Source: Candidatus Zixiibacteriota bacterium | GTDB taxonomy: Bacteria; Zixibacteria; MSB-5A5; GN15; JAAZOE01 | NCBI GenBank assembly: GCA_043819555.1 | Contig: JBDREQ010000021.1 | Coordinates: 1-64,000, forward strand | Length of the DNA: 64,000 nucleotides | Direction of reading: 5' to 3' | Shown here: one piece after another, positions 1-64,000 of the stretch | How the letters are laid out: each line of letters starts with the position of its first letter | Numbering within the stretch: position 1 is the stretch's first letter | Program-made: the position numbers and the translations under genes | Notes under the pieces: generated by a model | What the model was told of the DNA's origin: nothing | Seen by the model: the letters and a program-made list of their open reading frames with translations, nothing else | Databases searched by the model: none

Positions 1-50
1 GCAGGAACCCACCTCAAAAATCGCTTCGCTTATTTTTGAGATGGGCCACC
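1..50 (-). repeat. REP-like palindromic repeat, GGTGGCCCA...GGTGGGTTCC family (variant with longer internal stem)
   Basis: Reverse complement reads ggtggcccatctcaaaaat...atttttgaggtgggttcctgc. The ends match the copies at 31335, 39382 and 39562, and there is an internal inverted repeat ctcaaaaat/atttttgag. Confidence 0.65.
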
Positions 51-81
51 CGGTCGGCAGAGTGTCTTTGCCGCCTTTGAT

Positions 82-237
82 TCACTCCGAAATAAGAAAG
101 AATCCAAAAAAACCACAAAGGATAAATAGTCCATAAAGAGCCAACAAAGCATCATTTCCGGTATACGAACCAAGTACACCCAAAGATCCTAAGAAGCCTA
201 AAAAACCAAGGTAACCAAGGTTCTTTTTCTTCTTCAT
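82..237 (-). CDS. small hydrophobic membrane protein, DUF3796-like (51 aa; not in ORF track)
   Basis: Manual translation MKKKKNLGYLGFLGFLGSLGVLGSYTGNDALLALYGLFILCGFFGFFLISE*, with an AGGAG RBS upstream. The GYLGFLGFLG motif recalls DUF3796. Confidence 0.7.
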   Translation of the reverse strand: MKKKKNLGYLGFLGFLGSLGVLGSYTGNDALLALYGLFILCGFFGFFLISE

Positions 238-618
238 ATTGTTCTCTCCTATAGTTAGAAATTACCACTAAACGAATCACGTCTTACCCAGTATAACTTA
301 CGAATATTCCAAGAGATAGGTTGCTTGTATAGACCGGTCGAAATCCCGTAAAAAATACTTCCAATTATTTTACCAATCCGATGTATTTTCCGAATTCATC
401 AGTTTAGTTGCCATGAAGTTCTTCAAAAAGACAAATGATTCAATTGCGCCAAACCAAAAAACAGGCCCCGCCTGTCGTAATCACCACCAATTTGATATGA
501 CCAAAAACGTTAATCTGAGGAAACAAACCCATTTACAATTGGATAAACGGTACACTTTGGAATTGAAGTCCGGATAATTATTGCATATAATAAGGCGAAT
601 TACATCCGGGGAGACAAA

Positions 619-1497
619 ATGACTTACGGCGCGCAAAATGATTACGGTAAAATAGAAAAGATACTCGTCAAGCATGTTCGTGATGCTTTTATCAATCAGG
701 AAAACATTGATAAGCAGTGGCAAAACCTCAATTATTATGAGCGGCCCAATTATGATAAATCACTGATTGAATACAATGCCCTTATTGAAAAGATCGCGTC
801 GGTCGGATGCGAAATTCACTATCTGCCACGAAACAGTGATGTTAGCATAGATTCGATTTATCCCCGCGACGCGGCCATTTCCACTTCTAAAGGCATAATT
901 TTATGCAACATGGGCAAGGCCGAACGAAGCGACGAACCTGAACTTCTAAAAGAATATTTCGGAAAAATAAGTGTCCCGATTTGGGGAAGTATCTCCGGTG
1001 ATGGCAGAGTCGAAGGCGGCGATATTATCTGGCTGGACGGCGATATCCTTGTCGTTGGGCGAGATTATCGAACCAACGATGAAGGCATTCGTCAGTTGAA
1101 GCAACTGCTAAATGGCATCGCCAAAGAAGTCATTGCGGTACCGCTCGTACATTGGGAAAGCCCCTCCGATGTATTTCATTTGATGTCGATAATCAGTCCG
1201 ATAGATAAAGACCTAACGTTGGTTTATCCCCGACTTCTTCCAGTTCCGTTTCGAGAACTGTTGATTAATAAAGGCATTCAATTAGTTGAGGTTCCTGACG
1301 AAGAATTCGAATCGATGGGATGCAATGTATTGGCGTTAGCGCCTCGCAAATGCCTCATGCTCGATGGTAATCCGATTACGAAAAAACGCCTTGAATCCGC
1401 CGGGGCGGAAGTTCTTACTTATTCCGGAAATGAAATCTCCCGCAAAGGCGCCGGCGGCCCGACCTGCATGACCCGCCCGTTCAAACGGCAGGGATAA
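619..1497 (+). CDS. amidinotransferase superfamily protein (dimethylarginine dimethylaminohydrolase/arginine deiminase-like)
   Basis: Motifs YPRD, VEGGD, RTN, FHL and the C-terminal GGPTCMTRP catalytic Cys. Confidence 0.85.
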   Translation: MTYGAQNDYGKIEKILVKHVRDAFINQENIDKQWQNLNYYERPNYDKSLIEYNALIEKIASVGCEIHYLPRNSDVSIDSIYPRDAAISTSKGIILCNMGKAERSDEPELLKEYFGKISVPIWGSISGDGRVEGGDIIWLDGDILVVGRDYRTNDEGIRQLKQLLNGIAKEVIAVPLVHWESPSDVFHLMSIISPIDKDLTLVYPRLLPVPFRELLINKGIQLVEVPDEEFESMGCNVLALAPRKCLMLDGNPITKKRLESAGAEVLTYSGNEISRKGAGGPTCMTRPFKRQG

Positions 1498-1498
1498 A

Positions 1499-3445
1499 TC
1501 AATCCTCCTCGTATCGCTTTTTGATGCGAGCCAAAATGTCCGGATCGGCCAGAGTCGTTGTGTCCCCCGCTATGCGCCCGGCAGCAATATCGCGCAATAA
1601 ACGGCGCATGATTTTGCCCGACCTGGTTTTGGGAAGCTCAGGAGCGTAAATAACTTTATCCGGTTTGGCAATGGCTCCGATTTTGCGAGCAACAAAATCC
1701 CGCAACTGTTCAATAGTTTTATCAGTAAATTCCTCACCGCCTCCCAATGTCACGAAGGCTGCCAGGCATTCGCCCTTGAGATCGTGTGGGATTCCGACAA
1801 CCGCCGCTTCGACAACTTTGGGGTGGGCAACGAGGGCCGATTCTACTTCCATCGTCGAAAGGCGATGACCGGCGGTGTTTATAACATCATCGATGCGGCC
1901 AAGTATCCAGAGATAACCATCTTTATCTATTTTGGCTCCATCGCCGGGAAAATAAACACCGGGCCATTTTGTCCAATAGACATCGATAAATCTTTTGCGG
2001 TCGCCCCAGATTCCATTAAGCATCCCCGGCCACGGTTTGGTAATCGCCAGGTAACCGCCGCCCTGTTTTATTTCTTTGCCGTTTTCATCGAGGATTTTGG
2101 CCTCAATACCGGGAAAAGCCTGGGTTGCCGAACCGGGCTTGGTTTTGGTAATCCCCGGAAGAGGCGTAATCATGATATGTCCGGTTTCGGTTTGCCACCA
2201 GGTATCAACAATCGGACATTTTCCGCCGCCGATATGTTTGTGATACCACATCCACGCTTCAGGATTTATCGGTTCGCCGACTGTCCCAAGTAATCGCAAT
2301 GAACTCAAGTCATGTTCGGCGGGCAATTTTTCCCCCCACTTCATAAAGGCTCGGATGGCGGTGGGAGCGGTATAAAACACATTGACGCCATAATCTTCGA
2401 CGATTTGCCAGAAACGGTTTTTGTCCGGCCAGTCGGGGCTTCCTTCATACATCACCTGAGTGGCGCCGTTGGCGGTGGGACCATAGACAAGATACGAATG
2501 ACCCGTTACCCAGCCAACATCGGCGGTGCACCAGAAGACATCATCTTCCTTCAGGTCAAATACATATTTTGAAGTAGTGTAGACTCCGGTCAGATATCCT
2601 CCGCACGTATGAACAATTCCTTTTGGCTTACCGGTTGTCCCGGAAGTATAGAGAATAAATAAAGGATCGTTGCTGTCAACATAGACCGGCTGGCAATAAT
2701 TATCGGCTTCCTGCATTAATCGATGATACCAATGATCGCGTCCTTCTTTGATGCGCAAAAGAAAATCCCCTCGTTTGACGATGACAACATGCTCTATTGA
2801 CGGGCATTCGGCAATAGCCACATCGGCATCATGCTTAAGAGGTATTATTTGTCCGCGCCGCCAATCGCCATCAGCGGTTATAAGGAGTTTTGCTTCGGCG
2901 TCATTAATTCTATCGCGCAGTGATTCAGGGGAAAAGCCTCCAAAAACAACAGAATGAATGGCGCCAATGCGGGCACAGGCCAGACAAGCAACAACAAGTT
3001 CAGGTATCATCGGCAGATATATAGCGACCCGATCTCCCTTTTTTATTCCTAAAGATTTGAGGGCATTTCCAAATTTATTAACTAATCGATAAAGCTCAAA
3101 ATATGTCAAAGTTCTCCGATCGCCCGGTTCGCCTTCCCAGAAGAGAGCCGCTTTATTTTTTTGTCCGCTGGCGATATGCCGGTCGAGACAGGATTCGGTA
3201 ACATTGAGTTTTCCGCCAACAAACCAACGGGCATCGGGAGCTTTCCATTGAAGACCCCTTGTCCATTTTTTCTTCCAGATTAATTCACCGGCCATTTTTT
3301 CCCAAAAAGCGATCGAATTCTTCCTGGCCAAATTATAAATTTCCCTTTTTGCATTTGCGTTTTTTGAAAATTCTGATGATGGCCTAAAAATTCTTTTCTC
3401 GTCAAGCAATGTCTCAATAGCAATATTTTTTGATTTTCGCGGCAT
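1499..3445 (-). CDS. acs: acetyl-CoA synthetase (AMP-forming)
   Basis: Motifs [20 protein letters not shown] and [15 protein letters not shown]. Confidence 0.96.
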
Positions 3446-3643
3446 GGTTCACTCCCCAAAAGAGATATAATTTGTCAGCATTTGATTAATATAAATATAC
3501 GTCAGCTTTATGCAAATGATAGTTTTTCGAGGTGCCGCTCGCTACTCAACAAATTGATTCAATTCTTATTGATGCATTTCATTCCAATCCATATATTAGC
3601 ATAATCCAAATTGAGTATGAAAGCATTTTGAGAGGATTCGATT

Positions 3644-4393
3644 ATGCAATATGTTGAAATTTCGGAATATGAAAATATCGCCACCGTCATGTTGAGAAGA
3701 GGCAAAGTTAATGCTTTTAATGAAGAAGCCGTCGATGACATGCAGGAAGCATTTAACAGTCTGGCCTCAAGATCAGAAATAAAATCGGTTATTTTCACCG
3801 GTCACGGGAAGTTTTTTTCCTTCGGATTTGACGTACCCGAACTAAATCAACTTCCCCCAGAAGATTTCAAACGATTTTTAATGAAATTTGCGACTTTGTA
3901 TAACACAATATATACATTTCCCAAACCAACTGTTGCCGCCATAAATGGGCATGCTGTAGCAGGAGGATGTATGTTGTCGATAATGTTTGACTATAGAATA
4001 ATAATTCCGGATTATGCCAAAGTATCTCTAAATGAGATCGCTATTGGCGTTCCCGTATTCGCAGGGAGCATTGATGTTTTAAAAGGATTAGTTGGGCAGC
4101 GTAATGCTGAAACCATTCTTCTGACCGGAGATATGTACGAGCCGCCACAGGCATTGACCCTGGGATTGGTCGATAAAATAACAGCGCCGAGTATGCTGAT
4201 GGAAGGGGCTCGAAATAAGGCACATGAATTGGGTAGTAAAAGAAGCCCCGCTTATTCAATAATCAAAGAAATGATAAGAAAACCGATTTCCGAAAGGTAT
4301 CTCCCTCTTGAAGAACCATATATCGAAAAATTTCTTAACATTTGGTATTCCGAGGAATCGCAGGATTTGCTAAAGGACGTTATCATTCGCTAA
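3644..4393 (+). CDS. enoyl-CoA hydratase/isomerase (crotonase) family protein
   Basis: Motifs FSFGFD, KPTVAAINGHAVAGG and LNEIAIG. Confidence 0.9.
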   Translation: MQYVEISEYENIATVMLRRGKVNAFNEEAVDDMQEAFNSLASRSEIKSVIFTGHGKFFSFGFDVPELNQLPPEDFKRFLMKFATLYNTIYTFPKPTVAAINGHAVAGGCMLSIMFDYRIIIPDYAKVSLNEIAIGVPVFAGSIDVLKGLVGQRNAETILLTGDMYEPPQALTLGLVDKITAPSMLMEGARNKAHELGSKRSPAYSIIKEMIRKPISERYLPLEEPYIEKFLNIWYSEESQDLLKDVIIR

Positions 4394-4476
4394 TCTTGAC
4401 ATGTTCATTCGGTTAAATCCAATATGCGAATTACCCGCCCCATGTGTTAACATCACCGGATTGATTTCGCATGGAA

Positions 4477-4719
4477 TCATTTTTTCAGCCGGTAGATAAA
4501 CCAGAAGCCGAATTTGGCTATAATAGCGACAAGCAAAAGACGAAGCACAAATCCTGCCGCGGCGACAGGACAGGACGTCGTAAAAATATAAAATAGAATT
4601 AAGGCTGATGTTCCTAGGCCGATATTCTTAAAATACTCTCCATATGGGTTTTCAGTATATTGGCCATAAGTGTACGCGATAATTGCGCAATAACTGATCA
4701 AATAAATCGGCGACAGCAT
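4477..4719 (-). CDS. small hypothetical membrane protein
   Basis: 80 aa ORF with about three hydrophobic segments. It fills an intergenic gap and has a GGGGGA RBS-like sequence upstream. Confidence 0.55.
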   Translation of the reverse strand: MLSPIYLISYCAIIAYTYGQYTENPYGEYFKNIGLGTSALILFYIFTTSCPVAAAGFVLRLLLVAIIAKFGFWFIYRLKK

Positions 4720-4902
4720 AGGTCCCCCAAGTTTAATACGCAGAAAAAATTTTATATTTCGTTATTAATTTCGTCTTTAAGGTGTGGAAATTAACGTAAC
4801 AGCAAGGAGATTTGTTTTTTCGAGGAATATCTTATTCAATAATTCCGCAGCTATTGACAAAATTCTTCGAATCAATTAATTAATAGGCGGGTAGAGTAAA
4901 TT

Positions 4903-5904
4903 ATGCAAAAGCGGTTAGTACTCATATTTGGAATCATTATCATTCTTATCGTCTTTGGATGTGCCAAGGAATTTGAATCCGGTCTAAATTCCCAGGCAAA
5001 TGATTTACAATATTGGTATTTTGCCCGAATTAATACATCGGATTATTATTTCGCTAAAAGAATTGTTCCAACCGTTACCGGAACGCAAATATTCGAACCG
5101 ATCGTTAATTGGGAGCAATCTTTAGGCGAGCCGTTTGTGGATTTGAACGCTGACGGTGTTTATGACGAAAATATTGATACATTTGACACTTCCCTGCATG
5201 ATTTAAATGGCAATCTTTCTTATGATAGCCCCACTGATCCCTGGAGCGAGGGAATTCCTTTTGATGATATTGACGGCAACGGACTTTTCAGAGAAAATAC
5301 CGGCGAACGGATAACCGGCTATGAGCTGGGGATGCCCTACGCTGATTTCAATAATGGCGGCACCCGGGATATCAGGCTGGATGGATTATATGGTGTGATA
5401 TCTTTCAATTCAGTGCCATATTATGGCGCCCGTTCTTATGCGATTGAACAGGAATCCGCATATTATCAATTCATATCGGATTCGGGAATCTCATATGACT
5501 TGCCTTTCGGTTATGAATCAATACTTGGTTCTATCGTAATATCGGACACCGGGATGTTCTATCGGCTGCCACCATTTGTGGTACCTCTTCTGGATACCGG
5601 TGCGATTGTTTTATCGGAACGGAATTTTGAATTTAATTATCCTGATACATCAGCCGTTTATCACCGATTAATCGATTACCCGAAGACGTTATCGGTCGAT
5701 GGTTTGACATTCAATAACTTATTGTATTGCCAATTGACTCATGAAAATCGGCGTTTTGGTATTTATTTTTCCCGGGAACAGGGGCTGATGGCATACGAGT
5801 ATTCAATTCTAACCAATCCCTATGTTGTAAAATACCACACGATTGAATATTATTTTCGCAAGATCGATGGTGACGCGCCTTTGGTTTTTCCAACGAGCCG
5901 CTAA
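4903..5904 (+). CDS. hypothetical lipoprotein with DxNxDG-type repeats
   Basis: Lipobox VFGC. Repeated PFVDLNADGVYD, DLNGNLSYD, PFDDIDGNG and PYADFNNGG. Confidence 0.75.
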   Translation: MQKRLVLIFGIIIILIVFGCAKEFESGLNSQANDLQYWYFARINTSDYYFAKRIVPTVTGTQIFEPIVNWEQSLGEPFVDLNADGVYDENIDTFDTSLHDLNGNLSYDSPTDPWSEGIPFDDIDGNGLFRENTGERITGYELGMPYADFNNGGTRDIRLDGLYGVISFNSVPYYGARSYAIEQESAYYQFISDSGISYDLPFGYESILGSIVISDTGMFYRLPPFVVPLLDTGAIVLSERNFEFNYPDTSAVYHRLIDYPKTLSVDGLTFNNLLYCQLTHENRRFGIYFSREQGLMAYEYSILTNPYVVKYHTIEYYFRKIDGDAPLVFPTSR

Positions 5905-6035
5905 TCATGGCATTTGTTAATTTAATTTTCATAAATCGAGTAATTTAATCTTTTTGTACGTTTCTTGTTGAATAATGCTTCAATATAAATCTATATTAAA
6001 AGCGCCAAAGATAAATCATGAAAAAGGAGGATAAA

Positions 6036-6851
6036 ATGCTAAGAAAGAGATTTTCCAACTATTTGCCAATAGTGGCACTGCTATTGGCTGGGATATTCAT
6101 GGCTGGATGCGGCACCCAGGTTCCATCCGGACATCGCGGCGTGAAATATTTCAAATTCGGTGAAGGAACCGAGATGGGCAAAATATATGATGAGGGTTTC
6201 AATTGGCACATGCCATGGAACACGATCTATGTTTATAAAACCCAGTTGGATGAACGCAAGGAGGATTTGCAAATTTTATCTTCCGATGGAGCGTCAATTG
6301 ACCTCGAAGTGTCTGTCTGGTTCAAGCCAATTCCTAATAAGCTTGATTCGCTTCAAAAAACAATCGGGCAACAATACTATAATTCGGTAGTCGCTTCAGC
6401 ATTAAGGGGCGTTGGCCGTTCTGTTGTCGGAAAATACAAACCGGAAGAGATTTACTCAAGTAAAAGAGAATTGATTGCTTCTGAAATATTGTCCGAAATG
6501 CAGCAATTACTGGTTGATAAATTCGTCAATATTGAGAATATTATCATTCGGAATGTCGGTCTCCCGCCGAGAATTACAGCCGCGATTAACGCCAAGCTGG
6601 AAGCCGACCAGCAGCAGCAGCAAATGACATTTGTTTTATTGAAAGAGGGACAGGAGGCTGAACGAAAGCGGATTGAAGCGCAGGGTATAGCCGATTTCCA
6701 AAAAATCGTTTCCAGCGGAATAACCGAGACATTGCTTAAATGGAAAGGCATCGAAGCGACTGAAAAGCTGGCCAATTCGCCTAATACAAAAGTAGTTATA
6801 ATCGGTAGCGGTAAAGACGGTTTACCCATCATTCTTGGAGGAGATAAATAG
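6036..6851 (+). CDS. SPFH/prohibitin (Band 7) family protein, probable lipoprotein
   Basis: VPSGHRGV, AERKRIEAQGIADFQ and WKGIEATEKLANSPN. An AGGAGG RBS precedes ATG 6036, and there is a lipobox MAGC. Confidence 0.9.
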   Translation: MLRKRFSNYLPIVALLLAGIFMAGCGTQVPSGHRGVKYFKFGEGTEMGKIYDEGFNWHMPWNTIYVYKTQLDERKEDLQILSSDGASIDLEVSVWFKPIPNKLDSLQKTIGQQYYNSVVASALRGVGRSVVGKYKPEEIYSSKRELIASEILSEMQQLLVDKFVNIENIIIRNVGLPPRITAAINAKLEADQQQQQMTFVLLKEGQEAERKRIEAQGIADFQKIVSSGITETLLKWKGIEATEKLANSPNTKVVIIGSGKDGLPIILGGDK

Positions 6852-6860
6852 TTCTTTGGC

Positions 6861-6898
6861 CATAAAAAAGCCCCGTTTTTATGCGGGGCTTTTTTATG
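6861..6898. terminator. bidirectional intrinsic terminator
   Basis: Perfect 15-bp inverted repeat cataaaaaagccccg/cggggcttttttatg between convergent genes. Confidence 0.9.
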
Positions 6899-6907
6899 CT
6901 ATTTTGT

Positions 6908-9082
6908 TCAGTCAATTGTCAATTCCGACATTAGTTCGTCAAGATGATATACCTTATCAATAATAAATAACATATATCGCGAGTCGCATACAACCGCCCT
7001 GGTGTAATCAGGATCAAAATAATAATCAGCCAAAACACCATCAAAGCTGGTATCAAAATCAAGCCCGATTAGTTCCCCATTGCCGTTGATAACGGGACTC
7101 CCGGAATTGCCATTCGTACCTGAATTGGAGGTTATAAAATTAACGGGAATATCATTCAAATCTGAATCCAAATAACGTCCAAAGTCCTTCGAATCATAAG
7201 CCTCTTTTAATTCATCCGGGACGACAAACGGTTCTTCCCCCGTTTCCTTTTCCATGATACCGGTCAAAGTTGTCATAATTTCATATTGAATGCCATCCCT
7301 TGGCGAATATCCTTTCACCTGTCCGAAATTAAATCGCTTGGTTGAATTGGCATCAGGAGCGATATCCCCCTCTCTCCATTCCCAATATGCTTCCATTAAT
7401 TTCGGCGTCAAACGATTTTGTGCTCCCGAAAATTCATCATTGCGTTTTTCAATTGCATCCAGTTCCGGTTTTAGAGATATAGCCAGCGCTATCAACGGAT
7501 CGCCCAGATTTTCAATTTCCGCTTTGGTCATATTAAAAATATTAACGCGGGCGTCGGTATCTGACATCGCGGTTTTATCAATCAGATTTTCGACATATTC
7601 GTTGATTGTTTTCGATAGTGCATCTTCAGAAACATCTGCAAATATCGAAGTTATGGCCTGAATTGTCTGATCTTCGGGGAGCGCCATGATCTCTTTGAAT
7701 ATCCGCTTAAGCATAGCTTTATCGTAATCGGGAACGAGATTTATTTGTAATTCTCTTAAGCCTTTAAGGAAATACTCCTTATCGCGCTCAAGATAACCTC
7801 TTCTTCTGTCAATGTCATCCTTTTCACGTTCAACAGCCCACTTATAGAGGTCAAAGGCGTAATCGAAAAGGCCGCTGGCCCGCAATAGATTACTCAAATA
7901 AAAATCGTGCAGGTAGTTATGATTATTATCTATATATGCCTGTTTTAATTCCGGGAGAACATTGCCGAATTTTACATTCAACTGAGGATTATTTGTCAGA
8001 TAGGTGGTAAATTCATCTTCCATCTGGCGCCTCAGGTTCAATACCTTGGCGCGCTTTAATCCCAGTAATTGACCTTTTCGCTTCTTATAATAATTGCTGA
8101 TTCCGCCCCGATTGTTCGATAAGCGCAAAGCAACCTCAGGATCAGTGGACGCAATGCTGTCAAGTATATTCAGGCTTTTTTCTGAGAATTTAATATAGAG
8201 GGGTATATATTTATTCTCGAGGTGATCCAATTCCACCGAAGGTAAGTAGCGGCTGGTTCTGCCCGGGTAACCCATCAAAATCGTGAAATCATTTTCACGA
8301 AGGGGTTTGGAAGATATTTTTAGAAAGTTCTTGGGGTGGTAAGGGATATTATCGCTGGAATATTGAGCGGATGAGCCATCCGGAGCGATATAAGCTCGGA
8401 GAAACGAAAAATCCCCGGTATGACGAGGCCACATCCAATTGTCGATATCACCGCCGAAATTTCCGATAGCCTGGGGAGGGACATAGACTATCCGAATGTC
8501 CTTGATCTTGAAATATGTATACAGAATATACTGTTTACCGCCATACATTGAAGCCACTCGGCATTCGACATCACGGTCATTTTCAGCTTCTTTGACAATA
8601 GATTTAATCGCGACTTGTTCGGCCTCATTTCGTTCGTAATAATCTTCAATATGTCCGATTTGCTTCAGTATTTTTTCTGTAACATCATCAACCGATAAAG
8701 TCACTCTTACAAAACATCCAATCGCGGGAATTTCGTCTTCTTTAGTGGGGGCGTAAAAGCCATTTTTTAAGTAGTTTCTCTCAATCGTGCTTTGTTTTTG
8801 CACATAACCGTCAGCGACATGGTGATTAGTAACTAAAAGTCCAATGTCAGATACAAACGATGCCGTTCCTCCTCCGATTGAGATTACCGCATCAGATATA
8901 TCAGGGCCATCCGGATTGAATATTTCCTCGGGCTCCAGGTTTAAGCCCATCGCCTTCAGGCTATCAAAGGGTAATTTATTTAGATCATAAAGAGGCCACA
9001 TGCCACCGTCGGCACAAACCAGTGAGAATGAAAATAATAATAAAAAAAATGCCCCCGCAGATGTGACAATTACTTTCGCCAT
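6908..9082 (-). CDS. S46 family dipeptidyl peptidase (DPP7/DPP11-like)
   Basis: Signal peptide followed by DGGMW, TNHHV, GGDIDNWMWPRHTGDF and GNSGSP. GGAGG RBS before ATG 9082. Confidence 0.92.
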   Translation of the reverse strand: MAKVIVTSAGAFFLLLFSFSLVCADGGMWPLYDLNKLPFDSLKAMGLNLEPEEIFNPDGPDISDAVISIGGGTASFVSDIGLLVTNHHVADGYVQKQSTIERNYLKNGFYAPTKEDEIPAIGCFVRVTLSVDDVTEKILKQIGHIEDYYERNEAEQVAIKSIVKEAENDRDVECRVASMYGGKQYILYTYFKIKDIRIVYVPPQAIGNFGGDIDNWMWPRHTGDFSFLRAYIAPDGSSAQYSSDNIPYHPKNFLKISSKPLRENDFTILMGYPGRTSRYLPSVELDHLENKYIPLYIKFSEKSLNILDSIASTDPEVALRLSNNRGGISNYYKKRKGQLLGLKRAKVLNLRRQMEDEFTTYLTNNPQLNVKFGNVLPELKQAYIDNNHNYLHDFYLSNLLRASGLFDYAFDLYKWAVEREKDDIDRRRGYLERDKEYFLKGLRELQINLVPDYDKAMLKRIFKEIMALPEDQTIQAITSIFADVSEDALSKTINEYVENLIDKTAMSDTDARVNIFNMTKAEIENLGDPLIALAISLKPELDAIEKRNDEFSGAQNRLTPKLMEAYWEWREGDIAPDANSTKRFNFGQVKGYSPRDGIQYEIMTTLTGIMEKETGEEPFVVPDELKEAYDSKDFGRYLDSDLNDIPVNFITSNSGTNGNSGSPVINGNGELIGLDFDTSFDGVLADYYFDPDYTRAVVCDSRYMLFIIDKVYHLDELMSELTID

Positions 9083-9140
9083 TAAATAGTCCTCCTTTGG
9101 GACCAAGAAACATAAAACACGGGACTTTTACAAGATGTAA

Positions 9141-9911
9141 TTAATGAGTATTTGAATAATTTTTCTGCATGGCTCTAAATTCTCGCAATTCGGCAATGTC
9201 AAGAGTAATGGATATAATTCGCTCCTTGCCTTCATCCTGTGGGACAATACGCTTTAATATGCCCCATGGGGCGGCTACGAGTGATCTCCCCTGCAATTGT
9301 CCACCCCATAAATTGCCGACGGCGCAACACTTAACGATATAGGCGCCGCTGCAACGGGCTCCGTCCAAAAATATTTTATTGTCTCGGGCAAATTTATCTT
9401 TTTCGGATTCGCCGGGCCTATATGGAGATGTCGTCGGAACAAAGATAATATCCGGGCACAGGTGTCGCAGACGATCAAAGTTTTTCTTATACAGCACATC
9501 GGCGCAGATCAATATTGATATGCTAACGTCTTCAATTTCGATCAGGATTGGATTCTCACCGGGAGTAATATCGTTTTTCCGCTCATTCACAGTAGGATTG
9601 GTTTTGCGATACTTTCCAATAATTTTATTGCCGTCAAATACGTGACATGTATTGAAGAACTCATATTGATACGCCTCAATCGCGGTCCCGGCAATCAGGG
9701 TAGTCTCAAATCGCTCGGACAAAATCTCGCAATATTTCAATTTCCTTGATGTATCAAGGGAATTTTGGCGAGTGTCGCGCTGTCTGGAATTTACGTTAAA
9801 ATACTCGGGCAGAATTACATAATCGGGCCGTTGCCGAAAAATCATCAGGTTTTCATCAAGTGACAGCTCGCGTCCCACTTCGCATTGGACTATGACGATT
9901 TTTCTCAGCAT
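9141..9911 (-). CDS. carbon-nitrogen hydrolase (nitrilase superfamily)
   Basis: E-K-C triad motifs LPE, YRK and LICAD, plus APWG. Confidence 0.88.
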   Translation of the reverse strand: MLRKIVIVQCEVGRELSLDENLMIFRQRPDYVILPEYFNVNSRQRDTRQNSLDTSRKLKYCEILSERFETTLIAGTAIEAYQYEFFNTCHVFDGNKIIGKYRKTNPTVNERKNDITPGENPILIEIEDVSISILICADVLYKKNFDRLRHLCPDIIFVPTTSPYRPGESEKDKFARDNKIFLDGARCSGAYIVKCCAVGNLWGGQLQGRSLVAAPWGILKRIVPQDEGKERIISITLDIAELREFRAMQKNYSNTH

Positions 9912-10039
9912 ATATGAATATACGGCAGTTTTTTAGCCGCGGTTACCCTGGACGCATTAATTCTTTATTGCGCTTACCCGATATATATAATATACATTAA
10001 TCAGTGGTTAAACCATTGAGAAAGCGGGGATTTTGGAAA

Positions 10040-10711
10040 ATGGGACAGAAAATAATTTTCGGAGATGATTTTGGACTGATTTTAAAATCACGCGATCTCG
10101 AAAACAAAATAAGAGAAAGCGGCCGTCAGATAATTGCCGGAGTCGATGAAGCCGGACGAGGACCATTGGCCGGGCCGGTTGTCGCGGCGGCGGTAATACT
10201 GCCCGAAAGCGGAATGATAACCGGACTGGATGATTCCAAGAAACTGTCAGCGGCCCGGCGGGATATATTATTTGATCGCATTGTTACCTCGGGAGCCGAA
10301 TATGCGGTTGGGATTGTCGATAATGAGATGATTGATCGCATCAATATTTTGCGAGCATCTCTCCGGGCAATGGCACAGGCAGTTTACAAATTATCAAAAA
10401 AACCAGATTTGGTCATGGTGGATGGAAACCAGCCAATCCCCAATCTGGAATTCGCCCAGACAACAATTATTGGCGGTGACGCAATCTGCCCTTCAATATC
10501 GGCCGCTTCAATAATCGCCAAAGTTACGCGCGATAGAATTATGGATCATTATGATAAATTGTATTCTGATTTTTCATTTTCCAAACATAAAGGCTATCCC
10601 ACGGCTGAGCATCTGGAGCAGTTAATAACTTTTGGCGCAACCCCGATTCACAGGAGATCATTTAAACCGGTAGCTGAGGCGCTGTTGCAGACTGAACTGA
10701 CATTGGTATGA
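10040..10711 (+). CDS. rnhB: ribonuclease HII
   Basis: GVDEAGRGPLAGPVVAAAV, DSKKL, SIIAKVTRD and HRRSF. The start is uncertain (GTG 10004 or ATG 10040). Confidence 0.96.
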   Translation: MGQKIIFGDDFGLILKSRDLENKIRESGRQIIAGVDEAGRGPLAGPVVAAAVILPESGMITGLDDSKKLSAARRDILFDRIVTSGAEYAVGIVDNEMIDRINILRASLRAMAQAVYKLSKKPDLVMVDGNQPIPNLEFAQTTIIGGDAICPSISAASIIAKVTRDRIMDHYDKLYSDFSFSKHKGYPTAEHLEQLITFGATPIHRRSFKPVAEALLQTELTLV

Positions 10712-11055
10712 ATTCTAAAACTCGCGTCCAAAAAGGTGCCGATGGTGAAGATACCGCCACGCAGTATCTGCGTTTTTTGGGTTATAACATCCTGCATCGA
10801 AATAAAAGACTATCCCGATATGAAGTTGATATAATATGCGCCGACGGGGATTGCCTGGTGTTTGTGGAGGTCAAAAATTCGCCCGCGGGAAGCCTGGGAC
10901 ATCCGGCCACATGGATAGACGGCCGAAAGCAGGAAAGACTTCGCGCCGCTGCTGAAATATACATAAAGGAAAATCAAATTACCGATATGGATATCCGATT
11001 TGACGCTGTGACGATCTATAAGGGCCAAATAGAACATTTCAAAAACGCTTTCTAA
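10708..11055 (+). CDS. yraN: YraN family (UPF0102) endonuclease-like protein
   Basis: GEDxA...EVDII...VFVEVK...RFD...NAF. Overlaps the rnhB stop (ATGA). Confidence 0.9.
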   Translation: MNSKTRVQKGADGEDTATQYLRFLGYNILHRNKRLSRYEVDIICADGDCLVFVEVKNSPAGSLGHPATWIDGRKQERLRAAAEIYIKENQITDMDIRFDAVTIYKGQIEHFKNAF

Positions 11056-11206
11056 TCTCATAAAAAAACTACTAACTTTATGGAAACAAATTTATCCTTT
11101 TGATGTTACGGATATTGATTGATACGTTTATTGGAAAATAGTCATGAAAACTTACGCTCTGTAGATATCTGAGCGGCAGAATTCGAGAACTTAGCAGGAG
11201 GCAAAA

Positions 11207-11725
11207 ATGGCAATTAACAAAAAAATAGTTAAGACTTTTAACGCGCAAATGCAACGCGAGTTTTATTCGTCATATCTTTATTTGGCGATGGCCGGGTACT
11301 TTGAGGATATTGGCATGAAGGGATGCGCCCATTGGATGCGCATGCAGGCGGAAGAAGAACGAATGCACGCCATGAGATTCTACGATTTTATCATAAGCCG
11401 GGGCGGACGCCTGGAAATGCTTGCAATCGAAAAGCCGCCGACGGAATGGAAATCAGTATTGGACGCTTTCAAAGAAACATTGAAACATGAAGAATTTGTG
11501 ACGTCGCACATTAATAATCTTGTTGATATTGCTCTTGAAGTAAAGGACCACGCGGCTCATAGTTTTCTCAAGTTCTTCGTTGACGAACAGGTCGAGGAAG
11601 AAGATAATGTCAATGAAATTTTGGCAAAGATGGGGATGGTTAAGGATTCGGCGGGCGGCATGTTCATGTTTGACAGCGAGCTGGCCAGTCGACCTATGCC
11701 GACGCCGATTACTCCAGTTCAATAA
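11207..11725 (+). CDS. ftnA: non-heme ferritin
   Basis: Ferroxidase motifs EFYSSYLYLAM, EERMH and EQVEEE. Confidence 0.92.
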   Translation: MAINKKIVKTFNAQMQREFYSSYLYLAMAGYFEDIGMKGCAHWMRMQAEEERMHAMRFYDFIISRGGRLEMLAIEKPPTEWKSVLDAFKETLKHEEFVTSHINNLVDIALEVKDHAAHSFLKFFVDEQVEEEDNVNEILAKMGMVKDSAGGMFMFDSELASRPMPTPITPVQ

Positions 11726-11753
11726 GTTTGTTATAGATTATCTATGAATGTCT

Positions 11754-11780
11754 GAGCGGCCTTCGGGCCGCTCTTTTTTT
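11754..11780 (+). terminator. intrinsic terminator after ferritin
   Basis: gagcggcc-TTCG-ggccgctc followed by a T-tract. Confidence 0.9.
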
Positions 11781-11801
11781 ATTAAGCCAAAAGATTAAAG
11801 T

Positions 11802-12935
11802 TTATTCTCCGGTGATTTTTCTTATTTCCTCAAGAAGAACGGTTTCAAGTTCGCCTTCTTTATATGTCACCTGTTTCCCATCTTTCAAAAAGAGAATCCC
11901 CTGACCGGCACCTCCGGCAATACCGACATCGGCCGCTTTGGCTTCACCGGGTCCATTGACAATACAGCCCATAACAGCTACTTTCAGAGGCGTTTTTATA
12001 TGGCTTGTTTTTTCTTCAATCCGTTTGGCCAGGTTTATCAAATCAATCTGACAACGCCCGCAGGTCGGGCAGGAGATTAGTTCAATTCCCTCCTTTTTAA
12101 TCTCCAGAGATTTTAAAATCTGGCGACAAACTTTGATTTCTTCGACCGGATCAGCAGTCAGAGAAACTCTTATGGTATCTCCGATACCCTTAGCCAGCAG
12201 AGACCCAATACCTATCGCTGATTTTATAGACCCGGCAAACTCAGTACCGGCTTCGGTAATTCCCAGATGGAGAGGATAGTCAGCCAATTCGGCCAGTATT
12301 GAATAGGCAGCTATGGCACAATTGACATTGGTCGATTTTAGGGAAATTATTGTGTTATGGAAGTCATGTTTTTCAAGAATTTCGAGTTCGCGAAGAGCCG
12401 CTCCGACAAATGCCCGCGGCTCTTCGTGGCCTAATTCATCCAGTAAGTCTTTGGGCAAAGAACCGGAATTGACTCCTATTCGGATTGGGATTTCAGCATC
12501 TCTGGCGGCCTTAACGACTTCGGCGACCTTCCAATCGGGGCCAATGTTTCCGGGATTTATGCGGACTTTATCCACCCCTTCTTCGATTGCTCTTAAAGCC
12601 AATTTATATGAAAAATGTATGTCAGCGACCAGTGGGATTGATATTTGTTTCTTTATATGTCTCAGACAGTCAGCGGCGTCTTTGTTCAGAACCGCGACGC
12701 GAATTATTTCGCACCCGGCCTCTTCAAGGCTTTTAATCTGTGCTACCGTGCTTTCAATATCGCGAGTGTCGGTATTGGTCATCGATTGTATTGCGATCGG
12801 GAAATTACCGCCGATAATGACATTTCCAATTTTGACAGCCCGAGCTTTTCTTCGAGGTGCGGGATATTCAAATTTGTTGCCGGTAAGCATTTCCCGCCAA
12901 TTTTGTTTTGCCTTGTCGGATATATCTCTTGACAT
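11802..12935 (-). CDS. ispG: (E)-4-hydroxy-3-methylbut-2-enyl-diphosphate synthase
   Basis: QSMTNT, LVADIHF, RINPGN, ISCPTCGR and AVMGCIVNGPGE. Confidence 0.97.
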   Translation of the reverse strand: MSRDISDKAKQNWREMLTGNKFEYPAPRRKARAVKIGNVIIGGNFPIAIQSMTNTDTRDIESTVAQIKSLEEAGCEIIRVAVLNKDAADCLRHIKKQISIPLVADIHFSYKLALRAIEEGVDKVRINPGNIGPDWKVAEVVKAARDAEIPIRIGVNSGSLPKDLLDELGHEEPRAFVGAALRELEILEKHDFHNTIISLKSTNVNCAIAAYSILAELADYPLHLGITEAGTEFAGSIKSAIGIGSLLAKGIGDTIRVSLTADPVEEIKVCRQILKSLEIKKEGIELISCPTCGRCQIDLINLAKRIEEKTSHIKTPLKVAVMGCIVNGPGEAKAADVGIAGGAGQGILFLKDGKQVTYKEGELETVLLEEIRKITGE

Positions 12936-12999
12936 AGTACCTTCTTGTTTTGCTTAATTAAATGATAATACGAAAAAAGACAACAGAAAGTTAATATCT

Positions 13000-13386
13000 T
13001 TGAATTATCGCAAACTCATATTTTATATTGTTATCATCTGCCTTGCCCTGGGTTATTGGTATATGACCAGGAAAGCATCTGAAGAGATGATGCTCAAATC
13101 CGAAATATTTGCTCAGGTCTATGCCGGAACACGGGTCATCGGCGAATTATACCGCAATGAACCGGATAGGTTTTTTCGAGCCCGTGATTCAATTTATGGC
13201 ACATATAGTTTTAACGAAGATTCGGTAAGACTTTTTCAAATATCATTGGAAAATGATTCTGAAAAATGGCCGGAAATCTGGGGACGTATAAGAAATATAG
13301 TCGATTCTTTGACGACTTATTTTATTGAAAACCCGGTGACGCATCCGACCGCTGATTCGACCGACACGCCGAATACCGATAAATAA
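13000..13386 (+). CDS. hypothetical membrane-anchored protein (possibly DUF4296-like)
   Basis: 128 aa with an N-terminal TM helix. The family resemblance is from memory only. Confidence 0.6.
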   Translation: MNYRKLIFYIVIICLALGYWYMTRKASEEMMLKSEIFAQVYAGTRVIGELYRNEPDRFFRARDSIYGTYSFNEDSVRLFQISLENDSEKWPEIWGRIRNIVDSLTTYFIENPVTHPTADSTDTPNTDK

Positions 13387-13511
13387 TTTCTCGGCAAATA
13401 TATTCCTGTCTCTTATTTTGAAGCATGCGTAACTTGATTTTGGGATGCCCAGGCTATATTTTAATCTATCATATGATCTATAGGTAAATACCTTATTTTT
13501 AGGAGTTATTG

Positions 13512-14591
13512 ATGGCTGACAGCGATTATTTAATACTGGTTATAAATCCGGGCTCGACCTCGACCAAAGTTTCCGTATTCAAAAATGCTGAGCAATTGCA
13601 CCATGAGAATATCAAGCATAGTGCAAAGTTGATAAATCAATTTAACCTGGCCTCCGAACAGTTTGATTTCAGAAAAAACGCAATTGAGGAATGGCTTGGA
13701 TATTTACCCAAAGACGATAAAATATTCTCAGCCGTGTCAGGCAGGGGCGCGCCTCTTAAGCCTTTGGAAGGAGGCAGCTATATTATCTCCGAAAAAATGC
13801 TTGATGATGTGTGTACCTCTCGCTATTCAAACCATGCTTCCAATTTGGGCCCGATGCTGGCCGATTTTTATGGAAAAATCTATAACGTCCCGGCCTATAT
13901 CACCGATCCAATTACGGCTGATAATTTTGCCGATATTGCAAGGATATCAGGAGTTCCGGGGATTATCAGAAAATCACGCTCGCATTGTTTGAATATCAAG
14001 GCTGTCGGAAGGGCGGAAGCTGCCAAACACGAGAAAAAGCTGGAGGAAGTTAATTATATAGTGGCTCATATGGGCGGAGGAATTTCGATAGCCGCTCTTG
14101 AGAAGGGAAGGATTGTTGATGTCAATGACGGCCTGCTTGGTATGGGACCATTTTCAATCGATCGCGCTGGAGCTTTGCCAATTGGGGGATTGGTCGATAT
14201 GTGTTTTTCCGGGAAATATTCAAAAAATGAGATAATTGAAATTTTGTCCGGGAAAAGCGGTCTTTTGGGATATCTGGGACATAGCGATTTACGCCAGGTT
14301 GAATTGATGATTGAAGATGAAGACAAAACCGCTGAATTGATTTACTAGGCCATGTGCTATCAAATCTCCAAAGAGATTGGCGCGGCCGCGGTTGTCCTGA
14401 AAGGCAATATTGATTGGATTATTCTCACCGGCGGAATGGCATATTCGGTGATGCTGACTGAAACAATCTCTGAATATATTAAATTTATTGCCCCGATTAT
14501 TATTGTTCCGGGTGAGAAAGAAATGCTGGCTCTGGCTGAAGCGGCAATTCGAATTATTACCGGAGAAGAAGTACCAAAGACTTATGAGTGA
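13512..14591 (+). pseudogene. buk: butyrate kinase interrupted by one in-frame TAG at 14346-14348 (nonsense mutation, sequence error or readthrough)
   Basis: INPGSTSTK, HASNLG and AHMGGGIS. The frame continues past the stop: AELIY*AMCYQISKEIG...ILTGG...PGEKEM. Confidence 0.75.
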
Positions 14592-15511
14592 TTATTTGGA
14601 ATACTTTGAAAAATTCAATGATTAAATCATCGGATGACATAATTGATGCCGCTCGAAAAATAAGCAATCGGCGCGGCCTGTTTCGCATTGCTGTGGCTGT
14701 CGCAAATGAATCCAATGTTTTGGCCGCTATTAAATCAGCTTACGATGATGGCATCTGTGATGCCATATTATTTGGCAATAAAGGCAAAATTGAGGAAATA
14801 GCGCATAAAAATCAAATCGATATCGGAAAATTCCCGATAATCGATCAGACCGATGACATCAAAGCCGTAAACAACGCGGTCGGATCAGCAGCGAGAGGCG
14901 AGGCCGACGTGATTATAAAAGGATTCGTCTCAACCTCTACCCTGCTCAAAGGCGTTCTCACTAAAAAGTTCAATTTACAAACCAGCCGAGTATTATCTCA
15001 TGTGGCGGTTCTGACGATCCCGGGAAGGAATAAACTTCTTCTGGCCAGCGATGGAGGAATGACCGTCAAACCAACCCTTGAGCAACGGTTTGATATATTT
15101 AAAAACATTCTCGTTGTTGCCGGGGCATTAAAAATTAGGCCATTTCGGGCGGCGATAATGAACGGAAACAATGATACCGCAAATAATTCTTTGGCAAATG
15201 AATCAAAGGAATTGATGAATCTTATTCAAAAAGAAGGTTTTTCCAGTTATGTAATACCGAAACCGATGAATTTGGCCGAGGCAATATCAGCCGAAGCCGA
15301 TGCGGTCATCTATGGAAGTATAGAAGAATGCAACCTGGCAACTAAGAGTATGATTATCTTTGGCAAAACGATTGTTACAGGCGTGATAATCGGATCAAAA
15401 AAACCGGTTTCAGTAGTCTCGCGCACTGATCCGATAATCGGCAAGAAAGCATCGATTGCTCTTGCCTGTCTGGTATCCAATTACTATCGCCCTCTGGATA
15501 AGGAGAAATAA
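14588..15511 (+). CDS. ptb: phosphate acyl/butyryltransferase paralog 1 (central region degenerate)
   Basis: ADVIIKG..ST.LLK, LSHVAV, SDGGM and C-terminal VVSRTD. Alternative start at ATG 14618. Confidence 0.8.
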   Translation: MIIWNTLKNSMIKSSDDIIDAARKISNRRGLFRIAVAVANESNVLAAIKSAYDDGICDAILFGNKGKIEEIAHKNQIDIGKFPIIDQTDDIKAVNNAVGSAARGEADVIIKGFVSTSTLLKGVLTKKFNLQTSRVLSHVAVLTIPGRNKLLLASDGGMTVKPTLEQRFDIFKNILVVAGALKIRPFRAAIMNGNNDTANNSLANESKELMNLIQKEGFSSYVIPKPMNLAEAISAEADAVIYGSIEECNLATKSMIIFGKTIVTGVIIGSKKPVSVVSRTDPIIGKKASIALACLVSNYYRPLDKEK

Positions 15512-15519
15512 CAATCGTA

Positions 15520-16374
15520 ATGGTAAGGAGTTTTGAGGAATTCCGTGGGTGGATTTCTAAATTTGTTGAAAAGAAAACACCTCCCAGAACTGCTATTGTT
15601 TCAAATGATATTCAAAATCATAAATTAATTCGGCAACTTGCCAATCATATTATATTGCGGCCAATAATTAATGAGCCAGATGATATTAATTATGCCTTGA
15701 GCAATGCTCTAAGTATGGCCCATAATAAACAGATAGAGTCGATTGCGCTGGATGAGAATTATCTAACTGACTTTATGAAATTGGCACTAAATAAGTCTAA
15801 CGATTTTTTAATGGACGACCAGATTTTGAGTCATGCGGCTGTTTTTGAGCATGAAGCATATCATAAGTTGTTTATATTAAGTGATGCGTTCGTTAATTCC
15901 CATCCTGATTTGAACGATAAAGTGAAGATCATTAGAAACGCTGTCGCACTATCCAAAGCGCTTGGTGTCAATTTACCCAAAATAGCCATTTTGGCCGCTG
16001 TTGAAAAAGTAAATCAGAGCATGCCCGTTACTATTGAAGCCGAGAAGTTGAAGAGTATGAATATCGATGGAGATATTGATGGGTGCTTAATCGATGGTCC
16101 ATTGTCGATGGATTGTGCCATGCTTAAAAAAATCGCCCTTGATAAAGGCGTCGTTTCTGATGTCGCCGGGGATCCGGACATAATAATCGCACCGGAGATC
16201 AATGCCGCCAACGCGATATTTCACGCAATTTCAAAAATTGGTAAAGCCAAATCAGGCAGTTTAATCATCGGTGGCTCGGTTCCCATCGCTTTACTGGCCT
16301 CAGAGAAAATAGAAGAAGAGGCAATTAATTCATTATTGCTGGGAAGTTATTTTTCTTTGATAGCGGATAATTAA
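15520..16374 (+). CDS. ptb: phosphate acyl/butyryltransferase paralog 2 (N- and C-terminal motifs degenerate)
   Basis: LSHAAV, LAAVEKVN, DGPLSMDCA and VAGDPDIIIAPEINAAN. Lacks the KG and SRxD motifs. Confidence 0.8.
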   Translation: MVRSFEEFRGWISKFVEKKTPPRTAIVSNDIQNHKLIRQLANHIILRPIINEPDDINYALSNALSMAHNKQIESIALDENYLTDFMKLALNKSNDFLMDDQILSHAAVFEHEAYHKLFILSDAFVNSHPDLNDKVKIIRNAVALSKALGVNLPKIAILAAVEKVNQSMPVTIEAEKLKSMNIDGDIDGCLIDGPLSMDCAMLKKIALDKGVVSDVAGDPDIIIAPEINAANAIFHAISKIGKAKSGSLIIGGSVPIALLASEKIEEEAINSLLLGSYFSLIADN

Positions 16375-17096
16375 TGCCAGCGGTTGTAATAATCGGACTG
16401 CGGAGAATCGGTTTTTTTTGAAGCCAGTTGTTTTTTATATTTCAAACGAATAAAAATCCACCCGAATAAAAATCCTCCGATGTGGGCAAACCAGGCTACG
16501 CCTCCGCTTTGCGCGGCTCCCAACGATGAAAATCCCATCAGTAATTGTATCACGAACCAATAACCGAGAATAAAAATGGCCGGAAGCCACATAAGTCTGA
16601 TGAAAAATAATATCCAGATAAGAGTCAGTATTTTGGCGCGCGGCCAAACTACCAAATATGCTCCAAGGACGCCGGCTATCGCGCCGGAAGCGCCGACCAG
16701 AGGGACCGTCCCACCGGGATTGAATGAGGTAAATAATAGCACAGCGGCCAGACCCGAAATAAAATAGAAACCGAGGAATTTTAAATGACCCAAATAATCT
16801 TCGACATTATTCCCGAAAATCCAGAGATAAAGCATATTGCCGGCCAAATGCATAAAGTCGCCATGCAGAAACATCGAAGTGAAGGGCGACATCCAGACCG
16901 GGAAAGGAACGTCTGGTGTCATGTCTGAGAAACTTGTCAATTCGACGGGAATGAGGCCGAATTGAAATATGAACATCTGCTCGAGTCGAGGCGAAAGCGT
17001 CAATTGATACACATAGACAAGGCAATTCACCACGATTATTATTACCGTAATAATCGGGAATTGTGTGGTCGGATTGTTATCTTTTAGCGGCAGCAT
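16371..17096 (-). CDS. rhomboid family intramembrane serine protease
   Basis: FLHG..HL.GNM, GASGA and AHIGG. Confidence 0.93.
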   Translation of the reverse strand: MLPLKDNNPTTQFPIITVIIIVVNCLVYVYQLTLSPRLEQMFIFQFGLIPVELTSFSDMTPDVPFPVWMSPFTSMFLHGDFMHLAGNMLYLWIFGNNVEDYLGHLKFLGFYFISGLAAVLLFTSFNPGGTVPLVGASGAIAGVLGAYLVVWPRAKILTLIWILFFIRLMWLPAIFILGYWFVIQLLMGFSSLGAAQSGGVAWFAHIGGFLFGWIFIRLKYKKQLASKKTDSPQSDYYNRWH

Positions 17097-17152
17097 AAAA
17101 TTATAACCCTTAACTGTGTGTAATTATACGATTGAGTGTCAATTATGGGTAC

Positions 17153-17180
17153 AAAAAAAGCCCCGATAAATCGGGGCTTT
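17153..17180 (-). terminator. intrinsic terminator downstream of the PPIase gene
   Basis: aaagccccgat/atcggggcttt stem with an A-run, which is a U-tract on the minus strand. Confidence 0.85.
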
Positions 17181-17193
17181 AAAAATAGAATTC

Positions 17194-19002
17194 TCATCGG
17201 GTAGTGAAAAACTCATCGATATAGTTCTCAGTCTTGACCGAAGAAAGCATATTGACATACCATGAACTTAGCGTTTCGCTCATTTTTGTCTGAAGTAGAG
17301 TTTGTTCGAGCGAATCACGAACGGCCGCATATTTATCCAATTCGGCGCTTTGTCTTTCCAGCAGTTTTACTATTGCGCATCCGCGCTCGTATTTGACCGG
17401 CTTTGAAATATCTCCGGGATTCTGGAGATGGAACATCATTCCAACAATTGACGGTTCGCGGCCGATGTTTTTAATAAAACCATCCCGGGAAATAAGATCG
17501 GTGGTGATAACCTCTATCCCCGCATCCCGAGCGGCTTTATTGAATTCAGTTCCATCCTGAATAGCCTGATGAACTTTATTGATTTCCGTTTCGCAAATCT
17601 GAAAGGCGAGATGGGTTTTGAAATCCGTCTCAACTTCGCTTTTCACCTCTTCAAAAGACGCAACCCCTGCCTCCCGCTTTTCGGCAACGCGAGATATTAT
17701 GGCTGAGGCGTCATTTTCAAAAATGGGTGAAACGGCTCCAACATCATTCTTAAACGCGAAGATATTATACCGGCGATCATATCCGAATTGGGCCAGCGGC
17801 TTGCTTGAGGTCATTAAGCCGGTATTTTGTATATCAATTTCATATTGGGAAGCGGCGGCTTCAAAACCATCGGATTCCGCGATTTCAAGAAAACCCTGAG
17901 CGTTTTCAAACGCTTTCTCAAGAGTTTCGGTTGAAGCCTTAATTTTAAAAAGGATATGGCTTGCTTTGATTTCATCTTCGCCTTTATCACTCTTGCGCTT
18001 TTCAGTAACTTTTATGATATGCCATCCGAATTGAGTTCGTATCGGATTAGAAATTTCATTAATTTCCATCGCGAAAGCGGCGTCATTGAATTCCTGAACC
18101 ATTTTTCCCTTTCCAAACCAGCCCAAATCGCCCCCATCAGGTCCGGTCGGGCCTTCTGAATATGCCTTGGCCAGTTCAGCGAAATCTTCCCCCTCATCGA
18201 GTTGAGTTTTAATCTGCTCAGCGTCAAATTTAATCAATTCCCAATCGCCTTCGGTCGGTTCTTTGGAAAAAGAGACGAAATCGAGTGATGCTCGTTCCTC
18301 AACTTCATAATCTTCCGGATGAGTATTGTAGTAGTTTTGAAGTTCTTCTTCTGTTATTTCCGGACCGGGGTTGACATACTTGGAAACACCAACAGAGATA
18401 ATTTCAGCCTTTGCTTTTTCATTGCCGTTTAGATAAAATTCTCTGACATCATTTTCACCAACGCGAACGGTCGAAGCAATTTGGTTCTGGAGCTTCATTC
18501 GGCGTAATTCCGGCCGATAAACACGTTCCACTTGCAGCCAGAATTGGCCAGCCTGAGGATTGGCCAGGGTGGCCAGGTATTTCTGATAATCAAATTGACC
18601 CTCCGCGTTTGCGAAGGATGGATTCTTCTGAAATTCCTGAGGCGGGGAAAATTTCATAAATTGATAAAGTTCTTCATCGGAAACGGTAATATTGCGCTTA
18701 TCCATCTCCCGGGTCATTAGAAAATCGGCGACCAGATTATCCCAGGCATCGCGCCGTATTTTATTGAGAGTTGCCATGTCCATTTCTTCATTGGAGTTAC
18801 CCTGTTCCTGCTGGCGAAGTCTCTCAAGAAATATGTTGTAATACTGATAATCTATATCAACACCGTCAATTGTTCCTATGAAGTTTTTCTGGGTTTTACT
18901 TCGGGTGATATCCATGCCCCAGGCAAATATAATCGTACCCACAAAAGCAACGACTACAACCCAGATAACAACTTTTGTCAATTTGCGAAAACTGCTAAGC
19001 AT
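17194..19002 (-). CDS. PpiD/SurA-like periplasmic chaperone with parvulin PPIase domain
   Basis: N-terminal TM and SurA-like N-domain, then FAELAKAYSEG..GGDLGWF...FGWHII. Confidence 0.9.
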   Translation of the reverse strand: MLSSFRKLTKVVIWVVVVAFVGTIIFAWGMDITRSKTQKNFIGTIDGVDIDYQYYNIFLERLRQQEQGNSNEEMDMATLNKIRRDAWDNLVADFLMTREMDKRNITVSDEELYQFMKFSPPQEFQKNPSFANAEGQFDYQKYLATLANPQAGQFWLQVERVYRPELRRMKLQNQIASTVRVGENDVREFYLNGNEKAKAEIISVGVSKYVNPGPEITEEELQNYYNTHPEDYEVEERASLDFVSFSKEPTEGDWELIKFDAEQIKTQLDEGEDFAELAKAYSEGPTGPDGGDLGWFGKGKMVQEFNDAAFAMEINEISNPIRTQFGWHIIKVTEKRKSDKGEDEIKASHILFKIKASTETLEKAFENAQGFLEIAESDGFEAAASQYEIDIQNTGLMTSSKPLAQFGYDRRYNIFAFKNDVGAVSPIFENDASAIISRVAEKREAGVASFEEVKSEVETDFKTHLAFQICETEINKVHQAIQDGTEFNKAARDAGIEVITTDLISRDGFIKNIGREPSIVGMMFHLQNPGDISKPVKYERGCAIVKLLERQSAELDKYAAVRDSLEQTLLQTKMSETLSSWYVNMLSSVKTENYIDEFFTTR

Positions 19003-19200
19003 TTTAAATAAACTCCTTCAAGAATCTCCGTTACCGCATCCGCTTTATATTTCAACCGGTTATTATTTCCCGGACCGGTGGAAATTAGCTCAACAATATA
19101 GCCAATCTATTTGGCTTGGCAAGCCATTTTTATAACGATTGGTATAGTTTTGCGCCAAAAAACTAATTGCCCTGAAGCAATTAAGTATTAACTTGCCACA

Positions 19201-21465
19201 ATGCATAATCTTAGAAATATATCGGCCGTTCTGCTTATTCTATTCAGCCCATGTTTTGGACAAGAACCGGAATTCAATGACAGTTATTATTGGCCCTTGA
19301 AACTCCAAAAACAATTCTCTTCCGGATTCGGAGATACTCGGCCGGGACGTTTTCACATGGGCGTTGATCTGAGAACAGGAGGAAAAGAAGGCGCTCGCGT
19401 TTATGCTCCGGAAGACGGATATGTCGTGCGAATAAAAACGTCTTATAATGGTTATGGCAAAGGTCTCTACCTTAAAGGTAATTCGGGGCGGATTTATGTA
19501 TTCGGACATCTGCAAAAATACAACTGGGATATTGGTACATACCTGCAAAAGCGTCAGATAGAGTCTGAGAGATATTATCAGGATATTTCTTTGGAATCCG
19601 ACGAGCTGCGGATAAAAAAGGGAGATTTTATAGCCCGATCAGGGCAAACCGGAGCCGGAGCGCCTCACCTCCATTTTGAAATTCGTGATGAAAACCAAAT
19701 ACCGCTTAATCCTTTGTATTTCAATGTTGAAGTGAATGATAAAGCGGCCCCCGAATTCGAAGCAGTCTGGCTAACCTGCCTTGATAATTATTCACTTTTT
19801 GAAGATGGCTCTCGAGAAAAGAAATTCATTCCAAAAAAGTCGGATAATTCTGGACGTTTCGTTATCGCCGATACGATTGTCGTCAGCGGTCGATTTGGAA
19901 TCAAAGCCGCGGTTTCGGATATTATTACCAGCGGCTCGTTTACTCTTGGCGCTTCGAAGCTGGTATTGTACATAGACGGCAAGATTTACTATGCGGTCGA
20001 TTATCGTCAAATATCATACGATGAGAATTTTTACAGCTTGCTCGATAAAGATACCGACCAGCGCAAAGTAGAAGATTATAAACGGGTTTACCTTCTCTAT
20101 CGCCGGATGGGAAATAAATTTTCCGGGTGTCTGACGCCCGCGAATGATGATGGAACAATTGAATTTTCATCATATGGATTTCATGATATTCGCATTGAGG
20201 CGTTTGACGCTTCCGGCAATCGGCAATCTCTTGATTTCGTATTATTCTATTCAGTTAGTCTGGAAATTTTGGACCCCTTTAATCGGGCAATAATCGAGGA
20301 CACTTTAATTGAGCTGAATTATGCTCAAGGTATTGATTCATTGAATTATGATTCGATTTTGATAACTCATCCGGATGCCGGCTCATTGCCTGTTAGGGTC
20401 TTTCCTTCAATCGAAAACAGTCCTCATAGCATTCGCCTAATGGGCGATTTTTCGCAATGGCCGCATTATCAGATTCGCTTTTTTAAAAATGGCGTCCTCT
20501 TCCCGGCCTATAATTTTTCGACTAATTATATCCAACCTGCCGGACAAAAGGCGGTCGATTCGGTGACAGTCGAGTTAATTGATGATGGATTGCTATTGAA
20601 CGCCTATACCTCAGTTCCATCGATTAACTGGCTGCTGGCGGAGATCATTACTGATATCGGCAGTGAGAGATTATCGTATCTCAAATATGATACCACAAGG
20701 TTTTCACTCTTTTATAGACCGAATGATAGTGTAACGAAAATAGAATCAATTATTACGCGCGGCCCGATAGGGTTTTTGCCCGATAGTCTAAACGGCACAA
20801 TTCATCGAGTAAAAGCCGGCACTGACATTGAGATTTCACTCAAAGAAAGCACCAGCCTGCATTTTGATCCCCAAGATCTATTTGCCGATTTGCTTCTAAG
20901 TATTTATGATACGATTATGGCCGACCCGAAAACCGGGCATTATATCGGAACTCCGTTTGAGATTTTCCCGGCGACGATGTCTTTTGCCAACTGGGTTGAT
21001 CTAAAAAGCAATGTGCGCGATGCTGATAATGCTGATAAAGCGGGCTTATATGTATTTCATAATGAAAAAGGATGGCTCTGGGCGGGCGGCGAGCTTAGTG
21101 AAACATCCGGTTTCATTAAGTCTGATATAGGCGGTACCGGGCTGGTCGCAATAATTGCCGATACCACGGCGCCAGTTATTAAATCATTGAACATAGAAGA
21201 AAAAGGCCGTGTCAAAATCAGCCAGCCTGAAATTCGGTTTATTGTCGATGATGAACTGTCAAAGATCGAAAATGATTTTAATTTTAATGTGACGATTGAC
21301 GGAAAATGGATCTCGCCGGAATATGACCCTGAACGGCAATCATTTAAATCAAAGCCTCATTGGCGGCTGATTCCGGGAAAACATATACTTAAAATCGAAG
21401 TTACGGATCGGTGCGGCAATAAAACCGAGCTGGTCAGAAACTTTCGCGTTCAACCCGCAGGTTAA
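19201..21465 (+). CDS. M23 family metallopeptidase with long C-terminal extension
   Basis: Signal peptide, HMGVD (HxxxD) and PHLHFE. Confidence 0.88.
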   Translation: MHNLRNISAVLLILFSPCFGQEPEFNDSYYWPLKLQKQFSSGFGDTRPGRFHMGVDLRTGGKEGARVYAPEDGYVVRIKTSYNGYGKGLYLKGNSGRIYVFGHLQKYNWDIGTYLQKRQIESERYYQDISLESDELRIKKGDFIARSGQTGAGAPHLHFEIRDENQIPLNPLYFNVEVNDKAAPEFEAVWLTCLDNYSLFEDGSREKKFIPKKSDNSGRFVIADTIVVSGRFGIKAAVSDIITSGSFTLGASKLVLYIDGKIYYAVDYRQISYDENFYSLLDKDTDQRKVEDYKRVYLLYRRMGNKFSGCLTPANDDGTIEFSSYGFHDIRIEAFDASGNRQSLDFVLFYSVSLEILDPFNRAIIEDTLIELNYAQGIDSLNYDSILITHPDAGSLPVRVFPSIENSPHSIRLMGDFSQWPHYQIRFFKNGVLFPAYNFSTNYIQPAGQKAVDSVTVELIDDGLLLNAYTSVPSINWLLAEIITDIGSERLSYLKYDTTRFSLFYRPNDSVTKIESIITRGPIGFLPDSLNGTIHRVKAGTDIEISLKESTSLHFDPQDLFADLLLSIYDTIMADPKTGHYIGTPFEIFPATMSFANWVDLKSNVRDADNADKAGLYVFHNEKGWLWAGGELSETSGFIKSDIGGTGLVAIIADTTAPVIKSLNIEEKGRVKISQPEIRFIVDDELSKIENDFNFNVTIDGKWISPEYDPERQSFKSKPHWRLIPGKHILKIEVTDRCGNKTELVRNFRVQPAG

Positions 21466-21471
21466 AGGATT

Positions 21472-22392
21472 ATGAAACCATTCCTAATGGCTTTAGCTAT
21501 CCTGATATGCTGGAACGGCCCAGTATTATCTCAAGTAACAATTCGAGCGGATATAACTTATGATTCAATAATCGTTGATACCGCGATTAAATCGACCGCT
21601 GTCCATTTTGAGAATTTGGCCGGAGCTGCAAAACATGATTCTTTGACGATCTATTTGGTAAATTCAGATGATGCGTTTGATAGCCTGGTGGGGAGTGCAA
21701 TGCCGGATTGGGGCGCCGGTGTCGCGATACCGCATCGCAGAATAATAGTAATCAAATCCCCGTCTTATTTCCCCGGTGAAAAATCCTTATATGAATTAAC
21801 GGTGCATGAGTACGCTCACATCTTACTTTCTCGTAGAGTCGGTCATCGACAATTGCCACGATGGATTAATGAGGGTATGGCGATGTATCTTTCCGCAGAA
21901 TGGGGATGGAGCGATAATCTTTCAATGAGCTGGGCTTCGGTCATGGGTTGGACGATTCCCCTGCGCCAGATTGAGAAGTTGAATCGGTTCAGTCCTGGCA
22001 AAGCGGAGACAGGGTACGCTGAATCTTATCTGGCTTTTAAGTATTTTTTGGATACCTATGGCAAGTCGAGTTTGGTTATATTTATAGATAGCATAAAATC
22101 GGGTCGGTCTTATGATGATGCCTTTATCGACGCAATCGGCGCGAATTATTTTGGTTTTGAAAAGGAATTTTCCGAATTCTTGGCGACGAGGTATAATTTG
22201 ATATCATTGATTTTTAACAGCAATCTGTTATGGCTGATATTGGCGGCAATTATCGTAATCGGATTTATTATCAGCCGGATCAAACGTAAATCGAGAATGG
22301 AAAAGCTGGAAGATTACGACCGCCTCCATTCATCTGATTTCGATTATGGGGATGAGGCCGAAAAACCGCATGAAGATAATCCATGGGATTGA
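21472..22392 (+). CDS. peptidase MA-like (gluzincin) protein with C-terminal TM
   Basis: HEYAH...PRWINEGMA, signal peptide and a hydrophobic C-terminal helix. Confidence 0.82.
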   Translation: MKPFLMALAILICWNGPVLSQVTIRADITYDSIIVDTAIKSTAVHFENLAGAAKHDSLTIYLVNSDDAFDSLVGSAMPDWGAGVAIPHRRIIVIKSPSYFPGEKSLYELTVHEYAHILLSRRVGHRQLPRWINEGMAMYLSAEWGWSDNLSMSWASVMGWTIPLRQIEKLNRFSPGKAETGYAESYLAFKYFLDTYGKSSLVIFIDSIKSGRSYDDAFIDAIGANYFGFEKEFSEFLATRYNLISLIFNSNLLWLILAAIIVIGFIISRIKRKSRMEKLEDYDRLHSSDFDYGDEAEKPHEDNPWD

Positions 22393-23290
22393 ATATGCTT
22401 TAGTCCGGATTCTGTCGTTTCTGTTTCAGAGATTGCCGCGGAAAACAGCTATAAATCTGGGTGATCGCATTGGACGAGCGATGGATAATTTGTGGCTTAG
22501 CCGGCATAAGACAGTTATCTCCAATTTGGAAATCGCTTTCGGAAATGAACTGACTATTGCCGATAAAGAAGAGCTATCCAAAAATATCTTTGGAAATATC
22601 GGAATGACAATGGCCGAAATTGCACGTTTTCCCGTTACAGACACCGATGAGATAAAAAGAATAGTATCCTCTAAAGGAGAGGAGACATTTCAAGAGGCAA
22701 TTGATTATGGCAAAGGCGCCCTTTTGGTCGGAAGCCATTTTGGCAATTGGGAATTGATGGGAGCGTATATAAACGCGTTAGGATTTCCCGTAGATTTTCT
22801 AATTCGGGGACAGCATAATAAACTGGTCGATAAATATTTGGCGTCATTGAGGCGCTCAATGGGTGTACGTGTCATTCATTCTGATAAAAGCGGCGGGATG
22901 ATGGAGATTATCCGGGCGCTAAAGCAGAACCGGCAGGTTGCCATTATTTCTGATCAGCATGCCGGATCTCAGGGAATTATTATTAATTTTTTTGGGCGAC
23001 TTGTATCTGTCCCCCGCGCTCCGGCCGTTCTTTCGATTAGAACCGGGGCGCCGATTATCACCGGACAGATACTCCGAAATCCTGATAACACTCACTTTTG
23101 CGAATTTGATAAACCGCTATATCCTAATCTCGACGCCGATCGTGACAAGGAAATTTTGCGATTGACCAAAATCTATACCGGACGCATCGAAAACGCTATT
23201 AGAAGACAGCCGGAATTGTGGCTCTGGACACATCGGCGATTTAAATATGTACCAAAAGAGCAAGATTCCGAAGGCAAACTTGTTGAATAA
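22370..23290 (+). CDS. lipid A biosynthesis acyltransferase (LpxL/HtrB family)
   Basis: HFGNWE, DQH, FFG and PELWLWTHRRFK. Confidence 0.9.
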   Translation: MKIIHGIEYALVRILSFLFQRLPRKTAINLGDRIGRAMDNLWLSRHKTVISNLEIAFGNELTIADKEELSKNIFGNIGMTMAEIARFPVTDTDEIKRIVSSKGEETFQEAIDYGKGALLVGSHFGNWELMGAYINALGFPVDFLIRGQHNKLVDKYLASLRRSMGVRVIHSDKSGGMMEIIRALKQNRQVAIISDQHAGSQGIIINFFGRLVSVPRAPAVLSIRTGAPIITGQILRNPDNTHFCEFDKPLYPNLDADRDKEILRLTKIYTGRIENAIRRQPELWLWTHRRFKYVPKEQDSEGKLVE

Positions 23291-23310
23291 GATGATATGA
23301 GATTAACCGG

Positions 23311-24330
23311 ATGAAATTAATAATTCGAGCGCCCAATTGGGTTGGCGACGGCATCATGGCTTTGCCGGCTATAGATATTGCCCGCGATATGACCGGGGCA
23401 AGTAATATTACGGTTATGGCTCGCGCAACAACCGCTCCATTATTTGAAAATCATCCCGATGTCAGCCAAGTAATTCGCATTGATGACAAGTCCTCGCGCA
23501 TTTGGGGAGCAAAACGGGCCGCGAGTTTCATTAAGAATGAAAAGTTCGATATCGGCCTTATCCTCCCCCCATCTTTCTCATCCGCTTTAATATTTAAATT
23601 AGGCAAGGTTCGAGGACGCATCGGATTTGTTGGAGACAAACGATCGCTTTTATTAACCAGGGCAATAAAAATTCCCGCCAAAAAAACGCATCGGATAGAT
23701 AAGTATTTATATCTTCTCGAAAAACTGACAGGCAATAAAATCGCCAGCCGCCCTCCGGTTTTATATTTATCCCATGATAATATCAGCGCGGGAGAAAATA
23801 TTCTGAAAAATCATTCACTGTCGTACGATGATAAATATATCGCAATTGCTGCCCGGGCAGCCGCTCCTTCACGGCGCTGGGGGGCGGACAATTATGGCCT
23901 ACTGGCAAAACGGCTTGCGGCCGATCTTAATTGCCGTATACTATTGATAGGAACCTCCAGCGATTTTGAGGCGGGTGAAATAACTCGCTCTAATGACGAA
24001 AAATATATATTCAATCTCTGCGGAGAGACTTCTTTATTGGAGGCCGCGTCAATCTTATCTTTTGCCAAGGCATTCATCGGCAATGATTCCGGGCTGGCGC
24101 ATCTGGCCGGAGCGGTAAATTGTCCTCTTGTAGTATTATCGGGCGCCGACGACCCGGAAGAAACATCGCCTCGATGCGAGACAAAATCTGTCATTTTCAA
24201 AAGAGATTTGGATTGTATCAGTTGCGTGCGCAACGAATGCCGTCTGAAGGGCGATCTGTATATGCAGTGCATGGATTTGATAACGGTCGATGAGGTTTAT
24301 AATGCCGCCAAAAAGATCATTACGAAGTAA
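23311..24330 (+). CDS. waaF: lipopolysaccharide heptosyltransferase II (GT9)
   Basis: RAPNWVGD, LCGETSL and GNDSGLAHLA. Confidence 0.88.
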   Translation: MKLIIRAPNWVGDGIMALPAIDIARDMTGASNITVMARATTAPLFENHPDVSQVIRIDDKSSRIWGAKRAASFIKNEKFDIGLILPPSFSSALIFKLGKVRGRIGFVGDKRSLLLTRAIKIPAKKTHRIDKYLYLLEKLTGNKIASRPPVLYLSHDNISAGENILKNHSLSYDDKYIAIAARAAAPSRRWGADNYGLLAKRLAADLNCRILLIGTSSDFEAGEITRSNDEKYIFNLCGETSLLEAASILSFAKAFIGNDSGLAHLAGAVNCPLVVLSGADDPEETSPRCETKSVIFKRDLDCISCVRNECRLKGDLYMQCMDLITVDEVYNAAKKIITK

Positions 24331-25204
24331 AATTGGAATTATCGGCTCGATTAATCGCGATACAATTTATCTTGTGAATGGGAAACAGGTTTCATCCTGG
24401 GGCGGTATTTTATACAATATCAAATATCTTGCGGAAAGCGGCGCGACCAAAATCGTACCGGTAGCCAACGCCGGAACTGATGCCTATGATGATATAATTA
24501 AAATCCTGAAGGAATATCCAAATGTGAATTTGGAATACATAAGTCGCGTAAAGGCTTTGAATAATCATTGCTTTTTGTATTATCACAACCAGTCGCATAA
24601 ATGCGAAATTTTGAAAGGCGGCGTCCCCCGCTTGCGGTTTAATCAAATATCGCCTTTACTTGATTGCGATATTGTCTTAGTCAATTTTATTTCAGGTCGT
24701 GATGTCGCATTGCAAACTCTCGAGAGATTTCGGCGGCACTATCATGGCATGATTTATATGGATATACATTCACTGACTTTGGGCAGTCGGAAAGTGGAAG
24801 ACGGATATAAACGATTTTTGCGGCGTCCGTCCAGCTGGATAAGGTATATCGCCTGTGCCGATATTCTGCAAATGAATGAAGATGAATTTGAGATTCTGTC
24901 AAAAACTCAATTGTCAAATAAAAACCCGAAAAAATTTTGGTCTTTGATATCTCTGCGGACAAAATGCCTCGTCCTCACCCTCGGGCGGGAGGGCTCGCGA
25001 ATTGTCTCGGGAAAATTAAGACCGAAGATTCAGAAAATAGCGCCGCTCGGAGTTGCCCATGTTTATGACACAACCGGATGCGGCGACGCCTTTGCCGCAG
25101 GTTTTATATCCGAATATGCAAGTAGTAGAAATTTCGCCAAATCCGCCGCCAACGGCAATCAACTGGCGGCCGAGCGGTGCGAAACAAAAGGCAGAATCTT
25201 TTGA
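24290..25204 (+). CDS. PfkB family carbohydrate kinase
   Basis: QMNEDE, TLGREG and DTTGCGDAFAAGF. Confidence 0.88.
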   Translation: MRFIMPPKRSLRSKIGIIGSINRDTIYLVNGKQVSSWGGILYNIKYLAESGATKIVPVANAGTDAYDDIIKILKEYPNVNLEYISRVKALNNHCFLYYHNQSHKCEILKGGVPRLRFNQISPLLDCDIVLVNFISGRDVALQTLERFRRHYHGMIYMDIHSLTLGSRKVEDGYKRFLRRPSSWIRYIACADILQMNEDEFEILSKTQLSNKNPKKFWSLISLRTKCLVLTLGREGSRIVSGKLRPKIQKIAPLGVAHVYDTTGCGDAFAAGFISEYASSRNFAKSAANGNQLAAERCETKGRIF

Positions 25205-25299
25205 AATTCATCATTAACCTTTATCGATTCTCTTGACCTTTTTCGCATTTCTCTATACTTTATGCATTCACAAGAGAAGAAACTATTCATGGAGGCTTC

Positions 25300-26742
25300 A
25301 TGAAAGATAAACTCAAAGAATGTATTAAATGGTTGAAATCGAAGGGGGTTGATTATGCCGATTGCCGATACGTTCATCGGGAAACGGAAAACATTCGTAC
25401 TGCCAATGGTAATGTCGAGATGTTATCCCGCGATCTTGATGTCGGAGTCGGAATTCGGGTGCTGGCCGGTGGAGCCTGGGGATTCGCGGCAACGGCTGTA
25501 TTGACATCAGCCGATTTGAAAAAAACCGCGAATAAGGCTTTGCAAATCGCCAAAGCATCAGCCATGACTCAGCGTGAGAAAGTCATTTTGGCTGATGAAA
25601 CACCGCATGTCGATTATTATAAATCGCCATGCAAAAAGGATCCCTTTGAAATTCCTGCCCATGAAAAGTTGAATTTACTGATTGGATTGACGAACGATTT
25701 GAAAAAAGTGAAAAAAATTCATCGTGCCGAAGCGAGCATGGATTTCTTCAAAACCAATAAGATATTTATCTCGACTGAAGGAGCCGAAATTGAACAGGAT
25801 ATAATCGAATCAGGCGGTGGTTTTGAGGCGCTGGCATTTGGCGGCAAGGAAGCCCATCGCCGCTCTTATCCCAATTCTTTCCGAGGTGATTATGCTTGCC
25901 GAGGATATGAGTTTATCGAGGCTATGGATTTGGCTTCTCATACAGAGCGGATCGCCAATGAGGCGGTTCAGCTTCTTTCGGCCAAACCATGTCCGGATAC
26001 GCACAGCGATATTATTATCTGCGGTTCTCAGATGGCCCTTCAGGTACATGAATCATGCGGACATCCGATTGAATTGGATCGCGTTTTGGGAACCGAGATT
26101 TCACTGGCGGGCGGATCATTTTTGACGATTGAAAAGCTCAATAAACTAAAATACGGTTCTGATATTGTCAATATCACCGCTGACGCGACCATTAAGGGCG
26201 CCTTTGGCAGTTTCGGCTATGATGATGAGGGTGTCAAAGCCCAGCGCACACCAATAATTAAAAATGGGAAATTCGTCGGATACCTGACCAGCCGGGAAAC
26301 CGCCCCGATAATTAAGAAAAAATCCAACGGAACGATGCGGGCTTCCGGATGGAATCGCATCCCTCTGATACGCATGATTAACATAAATCTCGAACCGGGT
26401 AAATGGGAACTTGATGATTTAATAGCCGACACCAAAAAAGGAATCTTTTTCGGACCCAATAAAAGCTGGTCGATTGATGATAAACGATTGAATTTCCAGT
26501 TTGGCGGAGAATGCGCCTGGGAAATTAAGAATGGAAAATTAGGCCAGATGTATAAAAACCCTGTCTACACCGGGATAACTCCTGAATTCTGGAATTCATG
26601 CGATGCCATCTGTAACAAAAATCACTGGCATGTCTGGGGAGTACCCAATTGCGGGAAAGGAGAACCGATGCAAACAATGCATGTCGCTCATGGCACCTCC
26701 CCGGCCCGATTCAGAAATATAAAAGTGGGGGTGAGCAAATGA
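25300..26742 (+). CDS. tldD: TldD family metalloprotease
   Basis: HESCGH (HExxxH), YDDEG, RMxN and NCGKGEPMQ. Confidence 0.92.
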   Translation: MKDKLKECIKWLKSKGVDYADCRYVHRETENIRTANGNVEMLSRDLDVGVGIRVLAGGAWGFAATAVLTSADLKKTANKALQIAKASAMTQREKVILADETPHVDYYKSPCKKDPFEIPAHEKLNLLIGLTNDLKKVKKIHRAEASMDFFKTNKIFISTEGAEIEQDIIESGGGFEALAFGGKEAHRRSYPNSFRGDYACRGYEFIEAMDLASHTERIANEAVQLLSAKPCPDTHSDIIICGSQMALQVHESCGHPIELDRVLGTEISLAGGSFLTIEKLNKLKYGSDIVNITADATIKGAFGSFGYDDEGVKAQRTPIIKNGKFVGYLTSRETAPIIKKKSNGTMRASGWNRIPLIRMININLEPGKWELDDLIADTKKGIFFGPNKSWSIDDKRLNFQFGGECAWEIKNGKLGQMYKNPVYTGITPEFWNSCDAICNKNHWHVWGVPNCGKGEPMQTMHVAHGTSPARFRNIKVGVSK

Positions 26743-28091
26743 TTGGAAAACAAAAATTGATCGCCAGCTTCAAAAAAGCTCTGGTATATTCAAAAGCGGA
26801 TGATACTGAAATTGTCTTTATCGGTTCCGAGTCGGGTTTAACCCGATATGCCAATTCGGCAATTCATCAGAATGTCCATGAGAATAACTGCAAAATCTTC
26901 GTTCGCACAGCCGTTGGCAAGAAAGTCGGTGTTGCCTCAACCAATTCACTAAATGCTCAGGCATTGAGGAAGACAATCGATAATTCTCTTGAAATTGCCA
27001 AAAATCAGCCCGATAATCCGCTCTATATCGGCTTGGCCAAACCCGCGAAATACAAATCATTGAAGACCTTTGATGCCAGAACTGCCAAGTTTTCGCCACG
27101 GGATCGAGCAAAAGTCGTCAAAAAGATAATTTCTGTGGCGGATAAAAAGAACTTCACTCTGGCCGGTGCATTCGCGACTTCGTGCGGCGAAATCGCGATC
27201 GTGAATTCCAACGGTATAAAAGCGTATCAGCCTACAACATCGGCCTCAATAAATATGATCGCCATGTCGGATACATCTTCGGGTTATGCGGCCGGGTTGT
27301 CACGCCGCGTCAACGATATAGATTTTGAAATGCTGGCCAACCGCGCCGTTGATAAATGCAAAATGTCGTTGAACCCAATTTCGATTGAACCTGGTACTTA
27401 TGAGATCATATTGGAACCGGCTGCCGCCGCCGCGCTTCTCGAATGGATGAATTATATTGGAATGGGATCGAAATCTTTCCAGCAAAAAACATCATTTTTG
27501 TCGGGCAAAATCGGAAAAAAAGTTACTTCGGAAATGATTTCAATCTACGATAACAGCCTCGATGAAAAATCAGTCGGTTTTCCTTTCGATTTTGAAGGCG
27601 TTCCCAAGAAAAAAGTTAACATTATTCAAAAAGGGATTGCCAGGGGAGTCGTCTATGATCGTATGGCGGCCGCGAAAGACAAAAAGCAGTCAACCGGCCA
27701 TGCCCTGACCCCGAATGAAAGCAACGAAGGCGCTTTGGCGCTTAATCTGGTTATTTCTTCAGGTAAGGCAAAACGAGATAAAATGATTGAAAATGTAAAA
27801 AAGGGTATCCTGATAACACGTTTTCATTACATCAATGGCTTTATCGATACATCCAACGCGGTCATGACTGGAATGACCCGCGATGGCACGTTTTTAATCG
27901 AGAAAGGCAAGATTAAAGCAGGTATAAAGAATTTGAGATTTACCGACGCTATGCTTAAAGCCTTTGCCACAACTGTGGCGATATCTCGAGAATCCGAACT
28001 GGTGGAATCGTGGTGGGATGCCGTCGGCTGTATCAAAGCACCGACAATTCATTTGAAGAAGTTTAAATTTACGGGTAAGACAGAGTTTTAA
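26739..28091 (+). CDS. pmbA: TldE/PmbA family protein
   Basis: TRYANSAIHQ, FDFEG, STGH and TGMTRDG. ATGA overlap with tldD. Confidence 0.9.
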   Translation: MIGKQKLIASFKKALVYSKADDTEIVFIGSESGLTRYANSAIHQNVHENNCKIFVRTAVGKKVGVASTNSLNAQALRKTIDNSLEIAKNQPDNPLYIGLAKPAKYKSLKTFDARTAKFSPRDRAKVVKKIISVADKKNFTLAGAFATSCGEIAIVNSNGIKAYQPTTSASINMIAMSDTSSGYAAGLSRRVNDIDFEMLANRAVDKCKMSLNPISIEPGTYEIILEPAAAAALLEWMNYIGMGSKSFQQKTSFLSGKIGKKVTSEMISIYDNSLDEKSVGFPFDFEGVPKKKVNIIQKGIARGVVYDRMAAAKDKKQSTGHALTPNESNEGALALNLVISSGKAKRDKMIENVKKGILITRFHYINGFIDTSNAVMTGMTRDGTFLIEKGKIKAGIKNLRFTDAMLKAFATTVAISRESELVESWWDAVGCIKAPTIHLKKFKFTGKTEF

Positions 28092-28261
28092 GCTGGATTT
28101 CTAAAAAGATAGTCATTATAAATTAGGCGTCTATTCTATTTAGTATGAGGCGTCTTTTTTATGAAACGAATCGAATCGGTATAAGCAGCTGGGAAATTGA
28201 CAAAGTTGCCAATCCATATATTTTTACATTTTGGGGACTTCAATCCATAACGGGAGCAATT

Positions 28262-28852
28262 ATGGAACAACTAAAAGCCAATTATCTGTTGGAGGTTTTT
28301 TGTGTCAAACTTGTGCTTTTTTTATTCGTGCCTGCGCTCTGTCTTAGTGACAATTCTAATGCAGGCACAAATGGACAATCCCTAATAGACTCAGTTAAGC
28401 CGGGCCAGCGTTTGCGCATAAAGGCTCCTGATATTTCCCCAAGTCGAATAGTCGGCAGAGTTGATTCAATCAAGGCGGATACAATATTCTTAGTGGCCAG
28501 ACAGGGCGCCAAAAATCCATATATTCGACGCATACCCATTGCATCAATCGTCAATTGTGAAGTATCGATAGGCCGCAAAACTAATGCTCGCCAGGGTGCA
28601 TTATATGGATTAATTGTTGGCTCGGTCCTCGGCGGAGTAAAATCTTTGATCGGAGATGACGATTCCTATGATATGGCCGAGGGACCGGCTGCAATTCCGA
28701 TCCTTGGAGGCCTTGGCTGTATCTTTGGGGCGGTTTTTGGGACCATTGCAAAAACTGATCGATGGCAGGAAATAACATCTGACAAAATCTCTTTCAAAAT
28801 AATGCCATCAAAAGACAAATCCGTGCAAGTATCTGTGTCTTTTGCTTTATAA
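28262..28852 (+). CDS. hypothetical exported/membrane protein with Gly-rich hydrophobic segments
   Basis: GGGAG RBS before ATG 28262 and TTGACA at 28197. Contains glycine-zipper-like GALYGLIVGSVLGG and GGLGCIFGAVFG. Confidence 0.7.
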   Translation: MEQLKANYLLEVFCVKLVLFLFVPALCLSDNSNAGTNGQSLIDSVKPGQRLRIKAPDISPSRIVGRVDSIKADTIFLVARQGAKNPYIRRIPIASIVNCEVSIGRKTNARQGALYGLIVGSVLGGVKSLIGDDDSYDMAEGPAAIPILGGLGCIFGAVFGTIAKTDRWQEITSDKISFKIMPSKDKSVQVSVSFAL

Positions 28853-28999
28853 ATATGACTTTAACGGCTGTCTGGTCCGGGTGGATTGCAAATAGCCAAA
28901 AAATTAATAAGTTGCAGGTTTTTTTGCATCCTTTTGCAACTATTTGCTCCCAAAAAACGTAAATCAGACTAAGGATAAATTAAAGACTGGGGTCTCATT

Positions 29000-30763
29000 A
29001 TGAGAAAACAACTTACATTAGGTTTGATGACAGCTGTGGCCGTTTTGGTTATGACTCTATTGTGGGTGCCCGGAGCCATGGCTAAAGAAAAATTCGTCGT
29101 TTTCGAGAATGTTGAAATCGATGAGCTGGCTGTTCAGGGATTGAATGTTTCGGAGATTACAACGATCGACATTTATGCAGTCGGTGCTGGTCAAAGCTAT
29201 CACACCGATTTATTCGCCTTTGCCTGGATAATTGACGCCGAAGATCGGGAAATTGTATGGTCTATGAATGACGAATGCGATGAATGGGACAGGGTCTCGG
29301 GGATCTTGATCGAATGTGAGTCAACTCTGCGATTACGGCCAGGAAAATATGAAGCATATTATTATGTCGGAGTTCCGAGCCTTGGCTCGGGATACAATAT
29401 TTCAGTGAATGATCTTGGTGATTTGATCAAGATTTTCGGAGATGTTTTCAATCAGGATGAATATGAAGAACGCGACTTTTTGAAAGAGGATATTGAAGAT
29501 TTGACCCTGGTAATTGAAACCGAAGAAAATAAAATAAAATTATATACTCCTCAATTTGACAACTCCCCCGGAGCATTTGTGTCAATTATTCGGCCCGGAC
29601 CTGAAGAATATATCTCGCGGGGATTTAAAATGGCCAAAGAAATGGAACTGGATGTATACGCCATTGGCGAATATGGTTCCTCATACGAGGTTTTTGTCGA
29701 CGGGGCTTGGATTATAGATGCCTCGACCCGCAAAAGAGTTTGGGAAATGGATAAATGGAATACTGATCCGGCTGGTGGCGCAAGTAAAAACAGGTATTTC
29801 CATGATCGGATTACTCTTCCGGCCGGCGAGTATATTGCCTACTACGCGACTGATGATTCTCATGACGCCAAAGAATGGAATTCTCCCCCGCCCGGTGATC
29901 CCAATAATTATGGGCTGACTATATCCACGCTGGATGTCGATGCCGTGAGTCGGATTGATGATTTTCAGGACGGCGAAGGTGAAGTAGAAATTGTTCGAAT
30001 GGTTCGTATCAGAGACGATGATTTTGAGCGAAGGGGATTTATTTTGAAGAAGGCCGCCAAAATTCATATTGTCGGACTGGGCGAAAGAGATTACAGCAAC
30101 GATTTTCTTGTCGATTATGGTTGGATTACTGATGCTGAGACGATGGAACGAGTTTGGGAAATGGATGCCGAAAACTGCGGTTATGCCGGAGGAGGAGCCA
30201 AAAACGCAATGTTCGACGGCATTATCGAATTGGAAGCAGGCTGTTATATCGTTTACTATCGTTCCGATGATTCCCATTCTTATGGAGACTGGAACGACGC
30301 TCCGCCTTTTAACCGCCGTGGCTGGGGTATATCACTCTACGGTGTCGGAAGCGATTTTTCGGAAAACAGCTTTGAATTATTCGATGATTTTGAACCGGCC
30401 GGAAATGTTCTTGTTAATCTCACGGGAATTGGCGATGATGAGGAAGTAAAAGCTAAATTTACACTTGATGAGGATTCACAAATTAGAATCACCGCCCTGG
30501 GTGAAGGTACCGGACGGACCATGCACGATTACGGATGGATCGAAAACGATAAAACCGGCGAAGTTGTCTGGGAAATGACGTACCGCAAAACTCATAATGC
30601 CGGCGGCGCCGAAAAAAATCGAAAAGCAGTAGCTAATATCTCACTCGAAAAGGGCACGTATGTGGCCTATTTCATTACCGATGATTCGCATTCTATTGAG
30701 AGATTCAATGCCTCTCCCCCGGATGAACCAGAACACTGGGGCATAATTATTACAAAAAAATAA
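29000..30763 (+). CDS. secreted hypothetical protein with four tandem ~130-aa repeats
   Basis: Signal peptide ending AMA. Repeated WI.DA...VW.M...GG..KN...L..G.Y..YY..DDSH...N..PP...G motif. Confidence 0.85.
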   Translation: MRKQLTLGLMTAVAVLVMTLLWVPGAMAKEKFVVFENVEIDELAVQGLNVSEITTIDIYAVGAGQSYHTDLFAFAWIIDAEDREIVWSMNDECDEWDRVSGILIECESTLRLRPGKYEAYYYVGVPSLGSGYNISVNDLGDLIKIFGDVFNQDEYEERDFLKEDIEDLTLVIETEENKIKLYTPQFDNSPGAFVSIIRPGPEEYISRGFKMAKEMELDVYAIGEYGSSYEVFVDGAWIIDASTRKRVWEMDKWNTDPAGGASKNRYFHDRITLPAGEYIAYYATDDSHDAKEWNSPPPGDPNNYGLTISTLDVDAVSRIDDFQDGEGEVEIVRMVRIRDDDFERRGFILKKAAKIHIVGLGERDYSNDFLVDYGWITDAETMERVWEMDAENCGYAGGGAKNAMFDGIIELEAGCYIVYYRSDDSHSYGDWNDAPPFNRRGWGISLYGVGSDFSENSFELFDDFEPAGNVLVNLTGIGDDEEVKAKFTLDEDSQIRITALGEGTGRTMHDYGWIENDKTGEVVWEMTYRKTHNAGGAEKNRKAVANISLEKGTYVAYFITDDSHSIERFNASPPDEPEHWGIIITKK

Positions 30764-30800
30764 ATCTATTTTATTATAGATCAACCCCACCTTTTCAATG

Positions 30801-30830
30801 GCAGGGACTCCCCCAGGTCCCTGCTTTTTT
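30801..30830 (+). terminator. intrinsic terminator
   Basis: gcagggac/gtccctgc stem followed by a T-tract. Confidence 0.8.
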
Positions 30831-30981
30831 ATTTGATTGCATAAAAAATCCAAAGTAAATCAAGAATTGAGGCTAAACAAACCGGTATCTCTTCCTGATT
30901 GAAATGGGTTTGTTTTCTCAGATTAACGTTTTTGGTCATATCAACTCGGTGGTGATTACGACAGGCTCACAATAATTCTCC

Positions 30982-31008
30982 GTAGGGGTCGCTAGCGAGC
31001 GACCCGTA
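30982..31008 (+). repeat. GTAG-type REP-like palindrome
   Basis: gtaggggtcgct-agcg-agcgacccgta. A related copy lies on the minus strand at 39697-39722. Confidence 0.65.
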
Positions 31009-31022
31009 AAAAATACAGGGAA

Positions 31023-31113
31023 AGATCGCCACGTCAGCCTTCGGCCTCCTCGCAATGACTCGAACTAACCCTGAATTCGTCATTGCGAGCGAGTAAAACG
31101 AGCGTGGCAATTT
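31023..31113. repeat. paired GTCATTGCGAG/CTCGCAATGAC-type palindromic elements
   Basis: agatcgccac...ctcgcaatgac (31023-31059) faces gtcattgcgag...gtggcaattt (31079-31113). A related half lies at 39896-39930. Confidence 0.7.
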
Positions 31114-31334
31114 ATGGTTTGCAGTTATCCACAATCTCATTATTAAAAAATCCTTAGATGTGAATGTTCCTGTTTAGCTTACAGCGAATTGGGTTCGTTT
31201 TGTCATTTTTTGTATTTTTACGAAAATCTATATCCCATTATCACAAATACTCTACTACGATTTTAATTCATATCATATATGCGGGTGTTTTCAGAAAATG
31301 CATTATGTTGATGGGGAAAATATAACGGCTCTAT

Positions 31335-31370
31335 GTGGGAACCCTCTGTAACAAGTTGCAATGAGCCACC
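31335..31370 (-). repeat. degenerate copy of the GGTGGCCCA...GGTGGGTTCC repeat
   Basis: Reverse complement ggtggctcattgcaacttgttacagagggttcccac, versus ggtggcccactgcaacttgttgcggtgggttcccgc at 39382. Confidence 0.8.
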
Positions 31371-31397
31371 GGTCTACCGGTTTTAATTATGTTAAAC

Positions 31398-32627
31398 CTA
31401 TTTGTTCATAAAATCCATTATTTCATTGCGCAAGGCAAGAATAGCCGAGTCACCTGGAGAATAATAAAGAGCACTATCACAATTACTTAAGGCTTCCTCA
31501 AATCGATTAAGAAGAGTTAGAGAAATGGCTCGGTATTTCCATGCTCTGTAGCTATCTGGCTGGTAGGATAGGGCACTATCGTAACCGGCAATTGCCTCCC
31601 CATGTCGATTAAGTTCTGTCAGCGCATAACCGCGCTTGTACCAGGCTTCGAGCAAATCAGATTTATAAACCAAGGCACTATCAAAACTGGCAATTGCCTC
31701 CTCATCACGATTGAGTTCTATTAGTGCATTACCGCGGTAATGCCAAGCATTATAATGATTTGAATTGAAGATCAAAGTACTGTCAAAACTGGCAATCGCC
31801 TCCCCATATTGATTGAGTTTTATTAGATCTATGCCGCGATTGTACCATGCTTCAACAATATCATGCTTATAAGCAAGAGCTCTGTCGTAATTCGCGATCG
31901 CTTCATTGGGACGGCTTAGTTTCGTATAAGCAAAACCTCGATTATACCAAGCTTTATAATAGGTCAAATCATAAACTAAGGCACTATCATAGCTGGCAAT
32001 TGCTTCCTCATAACGATCGAGCTTTGTCAAGGTATTGCCTCGGTTGTACCACGCATTACGCGAAAACGAATCATAGGTTACGCTACTATCATAGCATACA
32101 AGAGCTAATTCGTTATTCCCCTGACGTGAGTTAATATATCCGATATAGAAAAAAACCGAAGCTCGCTGAAAAAGGTTTTCGCCTGCCGCCTTCAGAGCAT
32201 AATCCAAATGAGTCAAGGCATCATCATACTTTTCCAAACCTATTGCAACTATTCCTTTATCAAAGGCTGTCTCGACGATTCCTTCCAAACGCTCGGCCAG
32301 CACACGGATTGTAGCTATAAGAGAAGAGTCAGGCTCCTCTTGCCCCGCTAATGTCATAACGTATGTCATTAAGTTTTCCATATCGAGTTTATGTTCAGCC
32401 TGAGGGTTTTCAACTTGATCGCCTACTTTTTCAACGTCGGATTTAGTTGCTGGGTTATCACTTGGCCAAAAGTTGAGCCCAGCACTGGCCAATACGCAAA
32501 GCCCAATCAGAACGTTGAGAGGCTTATTCAATCGTTTTAGGTATTCATTATAATTGCCAAGTGTTCTACCCAGCACGGCCAGGGCGGCTATAAAAGATAT
32601 AATTTTTATAATTGTTCCCAAATACAA
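31398..32627 (-). CDS. tetratricopeptide repeat protein with two N-terminal hydrophobic helices
   Basis: About 7-8 34-aa AWYNRG...EAIASYDSAL repeats, visible as 102-bp DNA periodicity. TTG start with a GGAGAGG RBS. Confidence 0.9.
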   Translation of the reverse strand: MYLGTIIKIISFIAALAVLGRTLGNYNEYLKRLNKPLNVLIGLCVLASAGLNFWPSDNPATKSDVEKVGDQVENPQAEHKLDMENLMTYVMTLAGQEEPDSSLIATIRVLAERLEGIVETAFDKGIVAIGLEKYDDALTHLDYALKAAGENLFQRASVFFYIGYINSRQGNNELALVCYDSSVTYDSFSRNAWYNRGNTLTKLDRYEEAIASYDSALVYDLTYYKAWYNRGFAYTKLSRPNEAIANYDRALAYKHDIVEAWYNRGIDLIKLNQYGEAIASFDSTLIFNSNHYNAWHYRGNALIELNRDEEAIASFDSALVYKSDLLEAWYKRGYALTELNRHGEAIAGYDSALSYQPDSYRAWKYRAISLTLLNRFEEALSNCDSALYYSPGDSAILALRNEIMDFMNK

Positions 32628-32688
32628 CTTCCTCTCCCACTGAATTAATAATACCCCAATTATATCCTAACGGCAATATAAATTATAT

Positions 32689-32787
32689 TGTCATACCCGC
32701 GAACGCTGGGTATCCAGAAAAATATCAACCTTATCTGGATTCCCGACTCGCTTCGCCCCTGACGGGGCTTCGCTCTCGGGAATGACA
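32689..32787. repeat. GTCAT(T/A)CCCG...CGGGAATGAC miniature palindromic element with nested hairpin
   Basis: tgtcatacccgcg...ggtatccag, a spacer, then ctggattcccga...gcccc-tgac-ggggc...tcgggaatgaca. Confidence 0.75.
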
Positions 32788-32862
32788 CAGAAAAAGAACG
32801 TTATCTTTGGCTTCATCAGTGCGACAACTCGAGAGTTATCGCTACGCATAATGGCCGAATTC

Positions 32863-34854
32863 TCACTTCGCCTTCTTCAGCTTCTCCCTAAGGCTAATAA
32901 TCTCGTCGCGGAGGCGGGCGGCCGATTCGAATTCGAGATTCTCAGCCGCTTTACGCATCGCTTTGGAAAGGAATGTAACCTGGTCCTCAAGACCCATCGA
33001 GGCGAAGAAATCCGGTTTTTCGATTTCTTCATCAACGGCTGTCTTGGAATCGGCAAACGATGTCGCCTGCAGAATTTCTTCCTTGGTTTTGCGAATCGTC
33101 TCGGGTGTGATGCCGTGTTCTTCGTTATACTCAAGCTGTCGTTGGCGACGACGTTCGGTTTCGGCCATCGCCCGCTTGATGGAATTCGTGATCACATCGG
33201 CATAATAGATGACTTTGCCGGCGGCATTGCGGGCCGCCCGGCCGGAAGTCTGAATCAATGCCTTATCCGAACGTAGAAAACCTTCTTTGTCTGCATCAAG
33301 AATAGCAACAAGCGAAACTTCAGGCAGGTCAAGTCCTTCACGAAGAAGATTAATACCGACCAAAACGTCGAATTTAGCGAGGCGCAGATCGCGAATCAAT
33401 TCGGTTCGATCAATCGTGTCGATTTCGCTATGGATATAGTGGGCTCTGATATTGAGTTTGACGAGGTAATCGGTCAGGTCTTCCGACATCCGTTTGGTCA
33501 GAGTAGTCACCAACACTCGTTCTTTGGCGGCGATGCGCTTGCGGATTTCATCGAGGAGATCATCGACCTGATTGGTGACCGGCCGAATTTCAATCACGGG
33601 ATCAATCAGCCCGGTCGGGCGAATCACCTGCTCCACGACAACACCATCCGATTTCTCAATTTCGTATTCGGCGGGAGTGGCAGAGACATATATGATATGT
33701 TTTTGAAGCGAATCGAATTCCTCAAAAAACAATGGCCGATTATCCAAAGCCGAAGGAAGCCGGTAACCGTGCTCGACCAGAGTTTCTTTGCGCGAGCGGT
33801 CGCCGGCAAACATCCCCCGCACCTGTGGAACCGATTGATGCGATTCGTCGATAATCGTCAAAAATTCGTCGGGGAAAAAATCAATCAGGGTATAAGGCCT
33901 CTCCCCCGCTTTACGTCCGGTCAGGTGGCGGCTGTAGTTTTCAATGCCGGAACAGTACCCTATCTCGCGCATCATCTCAATATCATAGTTGGTTCGGGAA
34001 TCAATACGCTGGGCTTCCAAAAGTTTATCGTTGGCCTGAAAATACTCGAGCCGCTGACTCAATTCATCTTTGATTGTTATAATAGCTTTTTCGAGCTGAG
34101 GCTGTGTCGTCACAAAATGCTTGGCGGGATAAATCGCAACGCGCGGGCGATTATCATAAATTTCACCGGAGACAGGATTGAATGTCGTTAAGCGTTCGAC
34201 TTCATCGCCATAAAACTCTATCCGAAGAGCATATTCCTGATAAGCCGGTATCAGCTCAATGGTGTCGCCTCGCACTCGAAAATTACCGCGCGAAAAATCA
34301 ATATCATTGCGATTATAATGAATATGAATAAGCTGTCGGATCATCTCATCGCGATCGACTTCCTGACCGACTTCGAGAAAGAGAAGTAGCTCTTTGTAAT
34401 CTTTGGGTGAGCCCAGGCCATAGATGCAGGATACGGAAGAAACGATTATTACATCTTTTCGCTCCAAAAGCGACGCTGTTGCCCGCAGTCGAAGGCGGTC
34501 GATATCATCATTCATTGAAGTATCTTTTTCGATGTAAGTATCGGTCGTCGGGATATACGCTTCGGGCTGATAATAATCATAGTAGCTTATAAAAAATTCA
34601 ACGGCATTGTTCGGAAAAAAGGCTTTCATTTCGCCATAGAGCTGGGCCGCCAGAGTCTTATTATGAGATAAAATCAGGGCGGGTCGATTGTAGCGGGCGA
34701 TAACATTGGCCATCGTAAAAGTTTTGCCCGAACCGGTGACGCCAAGAAGAGTTTGATGCTTCTGTCCCTGCTCCAGCCCCCGGACAAGCCTGTCGATGGC
34801 TTCCGGCTGATCGCCCTTGGGTTCGAAATTCGATACCAGTTGAAATTCGCTCAT
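32863..34854 (-). CDS. uvrB: excinuclease ABC subunit B
   Basis: [36 protein letters not shown] and a C-terminal UVR motif. Confidence 0.98.
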
Positions 34855-35096
34855 AACCGGATAATATATGGAAAAAGCGTCATAAGACAATCACAAGTTG
34901 GCAATTGTAAATAAGAAATGTGATGCGGATATCATTTTTTTGAACGGTAAGTACATTGGGGAGTATAAGTTGTAAGCAGGTAAATAAAAACACTTTAGAG
35001 GAGAGGAAAGCCGGTGATATTTTGCTTGACTTGTGCCGTCTGGATATTACCTTCTAAGATTAACTATTTTAAAAACTCTTTGGAGGAATTGGATTT

Positions 35097-35414
35097 ATGT
35101 ACGCTGTAATCGAAACAGGCGGCACCCAATTTACTGTCGAGGAAGGGGCTCTTGTCAAGGTCCCCAAGTTGGACGGTGCGGTCGGAGAAAAGGTAACGAT
35201 TGATAAGGTTCTTCTCATTTCCGGCAATGATAAGCCGGTGGTCGGCAATCCATACGTGGAAAACGCGACGGTTGAGGCGGAATTGTTGGCTCAGGATAAG
35301 GATGAAAAGATTACCGTTTATAAGATTAAAAGACGGACCAAGTATCGCCGCACCAAAGGTCACAGGCAATCATATACGGAACTAAAAATTACTAAAATTA
35401 ATACGCCGGCGTAA
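35097..35414 (+). CDS. rplU: 50S ribosomal protein L21
   Basis: MYAVIETGG.Q and KGHRQSYT. GGAGG RBS. Confidence 0.97.
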   Translation: MYAVIETGGTQFTVEEGALVKVPKLDGAVGEKVTIDKVLLISGNDKPVVGNPYVENATVEAELLAQDKDEKITVYKIKRRTKYRRTKGHRQSYTELKITKINTPA

Positions 35415-35426
35415 TAAAAAATATTG

Positions 35427-37793
35427 ATGGATATATCGAAGATCAGGGACGGGATTAGAGGAATTATTATTCCCGGCGTAATCGCCTTTGCGCTGGTAAT
35501 TATTGTAAGCTCCCCAGCCGCCGCTCAGCAATATCAGCAATATAAAATTGTCGATATTCAGGTAAGCGGCAATGTCAATTCTTCTGAAACCATGATAAAA
35601 AATATCGCGGCCTTTCCGCTGGGCGGAACTCTTAAGGGAACTGAAGTTCAGGGCGCGGTTAAGAGCCTTTATGCTCAGGGGATATTTCGCGATATCTCGG
35701 TGGAAATCGAACCGGTCACGGCCGGCATCATTATCCATATCAAAGTCAGTGAATATCCGCAACTCACCAGCATCAAGTATGACGGCAACGATAAGATAAA
35801 AGACAAAGACCTGGAAGAGCTTCTGCGGCTGGCTCCGGGCGGATTTATTTCGGATCATCTGGCGTTGCAGGCCAAAGCCAAAATCGAAGCGGAATATATG
35901 GCCAAAGGTTATTTTCTGGCTAAGGCCAATCCGGAATTGAAATATTCGGAAGATTCTACGCATGCTGATCTGACCTTCAAGATTAAAGAATTTAGCAAGG
36001 TAAAAGTTGAAACGGTTTATATGACCGGCTCTTCCCGACTTAATGCCGATGATCTTGTCAAGCAGATGTCAAACCGCAAGCACGGCTTTTTGCGATCATC
36101 TGATTTCAAAAAAGAAAAATACTCGGAAGATTTGGTCAAGATTATTGAATACTGCAACACAAAAGGATTTGTCGACGCTTATATTAAATCCGATTCATTT
36201 GTTATCGATACGGCCCGCAATCGAATGAGCATATACATCAATATATATGAGGGACCTCGGTATTATTTTGGGGAAGTCGAGTTTTCGGGAAATGAGATTT
36301 TTGGCGCCGAACAGCTTCGTAAAGCCCTGAAACACGGACAGGGCAATGTTTTTGATCAGGAAAAATATGATGAATCGCTGGGCGAAATATACGGGGTATA
36401 CCAGGAAGAGGGTTATTTGCATGTTCGGATTCTCGATGAACGCAAAACCCGCGACTCAACGATTGATATTACATACCAGATAATTGAGGGTCTGCCTTCC
36501 GAAATACGCATGATAAATATCGCCGGCAATACCAAAACAAAAGAAAAAGTTATTCGCCGTGAAATGTACGTTCGCCCGGGAGATACTTTCCATCGGTCGC
36601 TTCTGATGCGCTCGCTTCGCGAAGCGATGCAATTGAATTACTTCGCCGATGTTGTGCCGGATATTAGAAATTTACCGTCAGGCGATGTCGATTTGATCAT
36701 GAAAGTAGAAGAAAAGCCGACCGGGCAGGTTTCGGCCGGCGCAGGATATTCTGGCCAGGACAAACTGGTTGGCACTTTTGGCCTCGGTATACCAAACTTC
36801 AGAGGCAACGGTCAAAACCTGAGCATGAATGTTGATTTTGGTTCCCGCCGCAATTCCGTGTCGGTTGGATTCACCGAACCCTGGTTTCTCGGCACGCCAA
36901 CATCGGTAGGAGGCGATATTTATAATCTGAATCGCCGCTGGTATGATGATTTTACCGAAGGACGTCGCGGAGGAGCACTCCGATTGGGCCGGCGTTTGAG
37001 ATGGCCGGATAATTATTTCAAAGTTTTCTGGCGATATCGGCTTGAAGATGTGAAGTACTTCGATTTTTCTGACGGTTTCCGCGGACAAAGCGGCGATATT
37101 GTATTTGATTCCGATGGCAATCAATCCTATATACCCAACGCCGGTTCGCTGATAAATTTTAAAGAAAAATGGTTGAGAACTTCGGCGACATCGCTGACTA
37201 TTGAGCGCGATAGTCGTGATCTTCCAATATTTTCCACGAACGGTTCGCGCGTGTCATACACCGGCGAATACGCCGGCGGGGTTTTGGGCGGACAATGGGA
37301 TTATTATAAACACCTGTTTATTGCCCAGAGATTTATTCCCCTGGGATGGAATTTCGCGTTTGTCAGTAAATTCAGATTCGGATATATCAGCGCTGACAAC
37401 AATGACAAGATACCTTATTCCGAACGGTTTTCACCGGGAGGAGTTGATCCTGACGGCATGGTTCGCGGATACCCTGACGCTTCGCTTTCCCCTCGGGGAC
37501 CGGGCGGAAGTTTTAACCGGGGAACATCAGAGGTAATCTATAATTTTGAACTTCAGTTCCCGCTTGTAGATCAGCAAATATATGTTCTGGGCTTTGCCGA
37601 TGCCGGAGCGGCCTGGGAAAGCAAAAGAGATATTAAATTGTTTTCCGGTCTCGCGCGAGGAGCCGGAATCGGATTTAGATTGGTCGTACCGGGGGTCGGC
37701 GTTATTGGATTTGACTTTGGTTACGCATTTGACGAAGTTTATGGCGAGTCCAAAGGCTGGAAGCCTCATTTCCAGGTTGGGCAGGGATTTTAG
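35427..37793 (+). CDS. bamA: outer membrane protein assembly factor BamA
   Basis: Five POTRA-like repeats, GNTKTKEKVIRRE, VRGY and a terminal Phe. Confidence 0.95.
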   Translation: MDISKIRDGIRGIIIPGVIAFALVIIVSSPAAAQQYQQYKIVDIQVSGNVNSSETMIKNIAAFPLGGTLKGTEVQGAVKSLYAQGIFRDISVEIEPVTAGIIIHIKVSEYPQLTSIKYDGNDKIKDKDLEELLRLAPGGFISDHLALQAKAKIEAEYMAKGYFLAKANPELKYSEDSTHADLTFKIKEFSKVKVETVYMTGSSRLNADDLVKQMSNRKHGFLRSSDFKKEKYSEDLVKIIEYCNTKGFVDAYIKSDSFVIDTARNRMSIYINIYEGPRYYFGEVEFSGNEIFGAEQLRKALKHGQGNVFDQEKYDESLGEIYGVYQEEGYLHVRILDERKTRDSTIDITYQIIEGLPSEIRMINIAGNTKTKEKVIRREMYVRPGDTFHRSLLMRSLREAMQLNYFADVVPDIRNLPSGDVDLIMKVEEKPTGQVSAGAGYSGQDKLVGTFGLGIPNFRGNGQNLSMNVDFGSRRNSVSVGFTEPWFLGTPTSVGGDIYNLNRRWYDDFTEGRRGGALRLGRRLRWPDNYFKVFWRYRLEDVKYFDFSDGFRGQSGDIVFDSDGNQSYIPNAGSLINFKEKWLRTSATSLTIERDSRDLPIFSTNGSRVSYTGEYAGGVLGGQWDYYKHLFIAQRFIPLGWNFAFVSKFRFGYISADNNDKIPYSERFSPGGVDPDGMVRGYPDASLSPRGPGGSFNRGTSEVIYNFELQFPLVDQQIYVLGFADAGAAWESKRDIKLFSGLARGAGIGFRLVVPGVGVIGFDFGYAFDEVYGESKGWKPHFQVGQGF

Positions 37794-37834
37794 GATTTTT
37801 GAAACGTATATGTTCTTTATAGAAGGAGAATGTC

Positions 37835-38353
37835 ATGTGGAAACCGATTAGATTGAGTATTGTGTGTTTCATCTTCATCTTAGGTTTAGGCGGAAATGTA
37901 CTGGCGCAAAAATTGGCGTTTGTTGATTCTGAAAGGATTTTCGCAACTTATACCGAATGGACCAGAGCCCAGGAGCAATTCCAGACTGAAATGAAGGGAT
38001 GGGATGATGAAGCGTCCCTGATGCAAAGCGAATTGCAGAATATGTACACCGAGTATGAAAAACAGAAGCTAATTCTCTCGGCCGACAAGAAGGCCGAAAG
38101 AGAAGCCGCGATTGTCGCCAAAGAACAACTATTGCAGGCCTTTACGCGAGACGTTTCGGCGCCGGGCGGCCGGGCCGAAAGAAGACAGAGCGAATTGGCT
38201 CAACCGCTTCTGGAAAAAATTACAGCTGCAATAGAAAAAGTCGCGATCGAAGATAATATCGAATTCGTGTTCAATTCCACCGGACTCGCTTATGGTAAAA
38301 AGGAGCTGGATATTACCGATAAGGTTCTCGATATACTCGAAGAAGGCGAGTAA
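37835..38353 (+). CDS. skp: OmpH/Skp periplasmic chaperone
   Basis: Signal peptide, KLAFVD, a coiled coil and DITDKVL. Lies between bamA and lpxD. Confidence 0.9.
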
Positions 38354-38355
38354 TC

Positions 38356-39366
38356 TTGCCGTTTACGGTTAGAGAATTATCCGAAAAAATCGGAGCCGAG
38401 TACAAAGGCGATGGAGCTGTGATAATTGAATCGGCGGCTCCGATTGATACCGCCGGTCCGGGACAGATTACTTTTTTGTCCAATCCCGCCTACAAGAAAT
38501 TTCTGGCCGACTCCAAAGCGTCGGCCTTTGTTTTATCGGCCGACAACGCGATCGAAGGGAAAAACACGATAATATGCGGTAATCCTTATCAGGACTTCTC
38601 CAAAATCATAAATATATTATATCCTCTCCCCTACGAAGAAAATTGGACTATTCATCCCACGGCGGTAGTTTCAGAAAAAGCCTCGCTTTCTGACCGGGTT
38701 GAAATCGGGCCTAACGTGGTCATAGAAGAAGGCGCAAAGATTGGGCATGAGTGCGTTATCAAAGCTGGAACATTTATAGGCAAGAACTCAAGTATCGGTG
38801 ATAATTGCCGGATAGCTCCCAATGTCTCGATAATGCATGAAATCAAAATCGGGAACAATGTCATAATTCACGCCGGCACGGTAATAGGTTCCGATGGATT
38901 TGGTTTCGCACCGACCGAACCCGGTCAGGAATATTCAAAAATCCGCCAGGTCGGCTGGGTTGAAATCGGAGATAATGTTGAAATTGGAGCGGGCGTTACG
39001 ATTGACCGGGGCGCTATCGGGCCGACGGTCATTGAGCGAGGCGTCAAAATCGATAATCTGGTACAAATCGCGCATAATGTCAGGATTGGAAAAAACTCGA
39101 TTATTATTGCTCAAGTTGGTATCTCAGGCTCGACTAAACTGGGCAATGCCGTTATCCTGGCCGGACAGGTTGGTGTTGTTGGACATATTGAAATTGGCGA
39201 CGGAGCGATTGTCGGAGCGCAATCTGGAGTTTCCAAATCACTTGAAAGCGGTAAAATGTATTTTGGGTCTCCGGCCAAACCGATTATGGAATCAACACGA
39301 ATCGAAGCCTCCCTCCGCAAACTCCCTGAAATCATCAAACGCGTCAGGAAGCTGGAAGAGGGGTAG
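38356..39366 (+). CDS. lpxD: UDP-3-O-acylglucosamine N-acyltransferase
   Basis: Hexapeptide repeats, GSDGFGF and [11 protein letters not shown]. Confidence 0.96.
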
Positions 39367-39381
39367 GACTTCAAATGGACA

Positions 39382-39597
39382 GGTGGCCCACTGCAACTTG
39401 TTGCGGTGGGTTCCCGCCTGGAGCTTATGGCTCAACCTCTTTCATCTCCATTTAACACTTCCCATCCTATTCCGGCATTCCTTAAATTATACTGATTATA
39501 CTATTTAATGCAAAGACAATTCTACGGATTGACCCCAAAATGCTCGCCCAATGGACGGACCGGTGGCCTACTGCAACTTGTTGCGGTGGGTTCCCGC
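39382..39597 (+). repeat. two direct copies (39382-39417 and 39562-39597) of a 36-bp palindromic repeat
   Basis: ggtggcc(c/t)actgcaacttgttgcggtgggttcccgc, 35/36 identical, 180 bp apart. Confidence 0.9.
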
Positions 39598-39696
39598 ATA
39601 GAACCTTTGCAATTATTGCACTGGATCAACATTAATTCCGAAACTACTTCCATAAATGAATAACCATGCCGCACTTATGCTAATAACTTTATATTA

Positions 39697-39722
39697 TACG
39701 GGTCGGGCAACTCGATCCCTAC
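39697..39722 (-). repeat. GTAG-type REP-like palindrome
   Basis: Reverse complement gtagggatcgagttgcccgacccgta shares its ends with 30982-31008. Confidence 0.6.
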
Positions 39723-39895
39723 AGGAAGGGTTCAGCTCATATACGGGACAGCCAAAAAGTGGCAACGCCACAATCACCATCAAACATGCAGCGAATAACC
39801 AAAAATGACAGAGCAAAGCCATTTTGCTATAACTAACAGAGGTATAAGACAATACGCTGAATTTTGTGAAATAAAATGTTGATAACTCGAACCAC

Positions 39896-39930
39896 AGATT
39901 GCCACAATCGCTTGGCTCGTTAGCAATGAC
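39896..39930 (+). repeat. AGATTGCCAC...GCAATGAC half element
   Basis: Same ends as 31023-31059. Confidence 0.6.
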
Positions 39931-40049
39931 AGGCGGAATGGCAGGAGCCCGTTGGGCTCCTTCCCGACGAGATTGGTTTACAGGCATAATAGTTTTGTTT
40001 ATATTCACACTGCAAAGCTGTGTACCGCCAATGAGAATAAAAGAGTAAT

Positions 40050-40101
40050 GCAGGTCGGGTTCCGATCGCAGACCCGATAGGGTCGATGCGAGAAATCCGA
40101 C
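40050..40101 (+). repeat. G(C/T)AGGTCGGGTT...AATCCGAC REP-like hairpin
   Basis: Outer stem gtcgggtt/aatccgac encloses tcgca-gaccc-gata-gggtc-ga-tgcga. Confidence 0.6.
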
Positions 40102-40127
40102 AAAAAAACTTGCAAGGAATATTCTAT

Positions 40128-40496
40128 ATGTCCGGCAAAGTCAACATTACCGAGAAACTGGCGTCTTTCAATAAACATTGGTCTCCCAAAATTGTGGGCG
40201 AACTCAACGGTCAGTATGTCAAAGTCGTCAAGTTCAAAGGCGAATACGTTTGGCATCATCACGACAATGAAGACGAAATGTTTCTGGTTATAAAAGGAAG
40301 CATGGACATTCATCTTGAGGATTCGGTGATTAATCTTTCCGGGGGAGAATTTTATATTGTCCATCGCGGGATTGAACACAAGCCCGCCGCCGAGGAAGAA
40401 TGCCACTGCCTGCTATTTGAACCGGCCACAACGCGAAACACCGGCAACGTCGATCATAAATACACCATCGAACCTGATGATCTTGAGAAATTATGA
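40128..40496 (+). CDS. cupin domain protein
   Basis: HWSPKIV, WHHHDNEDEMF, HRGIEHKP and FEPATTRNTG. Confidence 0.9.
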   Translation: MSGKVNITEKLASFNKHWSPKIVGELNGQYVKVVKFKGEYVWHHHDNEDEMFLVIKGSMDIHLEDSVINLSGGEFYIVHRGIEHKPAAEEECHCLLFEPATTRNTGNVDHKYTIEPDDLEKL

Positions 40497-40498
40497 TT

Positions 40499-40526
40499 AA
40501 AAAAACACCGGCTTAAAAACCGGTGT
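40499..40526 (-). terminator. probable terminator of the cytochrome c/NrfC/NrfD operon
   Basis: acaccgg/ccggtgt stem preceded by an A-run, between convergent genes. Confidence 0.6.
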
Positions 40527-40556
40527 GAAATTTCTATTTATCTTCTGAGAAATTAT

Positions 40557-41783
40557 CTATTTTTCGACGTCAGCCGCAGTGAGTTTCATCGGTTCGTGAT
40601 GGCTCCCCTCCCACGGCGGAAAGATTTTTACAAGAATAAACAGAATAACAAACGGCATGAGTAATAGCACTATCGATACAAAGAGCCCCTCGAGGCCGAA
40701 CATTTCCAGTTTATAGGTGGTCAGGCCGCGCAGGCTTTTTGAAAACAGTTGACCGCCCAGAACAACATTCCAACGGGTGCTGAAGATGCCGACCTGAACC
40801 AAAATGGCGGCGATAAAATAGAGCATCCGCTTCATTTCATCGGGCACTTGTCTGAAACGAGCCATAACCAAAGCGCCCATAGGAGTCACGCTGCCGATAA
40901 TAATCTGGCTGATTATCAGACTGATAAAGAGCCGGTTCGTAATCATCGATGACAAGATATGTATCGACTCCTCAGATTCATAAAGCCGGTGAACAAAATC
41001 GAGAAGCTCCAGCGAAAAATCGACAATCATGGCAACAAGCAGGAATAATCCCAGCTTATTGAGACAATCCATATTGATGCGTTTCCAGCGGAACATGGTT
41101 GAGACCATGTAAATCAAGACCATGAGAGCAATACCGGAAACAATCGCTGAAAATAAAAATACAATCGGCATAAGAACGCTGCTCCACCACGGATTTGCTT
41201 TGACTGAGCCAAAAATAAACCCGACATAACCATGCAATAAAAACGCGGAGGGAATACCGATCAGGGTAATAAATCTTCCCGCTTTGGCATCGAAGGCCAG
41301 GGCTTCGTCGGAGGTACTGGTTGAACCGAGGCTTAACGCGTAGTAAAAATATTTTTTCAGGCCGGCGCTTTCTCTGGCCCATTTGATGATATCGCAGCGG
41401 TAATCAAACCAGATTTCCAAAAGCAGCACAACCATCAGATACCAGGCATAGACAAAACCGAACATGGCCATCGCCGATTGGGTGTGCGGCGTCAAAAACA
41501 TTTCCAGCGCGCGTTCGGGTCTTCCCAAATGCGCCAAAAGGGGCAAAGGAGCAATCAGAAGAAACGCCAACGCCGTTAATAATGACAAACGATAAACGGG
41601 AGTCAGAGCGCTAACCTTAAAAACTCTTTCCAGCGACGCCAGGATGAAGGCTCCTGCCACGAGTCCCGTGAGATAAGGATAAACAACAATGAGAATACCC
41701 CAATGGAGTTCAAATTCATTTGGATAAATATATCCGGTGGCGCCGGCAATAGCCGAAGCGGCATTGGCCAGAATATTCTCCAT
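40557..41783 (-). CDS. NrfD/PsrC family quinone-interacting membrane subunit
   Basis: WGILIVVYPYLTGLVAGAF, HLGRPER and many TM helices. Confidence 0.9.
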   Translation of the reverse strand: MENILANAASAIAGATGYIYPNEFELHWGILIVVYPYLTGLVAGAFILASLERVFKVSALTPVYRLSLLTALAFLLIAPLPLLAHLGRPERALEMFLTPHTQSAMAMFGFVYAWYLMVVLLLEIWFDYRCDIIKWARESAGLKKYFYYALSLGSTSTSDEALAFDAKAGRFITLIGIPSAFLLHGYVGFIFGSVKANPWWSSVLMPIVFLFSAIVSGIALMVLIYMVSTMFRWKRINMDCLNKLGLFLLVAMIVDFSLELLDFVHRLYESEESIHILSSMITNRLFISLIISQIIIGSVTPMGALVMARFRQVPDEMKRMLYFIAAILVQVGIFSTRWNVVLGGQLFSKSLRGLTTYKLEMFGLEGLFVSIVLLLMPFVILFILVKIFPPWEGSHHEPMKLTAADVEK

Positions 41784-41785
41784 GT

Positions 41786-42556
41786 TTATCTCACCTCTCC
41801 GTCGGCTCCGGAATAATATACTTTGGGTTTGGTATTAAGCCATTGCTTGAGGACATTGGTGTCGTTAAATCGTATAAATCGATGCAAGGGGCTATTGCGC
41901 TTGCCGATTTCACCAAATACTCGCGCCTGGGTTGGACAGACTTCCACACAGGCAGGCCGCAATCCTTTGACAATGCGATGGTAGCAGAATGTGCATTTGT
42001 CGGCGGTATGCGTATCCGGACGAAGGTATCGAGCTCCGTAAGGGCAAGCCTGGATGCAATAACGGCATCCGACGCAATATTCGTTATCAACCAGAACAAC
42101 ACCGTCACGGCTGGTATATGTCGCCCCGACCGGACAAACCTGAACGCATGGCGCGTTTTCGCAATGGTTGCATAATTTTGGAACGAAGTAGGTTCTGAGA
42201 ATTTCCTTTTTCTCATCCGCTTTTGGAAATCCGTCAATCCCTCCGTTAGGACTATCGACTTCGGCTTCCCCATCCGGCGGAATCATGTATCTTTCTACCC
42301 AGGTTCTAAAAAAATGTTCTTCGCGGGGTACTTTATTTTCGTTTTTGCAGGCGTCGGCACATCTTCCGCAACCGATACATTTATGAATGCTTATACCCAT
42401 GGCATAATTATGATCTTCGGGATTGTAGTCATCGGCAGCAGACGCCAAGAGTTGTTCGGGAGAAATTAAGTAGGCGGCCGAAACTAAAACCGGCAATTTT
42501 TTGAAGCAGGTACGCAAAAAATCCCGTCGTTGAATTTTAGGTTTTTCCCGTTCCAT
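41786..42556 (-). CDS. NrfC/DmsB-like 4x[4Fe-4S] protein with Tat signal
   Basis: QRRDFL, CIGCGRCADAC, CNHCENAPCVQVCP, CVGCRYCIQACP and KCTFC...CVEVCP. Confidence 0.92.
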   Translation of the reverse strand: MEREKPKIQRRDFLRTCFKKLPVLVSAAYLISPEQLLASAADDYNPEDHNYAMGISIHKCIGCGRCADACKNENKVPREEHFFRTWVERYMIPPDGEAEVDSPNGGIDGFPKADEKKEILRTYFVPKLCNHCENAPCVQVCPVGATYTSRDGVVLVDNEYCVGCRYCIQACPYGARYLRPDTHTADKCTFCYHRIVKGLRPACVEVCPTQARVFGEIGKRNSPLHRFIRFNDTNVLKQWLNTKPKVYYSGADGEVR

Positions 42557-43293
42557 TATCTGGCCTCCGGGTGATGTGGATAATGACAATCCCAGCAAAG
42601 ATAATTTTCACCGTGAGTCGCCAATTCAATTCGTGGTATCCCCCTCGAAACTTTAGCGTTGGTGTCATGACATTTTCCGCAAAGAGTCCTTGATGTCGGT
42701 TTTTGAGCCCGAGCATAACGGGGATTGTTCATGTGATCGGCCGGAACTTCATGGCAAGTTTTACATTCCAGGCTGGTATGATGGGAAACGGCTTTTTGGA
42801 GAGCAATTTCACGATGGCAGGCATCGCAAGCCTGTAACGTAGTTGCCAGAAGAGGATTATGCGGGTCATGGCATTCCATACATGGTTTTCCGGGATTATG
42901 AATATCTTCCATAACTTGGGGAAAACCTGAGGGGCGTGCAGAATTATATCCATGACAAATAGTACATTGATCCCGTTCCCGTGGAATTCGAGGTGTAACT
43001 TCATCCGGTTCTTCGGTATGAGCCATGGCCGGGCCATGGCATACTTCACAAGATACGTTACGATGGTCAGATTTCATTTTTGTCTCATAAATTTCATCAT
43101 GACAGTCATTACAGATTATGCTTCCCGCATAAACTACTTCAAGAGAGGCTATTTCATCGACTGATGCCGCTCGGTAATGTCCATAATCGCCGAATGTTTC
43201 CGGTACGAAAAAATGCCGGGCGGTAATTAAACCGCCAATTGCCACAATAAAAATTATTGCCAAAGGAATTATTTGCTGGGGAATTTTCTTCAT
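42556..43293 (-). CDS. membrane-anchored octaheme cytochrome c
   Basis: Eight CxxCH motifs (CNDCH, CEVCH, CTICH, CMECH, CDACH, CKTCH, CGKCH, CWDCH) and an N-terminal TM. TAATG overlap with the next gene. Confidence 0.92.
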   Translation of the reverse strand: MKKIPQQIIPLAIIFIVAIGGLITARHFFVPETFGDYGHYRAASVDEIASLEVVYAGSIICNDCHDEIYETKMKSDHRNVSCEVCHGPAMAHTEEPDEVTPRIPRERDQCTICHGYNSARPSGFPQVMEDIHNPGKPCMECHDPHNPLLATTLQACDACHREIALQKAVSHHTSLECKTCHEVPADHMNNPRYARAQKPTSRTLCGKCHDTNAKVSRGIPRIELATHGENYLCWDCHYPHHPEAR

Positions 43294-43345
43294 AAATAGT
43301 TTTCTATTACCTAAAAAGGACTAATTATACCCTCATTAATTTCCC

Positions 43346-43374
43346 ATTATAGAGACCAAGCTTATCTGTGTCAA
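43346..43374 (-). promoter_or_regulatory. sigma70 promoter of the cytochrome operon
   Basis: Exact TTGACA-N17-TATAAT on the minus strand. Confidence 0.8.
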
Positions 43375-43585
43375 GTATTTTTTTTAGCCGCAATTAGAAT
43401 TGCCATTCTATGCCAATAACTAGCCCCAAGATATTATATTGAAGCGATTAAAATAAATAAAATTCGAAAAAAATATGACCGGCGGCGCATCTTACTGAAC
43501 AAAAATGCGCACCAAGACAATATGAAACTAAAATATCGATTTATTCTCACTGGAAATATCAGTTTAACTAACCAAATCGGTAATA

Positions 43586-44002
43586 TTAGAACGGCAGATC
43601 GTCATCTTCGCTATCCATATTTGCCGGTGGCGCAGGCGGCGGTTCCGACGGGTCGTTTTCGGATACGGCCCCTCGTGAACCCAAAAATTGCATCCTTTGG
43701 CCGACTATTTCAGTAATATATCGCTTGATCCCGTCTTTATCCTCATAATTCCGGGTCTGAATCCTGCCTTCGATATAAACCGGGCTTCCTTTTTTGAGAT
43801 ATTCTTTGGCGATTTCGGCTTGCCTCTTCCAGAGGATAATGCGATGCCATTCGGTTGATTCTTGCATTTGTCCATCTTTGTCTTTCCATTTTTCGGTAGT
43901 CGCAATATTAAAATTAACTACCGCCTGGCCTGACGAGGTGTAGCGCAATTCGGGGTCAGCCCCCAGATTTCCAATTAATATAGCCTTATTAACTGATGCC
44001 AT
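43586..44002 (-). CDS. ssb: single-stranded DNA-binding protein
   Basis: [14 protein letters not shown] and terminal DDDLPF. Confidence 0.97.
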
Positions 44003-44028
44003 ATTGCTCCCTTCGTAATTAATCGATG

Positions 44029-44057
44029 AATATAGACCAATAATATCGGAAAGTCAA
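44029..44057 (-). promoter_or_regulatory. sigma70-like promoter of ssb
   Basis: TTGACT-N17-TATATT on the minus strand. Confidence 0.6.
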
Positions 44058-44143
44058 TATCATCTAAGCCATGTTAATGTCATAAATTTGTTGATTGGCG
44101 TGGAAAATCTTTTATATTTTATTTTTGGAGGCGCCTGTAATTC

Positions 44144-44938
44144 ATGATAGATATTAAGAAGGCCGTTGAAAGTTTGTCGGGTTTTATTTACGGATATGCC
44201 AATGACGTCGGCATCAGCCGCCTGATTATCGGCCTTTCAGGGGGGGTTGATTCATCGGTATCGGCGGCATTGGGTTCAAAAGCCGTCGGAGCAGATAATA
44301 TTCTGGGCATAATCATGCCCTATAAAAGCTCCTCTCCGGAGTCAGAAAATGATGCGGTAAATCTGGCAAATAAATTGGGCATATCGTTTGAAAGGGTGGA
44401 TATATCGCCAATGGTGGACGCCTATTTTAGGAATAATAACATTTCTTCTTTGCGCCGGGGAAATAAATGTGCCAGAGAACGGATGTCGGTTCTTTTTGAT
44501 ATAGCGGCCAGAGACAATCGTTTGGTTTTGGGGACATCCAACAAGACTGAAATCTGTTTGGGGTATGCAACCTGGTACGGAGATAACGCCTGCTCGCTTA
44601 ATCCGCTGGCCGGATTATATAAGGGCGAGGTTTGGGCGATGGCAGAATATTTGAAGATTCCATCGGAGATAATCCAGAAGGAACCTACTGCGGATTTATG
44701 GCCGGGCCAAACGGATGAAGAAGAATTGGGACTAACCTATAAAATGGCGGATGATTTGCTGAATGTTTTGATCGAGGAAGGTTTCCGTGATGTAAAGCGG
44801 TTGAAAGAGACCGGAGCGACGGAAGAAGTCATCAAATTAGTGGTTGACCGTATCAATAAATACTCATTCAAAAGAAAGCTGCCGATTGTAAATATGTTGG
44901 GAAGAAAAGCGATACCAACAGAGATACTTCTTAATTGA
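44144..44938 (+). CDS. nadE: NH3-dependent NAD+ synthetase
   Basis: GLSGGVDS, GTSNKTE and PTADLWPGQTDE. Confidence 0.94.
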   Translation: MIDIKKAVESLSGFIYGYANDVGISRLIIGLSGGVDSSVSAALGSKAVGADNILGIIMPYKSSSPESENDAVNLANKLGISFERVDISPMVDAYFRNNNISSLRRGNKCARERMSVLFDIAARDNRLVLGTSNKTEICLGYATWYGDNACSLNPLAGLYKGEVWAMAEYLKIPSEIIQKEPTADLWPGQTDEEELGLTYKMADDLLNVLIEEGFRDVKRLKETGATEEVIKLVVDRINKYSFKRKLPIVNMLGRKAIPTEILLN

Positions 44939-44939
44939 G

Positions 44940-45635
44940 ATGATGGATAAAAATACTTTGGGCATACTATATCTAATCCCAACGCCGATTGGAAATATGC
45001 AGGATATTACTCTGAGGGCTTTGGAGGTATTGAAAAGCGTTGATTTAGTGGCATGCGAAGATACCAGGCGCAGCGGCCAGCTTCTGGCTCATTTTGGCAT
45101 TAAGGCCAAAAAACTAAGCTATTTTGAGCACAATGAAATGCGCCGCATTCCAAAGATTTTAGAAATCCTGAAGGAAGGTAAGTCGGTGGCAGTGATATCA
45201 GACGGAGGCAGTCCGGGAATATCGGATCCGGCCTTTCGAATCGTCAAATCCGCTATTGATGAAGGATTCTCGGTAGAGGCATTGCCGGGCGCAACGGCAT
45301 TGATACCGGCTTTAACAGCGTCAGGACTGCCGACTGACCGTTTTTTCTTTGAAGGATTTTTGCCGGTCAAAAAAGGGAAACGGAAGGCGCGTTTGCTGGA
45401 AATAAGCCGATATCCGCATACTATCGTAATATATGAATCGGTTCACCGCATAAAGAAAACAATTGCGGAGCTGGCTGATATATTGGGCGGGCGAGCCATT
45501 TGTGTTATGCGGGAAATATCAAAAATGCATGAAGAGAAAATTTTGGGGAGCGCAAAAGAAGTCGCGGATCTAATCGAAAAATCAAATCCAAAGGGAGAGT
45601 ATGTCATTGTCATATCAGGGGCTGAACACAACTAG
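44940..45635 (+). CDS. rsmI: 16S rRNA C1402 2'-O-methyltransferase
   Basis: LYLIPTPIGN, ACEDTR, SDGGSPGISDP and REISKMHEE. Confidence 0.94.
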   Translation: MMDKNTLGILYLIPTPIGNMQDITLRALEVLKSVDLVACEDTRRSGQLLAHFGIKAKKLSYFEHNEMRRIPKILEILKEGKSVAVISDGGSPGISDPAFRIVKSAIDEGFSVEALPGATALIPALTASGLPTDRFFFEGFLPVKKGKRKARLLEISRYPHTIVIYESVHRIKKTIAELADILGGRAICVMREISKMHEEKILGSAKEVADLIEKSNPKGEYVIVISGAEHN

Positions 45636-46536
45636 GGGAAATTTGCACTTCTTCGAAAGGATCGCTTCCCGGATGAAACCATTCGATCATCTGGTCATTA
45701 TTTATAGCTGGTTTATTTTTGTAATCACGATAAATCAAGCCCGACCCATTGAAAATTACATGGGAGTTTTGGCTTTTCATTTTAGTTCCATCGCGTTCGT
45801 GTTATTACTTGTGTATATTGGCGAAAAATCAAACAGTCGCCTTATAACTTTTTTCAGACTCCTCTACCCGGTGATGTTAATGGCCTTCTACTATGAAACA
45901 AGTGGCAAACTTGTACATCTAATTATTCCCGAATTCCTTGATTTTCAGGTGGTAGCATTTGAAAAATTGGTGTTCGGCATTAGCCCGACAATCTGGCTGG
46001 ATAATCATCTTGGTGTTTTCTGGACTGAATTGTTTTCCGCATCGTATTTTTCATATTACTTGCTGATTCCGGGGTTGAGCCTAATCTTTTTCTTCCACCG
46101 CAAAGATGAAGAAATAATCAGATTTATGACCGCATTGTGCGCCACTTTTTTTGTCTCGTATATGATTTTTATTCTGTATCCGATTGAGGGACCGCGATAT
46201 TATCTTGCCACACAATATCAGAATTCTATAACTAGTCCTATCTTCAGACCCATGGTTGATTTCGTAATTAAAAATGGAGCTTTTCATGGAGGGGCAATGC
46301 CTTCATCACACTGCGCGGTGGCTTTAATTGTCATGCTATTTGCCATCAAAAATTATTCCCGGAAAGCCTGGCTTTTAATTCCGGTTATTATGGGTTTATC
46401 GGTTGGAACTGTTTACGGTCGATTCCATTATATATCAGATGTAGTTGTTGGATTGCTAATCGGAATTATTTGTTACGGACTTGTCAGCATTTATTACCCA
46501 ATAAAAACAAAAACTGATAATGATTACATATCATAA
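45601..46536 (+). CDS. PAP2 family membrane phosphatase/phosphotransferase
   Basis: GPR, MPSSH and GRFHYISD, with multiple TMs. Confidence 0.85.
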   Translation: MSLSYQGLNTTRGNLHFFERIASRMKPFDHLVIIYSWFIFVITINQARPIENYMGVLAFHFSSIAFVLLLVYIGEKSNSRLITFFRLLYPVMLMAFYYETSGKLVHLIIPEFLDFQVVAFEKLVFGISPTIWLDNHLGVFWTELFSASYFSYYLLIPGLSLIFFFHRKDEEIIRFMTALCATFFVSYMIFILYPIEGPRYYLATQYQNSITSPIFRPMVDFVIKNGAFHGGAMPSSHCAVALIVMLFAIKNYSRKAWLLIPVIMGLSVGTVYGRFHYISDVVVGLLIGIICYGLVSIYYPIKTKTDNDYIS

Positions 46537-46625
46537 ATATCCAGAGACATCTTAATTGTTGGCGCAATAGCAGATCCTGTTTATATTTGCTTCAGTATGT
46601 TTTCTAAAATCAAAGCGAAGAACGC

Positions 46626-47525
46626 ATGAATGGAATTAAATCTCATAGATTGAGGGGCGATATTTGGGCGACGGTTTCGGCGCTGGCTACCGGCGGAGGA
46701 TATACAGTTGCCAAAACGCTCCTTGTGACTCTCCCCCCGATTGTATTTAACGCCTATATGTTCTTGTTTGGTTCGGTGATTATTTTAATCGACGCGGGAT
46801 TGAACAGAAAATTGAAAGAGACTATTTTTATTCCTCCCGCCCAAATAGGATTTTATGCAATAGTAGCGATATTTTTTTCTGCCGCCACATATTGCCTGTT
46901 TACGGCCCTGAGTTTTTCGGAACCGGCGACGGTATCGTTTTTATCTCGGTTGGAATTGGTTTCGACGATAATCCTGGCATCGATATTCTTAAAAGAACGT
47001 CTTCAAAAATCGGAAGTATTTGGGCTAATTTTAGTAGTCGCTGGAATTCTGGTCATGAGATATGACGCGTCGATAGAACTTTCTCGTACGGTAACACTGG
47101 TTACTTTGGGATCGTTATTCTTCGGAACCGCAGAGGTTTTGACCAAATGGAAAATCGATTGGATAAACTACCGCAGTTATATTTTCTATCGCGGGATTTT
47201 TATGTCTGGTATTTTTGTTACCATTGGAATTGTTTCTGGCAAATTTGTAATCATTACGGATTTGAAACTCTTGGTCCTTTTGATTCTAACTGCGTTTCTA
47301 CTGCCTTATCTGGGTCGCACCGGTTATCTAAAATCAATGAAATATATAAATATTTCGCGGTCGTCGATAATCGTCCAGAGTCAGCCATTTTTTGCCGCCA
47401 TTGTGGCATTGATGATTTTAAACTCTTTCCCTTCGGTCAAAGAAATCGCTGGCGGCTTATTATTAGTCGGGGGAGTGATTTTGATGAAGGTTCTAGAAAA
47501 AAAGGCGGCCACCGCAACTCGATAA
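46626..47525 (+). CDS. EamA/DMT family transporter
   Basis: About 10 TMs in two repeats, with FLKE and QPFF. Confidence 0.85.
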   Translation: MNGIKSHRLRGDIWATVSALATGGGYTVAKTLLVTLPPIVFNAYMFLFGSVIILIDAGLNRKLKETIFIPPAQIGFYAIVAIFFSAATYCLFTALSFSEPATVSFLSRLELVSTIILASIFLKERLQKSEVFGLILVVAGILVMRYDASIELSRTVTLVTLGSLFFGTAEVLTKWKIDWINYRSYIFYRGIFMSGIFVTIGIVSGKFVIITDLKLLVLLILTAFLLPYLGRTGYLKSMKYINISRSSIIVQSQPFFAAIVALMILNSFPSVKEIAGGLLLVGGVILMKVLEKKAATATR

Positions 47526-47556
47526 CCGCCAAAATTTAGTCAATAGCTTATCTAAA

Positions 47557-48369
47557 CTACGCCAACGAGTAACCCCCATCGACGATAATCGTCTGGCCCG
47601 TAATCCAGCTCGCCTTGGGGCCGGCCAAAAAGACAACTACGTCGGCGACTTCCTTTGGCGTTCCGATCCGGTCAAACGGAGTCCTGCGTACAACTTCGTC
47701 AATTAGATCCTGATAGTTAGGGAATGAGCGCAAAGCCCCGGTATCGATAAATCCTCCCGAAACACAGTTGACCGTAATTCGACGCGGAGCCAGCTCGTAG
47801 GAAAGATAACGCGTTAGATTTTCTATGGCCGCCTTGGAGACGCCAATTGCCGCATATCCCGGAATGTAGCGAATCGAACCCAATGATGATAATGAGACGA
47901 TTCGGGAATTATCGGGCATAATCTTGACGGCATTCTGGACGCATAACAATAAAGCCTGGGTATTGGTGTTCATTGATAGATGCCAGGCCTTATCATCAAT
48001 CCCCATGGCCGAAGTAAATATCCCCAGCGCCGCATTGGATATCAAAATATCAAGTTTGCCAAATCGTTCTTTGATTTTTTCAAAGATTGGCGGGATTTGA
48101 TCATGGTTTCCAATATTGGCCCGATGCGCATAACATTCAACTTTATGCTCTTTAATTGAATCAAGCGCTTCGTTGGCAGCGTCTCGGCTGCGAAAATAAT
48201 TAATAATGATATTAGCGCCCCGTTCGGCCAGTCCCTGGGCAATGGCCAGCCCGATACCTCGTGTCCCTCCGGTAATTAACGCGGTCTTTCCTATTAGATC
48301 TCTGGCCGCTTTGACTTCCATGACTCCTTGCGGCTTTTGTGCTGCAACTTTCAAACTTCTCGCCTCCAT
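47557..48369 (-). CDS. SDR oxidoreductase, FabL-like enoyl-ACP reductase
   Basis: TGGTRGIG, SNAA and SSLGS..YIPGYAAIGVSKAA (Y-x6-K as in FabL). Confidence 0.8.
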   Translation of the reverse strand: MEARSLKVAAQKPQGVMEVKAARDLIGKTALITGGTRGIGLAIAQGLAERGANIIINYFRSRDAANEALDSIKEHKVECYAHRANIGNHDQIPPIFEKIKERFGKLDILISNAALGIFTSAMGIDDKAWHLSMNTNTQALLLCVQNAVKIMPDNSRIVSLSSLGSIRYIPGYAAIGVSKAAIENLTRYLSYELAPRRITVNCVSGGFIDTGALRSFPNYQDLIDEVVRRTPFDRIGTPKEVADVVVFLAGPKASWITGQTIIVDGGYSLA

Positions 48370-48464
48370 CCTTTGCTCCTAAAAACGGGCAAACTACGGA
48401 TAACTTTTAGGGTTAATTCCAAATTTAATGAACATTAATTTTCCAAAAAGGTTCAGAATATTTT

Positions 48465-49163
48465 TTATAATGATTGCGAAGAATCTTCAAGATCGATAAT
48501 TTCCGCCAACTCATCCATATCAATATCATCGAATTTTGTATCGAAAATTCTTGAGTAATGCTCGCTTAGATTGGACGCAAAATCATCCAGGGTGATTTTT
48601 TGATTAATTTCCTTTTCGGCGTTGGTCATTGTTTCCGGGGTCAGTCCGCAGGGATCAATCATGTAGAATTTTTTAAGATTAGTTGTCAGATTGACAGCCG
48701 CGCCATGAAATGAAATCCATTGCTGGACAGCAATGCCAATCGAGGCGATTTTATGATCTTTTACCCAGACGCCCATATGATCTTCGTTACGGCCGCATTT
48801 GAGGCCAAAATCGCCAAAGGTGCGGATGATGCCTTCCTCGATGTTATGAATGAACTCTCGCAAATCACGGCCTCTTCGGCGCAAATCAAATATCGGATAA
48901 ATAACCAATTGTCCCGGACCATGGTAAGTTATGCCGCCGCCTCTGGATATTTGATGCACCTCGACCTCGCCGATATTCAATGGATTTGAGTTTTTGAAAT
49001 CGCGGCCGACGGTTATGACATCAGGATGCGTAGTGTAGAAAATCGTATCGCGGATCATGCCGTTTAATCGATAGCGCACCATTCGCTTTTGCCATTCATG
49101 AGCAGCCCGATAAGGACGCTGACCCAGATTCATTTTCCAACCGAAATAGGCAGGAGTCATCAA
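48465..49163 (-). CDS. lipB: lipoyl(octanoyl) transferase
   Basis: RGGGITYHGPGQLVIYPI, KIASIG and PCG. Confidence 0.93.
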   Translation of the reverse strand: MMTPAYFGWKMNLGQRPYRAAHEWQKRMVRYRLNGMIRDTIFYTTHPDVITVGRDFKNSNPLNIGEVEVHQISRGGGITYHGPGQLVIYPIFDLRRRGRDLREFIHNIEEGIIRTFGDFGLKCGRNEDHMGVWVKDHKIASIGIAVQQWISFHGAAVNLTTNLKKFYMIDPCGLTPETMTNAEKEINQKITLDDFASNLSEHYSRIFDTKFDDIDMDELAEIIDLEDSSQSL

Positions 49164-50443
49164 TGAAGTCTCATAGACAGCAGCGTCGGAGATTCAATAT
49201 ATTCGATTACACGATGCAGAAATTGAACAGCAGTATGGCCGTCAATTAATCTATGATCAAACGATAAACCGAATGTTGACATATAGCGGATGACGATTTG
49301 GCTTTCGCGCACTACCGGTTTCTGTGAAATATTGTGAACTCCCAGGATTGCGACTTGCGGTTGATTAATAATCGGTGTTGAAGCGGTGGCGCCGAACATG
49401 CCAGCGTTAGTTATTGTAAAAGTTCCGCCCTGGACATCGTCAAGGATCAGCTTATCATCACGGGCCCGCTCACCCAGATTATTAATCTCTATGGCAAGAT
49501 CAATAATAGATTTTGATTCCGCATTTTTCAGTACGGGGACTATTAGTCCATTTTCTCTGGCTACGGCGACGCCGATATTGTAATATTTCTTGAAAATAAT
49601 TTCGGTTTCAGTCATGGATGCATTAAGCGCCGGAAATTCTTTTAGGGCTTCGACAGAGGCATTAATTATAAATGGCATATAAGTAAGCCTGGCTCCATAA
49701 GTTTTATAAAAGCTGTCTTTATATTTATTCCGGTAAGCGGCCAATTCAGTAAAATCGCATTCCTCAAAAGTAGTAACATGAGCCGAGGTATGCTTGGAGC
49801 GGAGCATATGTTCGGCTATTGATTTTCGCGCGCCTGCCAGAGGAATCCGTTCCTCAAGCTGTTCTCCCGGGGATGCCTTGGGTTCAGTTTTGATTTGCGT
49901 TTTGGCAACGTGAGCTGTCGATTGCGCTTCAGCGACCACCGAACGAGCCGCGGCGGCCTTCTTGACGTCTTCGTTAGTTATCCGGCCGTCGGGTCCCGTC
50001 CCTGATATGGCCGCGGCATCTAATCCAAAATCGCGGACAAGTTTACGAACAGCCGGGGCCATCTTCGATTTTTTGTCTGAAGCGGCTGGATGTGAAGGCT
50101 GAATGACGGCTGACGTGGGTTCTGGAGAAACTGTTCTGGATGAAATTGCGGCCTTTTTATCCGGGGTCTTTTTGGGAACTTCTCCGGATGTGTTAATGGT
50201 ACAAATCATGGTTCCGACGGGGACAACGTCGTCAGGCTTGACTAGTAATTTTTCGATAACACCATCAACCTCGGAAGGAATTTCAACGTTGATTTTATCG
50301 GTCATAATTTCAACTAGTGCTTGATTGACAATGACTCTATCACCTACGGCGACTTTCCACTCGACAATTGTACCTTCCAGCACAGATTCTCCCATCTGGG
50401 GAACGACAACTTCAAATGTCATTGAAACCTCCGTTTTTATCAT
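49160..50443 (-). CDS. dihydrolipoamide acyltransferase (E2) of a 2-oxoacid dehydrogenase
   Basis: One lipoyl domain (MTDKI), an E3-binding GTGPDGRI motif and DHRLIDG. Confidence 0.93.
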   Translation of the reverse strand: MIKTEVSMTFEVVVPQMGESVLEGTIVEWKVAVGDRVIVNQALVEIMTDKINVEIPSEVDGVIEKLLVKPDDVVPVGTMICTINTSGEVPKKTPDKKAAISSRTVSPEPTSAVIQPSHPAASDKKSKMAPAVRKLVRDFGLDAAAISGTGPDGRITNEDVKKAAAARSVVAEAQSTAHVAKTQIKTEPKASPGEQLEERIPLAGARKSIAEHMLRSKHTSAHVTTFEECDFTELAAYRNKYKDSFYKTYGARLTYMPFIINASVEALKEFPALNASMTETEIIFKKYYNIGVAVARENGLIVPVLKNAESKSIIDLAIEINNLGERARDDKLILDDVQGGTFTITNAGMFGATASTPIINQPQVAILGVHNISQKPVVRESQIVIRYMSTFGLSFDHRLIDGHTAVQFLHRVIEYIESPTLLSMRLH

Positions 50444-50470
50444 AATTATATACCCCCCATACGAAAAATA

Positions 50471-51550
50471 TCAATATACTTCAAGCATGCGATTTAACGC
50501 AATTCTGGCCTCCACCTTGATATCTTCAGGAACCACAATTCGATCAAAACTATCAAGATTTTCTACGGTGTTCGCCAAGTCGGCCAATGTCGTACGATAC
50601 ATATTGGCGCATACGGGACATTTTTGTCCGGACAGTTCAAATATTTTCTTATCAGGGTATGTATGGGCCATGCGATTGATTAAATTTATCTCCGTGCCAA
50701 CTGCAATGATCGATCCCGCCGGCTGCTCTTTAATAAAATTTACCAGGAATTTAGTCGAGCCAACGGCGTCGGCCTTATCAACCACATCCCAAATGCATTC
50801 TGGGTGTACCGCGACTTTGACATCAGGAAACTGCTCGCGAACTTCATCCACGTGCTGCGCCGTGAAATTGGTATGGACATGGCAATGCCCTTTCCAGAGT
50901 ATCAGTCTTGCCCGGCGCATTTTATCCGGGTCAATCCCGCCACCGTCACTTCGGAAATCCCAGACAACCATTTCGTCATCTGAAAAACCGAGCCATCGAC
51001 CGGTATTATATCCCAGGTTTTCATCGGGAAAAAAGAATATTTTCTCGCCCCGTTCGAGAGCCCATTTATAAGCAGCCTTCGCGTTTGATGACGTACAAAT
51101 TAATCCGCCTTCCCGGCCGCAAAAAGCTTTTAACTGGGCGGCGGAATTCATATATGATACCGGAATCGTTTTAGCGGATAAGCCCATATCTTTCAAGTAA
51201 TTCCATGCGGCCAGAACATCATCGATATCGGCCATATCCGCCATAGGACATCCGGCCAGCGGGTTGGGCAAAAACACTTTTTGATTATCCCCCGAGAGGA
51301 TGTCAGCGGATTCGGCCATAAAATGCACGCCGCAAAAAACAATAAATTCCGAATCTTTTCGCTCTGAAGCGGTTTTTGACAAATCATAAGAATCGCCTAC
51401 GAAATCTCCCATAGACGCAACCTCAAGACGCTGATAATGATGAGCCAAAATAATCATTCTCGAACCCATAGATTTTTTGGCGTCAAGAATTGTCTGCTTT
51501 AATTCCTCGTCGGTCGATTGACGATATTTATCCGGTACCGCGAAATACAT
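50471..51550 (-). CDS. nadA: quinolinate synthase A
   Basis: LAHHYQ, FCGVHFMAE, GCPMA, CTSSNA, HPEC and CANM. Confidence 0.95.
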   Translation of the reverse strand: MYFAVPDKYRQSTDEELKQTILDAKKSMGSRMIILAHHYQRLEVASMGDFVGDSYDLSKTASERKDSEFIVFCGVHFMAESADILSGDNQKVFLPNPLAGCPMADMADIDDVLAAWNYLKDMGLSAKTIPVSYMNSAAQLKAFCGREGGLICTSSNAKAAYKWALERGEKIFFFPDENLGYNTGRWLGFSDDEMVVWDFRSDGGGIDPDKMRRARLILWKGHCHVHTNFTAQHVDEVREQFPDVKVAVHPECIWDVVDKADAVGSTKFLVNFIKEQPAGSIIAVGTEINLINRMAHTYPDKKIFELSGQKCPVCANMYRTTLADLANTVENLDSFDRIVVPEDIKVEARIALNRMLEVY

Positions 51551-51632
51551 AAAGTTCTATCCCTATTCCCGCCGAAACTACATTCCATATTATACGCAAA
51601 ATGTATCGGCATAATGGTTATCTTTTGCGCGG

Positions 51633-51661
51633 ATTATATAAGATTTGACGGGTATCGTCAA
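51633..51661 (-). promoter_or_regulatory. sigma70 promoter of nadA overlapped by a TTGACG-N5-CGTCAA palindrome
   Basis: TTGACG-N17-TATAAT on the minus strand. Palindrome at 51645-51661. Confidence 0.6.
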
Positions 51662-51676
51662 GGAATCAAAATAATG

Positions 51677-52114
51677 TTACGATGCGGCTCTAATTGCCGC
51701 CATCATCTTCTGATTTTCCGGCATGCCTTTTTCGGAGAATATAATTTTACGGTCAGGTCCAACGACATAAACCGAACGCTGAATCAGCAATCCCCCCATT
51801 TTGAGAGAGTCGTATCTTTTGGCTATTTTCTTATCCGGATCAGACAAAAGTATAAATCCAAATCCTTTTTTATCGCAATAATTATCGTGGGATTTAACAG
51901 AAGCAGGATTAATCCCAAAAATTTCCGCGTTTAGTTTTTCAAATATTTTTCGATCCGCCTCAAGGGCGGCTAATTGCCTGTTTCAGCCGGGCGTATTATT
52001 TTTCGGATAAAATACAAGAAGGACGAAGGCTTTTCCACTTGAACTCATCGTAAAACTGACACCACCTGAACCGTTGAGTTTGAAATCTGGCGCCTCATCG
52101 CCAACATTAAGCAT
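51677..52114 (-). CDS. selenocysteine-containing peroxiredoxin, BCP/PrxQ family (145 aa, Sec44; not in ORF track)
   Basis: Manual translation MLNVGDEAPDFKL...VFYPKNNTPG-TGA-NRQL...HDNYC...LLSDPD...QRSVYVV. TGA at 51983-51985 occupies the PxxxTxxC position. GAGGAGG RBS and a downstream hairpin. Confidence 0.88.
51955..51969 (-). promoter_or_regulatory. putative bacterial SECIS apical hairpin
   Basis: mRNA CCGCC-CUUGA-GGCGG, separated from the in-frame UGA by 13 nt, with a G in the loop. Confidence 0.65.
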
Positions 52115-52181
52115 TAGACTTCCTCCTCATTGAATATTAATCTTGAGATATTACGTCGCCCGAATAATTAAACGCCAAAAT

Positions 52182-52640
52182 TTATTTTAATTCCGCGAGG
52201 TTTTTAAATAATTCCTCTATATTCGGTTCTTCTTCCAAATCATGATGATCAATATATTTGATGATGCCTTCTCGATCGATAACCAATATCATTCGTTCGG
52301 TATAACCCATGTCGGTTAGGGCGCCGTACCTTTCGGCTACTTCCCCGTGAGGCCAAAAATCTGAAAGAAGAGGATAGTCAATCCCGCCCATAGAATATGC
52401 CCATGATTCATGGCTGGGAACTGAGTCGACCGAAATCGCCAGCACCTGTGCATTTAACGCCTCAAAACGCTTTAATTCTTCCTGATACCCAGGGATTTGA
52501 CCGCTGCATATCGGAGTCCAGTTTAACGGATAAAACGCGAGGACAACGTTTTTTTGTCCCCGGAAATCCGACAAAGTTATTTTTTTACCCAGATGCGATG
52601 GAAGCGTAAAATCAGGAGCCATTTCTCCTACTTTTAACAT
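52182..52640 (-). CDS. peroxiredoxin (AhpE-like, Cys-containing)
   Basis: [22 protein letters not shown] and TER. Confidence 0.92.
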
Positions 52641-52691
52641 ATGATATTCCCATTTACTCCGATAAATTTATATATCATTTGTTCGGAAGTC

Positions 52692-53189
52692 TCAATCTTC
52701 TAATGGAGCCCCCTCACTAAAACCAAACCAGAAATGTCCACCAGATAAAGATTCACGTTCCGCCTTCAAAGATTCATAATGCCTGAATTCTTCATCGGCC
52801 ATGCCATCGCAAAGCCTTTTAATTTCTTCGTTGGGAGCGTTGGCTGATCCGCTTTTATAATAATTAGTCGCGGCCAGTTCGGCTTCGATAGCCATATCGA
52901 TATATTGCATTTCCGTTAAATTCTCGTTTTCGCGATGTTCGGCAAAGAACTTAGACAATACACTGACACCTTCTTTTGGCAATTCACCTATTTTTTCGCC
53001 ATAAATATCGGCAAACATTTTAATAAGCAAAGCCTCATGATTTAATTCATCCTGTGCCAGATTATTCAGTTTTCGCTTGGCGTCCGGATTGGTGGCTTTA
53101 GCCGACAGAAACTTATAAAATTTCTGGCCATCAATTTCGGCTACGATTGCCTGCTTAATTACATCTTTTGATAGTGCGTCGGATGACAT
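52692..53189 (-). CDS. rubrerythrin/ferritin-like diiron protein
   Basis: AE...FY...DELNH and AE...YY...DEEFRH pairs. Confidence 0.85.
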   Translation of the reverse strand: MSSDALSKDVIKQAIVAEIDGQKFYKFLSAKATNPDAKRKLNNLAQDELNHEALLIKMFADIYGEKIGELPKEGVSVLSKFFAEHRENENLTEMQYIDMAIEAELAATNYYKSGSANAPNEEIKRLCDGMADEEFRHYESLKAERESLSGGHFWFGFSEGAPLED

Positions 53190-53222
53190 AAATAATCCTC
53201 ACATTTCAATTTCTGGAAAAAA

Positions 53223-53387
53223 TCAGGATGTTTTTTCCAATTCAATAAGTTCTTTTCTCAGTTTTTTCAATCGTTTATGATCCTTGGCCTCTTTGCTTTT
53301 GTCGAATAGGCGGCCGAAGTGATTAGTATTAATTTCTTTTTCGAGTTGTTCAATTTCTTTTTTTATCTTTTCAATTTTCTCAGCCAT
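53223..53387 (-). CDS. small Lys/Glu-rich coiled-coil protein (54 aa; not in ORF track)
   Basis: Manual translation MAEKIEKIKKEIEQLEKEINTNHFGRLFDKSKEAKDHKRLKKLRKELIELEKTS*. GGTGG upstream, and it fills the gap between co-oriented genes. Confidence 0.6.
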   Translation of the reverse strand: MAEKIEKIKKEIEQLEKEINTNHFGRLFDKSKEAKDHKRLKKLRKELIELEKTS

Positions 53388-53448
53388 AACAACCACCCGA
53401 TTTATTTTGTAAAGTTTAATTTACTACAATTACACGCCGAAATGCAAA

Positions 53449-54234
53449 TTATTCAATATTTTTTGCGCATCTAAACCCAATATTAAAATCCCTCCAATTG
53501 CCCGGCAAGGCATTTCTGAAAAAAACCCGATTGCAATACGGCCCCGTATGCCACCCTCCGCCGCGAATGACTTTGAACTTGCCTTTTTCCGGGCCGGTCG
53601 GGTTATCATCTGGGCTGAATGAGTAATACGACTCGCTATAATAATCCGATGTCCACTCATTGGCATTCCCGGCCATATCGAAGAGGCCGTAATTATTTGG
53701 CGCGAAACTTCCCACAGGCATCGAACCCTTCGCGACGCCGCTTATCGTATAATTGGCCAGATTCGAATCAATTTCGTCTCCGAATGGATATTTTTTGCAG
53801 ATCAAACCGCCTCTCGCAGAATACTCCCATTCAGCTTCGGTTAAAAGTCTTTTGCCGGCCCATTCAGCATAAGCTCTGGCTTCGGACCAGCTAATTGCTG
53901 TAACCGGGTGATTGGGGTAATTCATACCGCTTCGAAATTCAGCCTTGCCCCAAAATTCCGGCAGATTGGCATCTGCTTCCTGGCAATACTTATAATACTG
54001 AGCATTAGTCACTTCATATTTATCAACATAGAATGAATCGATTGAAACTTCGTGAGAAGGATTATGGTCGCCTTCTGTAGAATCTCCCATAATAAAAATC
54101 CCGCCGGGTACTAAAATCATATCTGGTTCAATTGGAATTTCAGCCAGCGCCTCCGGTTTTTTCTCAATGCAGGAAGTACCTGCAAGTCCCATTAATAGAA
54201 TAAATGCCGAGATAAACCTACTTACAATGCCCAT
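53449..54234 (-). CDS. FGE-sulfatase (SUMF1/EgtB/PvdO-like) domain lipoprotein
   Basis: YEVTN, RLLTEAEWEY, GLFDMAGN, RGGGW and GFRC, with lipobox-like GTSC. Confidence 0.88.
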   Translation of the reverse strand: MGIVSRFISAFILLMGLAGTSCIEKKPEALAEIPIEPDMILVPGGIFIMGDSTEGDHNPSHEVSIDSFYVDKYEVTNAQYYKYCQEADANLPEFWGKAEFRSGMNYPNHPVTAISWSEARAYAEWAGKRLLTEAEWEYSARGGLICKKYPFGDEIDSNLANYTISGVAKGSMPVGSFAPNNYGLFDMAGNANEWTSDYYSESYYSFSPDDNPTGPEKGKFKVIRGGGWHTGPYCNRVFFRNALPGNWRDFNIGFRCAKNIE

Positions 54235-54259
54235 CCCTATTACTCCCGAATCCGAATTA

Positions 54260-55975
54260 TTACGATTTGATCATTGACTTTTGTATTTTCTCCCAGGCGT
54301 CTTTGAGCGTAACGGTTCGGTTAAAAATAAGATTATCAGGTTTCGAATCTATATTATCCACACAAAAATACCCAAGCCGCTCGAATTGCATTCTATCGTC
54401 CGCCTGAGCGGTTGCCAGAGACGGTTCCACGCGGCAATTCTTCATTATTTCCAAAGAATTGCGATTTATCAATTCCGTAAATTCCTTACCCTCCGAATTA
54501 TCGAGAGGATTTTCTTCTGTAAAAAGAGCATCGTAGAGCCTGACTTCGGCCGGAATAGAATGCCTGGCCGAAACCCAGTGCATGGTCGCTTTCACTTTTC
54601 GTCCGTCAGGAGCGTTGCCGCCGCGGGTTTCCGGATCGTAAGTGCAGCGCAATTCGATAATATTTCCCTCGTTGTCTTTGACTGCTTTCTCGCACTTAAT
54701 AAAGTAAGCATAGCGAAGCCGAACCTCCCTCCCTGGCGCCAGGCGGAAAAACTTTTTGGGGGGATCTTCCATGAAATCTTCTCTCTCGATATACAATTCG
54801 CGGGAGAATGGAACTTTGCGGGTTCCGGCCTCGGCATCTTCCGGGTTATTGACGCAGTCCAGTTCCTCGACCTTATCTTCAGGATAATTTTCAATAACTA
54901 CTTTTAACGGACGTAAAACTGCCATCACTCGGGGGGAATGTTTGTTCAAATCTTCACGAAGGAAATATTCGAGTAAAGCCAGATCAACCGTACTCTCCCG
55001 CTTGGCCACCCCGATATGATCGCAAAAGGTTCTGATTGCGTAAGGTGTGTATCCTCTCCGCTTAAGTCCCGCTAAAGTCGGCATGCGGGGGTCGTCCCAG
55101 CCGGATACAATATTGGCTTCCACCAGCTGACGCAGTTTTCTTTTGCTCAAAACTGTATACGAGATATTTAGTCGGGCAAATTCAATTTGCTGGGGATGGC
55201 ATTCGGTATCAAGTTCGTCAAGGAACCAATCGTAGAGCGGGCGATGGTCTTCAAATGATATATCGCACAGAGAATGTGTGATGCCTTCGATAGAGTCCGA
55301 GAGACAGTGGGTGAAATCATACATTGGATAAATGCACCATTTATCTCCGGTTCGATGATGCGAGGCATGCAGGATGCGATATATTACCGGATCGCGCATA
55401 TTCAAATTGCCGGCAGCCATATCGATTTTGGCGCGCAGAGTCCGGGAGCCATTCGGAAATTCACCAGCCCGCATGCGTTCGAAAAGATCGAGATTCTCCT
55501 CAATGGAACGGTCACGGTAAGGACTGTTCTTACCCGGTTCGGTCAAAGTTCCCCGGTACGCCCTAATTTCTTCGGCATTCAAATCGCAGACATAGGCTTT
55601 GCCCATTTTTATAAGTTGAACCGCGAAATCAAATAATTTTTCAAAATAATCAGATGCGAAATGGAGGCGATCTTCCCAATCGAAACCGAGCCATTTGATA
55701 TTATCCTGAATGGCATCAACAAATTTGGTTTCCTCTTTCGTAGGATTGGTATCATCAAATCTCAAATGGGTTATTCCGCTATGTTCCTTAGCCGCACCAA
55801 AATTAAGGCAGATGGATTTGGCGTGTCCGATATGCAAAAAGCCATTAGGTTCCGGTGGAAAACGGGTTATGACTTTACCGCCGTGTTTTCCGCTGGCGAT
55901 ATCATCAGCGATAATTTGCCGGATAAAATCAAGTGATTTTTCATTCGGGTTTTTGGATGGTTTGGGATCATTCAT
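54260..55975 (-). CDS. glnS: glutamine--tRNA ligase
   Basis: [30 protein letters not shown] and QFERLGYF. Confidence 0.97.
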
Positions 55976-57416
55976 GGTTCAACCTATCCTTGATATACTG
56001 AGCCGCTTTTCTCATCCGCTCGACAACCTCCTGGTGTCCGATAAGAGCCAGAAGGGCATACAGGCTCGGGCCGGTGGTCATTCCGGTCACGGCCAGACGA
56101 GTGGGATGAATTAGCTGTCCGGTTTTTATTTCTAATTCTTCGGCATAACCCTTGAGCGAGTTCTCAAGATTATCATGATTAAAATCTTTTATATTTTCAA
56201 ATCTAAATGCCAGTTCTTCAAGCCTGTCGGCATTATCGGAATTGAAATGCTTTTTGGCGCCATCTTCTTCGTAAGAATGCGGGGCTTCAAAAAAATAACG
56301 GCCGCGTTCGACAAGGTCATCCAATACCGAGGCACGGTCCTTAAGAAGTTCAATAACTTCCATCAAGTATTGCCAACGCGTTTCGAGACCGTATTTAGTG
56401 TAAACTCCGGCTTCAACCATCATCGGCGCGAGAAGAGTCGCCAGGTCGTGATTTGTTTTTTTGCGAATATGCTCGGAATTGAAATGTTTCATCTTTACAG
56501 GATCGAAGATCGCGTTCGATTTATTGAATCCTTCAATTGAGAAATTATCTATCAATTCAGGTATAGTGAAAATCTCGCGATCATCTTTGGGCGACCATCC
56601 AAGCATCGACAGGTAATTAACTACCGCTTCGGGCAGAAAACCTTCTTTGGCGTAGTCTGAGGCATTGGCGGCTTTATCCCGTTTTGATATTTTCTTTTTT
56701 TTCTCATCAAAGATTAAAGGCAAATGGCCCATGCGCGGTACCGGAAAACCGAGAGAATTATAAATCAGAATTTGTTTGAAACTATTAGTCTGATGATCGT
56801 TCCCGCGCAAAATATCGGTGATACCCATTTCATGATCGTCAACAACCACGACGAAATTATAAAGGGGGCGGCCGTCATTACGACACACGACAAAATCCTC
56901 GATATCTTTATTCTGGCGCACCATCTTGCCGTACACCAGGTCATCGAATTCTGTTTCACCTTCGGGTACTTTTATTCTTATTACAAACTGCTTGCCTTCA
57001 TCAAGGTTTTTATCTATTTCTTCTTTGCTAAGCCTCAGGCAAGTACGGTCGTATCTATAATCAGCCTTTTCTGCTTTAGCCTTTTCACGTTTGGCGGCCA
57101 GTTCTTCGGATGTACAGAAACAGCGGTAAGCATTACCCGAGGCAAGCAATTTCTCCAGATATCGTTGATAAAGTTCACCTCTCTGAGATTGGAAATAAGG
57201 GCCTTCATCCCAGTCAAGGCCCAGCCATTTCATTGAATCAAGAATGGCATCAACCATATCTGCCGAAGAGCGGGAAGCGTCGGTGTCTTCTATCCGCAGG
57301 ATAAATTTGCCGCCCGTATGTCGTGCATAGAGCCAGTTGACAATTGCCGTCCGTGCTGTCCCGACATGAAGAAAACCTGACGGCGACGGCGCAATACGAG
57401 TTCTTATTTCAGACAT
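55968..57416 (-). CDS. gltX: glutamate--tRNA ligase
   Basis: [20 protein letters not shown] and KISKR. Confidence 0.97.
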
Positions 57417-57506
57417 CTCTATCCTTTAACAAAGCCATAAACACCGGTGAAAATATCGGAACAATATAAAAATGAACCGCATGAGCTACAAGATATTTTT
57501 GATCCA

Positions 57507-59621
57507 TCAATCCTTTTTCAGCAGGAAGCGGGCGTCAACCGCTTTGCAGCAATTCTTTTCCGCTGAAGCTATGAATGGATTTATATCAACTTCAACAAAA
57601 TCACTAAAATCAGTGATTAGTTGTGATAATCGAAGCAATGATTCCTTCAACAATTCCAAATCAACCGGTTTAGAGCCTCTGAATCCGGTCAGAAGAGGAT
57701 ATGATTTTAAACTTTTAATCATGCTTTCAGCGCCGACATCGGTCAATGGAGTAATCCGGAAAGAAACATCTTTCATTATTTCAATATAGATGCCTCCCAG
57801 GCCAAACATGATAAGCGGGCCGAATGAAGGATCAACACTCATGCCCATAACGGTTTCGATCCCCCCCGATACCATCGATTGAATTCCGACCGTGAATTTC
57901 TCACCTCTTTTAATGGGACCAATTTTCTTTTTTAGGCCGGTGAAAGCGCTCTTTAATTCTTTATCGCTCCTGATATCAACAGTTACGGCGCGAGCCTCGG
58001 TTTTATGTAGAATTTCGGGAGTATTCAGCTTTATGACGACCGGGTACCCGATTTTTTTCGCTACTTCCACTGCCTGTTTCACATTTGATGCGATTGTATA
58101 TGGGGCAATCGGGATGCCGTAGGCCCGCAGGATATCAAGGGCATCATTGCCGACAATAGCGGCATTACCTGCTTTTTTATTGTTTTTAATGATGGTTTCG
58201 ACTTTTCCTTTATCTACATCAAAAGTCACGAACTTCCCGCGTTTGCGATGCAGGTATTCACGATACGTATCAATACACTTGAGCGCTTTAGCTATAGCTT
58301 CGGGAAAGATATAAACAGGAATACCGTTCTCCTGAAGCTTAACCATGCCCGGAGAGCGAAATCCAACGCCCATGAAACATACGAAAAACGGCTTTTTGGA
58401 TTTCTCCTTGGCGTCAATTATCGATTGGGCGACTTCAAGCTCATCGACTGTTATCGGCTGGACAAAAATCGGGATGATTGAATCATAGGTTTTATCCCTG
58501 CTGACTGCCTCAAGGGCCAATTTGAATTCTTCCTTACCGGCTCCGGCCACGAGGTCAAGAGGATTATTCAAAGACACTTCCTCGGGCAGGAACTTTTTCA
58601 ACTCTTTTTTTATTTTGGCCGGTAAGGGCGGCATTTGCATACCCTGCGAGGCGAGGGCATCGGTAGCAAGAATTCCCGGTCCACCGGCGTTGGTAACAAT
58701 TGCGATGCGATTGCCTTTGGGCACCGATTGGCGGCTTAAGGCCATGGCAACATCATATAATTCCTCTATCGAGGTTGTTCGCATAACGCCGCATTGTTTG
58801 AATAGAGCGTCCGAGCCAACGTCGGCTCCAGCCAAAGCCCCGGTATGCGATGAAGCGGCCTTGGCGCCTTGAGTTGTTCGTCCCGATTTAACGGCAACAA
58901 TCGGCTTGACAGAGGTTGTCTGGCGGGCGATTTTAGTAAATCGCACGGGATTACCAAAACTCTCCAGATACATTAAAATCATCTTAGTCCGAGCGTCTTC
59001 GCGCCAGTATTCAACCAGATCATTACCGGTAATATCGGCTTTATTTCCGACCGAACAGAACATAGAGAACCCAAGATTTAATTGCTCCGCCAGATTTAGG
59101 ATGGCTTCGCCCAATGCACCCGATTGGGACACAAAAGAAATATTGCCTTCTTTGGGCCGGGCTTTGCCGAATGTTGCGTTTAGTCTAACATCAGGATCCG
59201 TATTGACGATTCCAAAGCAATTGGGGCCGACCATGCGCATGTCGTTATCGCGGACAACTTTCAGTAATTCGTTTTCGCGCTCAGTACCTTTGCCCCCGAT
59301 TTCACGAAATCCGGCTGAAATTACAATGAGACCCTTGACCCCCTTTTCACCGCACTGTTTGGCGACATCGACGACAAATTCCTTGGGAATAACGATTATA
59401 GCAAGATCAACGGCATCAGGGACGTCAAGAATCGTGGAATAAGCCTTAATGGAGTGAATAACGCCCGCTTTGGGATTAACCGGAAAAATCTTGCCATTAA
59501 ATTCGTAGTCAATCATGTTATGCAAAATCTCTCGGCCGATGGTATTGCGCCTCGAAGAAGCGCCTATTACGGCAATTGAGCGAGGTTTGAATATGCAATC
59601 CAGATTTATCATAAAATCCAC
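57507..59621 (-). CDS. acetate/acyl-CoA ligase (ADP-forming), fused alpha-beta
   Basis: SIAVIGAS, GPNC, SQSGA, AASSHTGAL, HKTE, FGPLIMFGLGG and DINP. Confidence 0.92.
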   Translation of the reverse strand: MDFMINLDCIFKPRSIAVIGASSRRNTIGREILHNMIDYEFNGKIFPVNPKAGVIHSIKAYSTILDVPDAVDLAIIVIPKEFVVDVAKQCGEKGVKGLIVISAGFREIGGKGTERENELLKVVRDNDMRMVGPNCFGIVNTDPDVRLNATFGKARPKEGNISFVSQSGALGEAILNLAEQLNLGFSMFCSVGNKADITGNDLVEYWREDARTKMILMYLESFGNPVRFTKIARQTTSVKPIVAVKSGRTTQGAKAASSHTGALAGADVGSDALFKQCGVMRTTSIEELYDVAMALSRQSVPKGNRIAIVTNAGGPGILATDALASQGMQMPPLPAKIKKELKKFLPEEVSLNNPLDLVAGAGKEEFKLALEAVSRDKTYDSIIPIFVQPITVDELEVAQSIIDAKEKSKKPFFVCFMGVGFRSPGMVKLQENGIPVYIFPEAIAKALKCIDTYREYLHRKRGKFVTFDVDKGKVETIIKNNKKAGNAAIVGNDALDILRAYGIPIAPYTIASNVKQAVEVAKKIGYPVVIKLNTPEILHKTEARAVTVDIRSDKELKSAFTGLKKKIGPIKRGEKFTVGIQSMVSGGIETVMGMSVDPSFGPLIMFGLGGIYIEIMKDVSFRITPLTDVGAESMIKSLKSYPLLTGFRGSKPVDLELLKESLLRLSQLITDFSDFVEVDINPFIASAEKNCCKAVDARFLLKKD

Positions 59622-59679
59622 CCTAATTTATATGTAAAAACTTTATTAGAATCGGCATATTTGACCGCATTTTCAACCA

Positions 59680-59708
59680 ATTATACCCCTGTCTCAAGAT
59701 AATGTCAA
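59680..59708 (-). promoter_or_regulatory. sigma70 promoter of the acyl-CoA ligase gene
   Basis: Exact TTGACA-N17-TATAAT on the minus strand. Confidence 0.8.
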
Positions 59709-59822
59709 TTAAAGTCAAAATAAATTCATTGCCTATTTAAAATATTTTCGTAACTTTTGGCTAACTTGTTTGAAAAAACGTATATATTGTATAAAATGCC
59801 AAACTATAGAAGGGGCCGATTG

Positions 59823-60158
59823 ATGAAATTTGAGCATTACGAAAAAAACGGTGTCGATGTAATTGAAGTTAAAGGCAAGATTATGGGCGGAGATGATTTT
59901 ATCCCTCTGGATGAAAAGCTGTACGCCCTGCTTGGCCGTGGACGAGTCAAAGCGGTTTTGGATTTGTCCGGCTGCGATTGGATTAATTCAACTGGATTAG
60001 GCCGGCTGATTCATCATTCGACCAGTTTTAAAGAGCAAAAGGGCGAATTAAAACTGGCTAACTTGACGGATAAGATCGAAAAAATAATAACCATTACCAG
60101 GCTTTCGGAAGTCTTTGACGTGGCTGATTCGGTCGAAGAAGCGCTCGCCAAGTTTTAG
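59823..60158 (+). CDS. STAS domain anti-sigma factor antagonist
   Basis: LDLSGCDWINSTGLG and ITRL..VF. Confidence 0.9.
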   Translation: MKFEHYEKNGVDVIEVKGKIMGGDDFIPLDEKLYALLGRGRVKAVLDLSGCDWINSTGLGRLIHHSTSFKEQKGELKLANLTDKIEKIITITRLSEVFDVADSVEEALAKF

Positions 60159-60176
60159 TTCTTTTAATGGCATGTT

Positions 60177-60216
60177 AAATAAAGGCGGAAGGCATTAATG
60201 CCTTCTGCCTTTATTT
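60177..60216 (+). terminator. intrinsic terminator after the STAS gene
   Basis: Long stem aaataaaggcggaaggcat/atgccttctgcctttattt. Confidence 0.8.
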
Positions 60217-60390
60217 TGCTATAATTGCATTCGCATTCCGGTCCACATTTTTTTAGGCGGCTATATTGATAAGCGACGGGTGCGAATCCACTTATTAAAT
60301 GCCTGTGCACAGTGGGTGCCCCCGTTTGCCATGAGAATTGACAGGCTGACGTAAAGGGACACATGCCAACCACAGATATTTTGAGGAATT

Positions 60391-60831
60391 ATGAAGAAAA
60401 ATGATGAGCCAATCATTATAGAGCAGATTTTTGACGCGGCGATTGATAAGGTTTGGGGCGCCATAACCGAAATCGATCAAATGCGCCAGTGGTTTTTTGA
60501 CAATATCCCGGAGTTCAAGTCTGAATTGGGATTTAAAACTCAATTTAACGTAGTGAGCGGAGAACGAAATTTCCTGCATAAATGGAAGATTACCGAAGTT
60601 GTGCCGTTTGAAAAAATAACTATAAATTGGAAATTCGATGTTTATCCGGGAGAGGCGTTCGTAATATTTGAATTATCGAAACAAAACGGTTCTACAAGAC
60701 TGACGTTAACTAATACGGTAATTGAAGACTTCCCCGATGATATTCCCGAATTCACACGAGAGAGCTGTATCGCCGGCTGGGAATTCTTTATTCAGAATAA
60801 CCTGAAAGAGTATTTGGAAAGAACGGCGTGA
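60391..60831 (+). CDS. SRPBCC/AHSA1-like domain protein
   Basis: DKVWGAIT...QWF, TRLTL and GWEFF...LKEYLE. Confidence 0.88.
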   Translation: MKKNDEPIIIEQIFDAAIDKVWGAITEIDQMRQWFFDNIPEFKSELGFKTQFNVVSGERNFLHKWKITEVVPFEKITINWKFDVYPGEAFVIFELSKQNGSTRLTLTNTVIEDFPDDIPEFTRESCIAGWEFFIQNNLKEYLERTA

Positions 60832-60948
60832 TGGGATAAATCCAGTAGAGCGCTGCGGATTCTCTTTTATTAAAATTATTAATTTCTATTCTCATCCTCT
60901 AAAATATGTGATGTACATTTGTGCAGTATTACCGTAATTTAAACACGT

Positions 60949-62163
60949 ATGGCGATGTATTTGTACATAGATGTGGACGCTTTTTTGGCGGCAGTGGAGC
61001 AGTCAATCAATAAGCACCTGCGCGGGAAACCGGTGATGGTTGGAGGGCTTAAAAACGAACGGGGAATCGTTTATTGTTCAAGCTATGAAGCCCGCGCCCG
61101 GGGAGTTAAACTGGGGACGAATCTGCGCGAAGCGGCCCGGCTGATTCCTGACGGCACTCTTATTAAGGGCGACTGGCATGTCTATGAACAGTATTCCGAC
61201 CGGCTGATGGATATCCTGAGGGGGTTCACTCCCAAACTGGAACAGATTTCACCCGACGAAGCCTGTCTTGATATTACCGGATTGGAACGATTGTATCCGT
61301 CATGGGTGGAGCTCGCCGAAAAGATCAAGTCTCGAGTCTGGTCGGAGCTGGTTCTTAGCACCTCGGTTGGGGTGGCGTCGTCGCGGGTAGTGGCCAAGAT
61401 CGCGTCGGAGATTATTAAGCCGGATAACTTGACGATTGTCGAACCGGGGACGGAAAAAGAATTTCTCTCTCCCCTGCCAGTCGGGAAAATCCCCGGAATC
61501 GGACGGGTTGGAAAACGGATACTGAGCGAGATGGGAGTCAAGACAATCGGGCAATTGCAGGCAATCCCTGAAAACTACCTGATAACACTGTTTGGGCAGA
61601 ATGGACGCAAATTCGCATCATACGCCATTGGCAAAGACGGACCGCTCATTCGTGATTTTTCGGCGATACGTTCGATCAATCGGGAAACGGGATTGGCCAA
61701 AGATTTCACTGACCGGAAGATCCTGCTGGGGCATTATTATTATCTTCTGGAGCGGGCCTGTCGAAGATTACGCGACATCGGCAAAAAGGCGGGACGGATG
61801 ACCGTCAAATTCCGCTATGCTGATTTTGAAAATATTGAGGGGCATATTTCTGTTTCGCCTCCAACATGGGATGAGAAAATCCTGTATAAGCATGCCAAGC
61901 GAATGTTTACAACAATGTACAAACGCCGCCTGGGGATACGGTTTGTCGGCGTCAATTTGTCGGGTTTGAAAAGTTCGATTTACTCAGAGTCGTTTATTTT
62001 CGACCGCACCGAGAAAAACGAGCGGCTTTTGGGGAGCATCGACGATATCCGTAACCGGTTTGGATTTTTGTCGGTGACAACCGGACGGACACTGACGCTT
62101 GGCAACGAATACATACAAAAGGCGACCGGTTATGAGCTACGCACTCCCGGGTTGTCGAAGTAA
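60949..62163 (+). CDS. dinB: DNA polymerase IV (Y-family)
   Basis: IDVDAF, SYEARARGV, ISPDEACLD, AKIAS...KP and IPGIG. Confidence 0.92.
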   Translation: MAMYLYIDVDAFLAAVEQSINKHLRGKPVMVGGLKNERGIVYCSSYEARARGVKLGTNLREAARLIPDGTLIKGDWHVYEQYSDRLMDILRGFTPKLEQISPDEACLDITGLERLYPSWVELAEKIKSRVWSELVLSTSVGVASSRVVAKIASEIIKPDNLTIVEPGTEKEFLSPLPVGKIPGIGRVGKRILSEMGVKTIGQLQAIPENYLITLFGQNGRKFASYAIGKDGPLIRDFSAIRSINRETGLAKDFTDRKILLGHYYYLLERACRRLRDIGKKAGRMTVKFRYADFENIEGHISVSPPTWDEKILYKHAKRMFTTMYKRRLGIRFVGVNLSGLKSSIYSESFIFDRTEKNERLLGSIDDIRNRFGFLSVTTGRTLTLGNEYIQKATGYELRTPGLSK

Positions 62164-64000
62164 TTTCTCGCTATTATGGGGTACGGCTCCGGTTGAAGAA
62201 TTAATCACTACAGGGGCGAAAAATAACATTGAATATTTAGGGCTGGCCGACAATGATAATCTGTACGGGGCGATAGATTTTTATCAGGATTGTCTTGAGG
62301 CCGGGATAAATCCCCTGATTGGGGTGCGGTTGACGACAAGATTGGGTGAGCTGCACCTGATTGCCAAATCGCATGCAGGGTATCAAAATTTGTGCCGATT
62401 AGTGACGGCCCGGCAACTGGAAGGTGATGTATCGGAAGATACGCTTGCGAAACAAATTGATGATTTGATTTGCCTCGCACCGCCAAAATCTAATCTGAAA
62501 AAGCTAAAAGATATTTTCGGGATAGAGTTGTTTCTCTCGCATCCGGGGGATGTTGATTATCATATAGATGAAACTCTGAAACGGTACGATTTAAAGCCGG
62601 TCGCCAATCCTAAAATCAGTTTTTTGCGTCCGGATGATTATTCGCTGCATTTGATGCTGAGGGCCATCGATACCGGGTCGTTGGTAGCGAATCTCAATGG
62701 GGTGCCTCGCGATGGGGCTGATTCGTTTTTCCCTGATGCGAGTATAATGAAGCGAAAATTTCGCAATTGTCCGGAAGCGATTGCCAATGGAATTATGATT
62801 TCCGAAATGTGCCGGATGCGGTTTCCGGAGCGGAGTAACATCCTGCCGGAGTATAACGATGGCGATGGCGATAAGTTTGAATTTTTGCGAAAAAAAACTC
62901 TGGAAGGATTAGGACACAGGAAGGGAAAAATCAGGGCACAGTACCTGGCACGGCTCGATTTTGAACTGGAAGTTATCAAGCGAACCGGATTTACCGATTA
63001 TTTTCTGATTGTCTCGGGGATTGCCGATTATTGTCATCGGGTTGGGATTCCCGTTGTCGGGCGGGGTTCGGCGGGCGGATCGCTGGCGGCGTATTCATTG
63101 AGCATTACTCAGGTTGACCCCATCAATGAGGGGCTATATTTTGAACGGTTTTTGAACGAAGCCCGGTCAGACCCGCCCGATATTGATCTCGATATCGACT
63201 GGCGGCGGCGCGATGATGTCCTCGAATATATCTATGATACTTTTGGCCATGATCGCACGGCGATGATCGCCACATATACCCGATTTCGGTCCCGGCTGGC
63301 GGTGCGGGAAATTGCCAAAGCCCGGGGTATCGCGCCGGATGAAATCAACCGCATTGTCAAAGACCTGCCCCGATTCGGGATGATGGGCGCGAATTCAGAA
63401 ATTAAAATACCGTCGGACGAATACCTGGGTATTTGGGAAGACGCCGCAAGGTTGCATGAGTTCCCTCGCCATCTTGGCATTCATGCCGGGGGAATCGTTA
63501 TAACCCCAAAACCTCTGACTGACTATGTGGCGTTGGAACGGGCGACCAAGGGATTAGTCGTGACGCAATGCGATATGTATCAGGCCGAAAAACTGGGATT
63601 GGTTAAAATTGATATTCTTGGCAACCGCGGGCAGGCGGTAATTGTCGATTGTTTTGAGGAAGCAAAAAAAGAAAGAGGCGATGATTTTGTAATTCCTGAT
63701 AACGATCCGAAAACGGAAAGGCTTTTGCAGTCAGGCAAAACGATTGGGGTTTTCCAGATTGAATCGCCGGGATTGCGCTCGCTTTTGCGCGATATCAAAC
63801 CGACCGTTCTCAATGATTTAACTCTGGCATTATCGTTAATCCGTCCGGGAGCGTCTGATTCGGGAATGAAAAAAGTTTTTCTCGATTGTCATCATGGCCG
63901 GCAAAGGCCGGTTTACCCGGATATCCGACTAAAGGAGATATTAGAGGAAACGCATGGGGTGTTTATTTATCAGGAGCAGGTTCTTCTGTGCGCCAGGGAG
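62132..64000 (+). CDS. dnaE2: DNA polymerase III alpha, error-prone DnaE2 type (runs off the window; not in ORF track)
   Basis: Manual translation MSYALPGCRSNFSLLWG...LADNDNLYG...GRGSAGGS...FERFL...PPDIDLD...FPRHLGIHAGG...KIDILG...GVFQIESPG. Overlaps the end of dinB by 32 nt. Confidence 0.9.
   Translation, partial: MSYALPGCRSNFSLLWGTAPVEELITTGAKNNIEYLGLADNDNLYGAIDFYQDCLEAGINPLIGVRLTTRLGELHLIAKSHAGYQNLCRLVTARQLEGDVSEDTLAKQIDDLICLAPPKSNLKKLKDIFGIELFLSHPGDVDYHIDETLKRYDLKPVANPKISFLRPDDYSLHLMLRAIDTGSLVANLNGVPRDGADSFFPDASIMKRKFRNCPEAIANGIMISEMCRMRFPERSNILPEYNDGDGDKFEFLRKKTLEGLGHRKGKIRAQYLARLDFELEVIKRTGFTDYFLIVSGIADYCHRVGIPVVGRGSAGGSLAAYSLSITQVDPINEGLYFERFLNEARSDPPDIDLDIDWRRRDDVLEYIYDTFGHDRTAMIATYTRFRSRLAVREIAKARGIAPDEINRIVKDLPRFGMMGANSEIKIPSDEYLGIWEDAARLHEFPRHLGIHAGGIVITPKPLTDYVALERATKGLVVTQCDMYQAEKLGLVKIDILGNRGQAVIVDCFEEAKKERGDDFVIPDNDPKTERLLQSGKTIGVFQIESPGLRSLLRDIKPTVLNDLTLALSLIRPGASDSGMKKVFLDCHHGRQRPVYPDIRLKEILEETHGVFIYQEQVLLCARE

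Follow-up and report, generated by a model that had tools for sequence, protein, structure and literature searches.

The window analysed here, a 64,000-nucleotide stretch of contig JBDREQ010000021.1 from a Candidatus Zixiibacteriota bacterium (assembly GCA_043819555.1, 3.35 Mb, 97% complete), carries on its minus strand, between nadA and a cysteine-containing peroxiredoxin gene, an open frame of 145 residues ending in TAA (Table 1). The only internal stop in this frame is a TGA at residue 44, in the context FYPKNNTPG-U, which corresponds to the peroxidatic site of a peroxiredoxin. The protein contains the superfamily motif PxxxT/SxxC(U), completed by Pro37 and U44, together with the conserved Arg, and both Thr41 and Arg113 are invariant in the 40 rows aligned; the motif definition follows PMC8945050 and PMC3322552, and the family definitions used below are drawn from the same two sources and bioRxiv 10.1101/2019.12.26.888669. 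The sequence-only reading had proposed a 146-codon hidden gene at this place with a strong ribosome-binding site, a single TGA at the active site, a lone cysteine at residue 80, 36 residues beyond the TGA, and the hairpin CCGCC-CUUGA-GGCGG thirteen nt after it, and it was right on each of these points. It had also expected standard gene callers to miss or split the gene, which is borne out: without read-through, the table-11 ORF list has no gene of at least 60 aa on the minus strand at 51677-52114, and 16 of 20 protein-database relatives are only 80-101 residues long, the three inspected starting downstream of site 44, while two full-length database entries show Trp at position 44. Elsewhere in the window, three kinds of protein can be told by eye from their motifs in a minus-strand run (40557-43293): a multiheme cytochrome c, one with 4Fe-4S and an NrfD-like membrane protein.

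Table 1. Features of the locus and related sites (window positions unless another genome is named)
Feature	Position	Strand	Basis or remark
Probable Sec-containing PrxQ/BCP-type peroxiredoxin gene (P0001)	51677..52114	-	145 aa + TAA; Pfam AhpC-TSA, 101.7 bits
Active-site motif P37-K-N-N-T41-P-G-U44	51983..52006	-	In-frame TGA at 51985-51983
Ribosome-binding site AGGAGG	52122..52127	-	7 nt upstream of ATG; from sequence
Putative SECIS hairpin, 5-bp G-C stem, CUUGA loop	51954..51969	-	Fold and conservation; stem-loop-stem 51969-51955
Cys80 codon TGC, predicted helix-3 resolving cysteine	51875..51877	-	Ungapped alignment with XcPrxQ C84
Arg113 codon, conserved peroxiredoxin catalytic Arg	51776..51778	-	Invariant in 40/40 aligned sequences
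AhpE-like peroxiredoxin, upstream neighbour	52182..52640	-	Pfam AhpC-TSA; Cys here, Sec in some relatives
Rubrerythrin-domain protein, upstream neighbour	52692..53189	-	Pfam PF02915
Near-consensus sigma-70 promoter TTGACG-17-TATAAT	51661-51633	-	11/12 consensus match only; just past the stop
Same-genus damaged copy (L029, G001)	1438-1797		25-residue in-frame deletion removes motif and TGA; hairpin damaged
Probable exported selenoprotein (one of L210-L212, G000)	C15:21015	-	UxxC motif
Probable exported selenoprotein (one of L210-L212, G000)	C76:53747	-	UxxC motif
Probable exported selenoprotein (one of L210-L212, G000)	C31:90246	+	UxxC motif

Clear orthologues (E 3e-27 or better) were found in 12 of the 60 related genomes searched: 8 of the 13 from the same family, 4 of the 21 from another and none of the 26 from two further families; the closest named database relatives were mostly Candidatus Zixiibacteriota, with some 'uncultured Ignavibacteriales'. 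Our table of 46 loci comprises the window, these 12 orthologues, another 12 loci from genomes and the best 21 from metagenomes; it omits six named duplicate records, one contig-end fragment and all hits below about 36% identity, and a few near-duplicates remain in it. The codon at site 44 is TGA in 42 loci, TGC or TGT in three and deleted in one, and relatives as distant as 37% identity still have the TGA, the frame being intact on either side of it; these counts overstate the support because the loci and rows are related. Among the 150 best profile matches in a wider library, 141 have Cys at site 44, and hence both the UGA orthologues and the Cys counterparts that one would look for at residue 44 were found. 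The place of the TGA, exactly at the catalytic site, and its retention in nearly all relatives make a reading as selenocysteine very likely.

The genome encodes the machinery for such a reading. Genes selA and selB, over their curated cut-offs, adjoin each other on contig C33, selD, itself with one in-frame TGA, is on contig C63, and tRNA-Sec(UCA) is on contig C25, the latter two also over cut-off; a tRNA-Trp(CCA) is present as well. Thus all four components named in the sequence-only reading were found in a 97%-complete genome. The co-occurrence of the gene with selA was uninformative as a test, since 58 of the 61 genomes searched in the order have a selA match over cut-off. Both the genome with a Cys orthologue (G059) and the one with the deleted copy (G001) retain selA, selB and selD, which points to gene-level changes and not to a loss of the Sec trait. 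In G011, where the gene is absent and selA has no match, the presence of a TGA-containing selD and of a partial selB at a contig end means that no link between the absence of the gene and selA can be drawn.

We then considered the hairpin downstream of the UGA, the loop of which begins 18 nt after this codon. It is the minimum free energy fold, at -9.0 kcal/mol in a 41-nt segment and -7.7 kcal/mol alone; this energy by itself is within chance expectation (z -0.87 and -1.36). Conservation was assessed on 37 aligned DNA rows, 34 of them with TGA. The window shares the whole 16-nt hairpin block, without a single difference, with the 10 TGA orthologues nearest to it, which have 57-66% amino acid identity; as a group, these 11 sequences have a mean nucleotide identity of 65% (60-80%). 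The next-longest invariant run in this group is 5 nt, at the TGA itself, and the codons of invariant residues are frozen in four of five cases within the hairpin versus two of 40 outside it (the TGA and the Cys80 codon). This group was chosen by the motif, yet it equals all rows with at least 57% protein identity, the rest being at 53% or less. As judged from these alignments, the conservation of the hairpin, unlike its energy alone, is beyond chance. In the other 23 TGA rows, nine have a stem of 6-9 contiguous pairs, displaced by two from the window's register and closed by a GGA loop, two make seven pairs in the window's own register, and about seven have no clean stem in either register; the three Cys rows pair in neither.

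These data bear on the alternative that there is no selenoprotein, the TGA being either a true stop (in a pseudogene or through a sequencing error) or a codon for Cys or Trp. The damaged copy in a same-genus genome would agree with this alternative. Against it stand the recurrence of the same TGA across the 42 loci between intact frames, the use of TGA as the normal stop ending many of these genes, the presence of both tRNA-Trp(CCA) and tRNA-Sec(UCA), and synonymous sites that are frozen only in the hairpin. The absence of a selenoprotein is therefore already very unlikely on the comparative data, and we give it hardly any weight.

According to the bSECIS model, as set out in the legend to Figure 2 of PMC13188914, the stem should be of 4-16 bp, the loop of 3-9 nt, the UGA-to-loop distance of 16-37 nt and the energy -7.5 kcal/mol or lower, and the loop should have a G as its first or second nucleotide; by this review's own account, some bSECIS elements do not fit the model. 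The window hairpin agrees with the model in its stem (5 bp), loop (5 nt), spacing (18 nt) and energy (-7.7 kcal/mol), but its C-U-U-G-A loop contains no G at position one or two (one of four rules broken). Folding around a UUGA loop instead gives a weaker structure (-4.0), likewise without a G there. The selD gene of the same genome has a canonical GGC hairpin loop. Apart from selD and the PrxQ gene, three TGA genes in the genome whose products have dockerin/PKD or thioredoxin/TPR domains (L210-L212, Table 1) show stem-CGUGA-stem hairpins 18-23 nt after the UGA, a pattern that is a lead only, since it was drawn after seeing these genes. A hairpin screen of the whole genome returned 116 of 2,533 candidates as hits, a noisy result in which selD was missed, and a C-N-U-G-A screen, having been defined after its top four hits were seen, is not an independent test. 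Given the C-G-U-G-A loop in three probable selenoprotein genes of the same genome, it may be the 3' G-A of a C-K-U-G-A loop, and not a 5' G, that is recognised by the zixibacterial SelB. We put forward only tentatively, as somewhat doubtful, the combined proposal of a Sec-containing PrxQ with a helix-3 selenenylsulfide whose SECIS departs from the published consensus in its frozen C-U-U-G-A loop.

Sequence, tree and fold point to PrxQ/BCP as the probable subfamily of the protein, in agreement with the original assignment. Its best PDB sequence matches are the BCP/PrxQ proteins of Xanthomonas and Xylella (E 1e-20), and the alignment to Xanthomonas PrxQ is ungapped from residue 10 to past residue 100, with U44 on C48 and C80 on C84. 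In a tree of 115 rows, which is unrooted and has no curated references, the Sec family comes out as a single clade (support 99) whose sister group is the canonical PKDxTPGCTxEAC BCPs (support 90), with the AhpE-like and Prx1/Prx6 groups placed elsewhere; nested among its Sec members are two that have Cys44, which suggests a Sec-to-Cys reversion in these two. No NCBIfam model was over its cut-off for the 145-aa protein: the best match, bcp PRK09437, was below it, and PrxU NF040737 reached 33.5 bits against a cut-off of 270. The AlphaFold model of the Cys-read protein (pLDDT 97.3, pTM 0.92) has the thioredoxin-like fold of peroxiredoxins, with residue 44 opening helix 42-53 and Cys80 within helix 73-83. 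Foldseek ranked Bcp1 and XcPrxQ first, with a TM-score of 0.88 to Bcp1; since AhpE structures score as high as or above XcPrxQ (0.91-0.93 vs 0.76-0.86), the fold does not fix the subfamily. The PrxQ signature PKxxTPGCTxEAC is matched in its first half, and the second half reads U-N-R-Q-L-A here; the signature given for grape PrxQ in PMC4749874 likewise has Gln at +3.

Other peroxiredoxins carrying TGA came to light in these searches. A member of the same family has a Prx1/AhpC-type, PrxU-like peroxiredoxin with TGA at the peroxidatic site (L216 in G010, 719-1195, minus strand), and six records from Acidobacteriota or Myxococcota (L080, L086, L097, L099, L105, L110) fall on separate tree branches. 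Four proteins of 490-1,430 aa (P0103, P0115, P0159, P0111) have three to five tandem matches to the Sec-PrxQ profile.

The likeness to the PrxQ of Xanthomonas campestris (5IIZ, 5IOX, 3GKK; C48/C84) and Xylella fastidiosa (3IXR) extends to YPKxxTPG-C/U, the 36-residue spacing, the helix-3 segment S-H-D-N-[FY]-C-x-K-x-G-F and the conserved Arg. The window protein differs from them in having Sec for the peroxidatic Cys, in an identity of about 31%, and in the residues after the active site, N-R-Q-L instead of T-T-E-G. The nearest Cys homologues in a library clustered at 50% are CxxxxC helix-2 PrxQ proteins of the 'PGCTxQLC' type, several of whose cluster members are labelled 'peroxiredoxin Q/BCP' by JGI; they share Gln at +3 (134 of 150) as well as length and profile (E down to 1e-41). 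Whereas 96 of 140 of these homologues have Cys49, the Sec clade has Ala, Ser, Thr or Gly there, with Cys in one of 40 rows, a Cys44 outlier.

Next, we looked at Cys80 as a possible resolving cysteine. It was expected to occupy the helix-alpha3 position, and it does so: it lies at the position of XcPrxQ C84 with no second Cys in helix 2, as in helix-3 atypical 2-Cys enzymes, and some PDB entries of the Xanthomonas protein are titled as its C48S and C84S mutants. When the 150 best profile matches were reduced to 140 by removing 10 without Cys44 or coverage, 96 had only the helix-2 Cys (position 49), 15 only Cys80, 29 neither and none both (Fisher p 4e-9, overstated since the rows are related), a mutual exclusion that is expected if both are resolving cysteines. 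Since Cys80 is aligned with C84 and never co-occurs with a helix-2 Cys, a Sec44-Cys80 cycle is likely on these comparisons, and, given Sec at residue 44, homology gives us good confidence that Cys80 would act as the resolving residue. The idea that the SECIS forced the loss of the helix-2 Cys was rejected, because Cys homologues with C-N-R-Q-L and Cys80 (P0041, P0042, P0073) are already without it.

Cys80 is retained in all 11 of the closest sequences and in only 24 of the 41 readable TGA loci. The selenenylsulfide cycle proposed in the sequence-only reading is thus likely for a sub-branch, but it is optional within the clade and not a hallmark of the family. The 17 TGA loci without Cys80, most of them without any other conserved Cys, fit instead a 1-Sec peroxiredoxin, in which turnover would do without Cys80, because thioredoxin, a glutaredoxin-like protein or a small thiol would itself reduce the selenenic acid. 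There are precedents for this among Cys enzymes, as PMC4749874 places the resolving Cys of PrxQ in helix 3 in about 6%, in helix 2 in about 60% and nowhere in about a third, and PMC8945050 describes a 1-Cys BCP reduced directly by Trx or GSH/Grx. For the window protein, we nonetheless consider a 1-Sec mechanism unlikely, given that Cys80 is invariant in the closest sequences, stands at the C84 position and excludes a helix-2 Cys.

The gene is part of a recurrent order, namely gltX, (glnS), a rubrerythrin-domain gene, the AhpE-like peroxiredoxin gene, Sec-PrxQ and nadA. The rubrerythrin-domain gene is syntenic in 19 of 27 long related loci in addition to the window, and nadA, on the other flank, matches NCBIfam TIGR00550 over its cut-off. 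The neighbouring peroxiredoxin we take to be AhpE-like from its LSDFWPHG motif, alongside its separate tree branch. The sigma-70-like site, which overlaps a small inverted repeat, directly follows the PrxQ stop, and this consensus match suggests that nadA may have its own promoter. Tandem double Sec-Prx loci also occur (L022, L024-L027, L132-L134, L136, L137, L141, L149), in which the hairpin loop of the AhpE-like gene differs.

The AhpE-like gene precedes the PrxQ gene in 41 of the 46 loci and itself has TGA in 12 of the 40 readable ones, as would be expected if the two peroxiredoxins were paired as a heterodimer or relay, with one partner giving the resolving thiol. Loci whose PrxQ is without Cys80 mostly have a Cys in the 'P-C-H' motif of the partner, an observation made by eye and confounded by descent. 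However, in four genomes of the family the AhpE-like gene persists alone, a glnS-like gene splits the two in three loci, and the whole gltX-to-nadA block is syntenic, so that descent explains the adjacency. It looks like synteny rather than obligate coupling, and we regard a pairing of the two proteins as highly doubtful.

In the four genomes concerned (G004, G007, G008, G011), no Sec-PrxQ match was found between the AhpE-like gene and nadA, which lie on one contig. The damaged copy of G001, whose database entry (P0002) is a 'peroxiredoxin family protein' of 120 aa, could reflect decay or an assembly artefact. The absence from four family members and the active-site deletion in G001 imply, on this comparison of genomes, that the Sec-PrxQ gene is accessory and dispensable.

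With the selenenylsulfide cycle as the preferred reading, the gene would encode an intact 145-residue PrxQ/BCP-type peroxiredoxin in which UGA is decoded as Sec44 by means of the downstream hairpin and peroxide reduction involves Sec44 and Cys80, a reading to which we assign a probability of about 0.78. SelB would bind the hairpin and bring Sec-tRNA to the UGA; on the sequence comparisons, the decoding of this codon as Sec is almost certain. The Sec44 selenolate, held by Pro37, Thr41 and Arg113, would then reduce ROOH and become a selenenic acid, and local unfolding would allow the helix-3 Cys80 to make an intramolecular selenenylsulfide. Thioredoxin and thioredoxin reductase, genes for both of which are present in the genome over cut-off, would re-reduce it. 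The protein would be an accessory cytoplasmic antioxidant, closing the run of rubrerythrin, AhpE-like and PrxQ genes.

Selenocysteine-containing peroxiredoxins are an established group: Prx (PF00578, motif TxxU) is entered as an experimentally verified selenoprotein family in Table 1 of PMC13188914, and PMC1794560 reports 12 Sec-Prx members and five Cys-to-Sec events in the family. The window protein shares with this family PF00578, one Sec in PxxxTxxU, a UGA with a downstream hairpin, and Cys counterparts. Unlike the AhpC-size PrxU, it has the monomer size of the PrxQ/BCP type, and unlike the known Sec-Prx proteins it has a predicted helix-3 resolving Cys and a non-consensus CUUGA loop. Among the papers listed in literature searches, which took in few subscription journals, none was on a Sec-containing PrxQ with a helix-3 Cys. 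A real selenoprotein gene of a known kind is well supported here, with two twists, the optional helix-3 resolving Cys and the frozen non-consensus SECIS loop.

No concept is changed by this finding. It corrects the annotation of relatives that are stored as short pieces or with Trp at the active site, and enlarges by one the selenoprotein set of an uncultured lineage already rich in Sec. The frozen non-consensus hairpin provides a test case for bacterial SECIS models. As a small monomer-type scaffold with natural Sec/Cys variants and variants with or without Cys80, the family would be a convenient comparison system for the contribution of Sec to peroxiredoxin catalysis, and for the question of whether Sec makes the resolving Cys unneeded.
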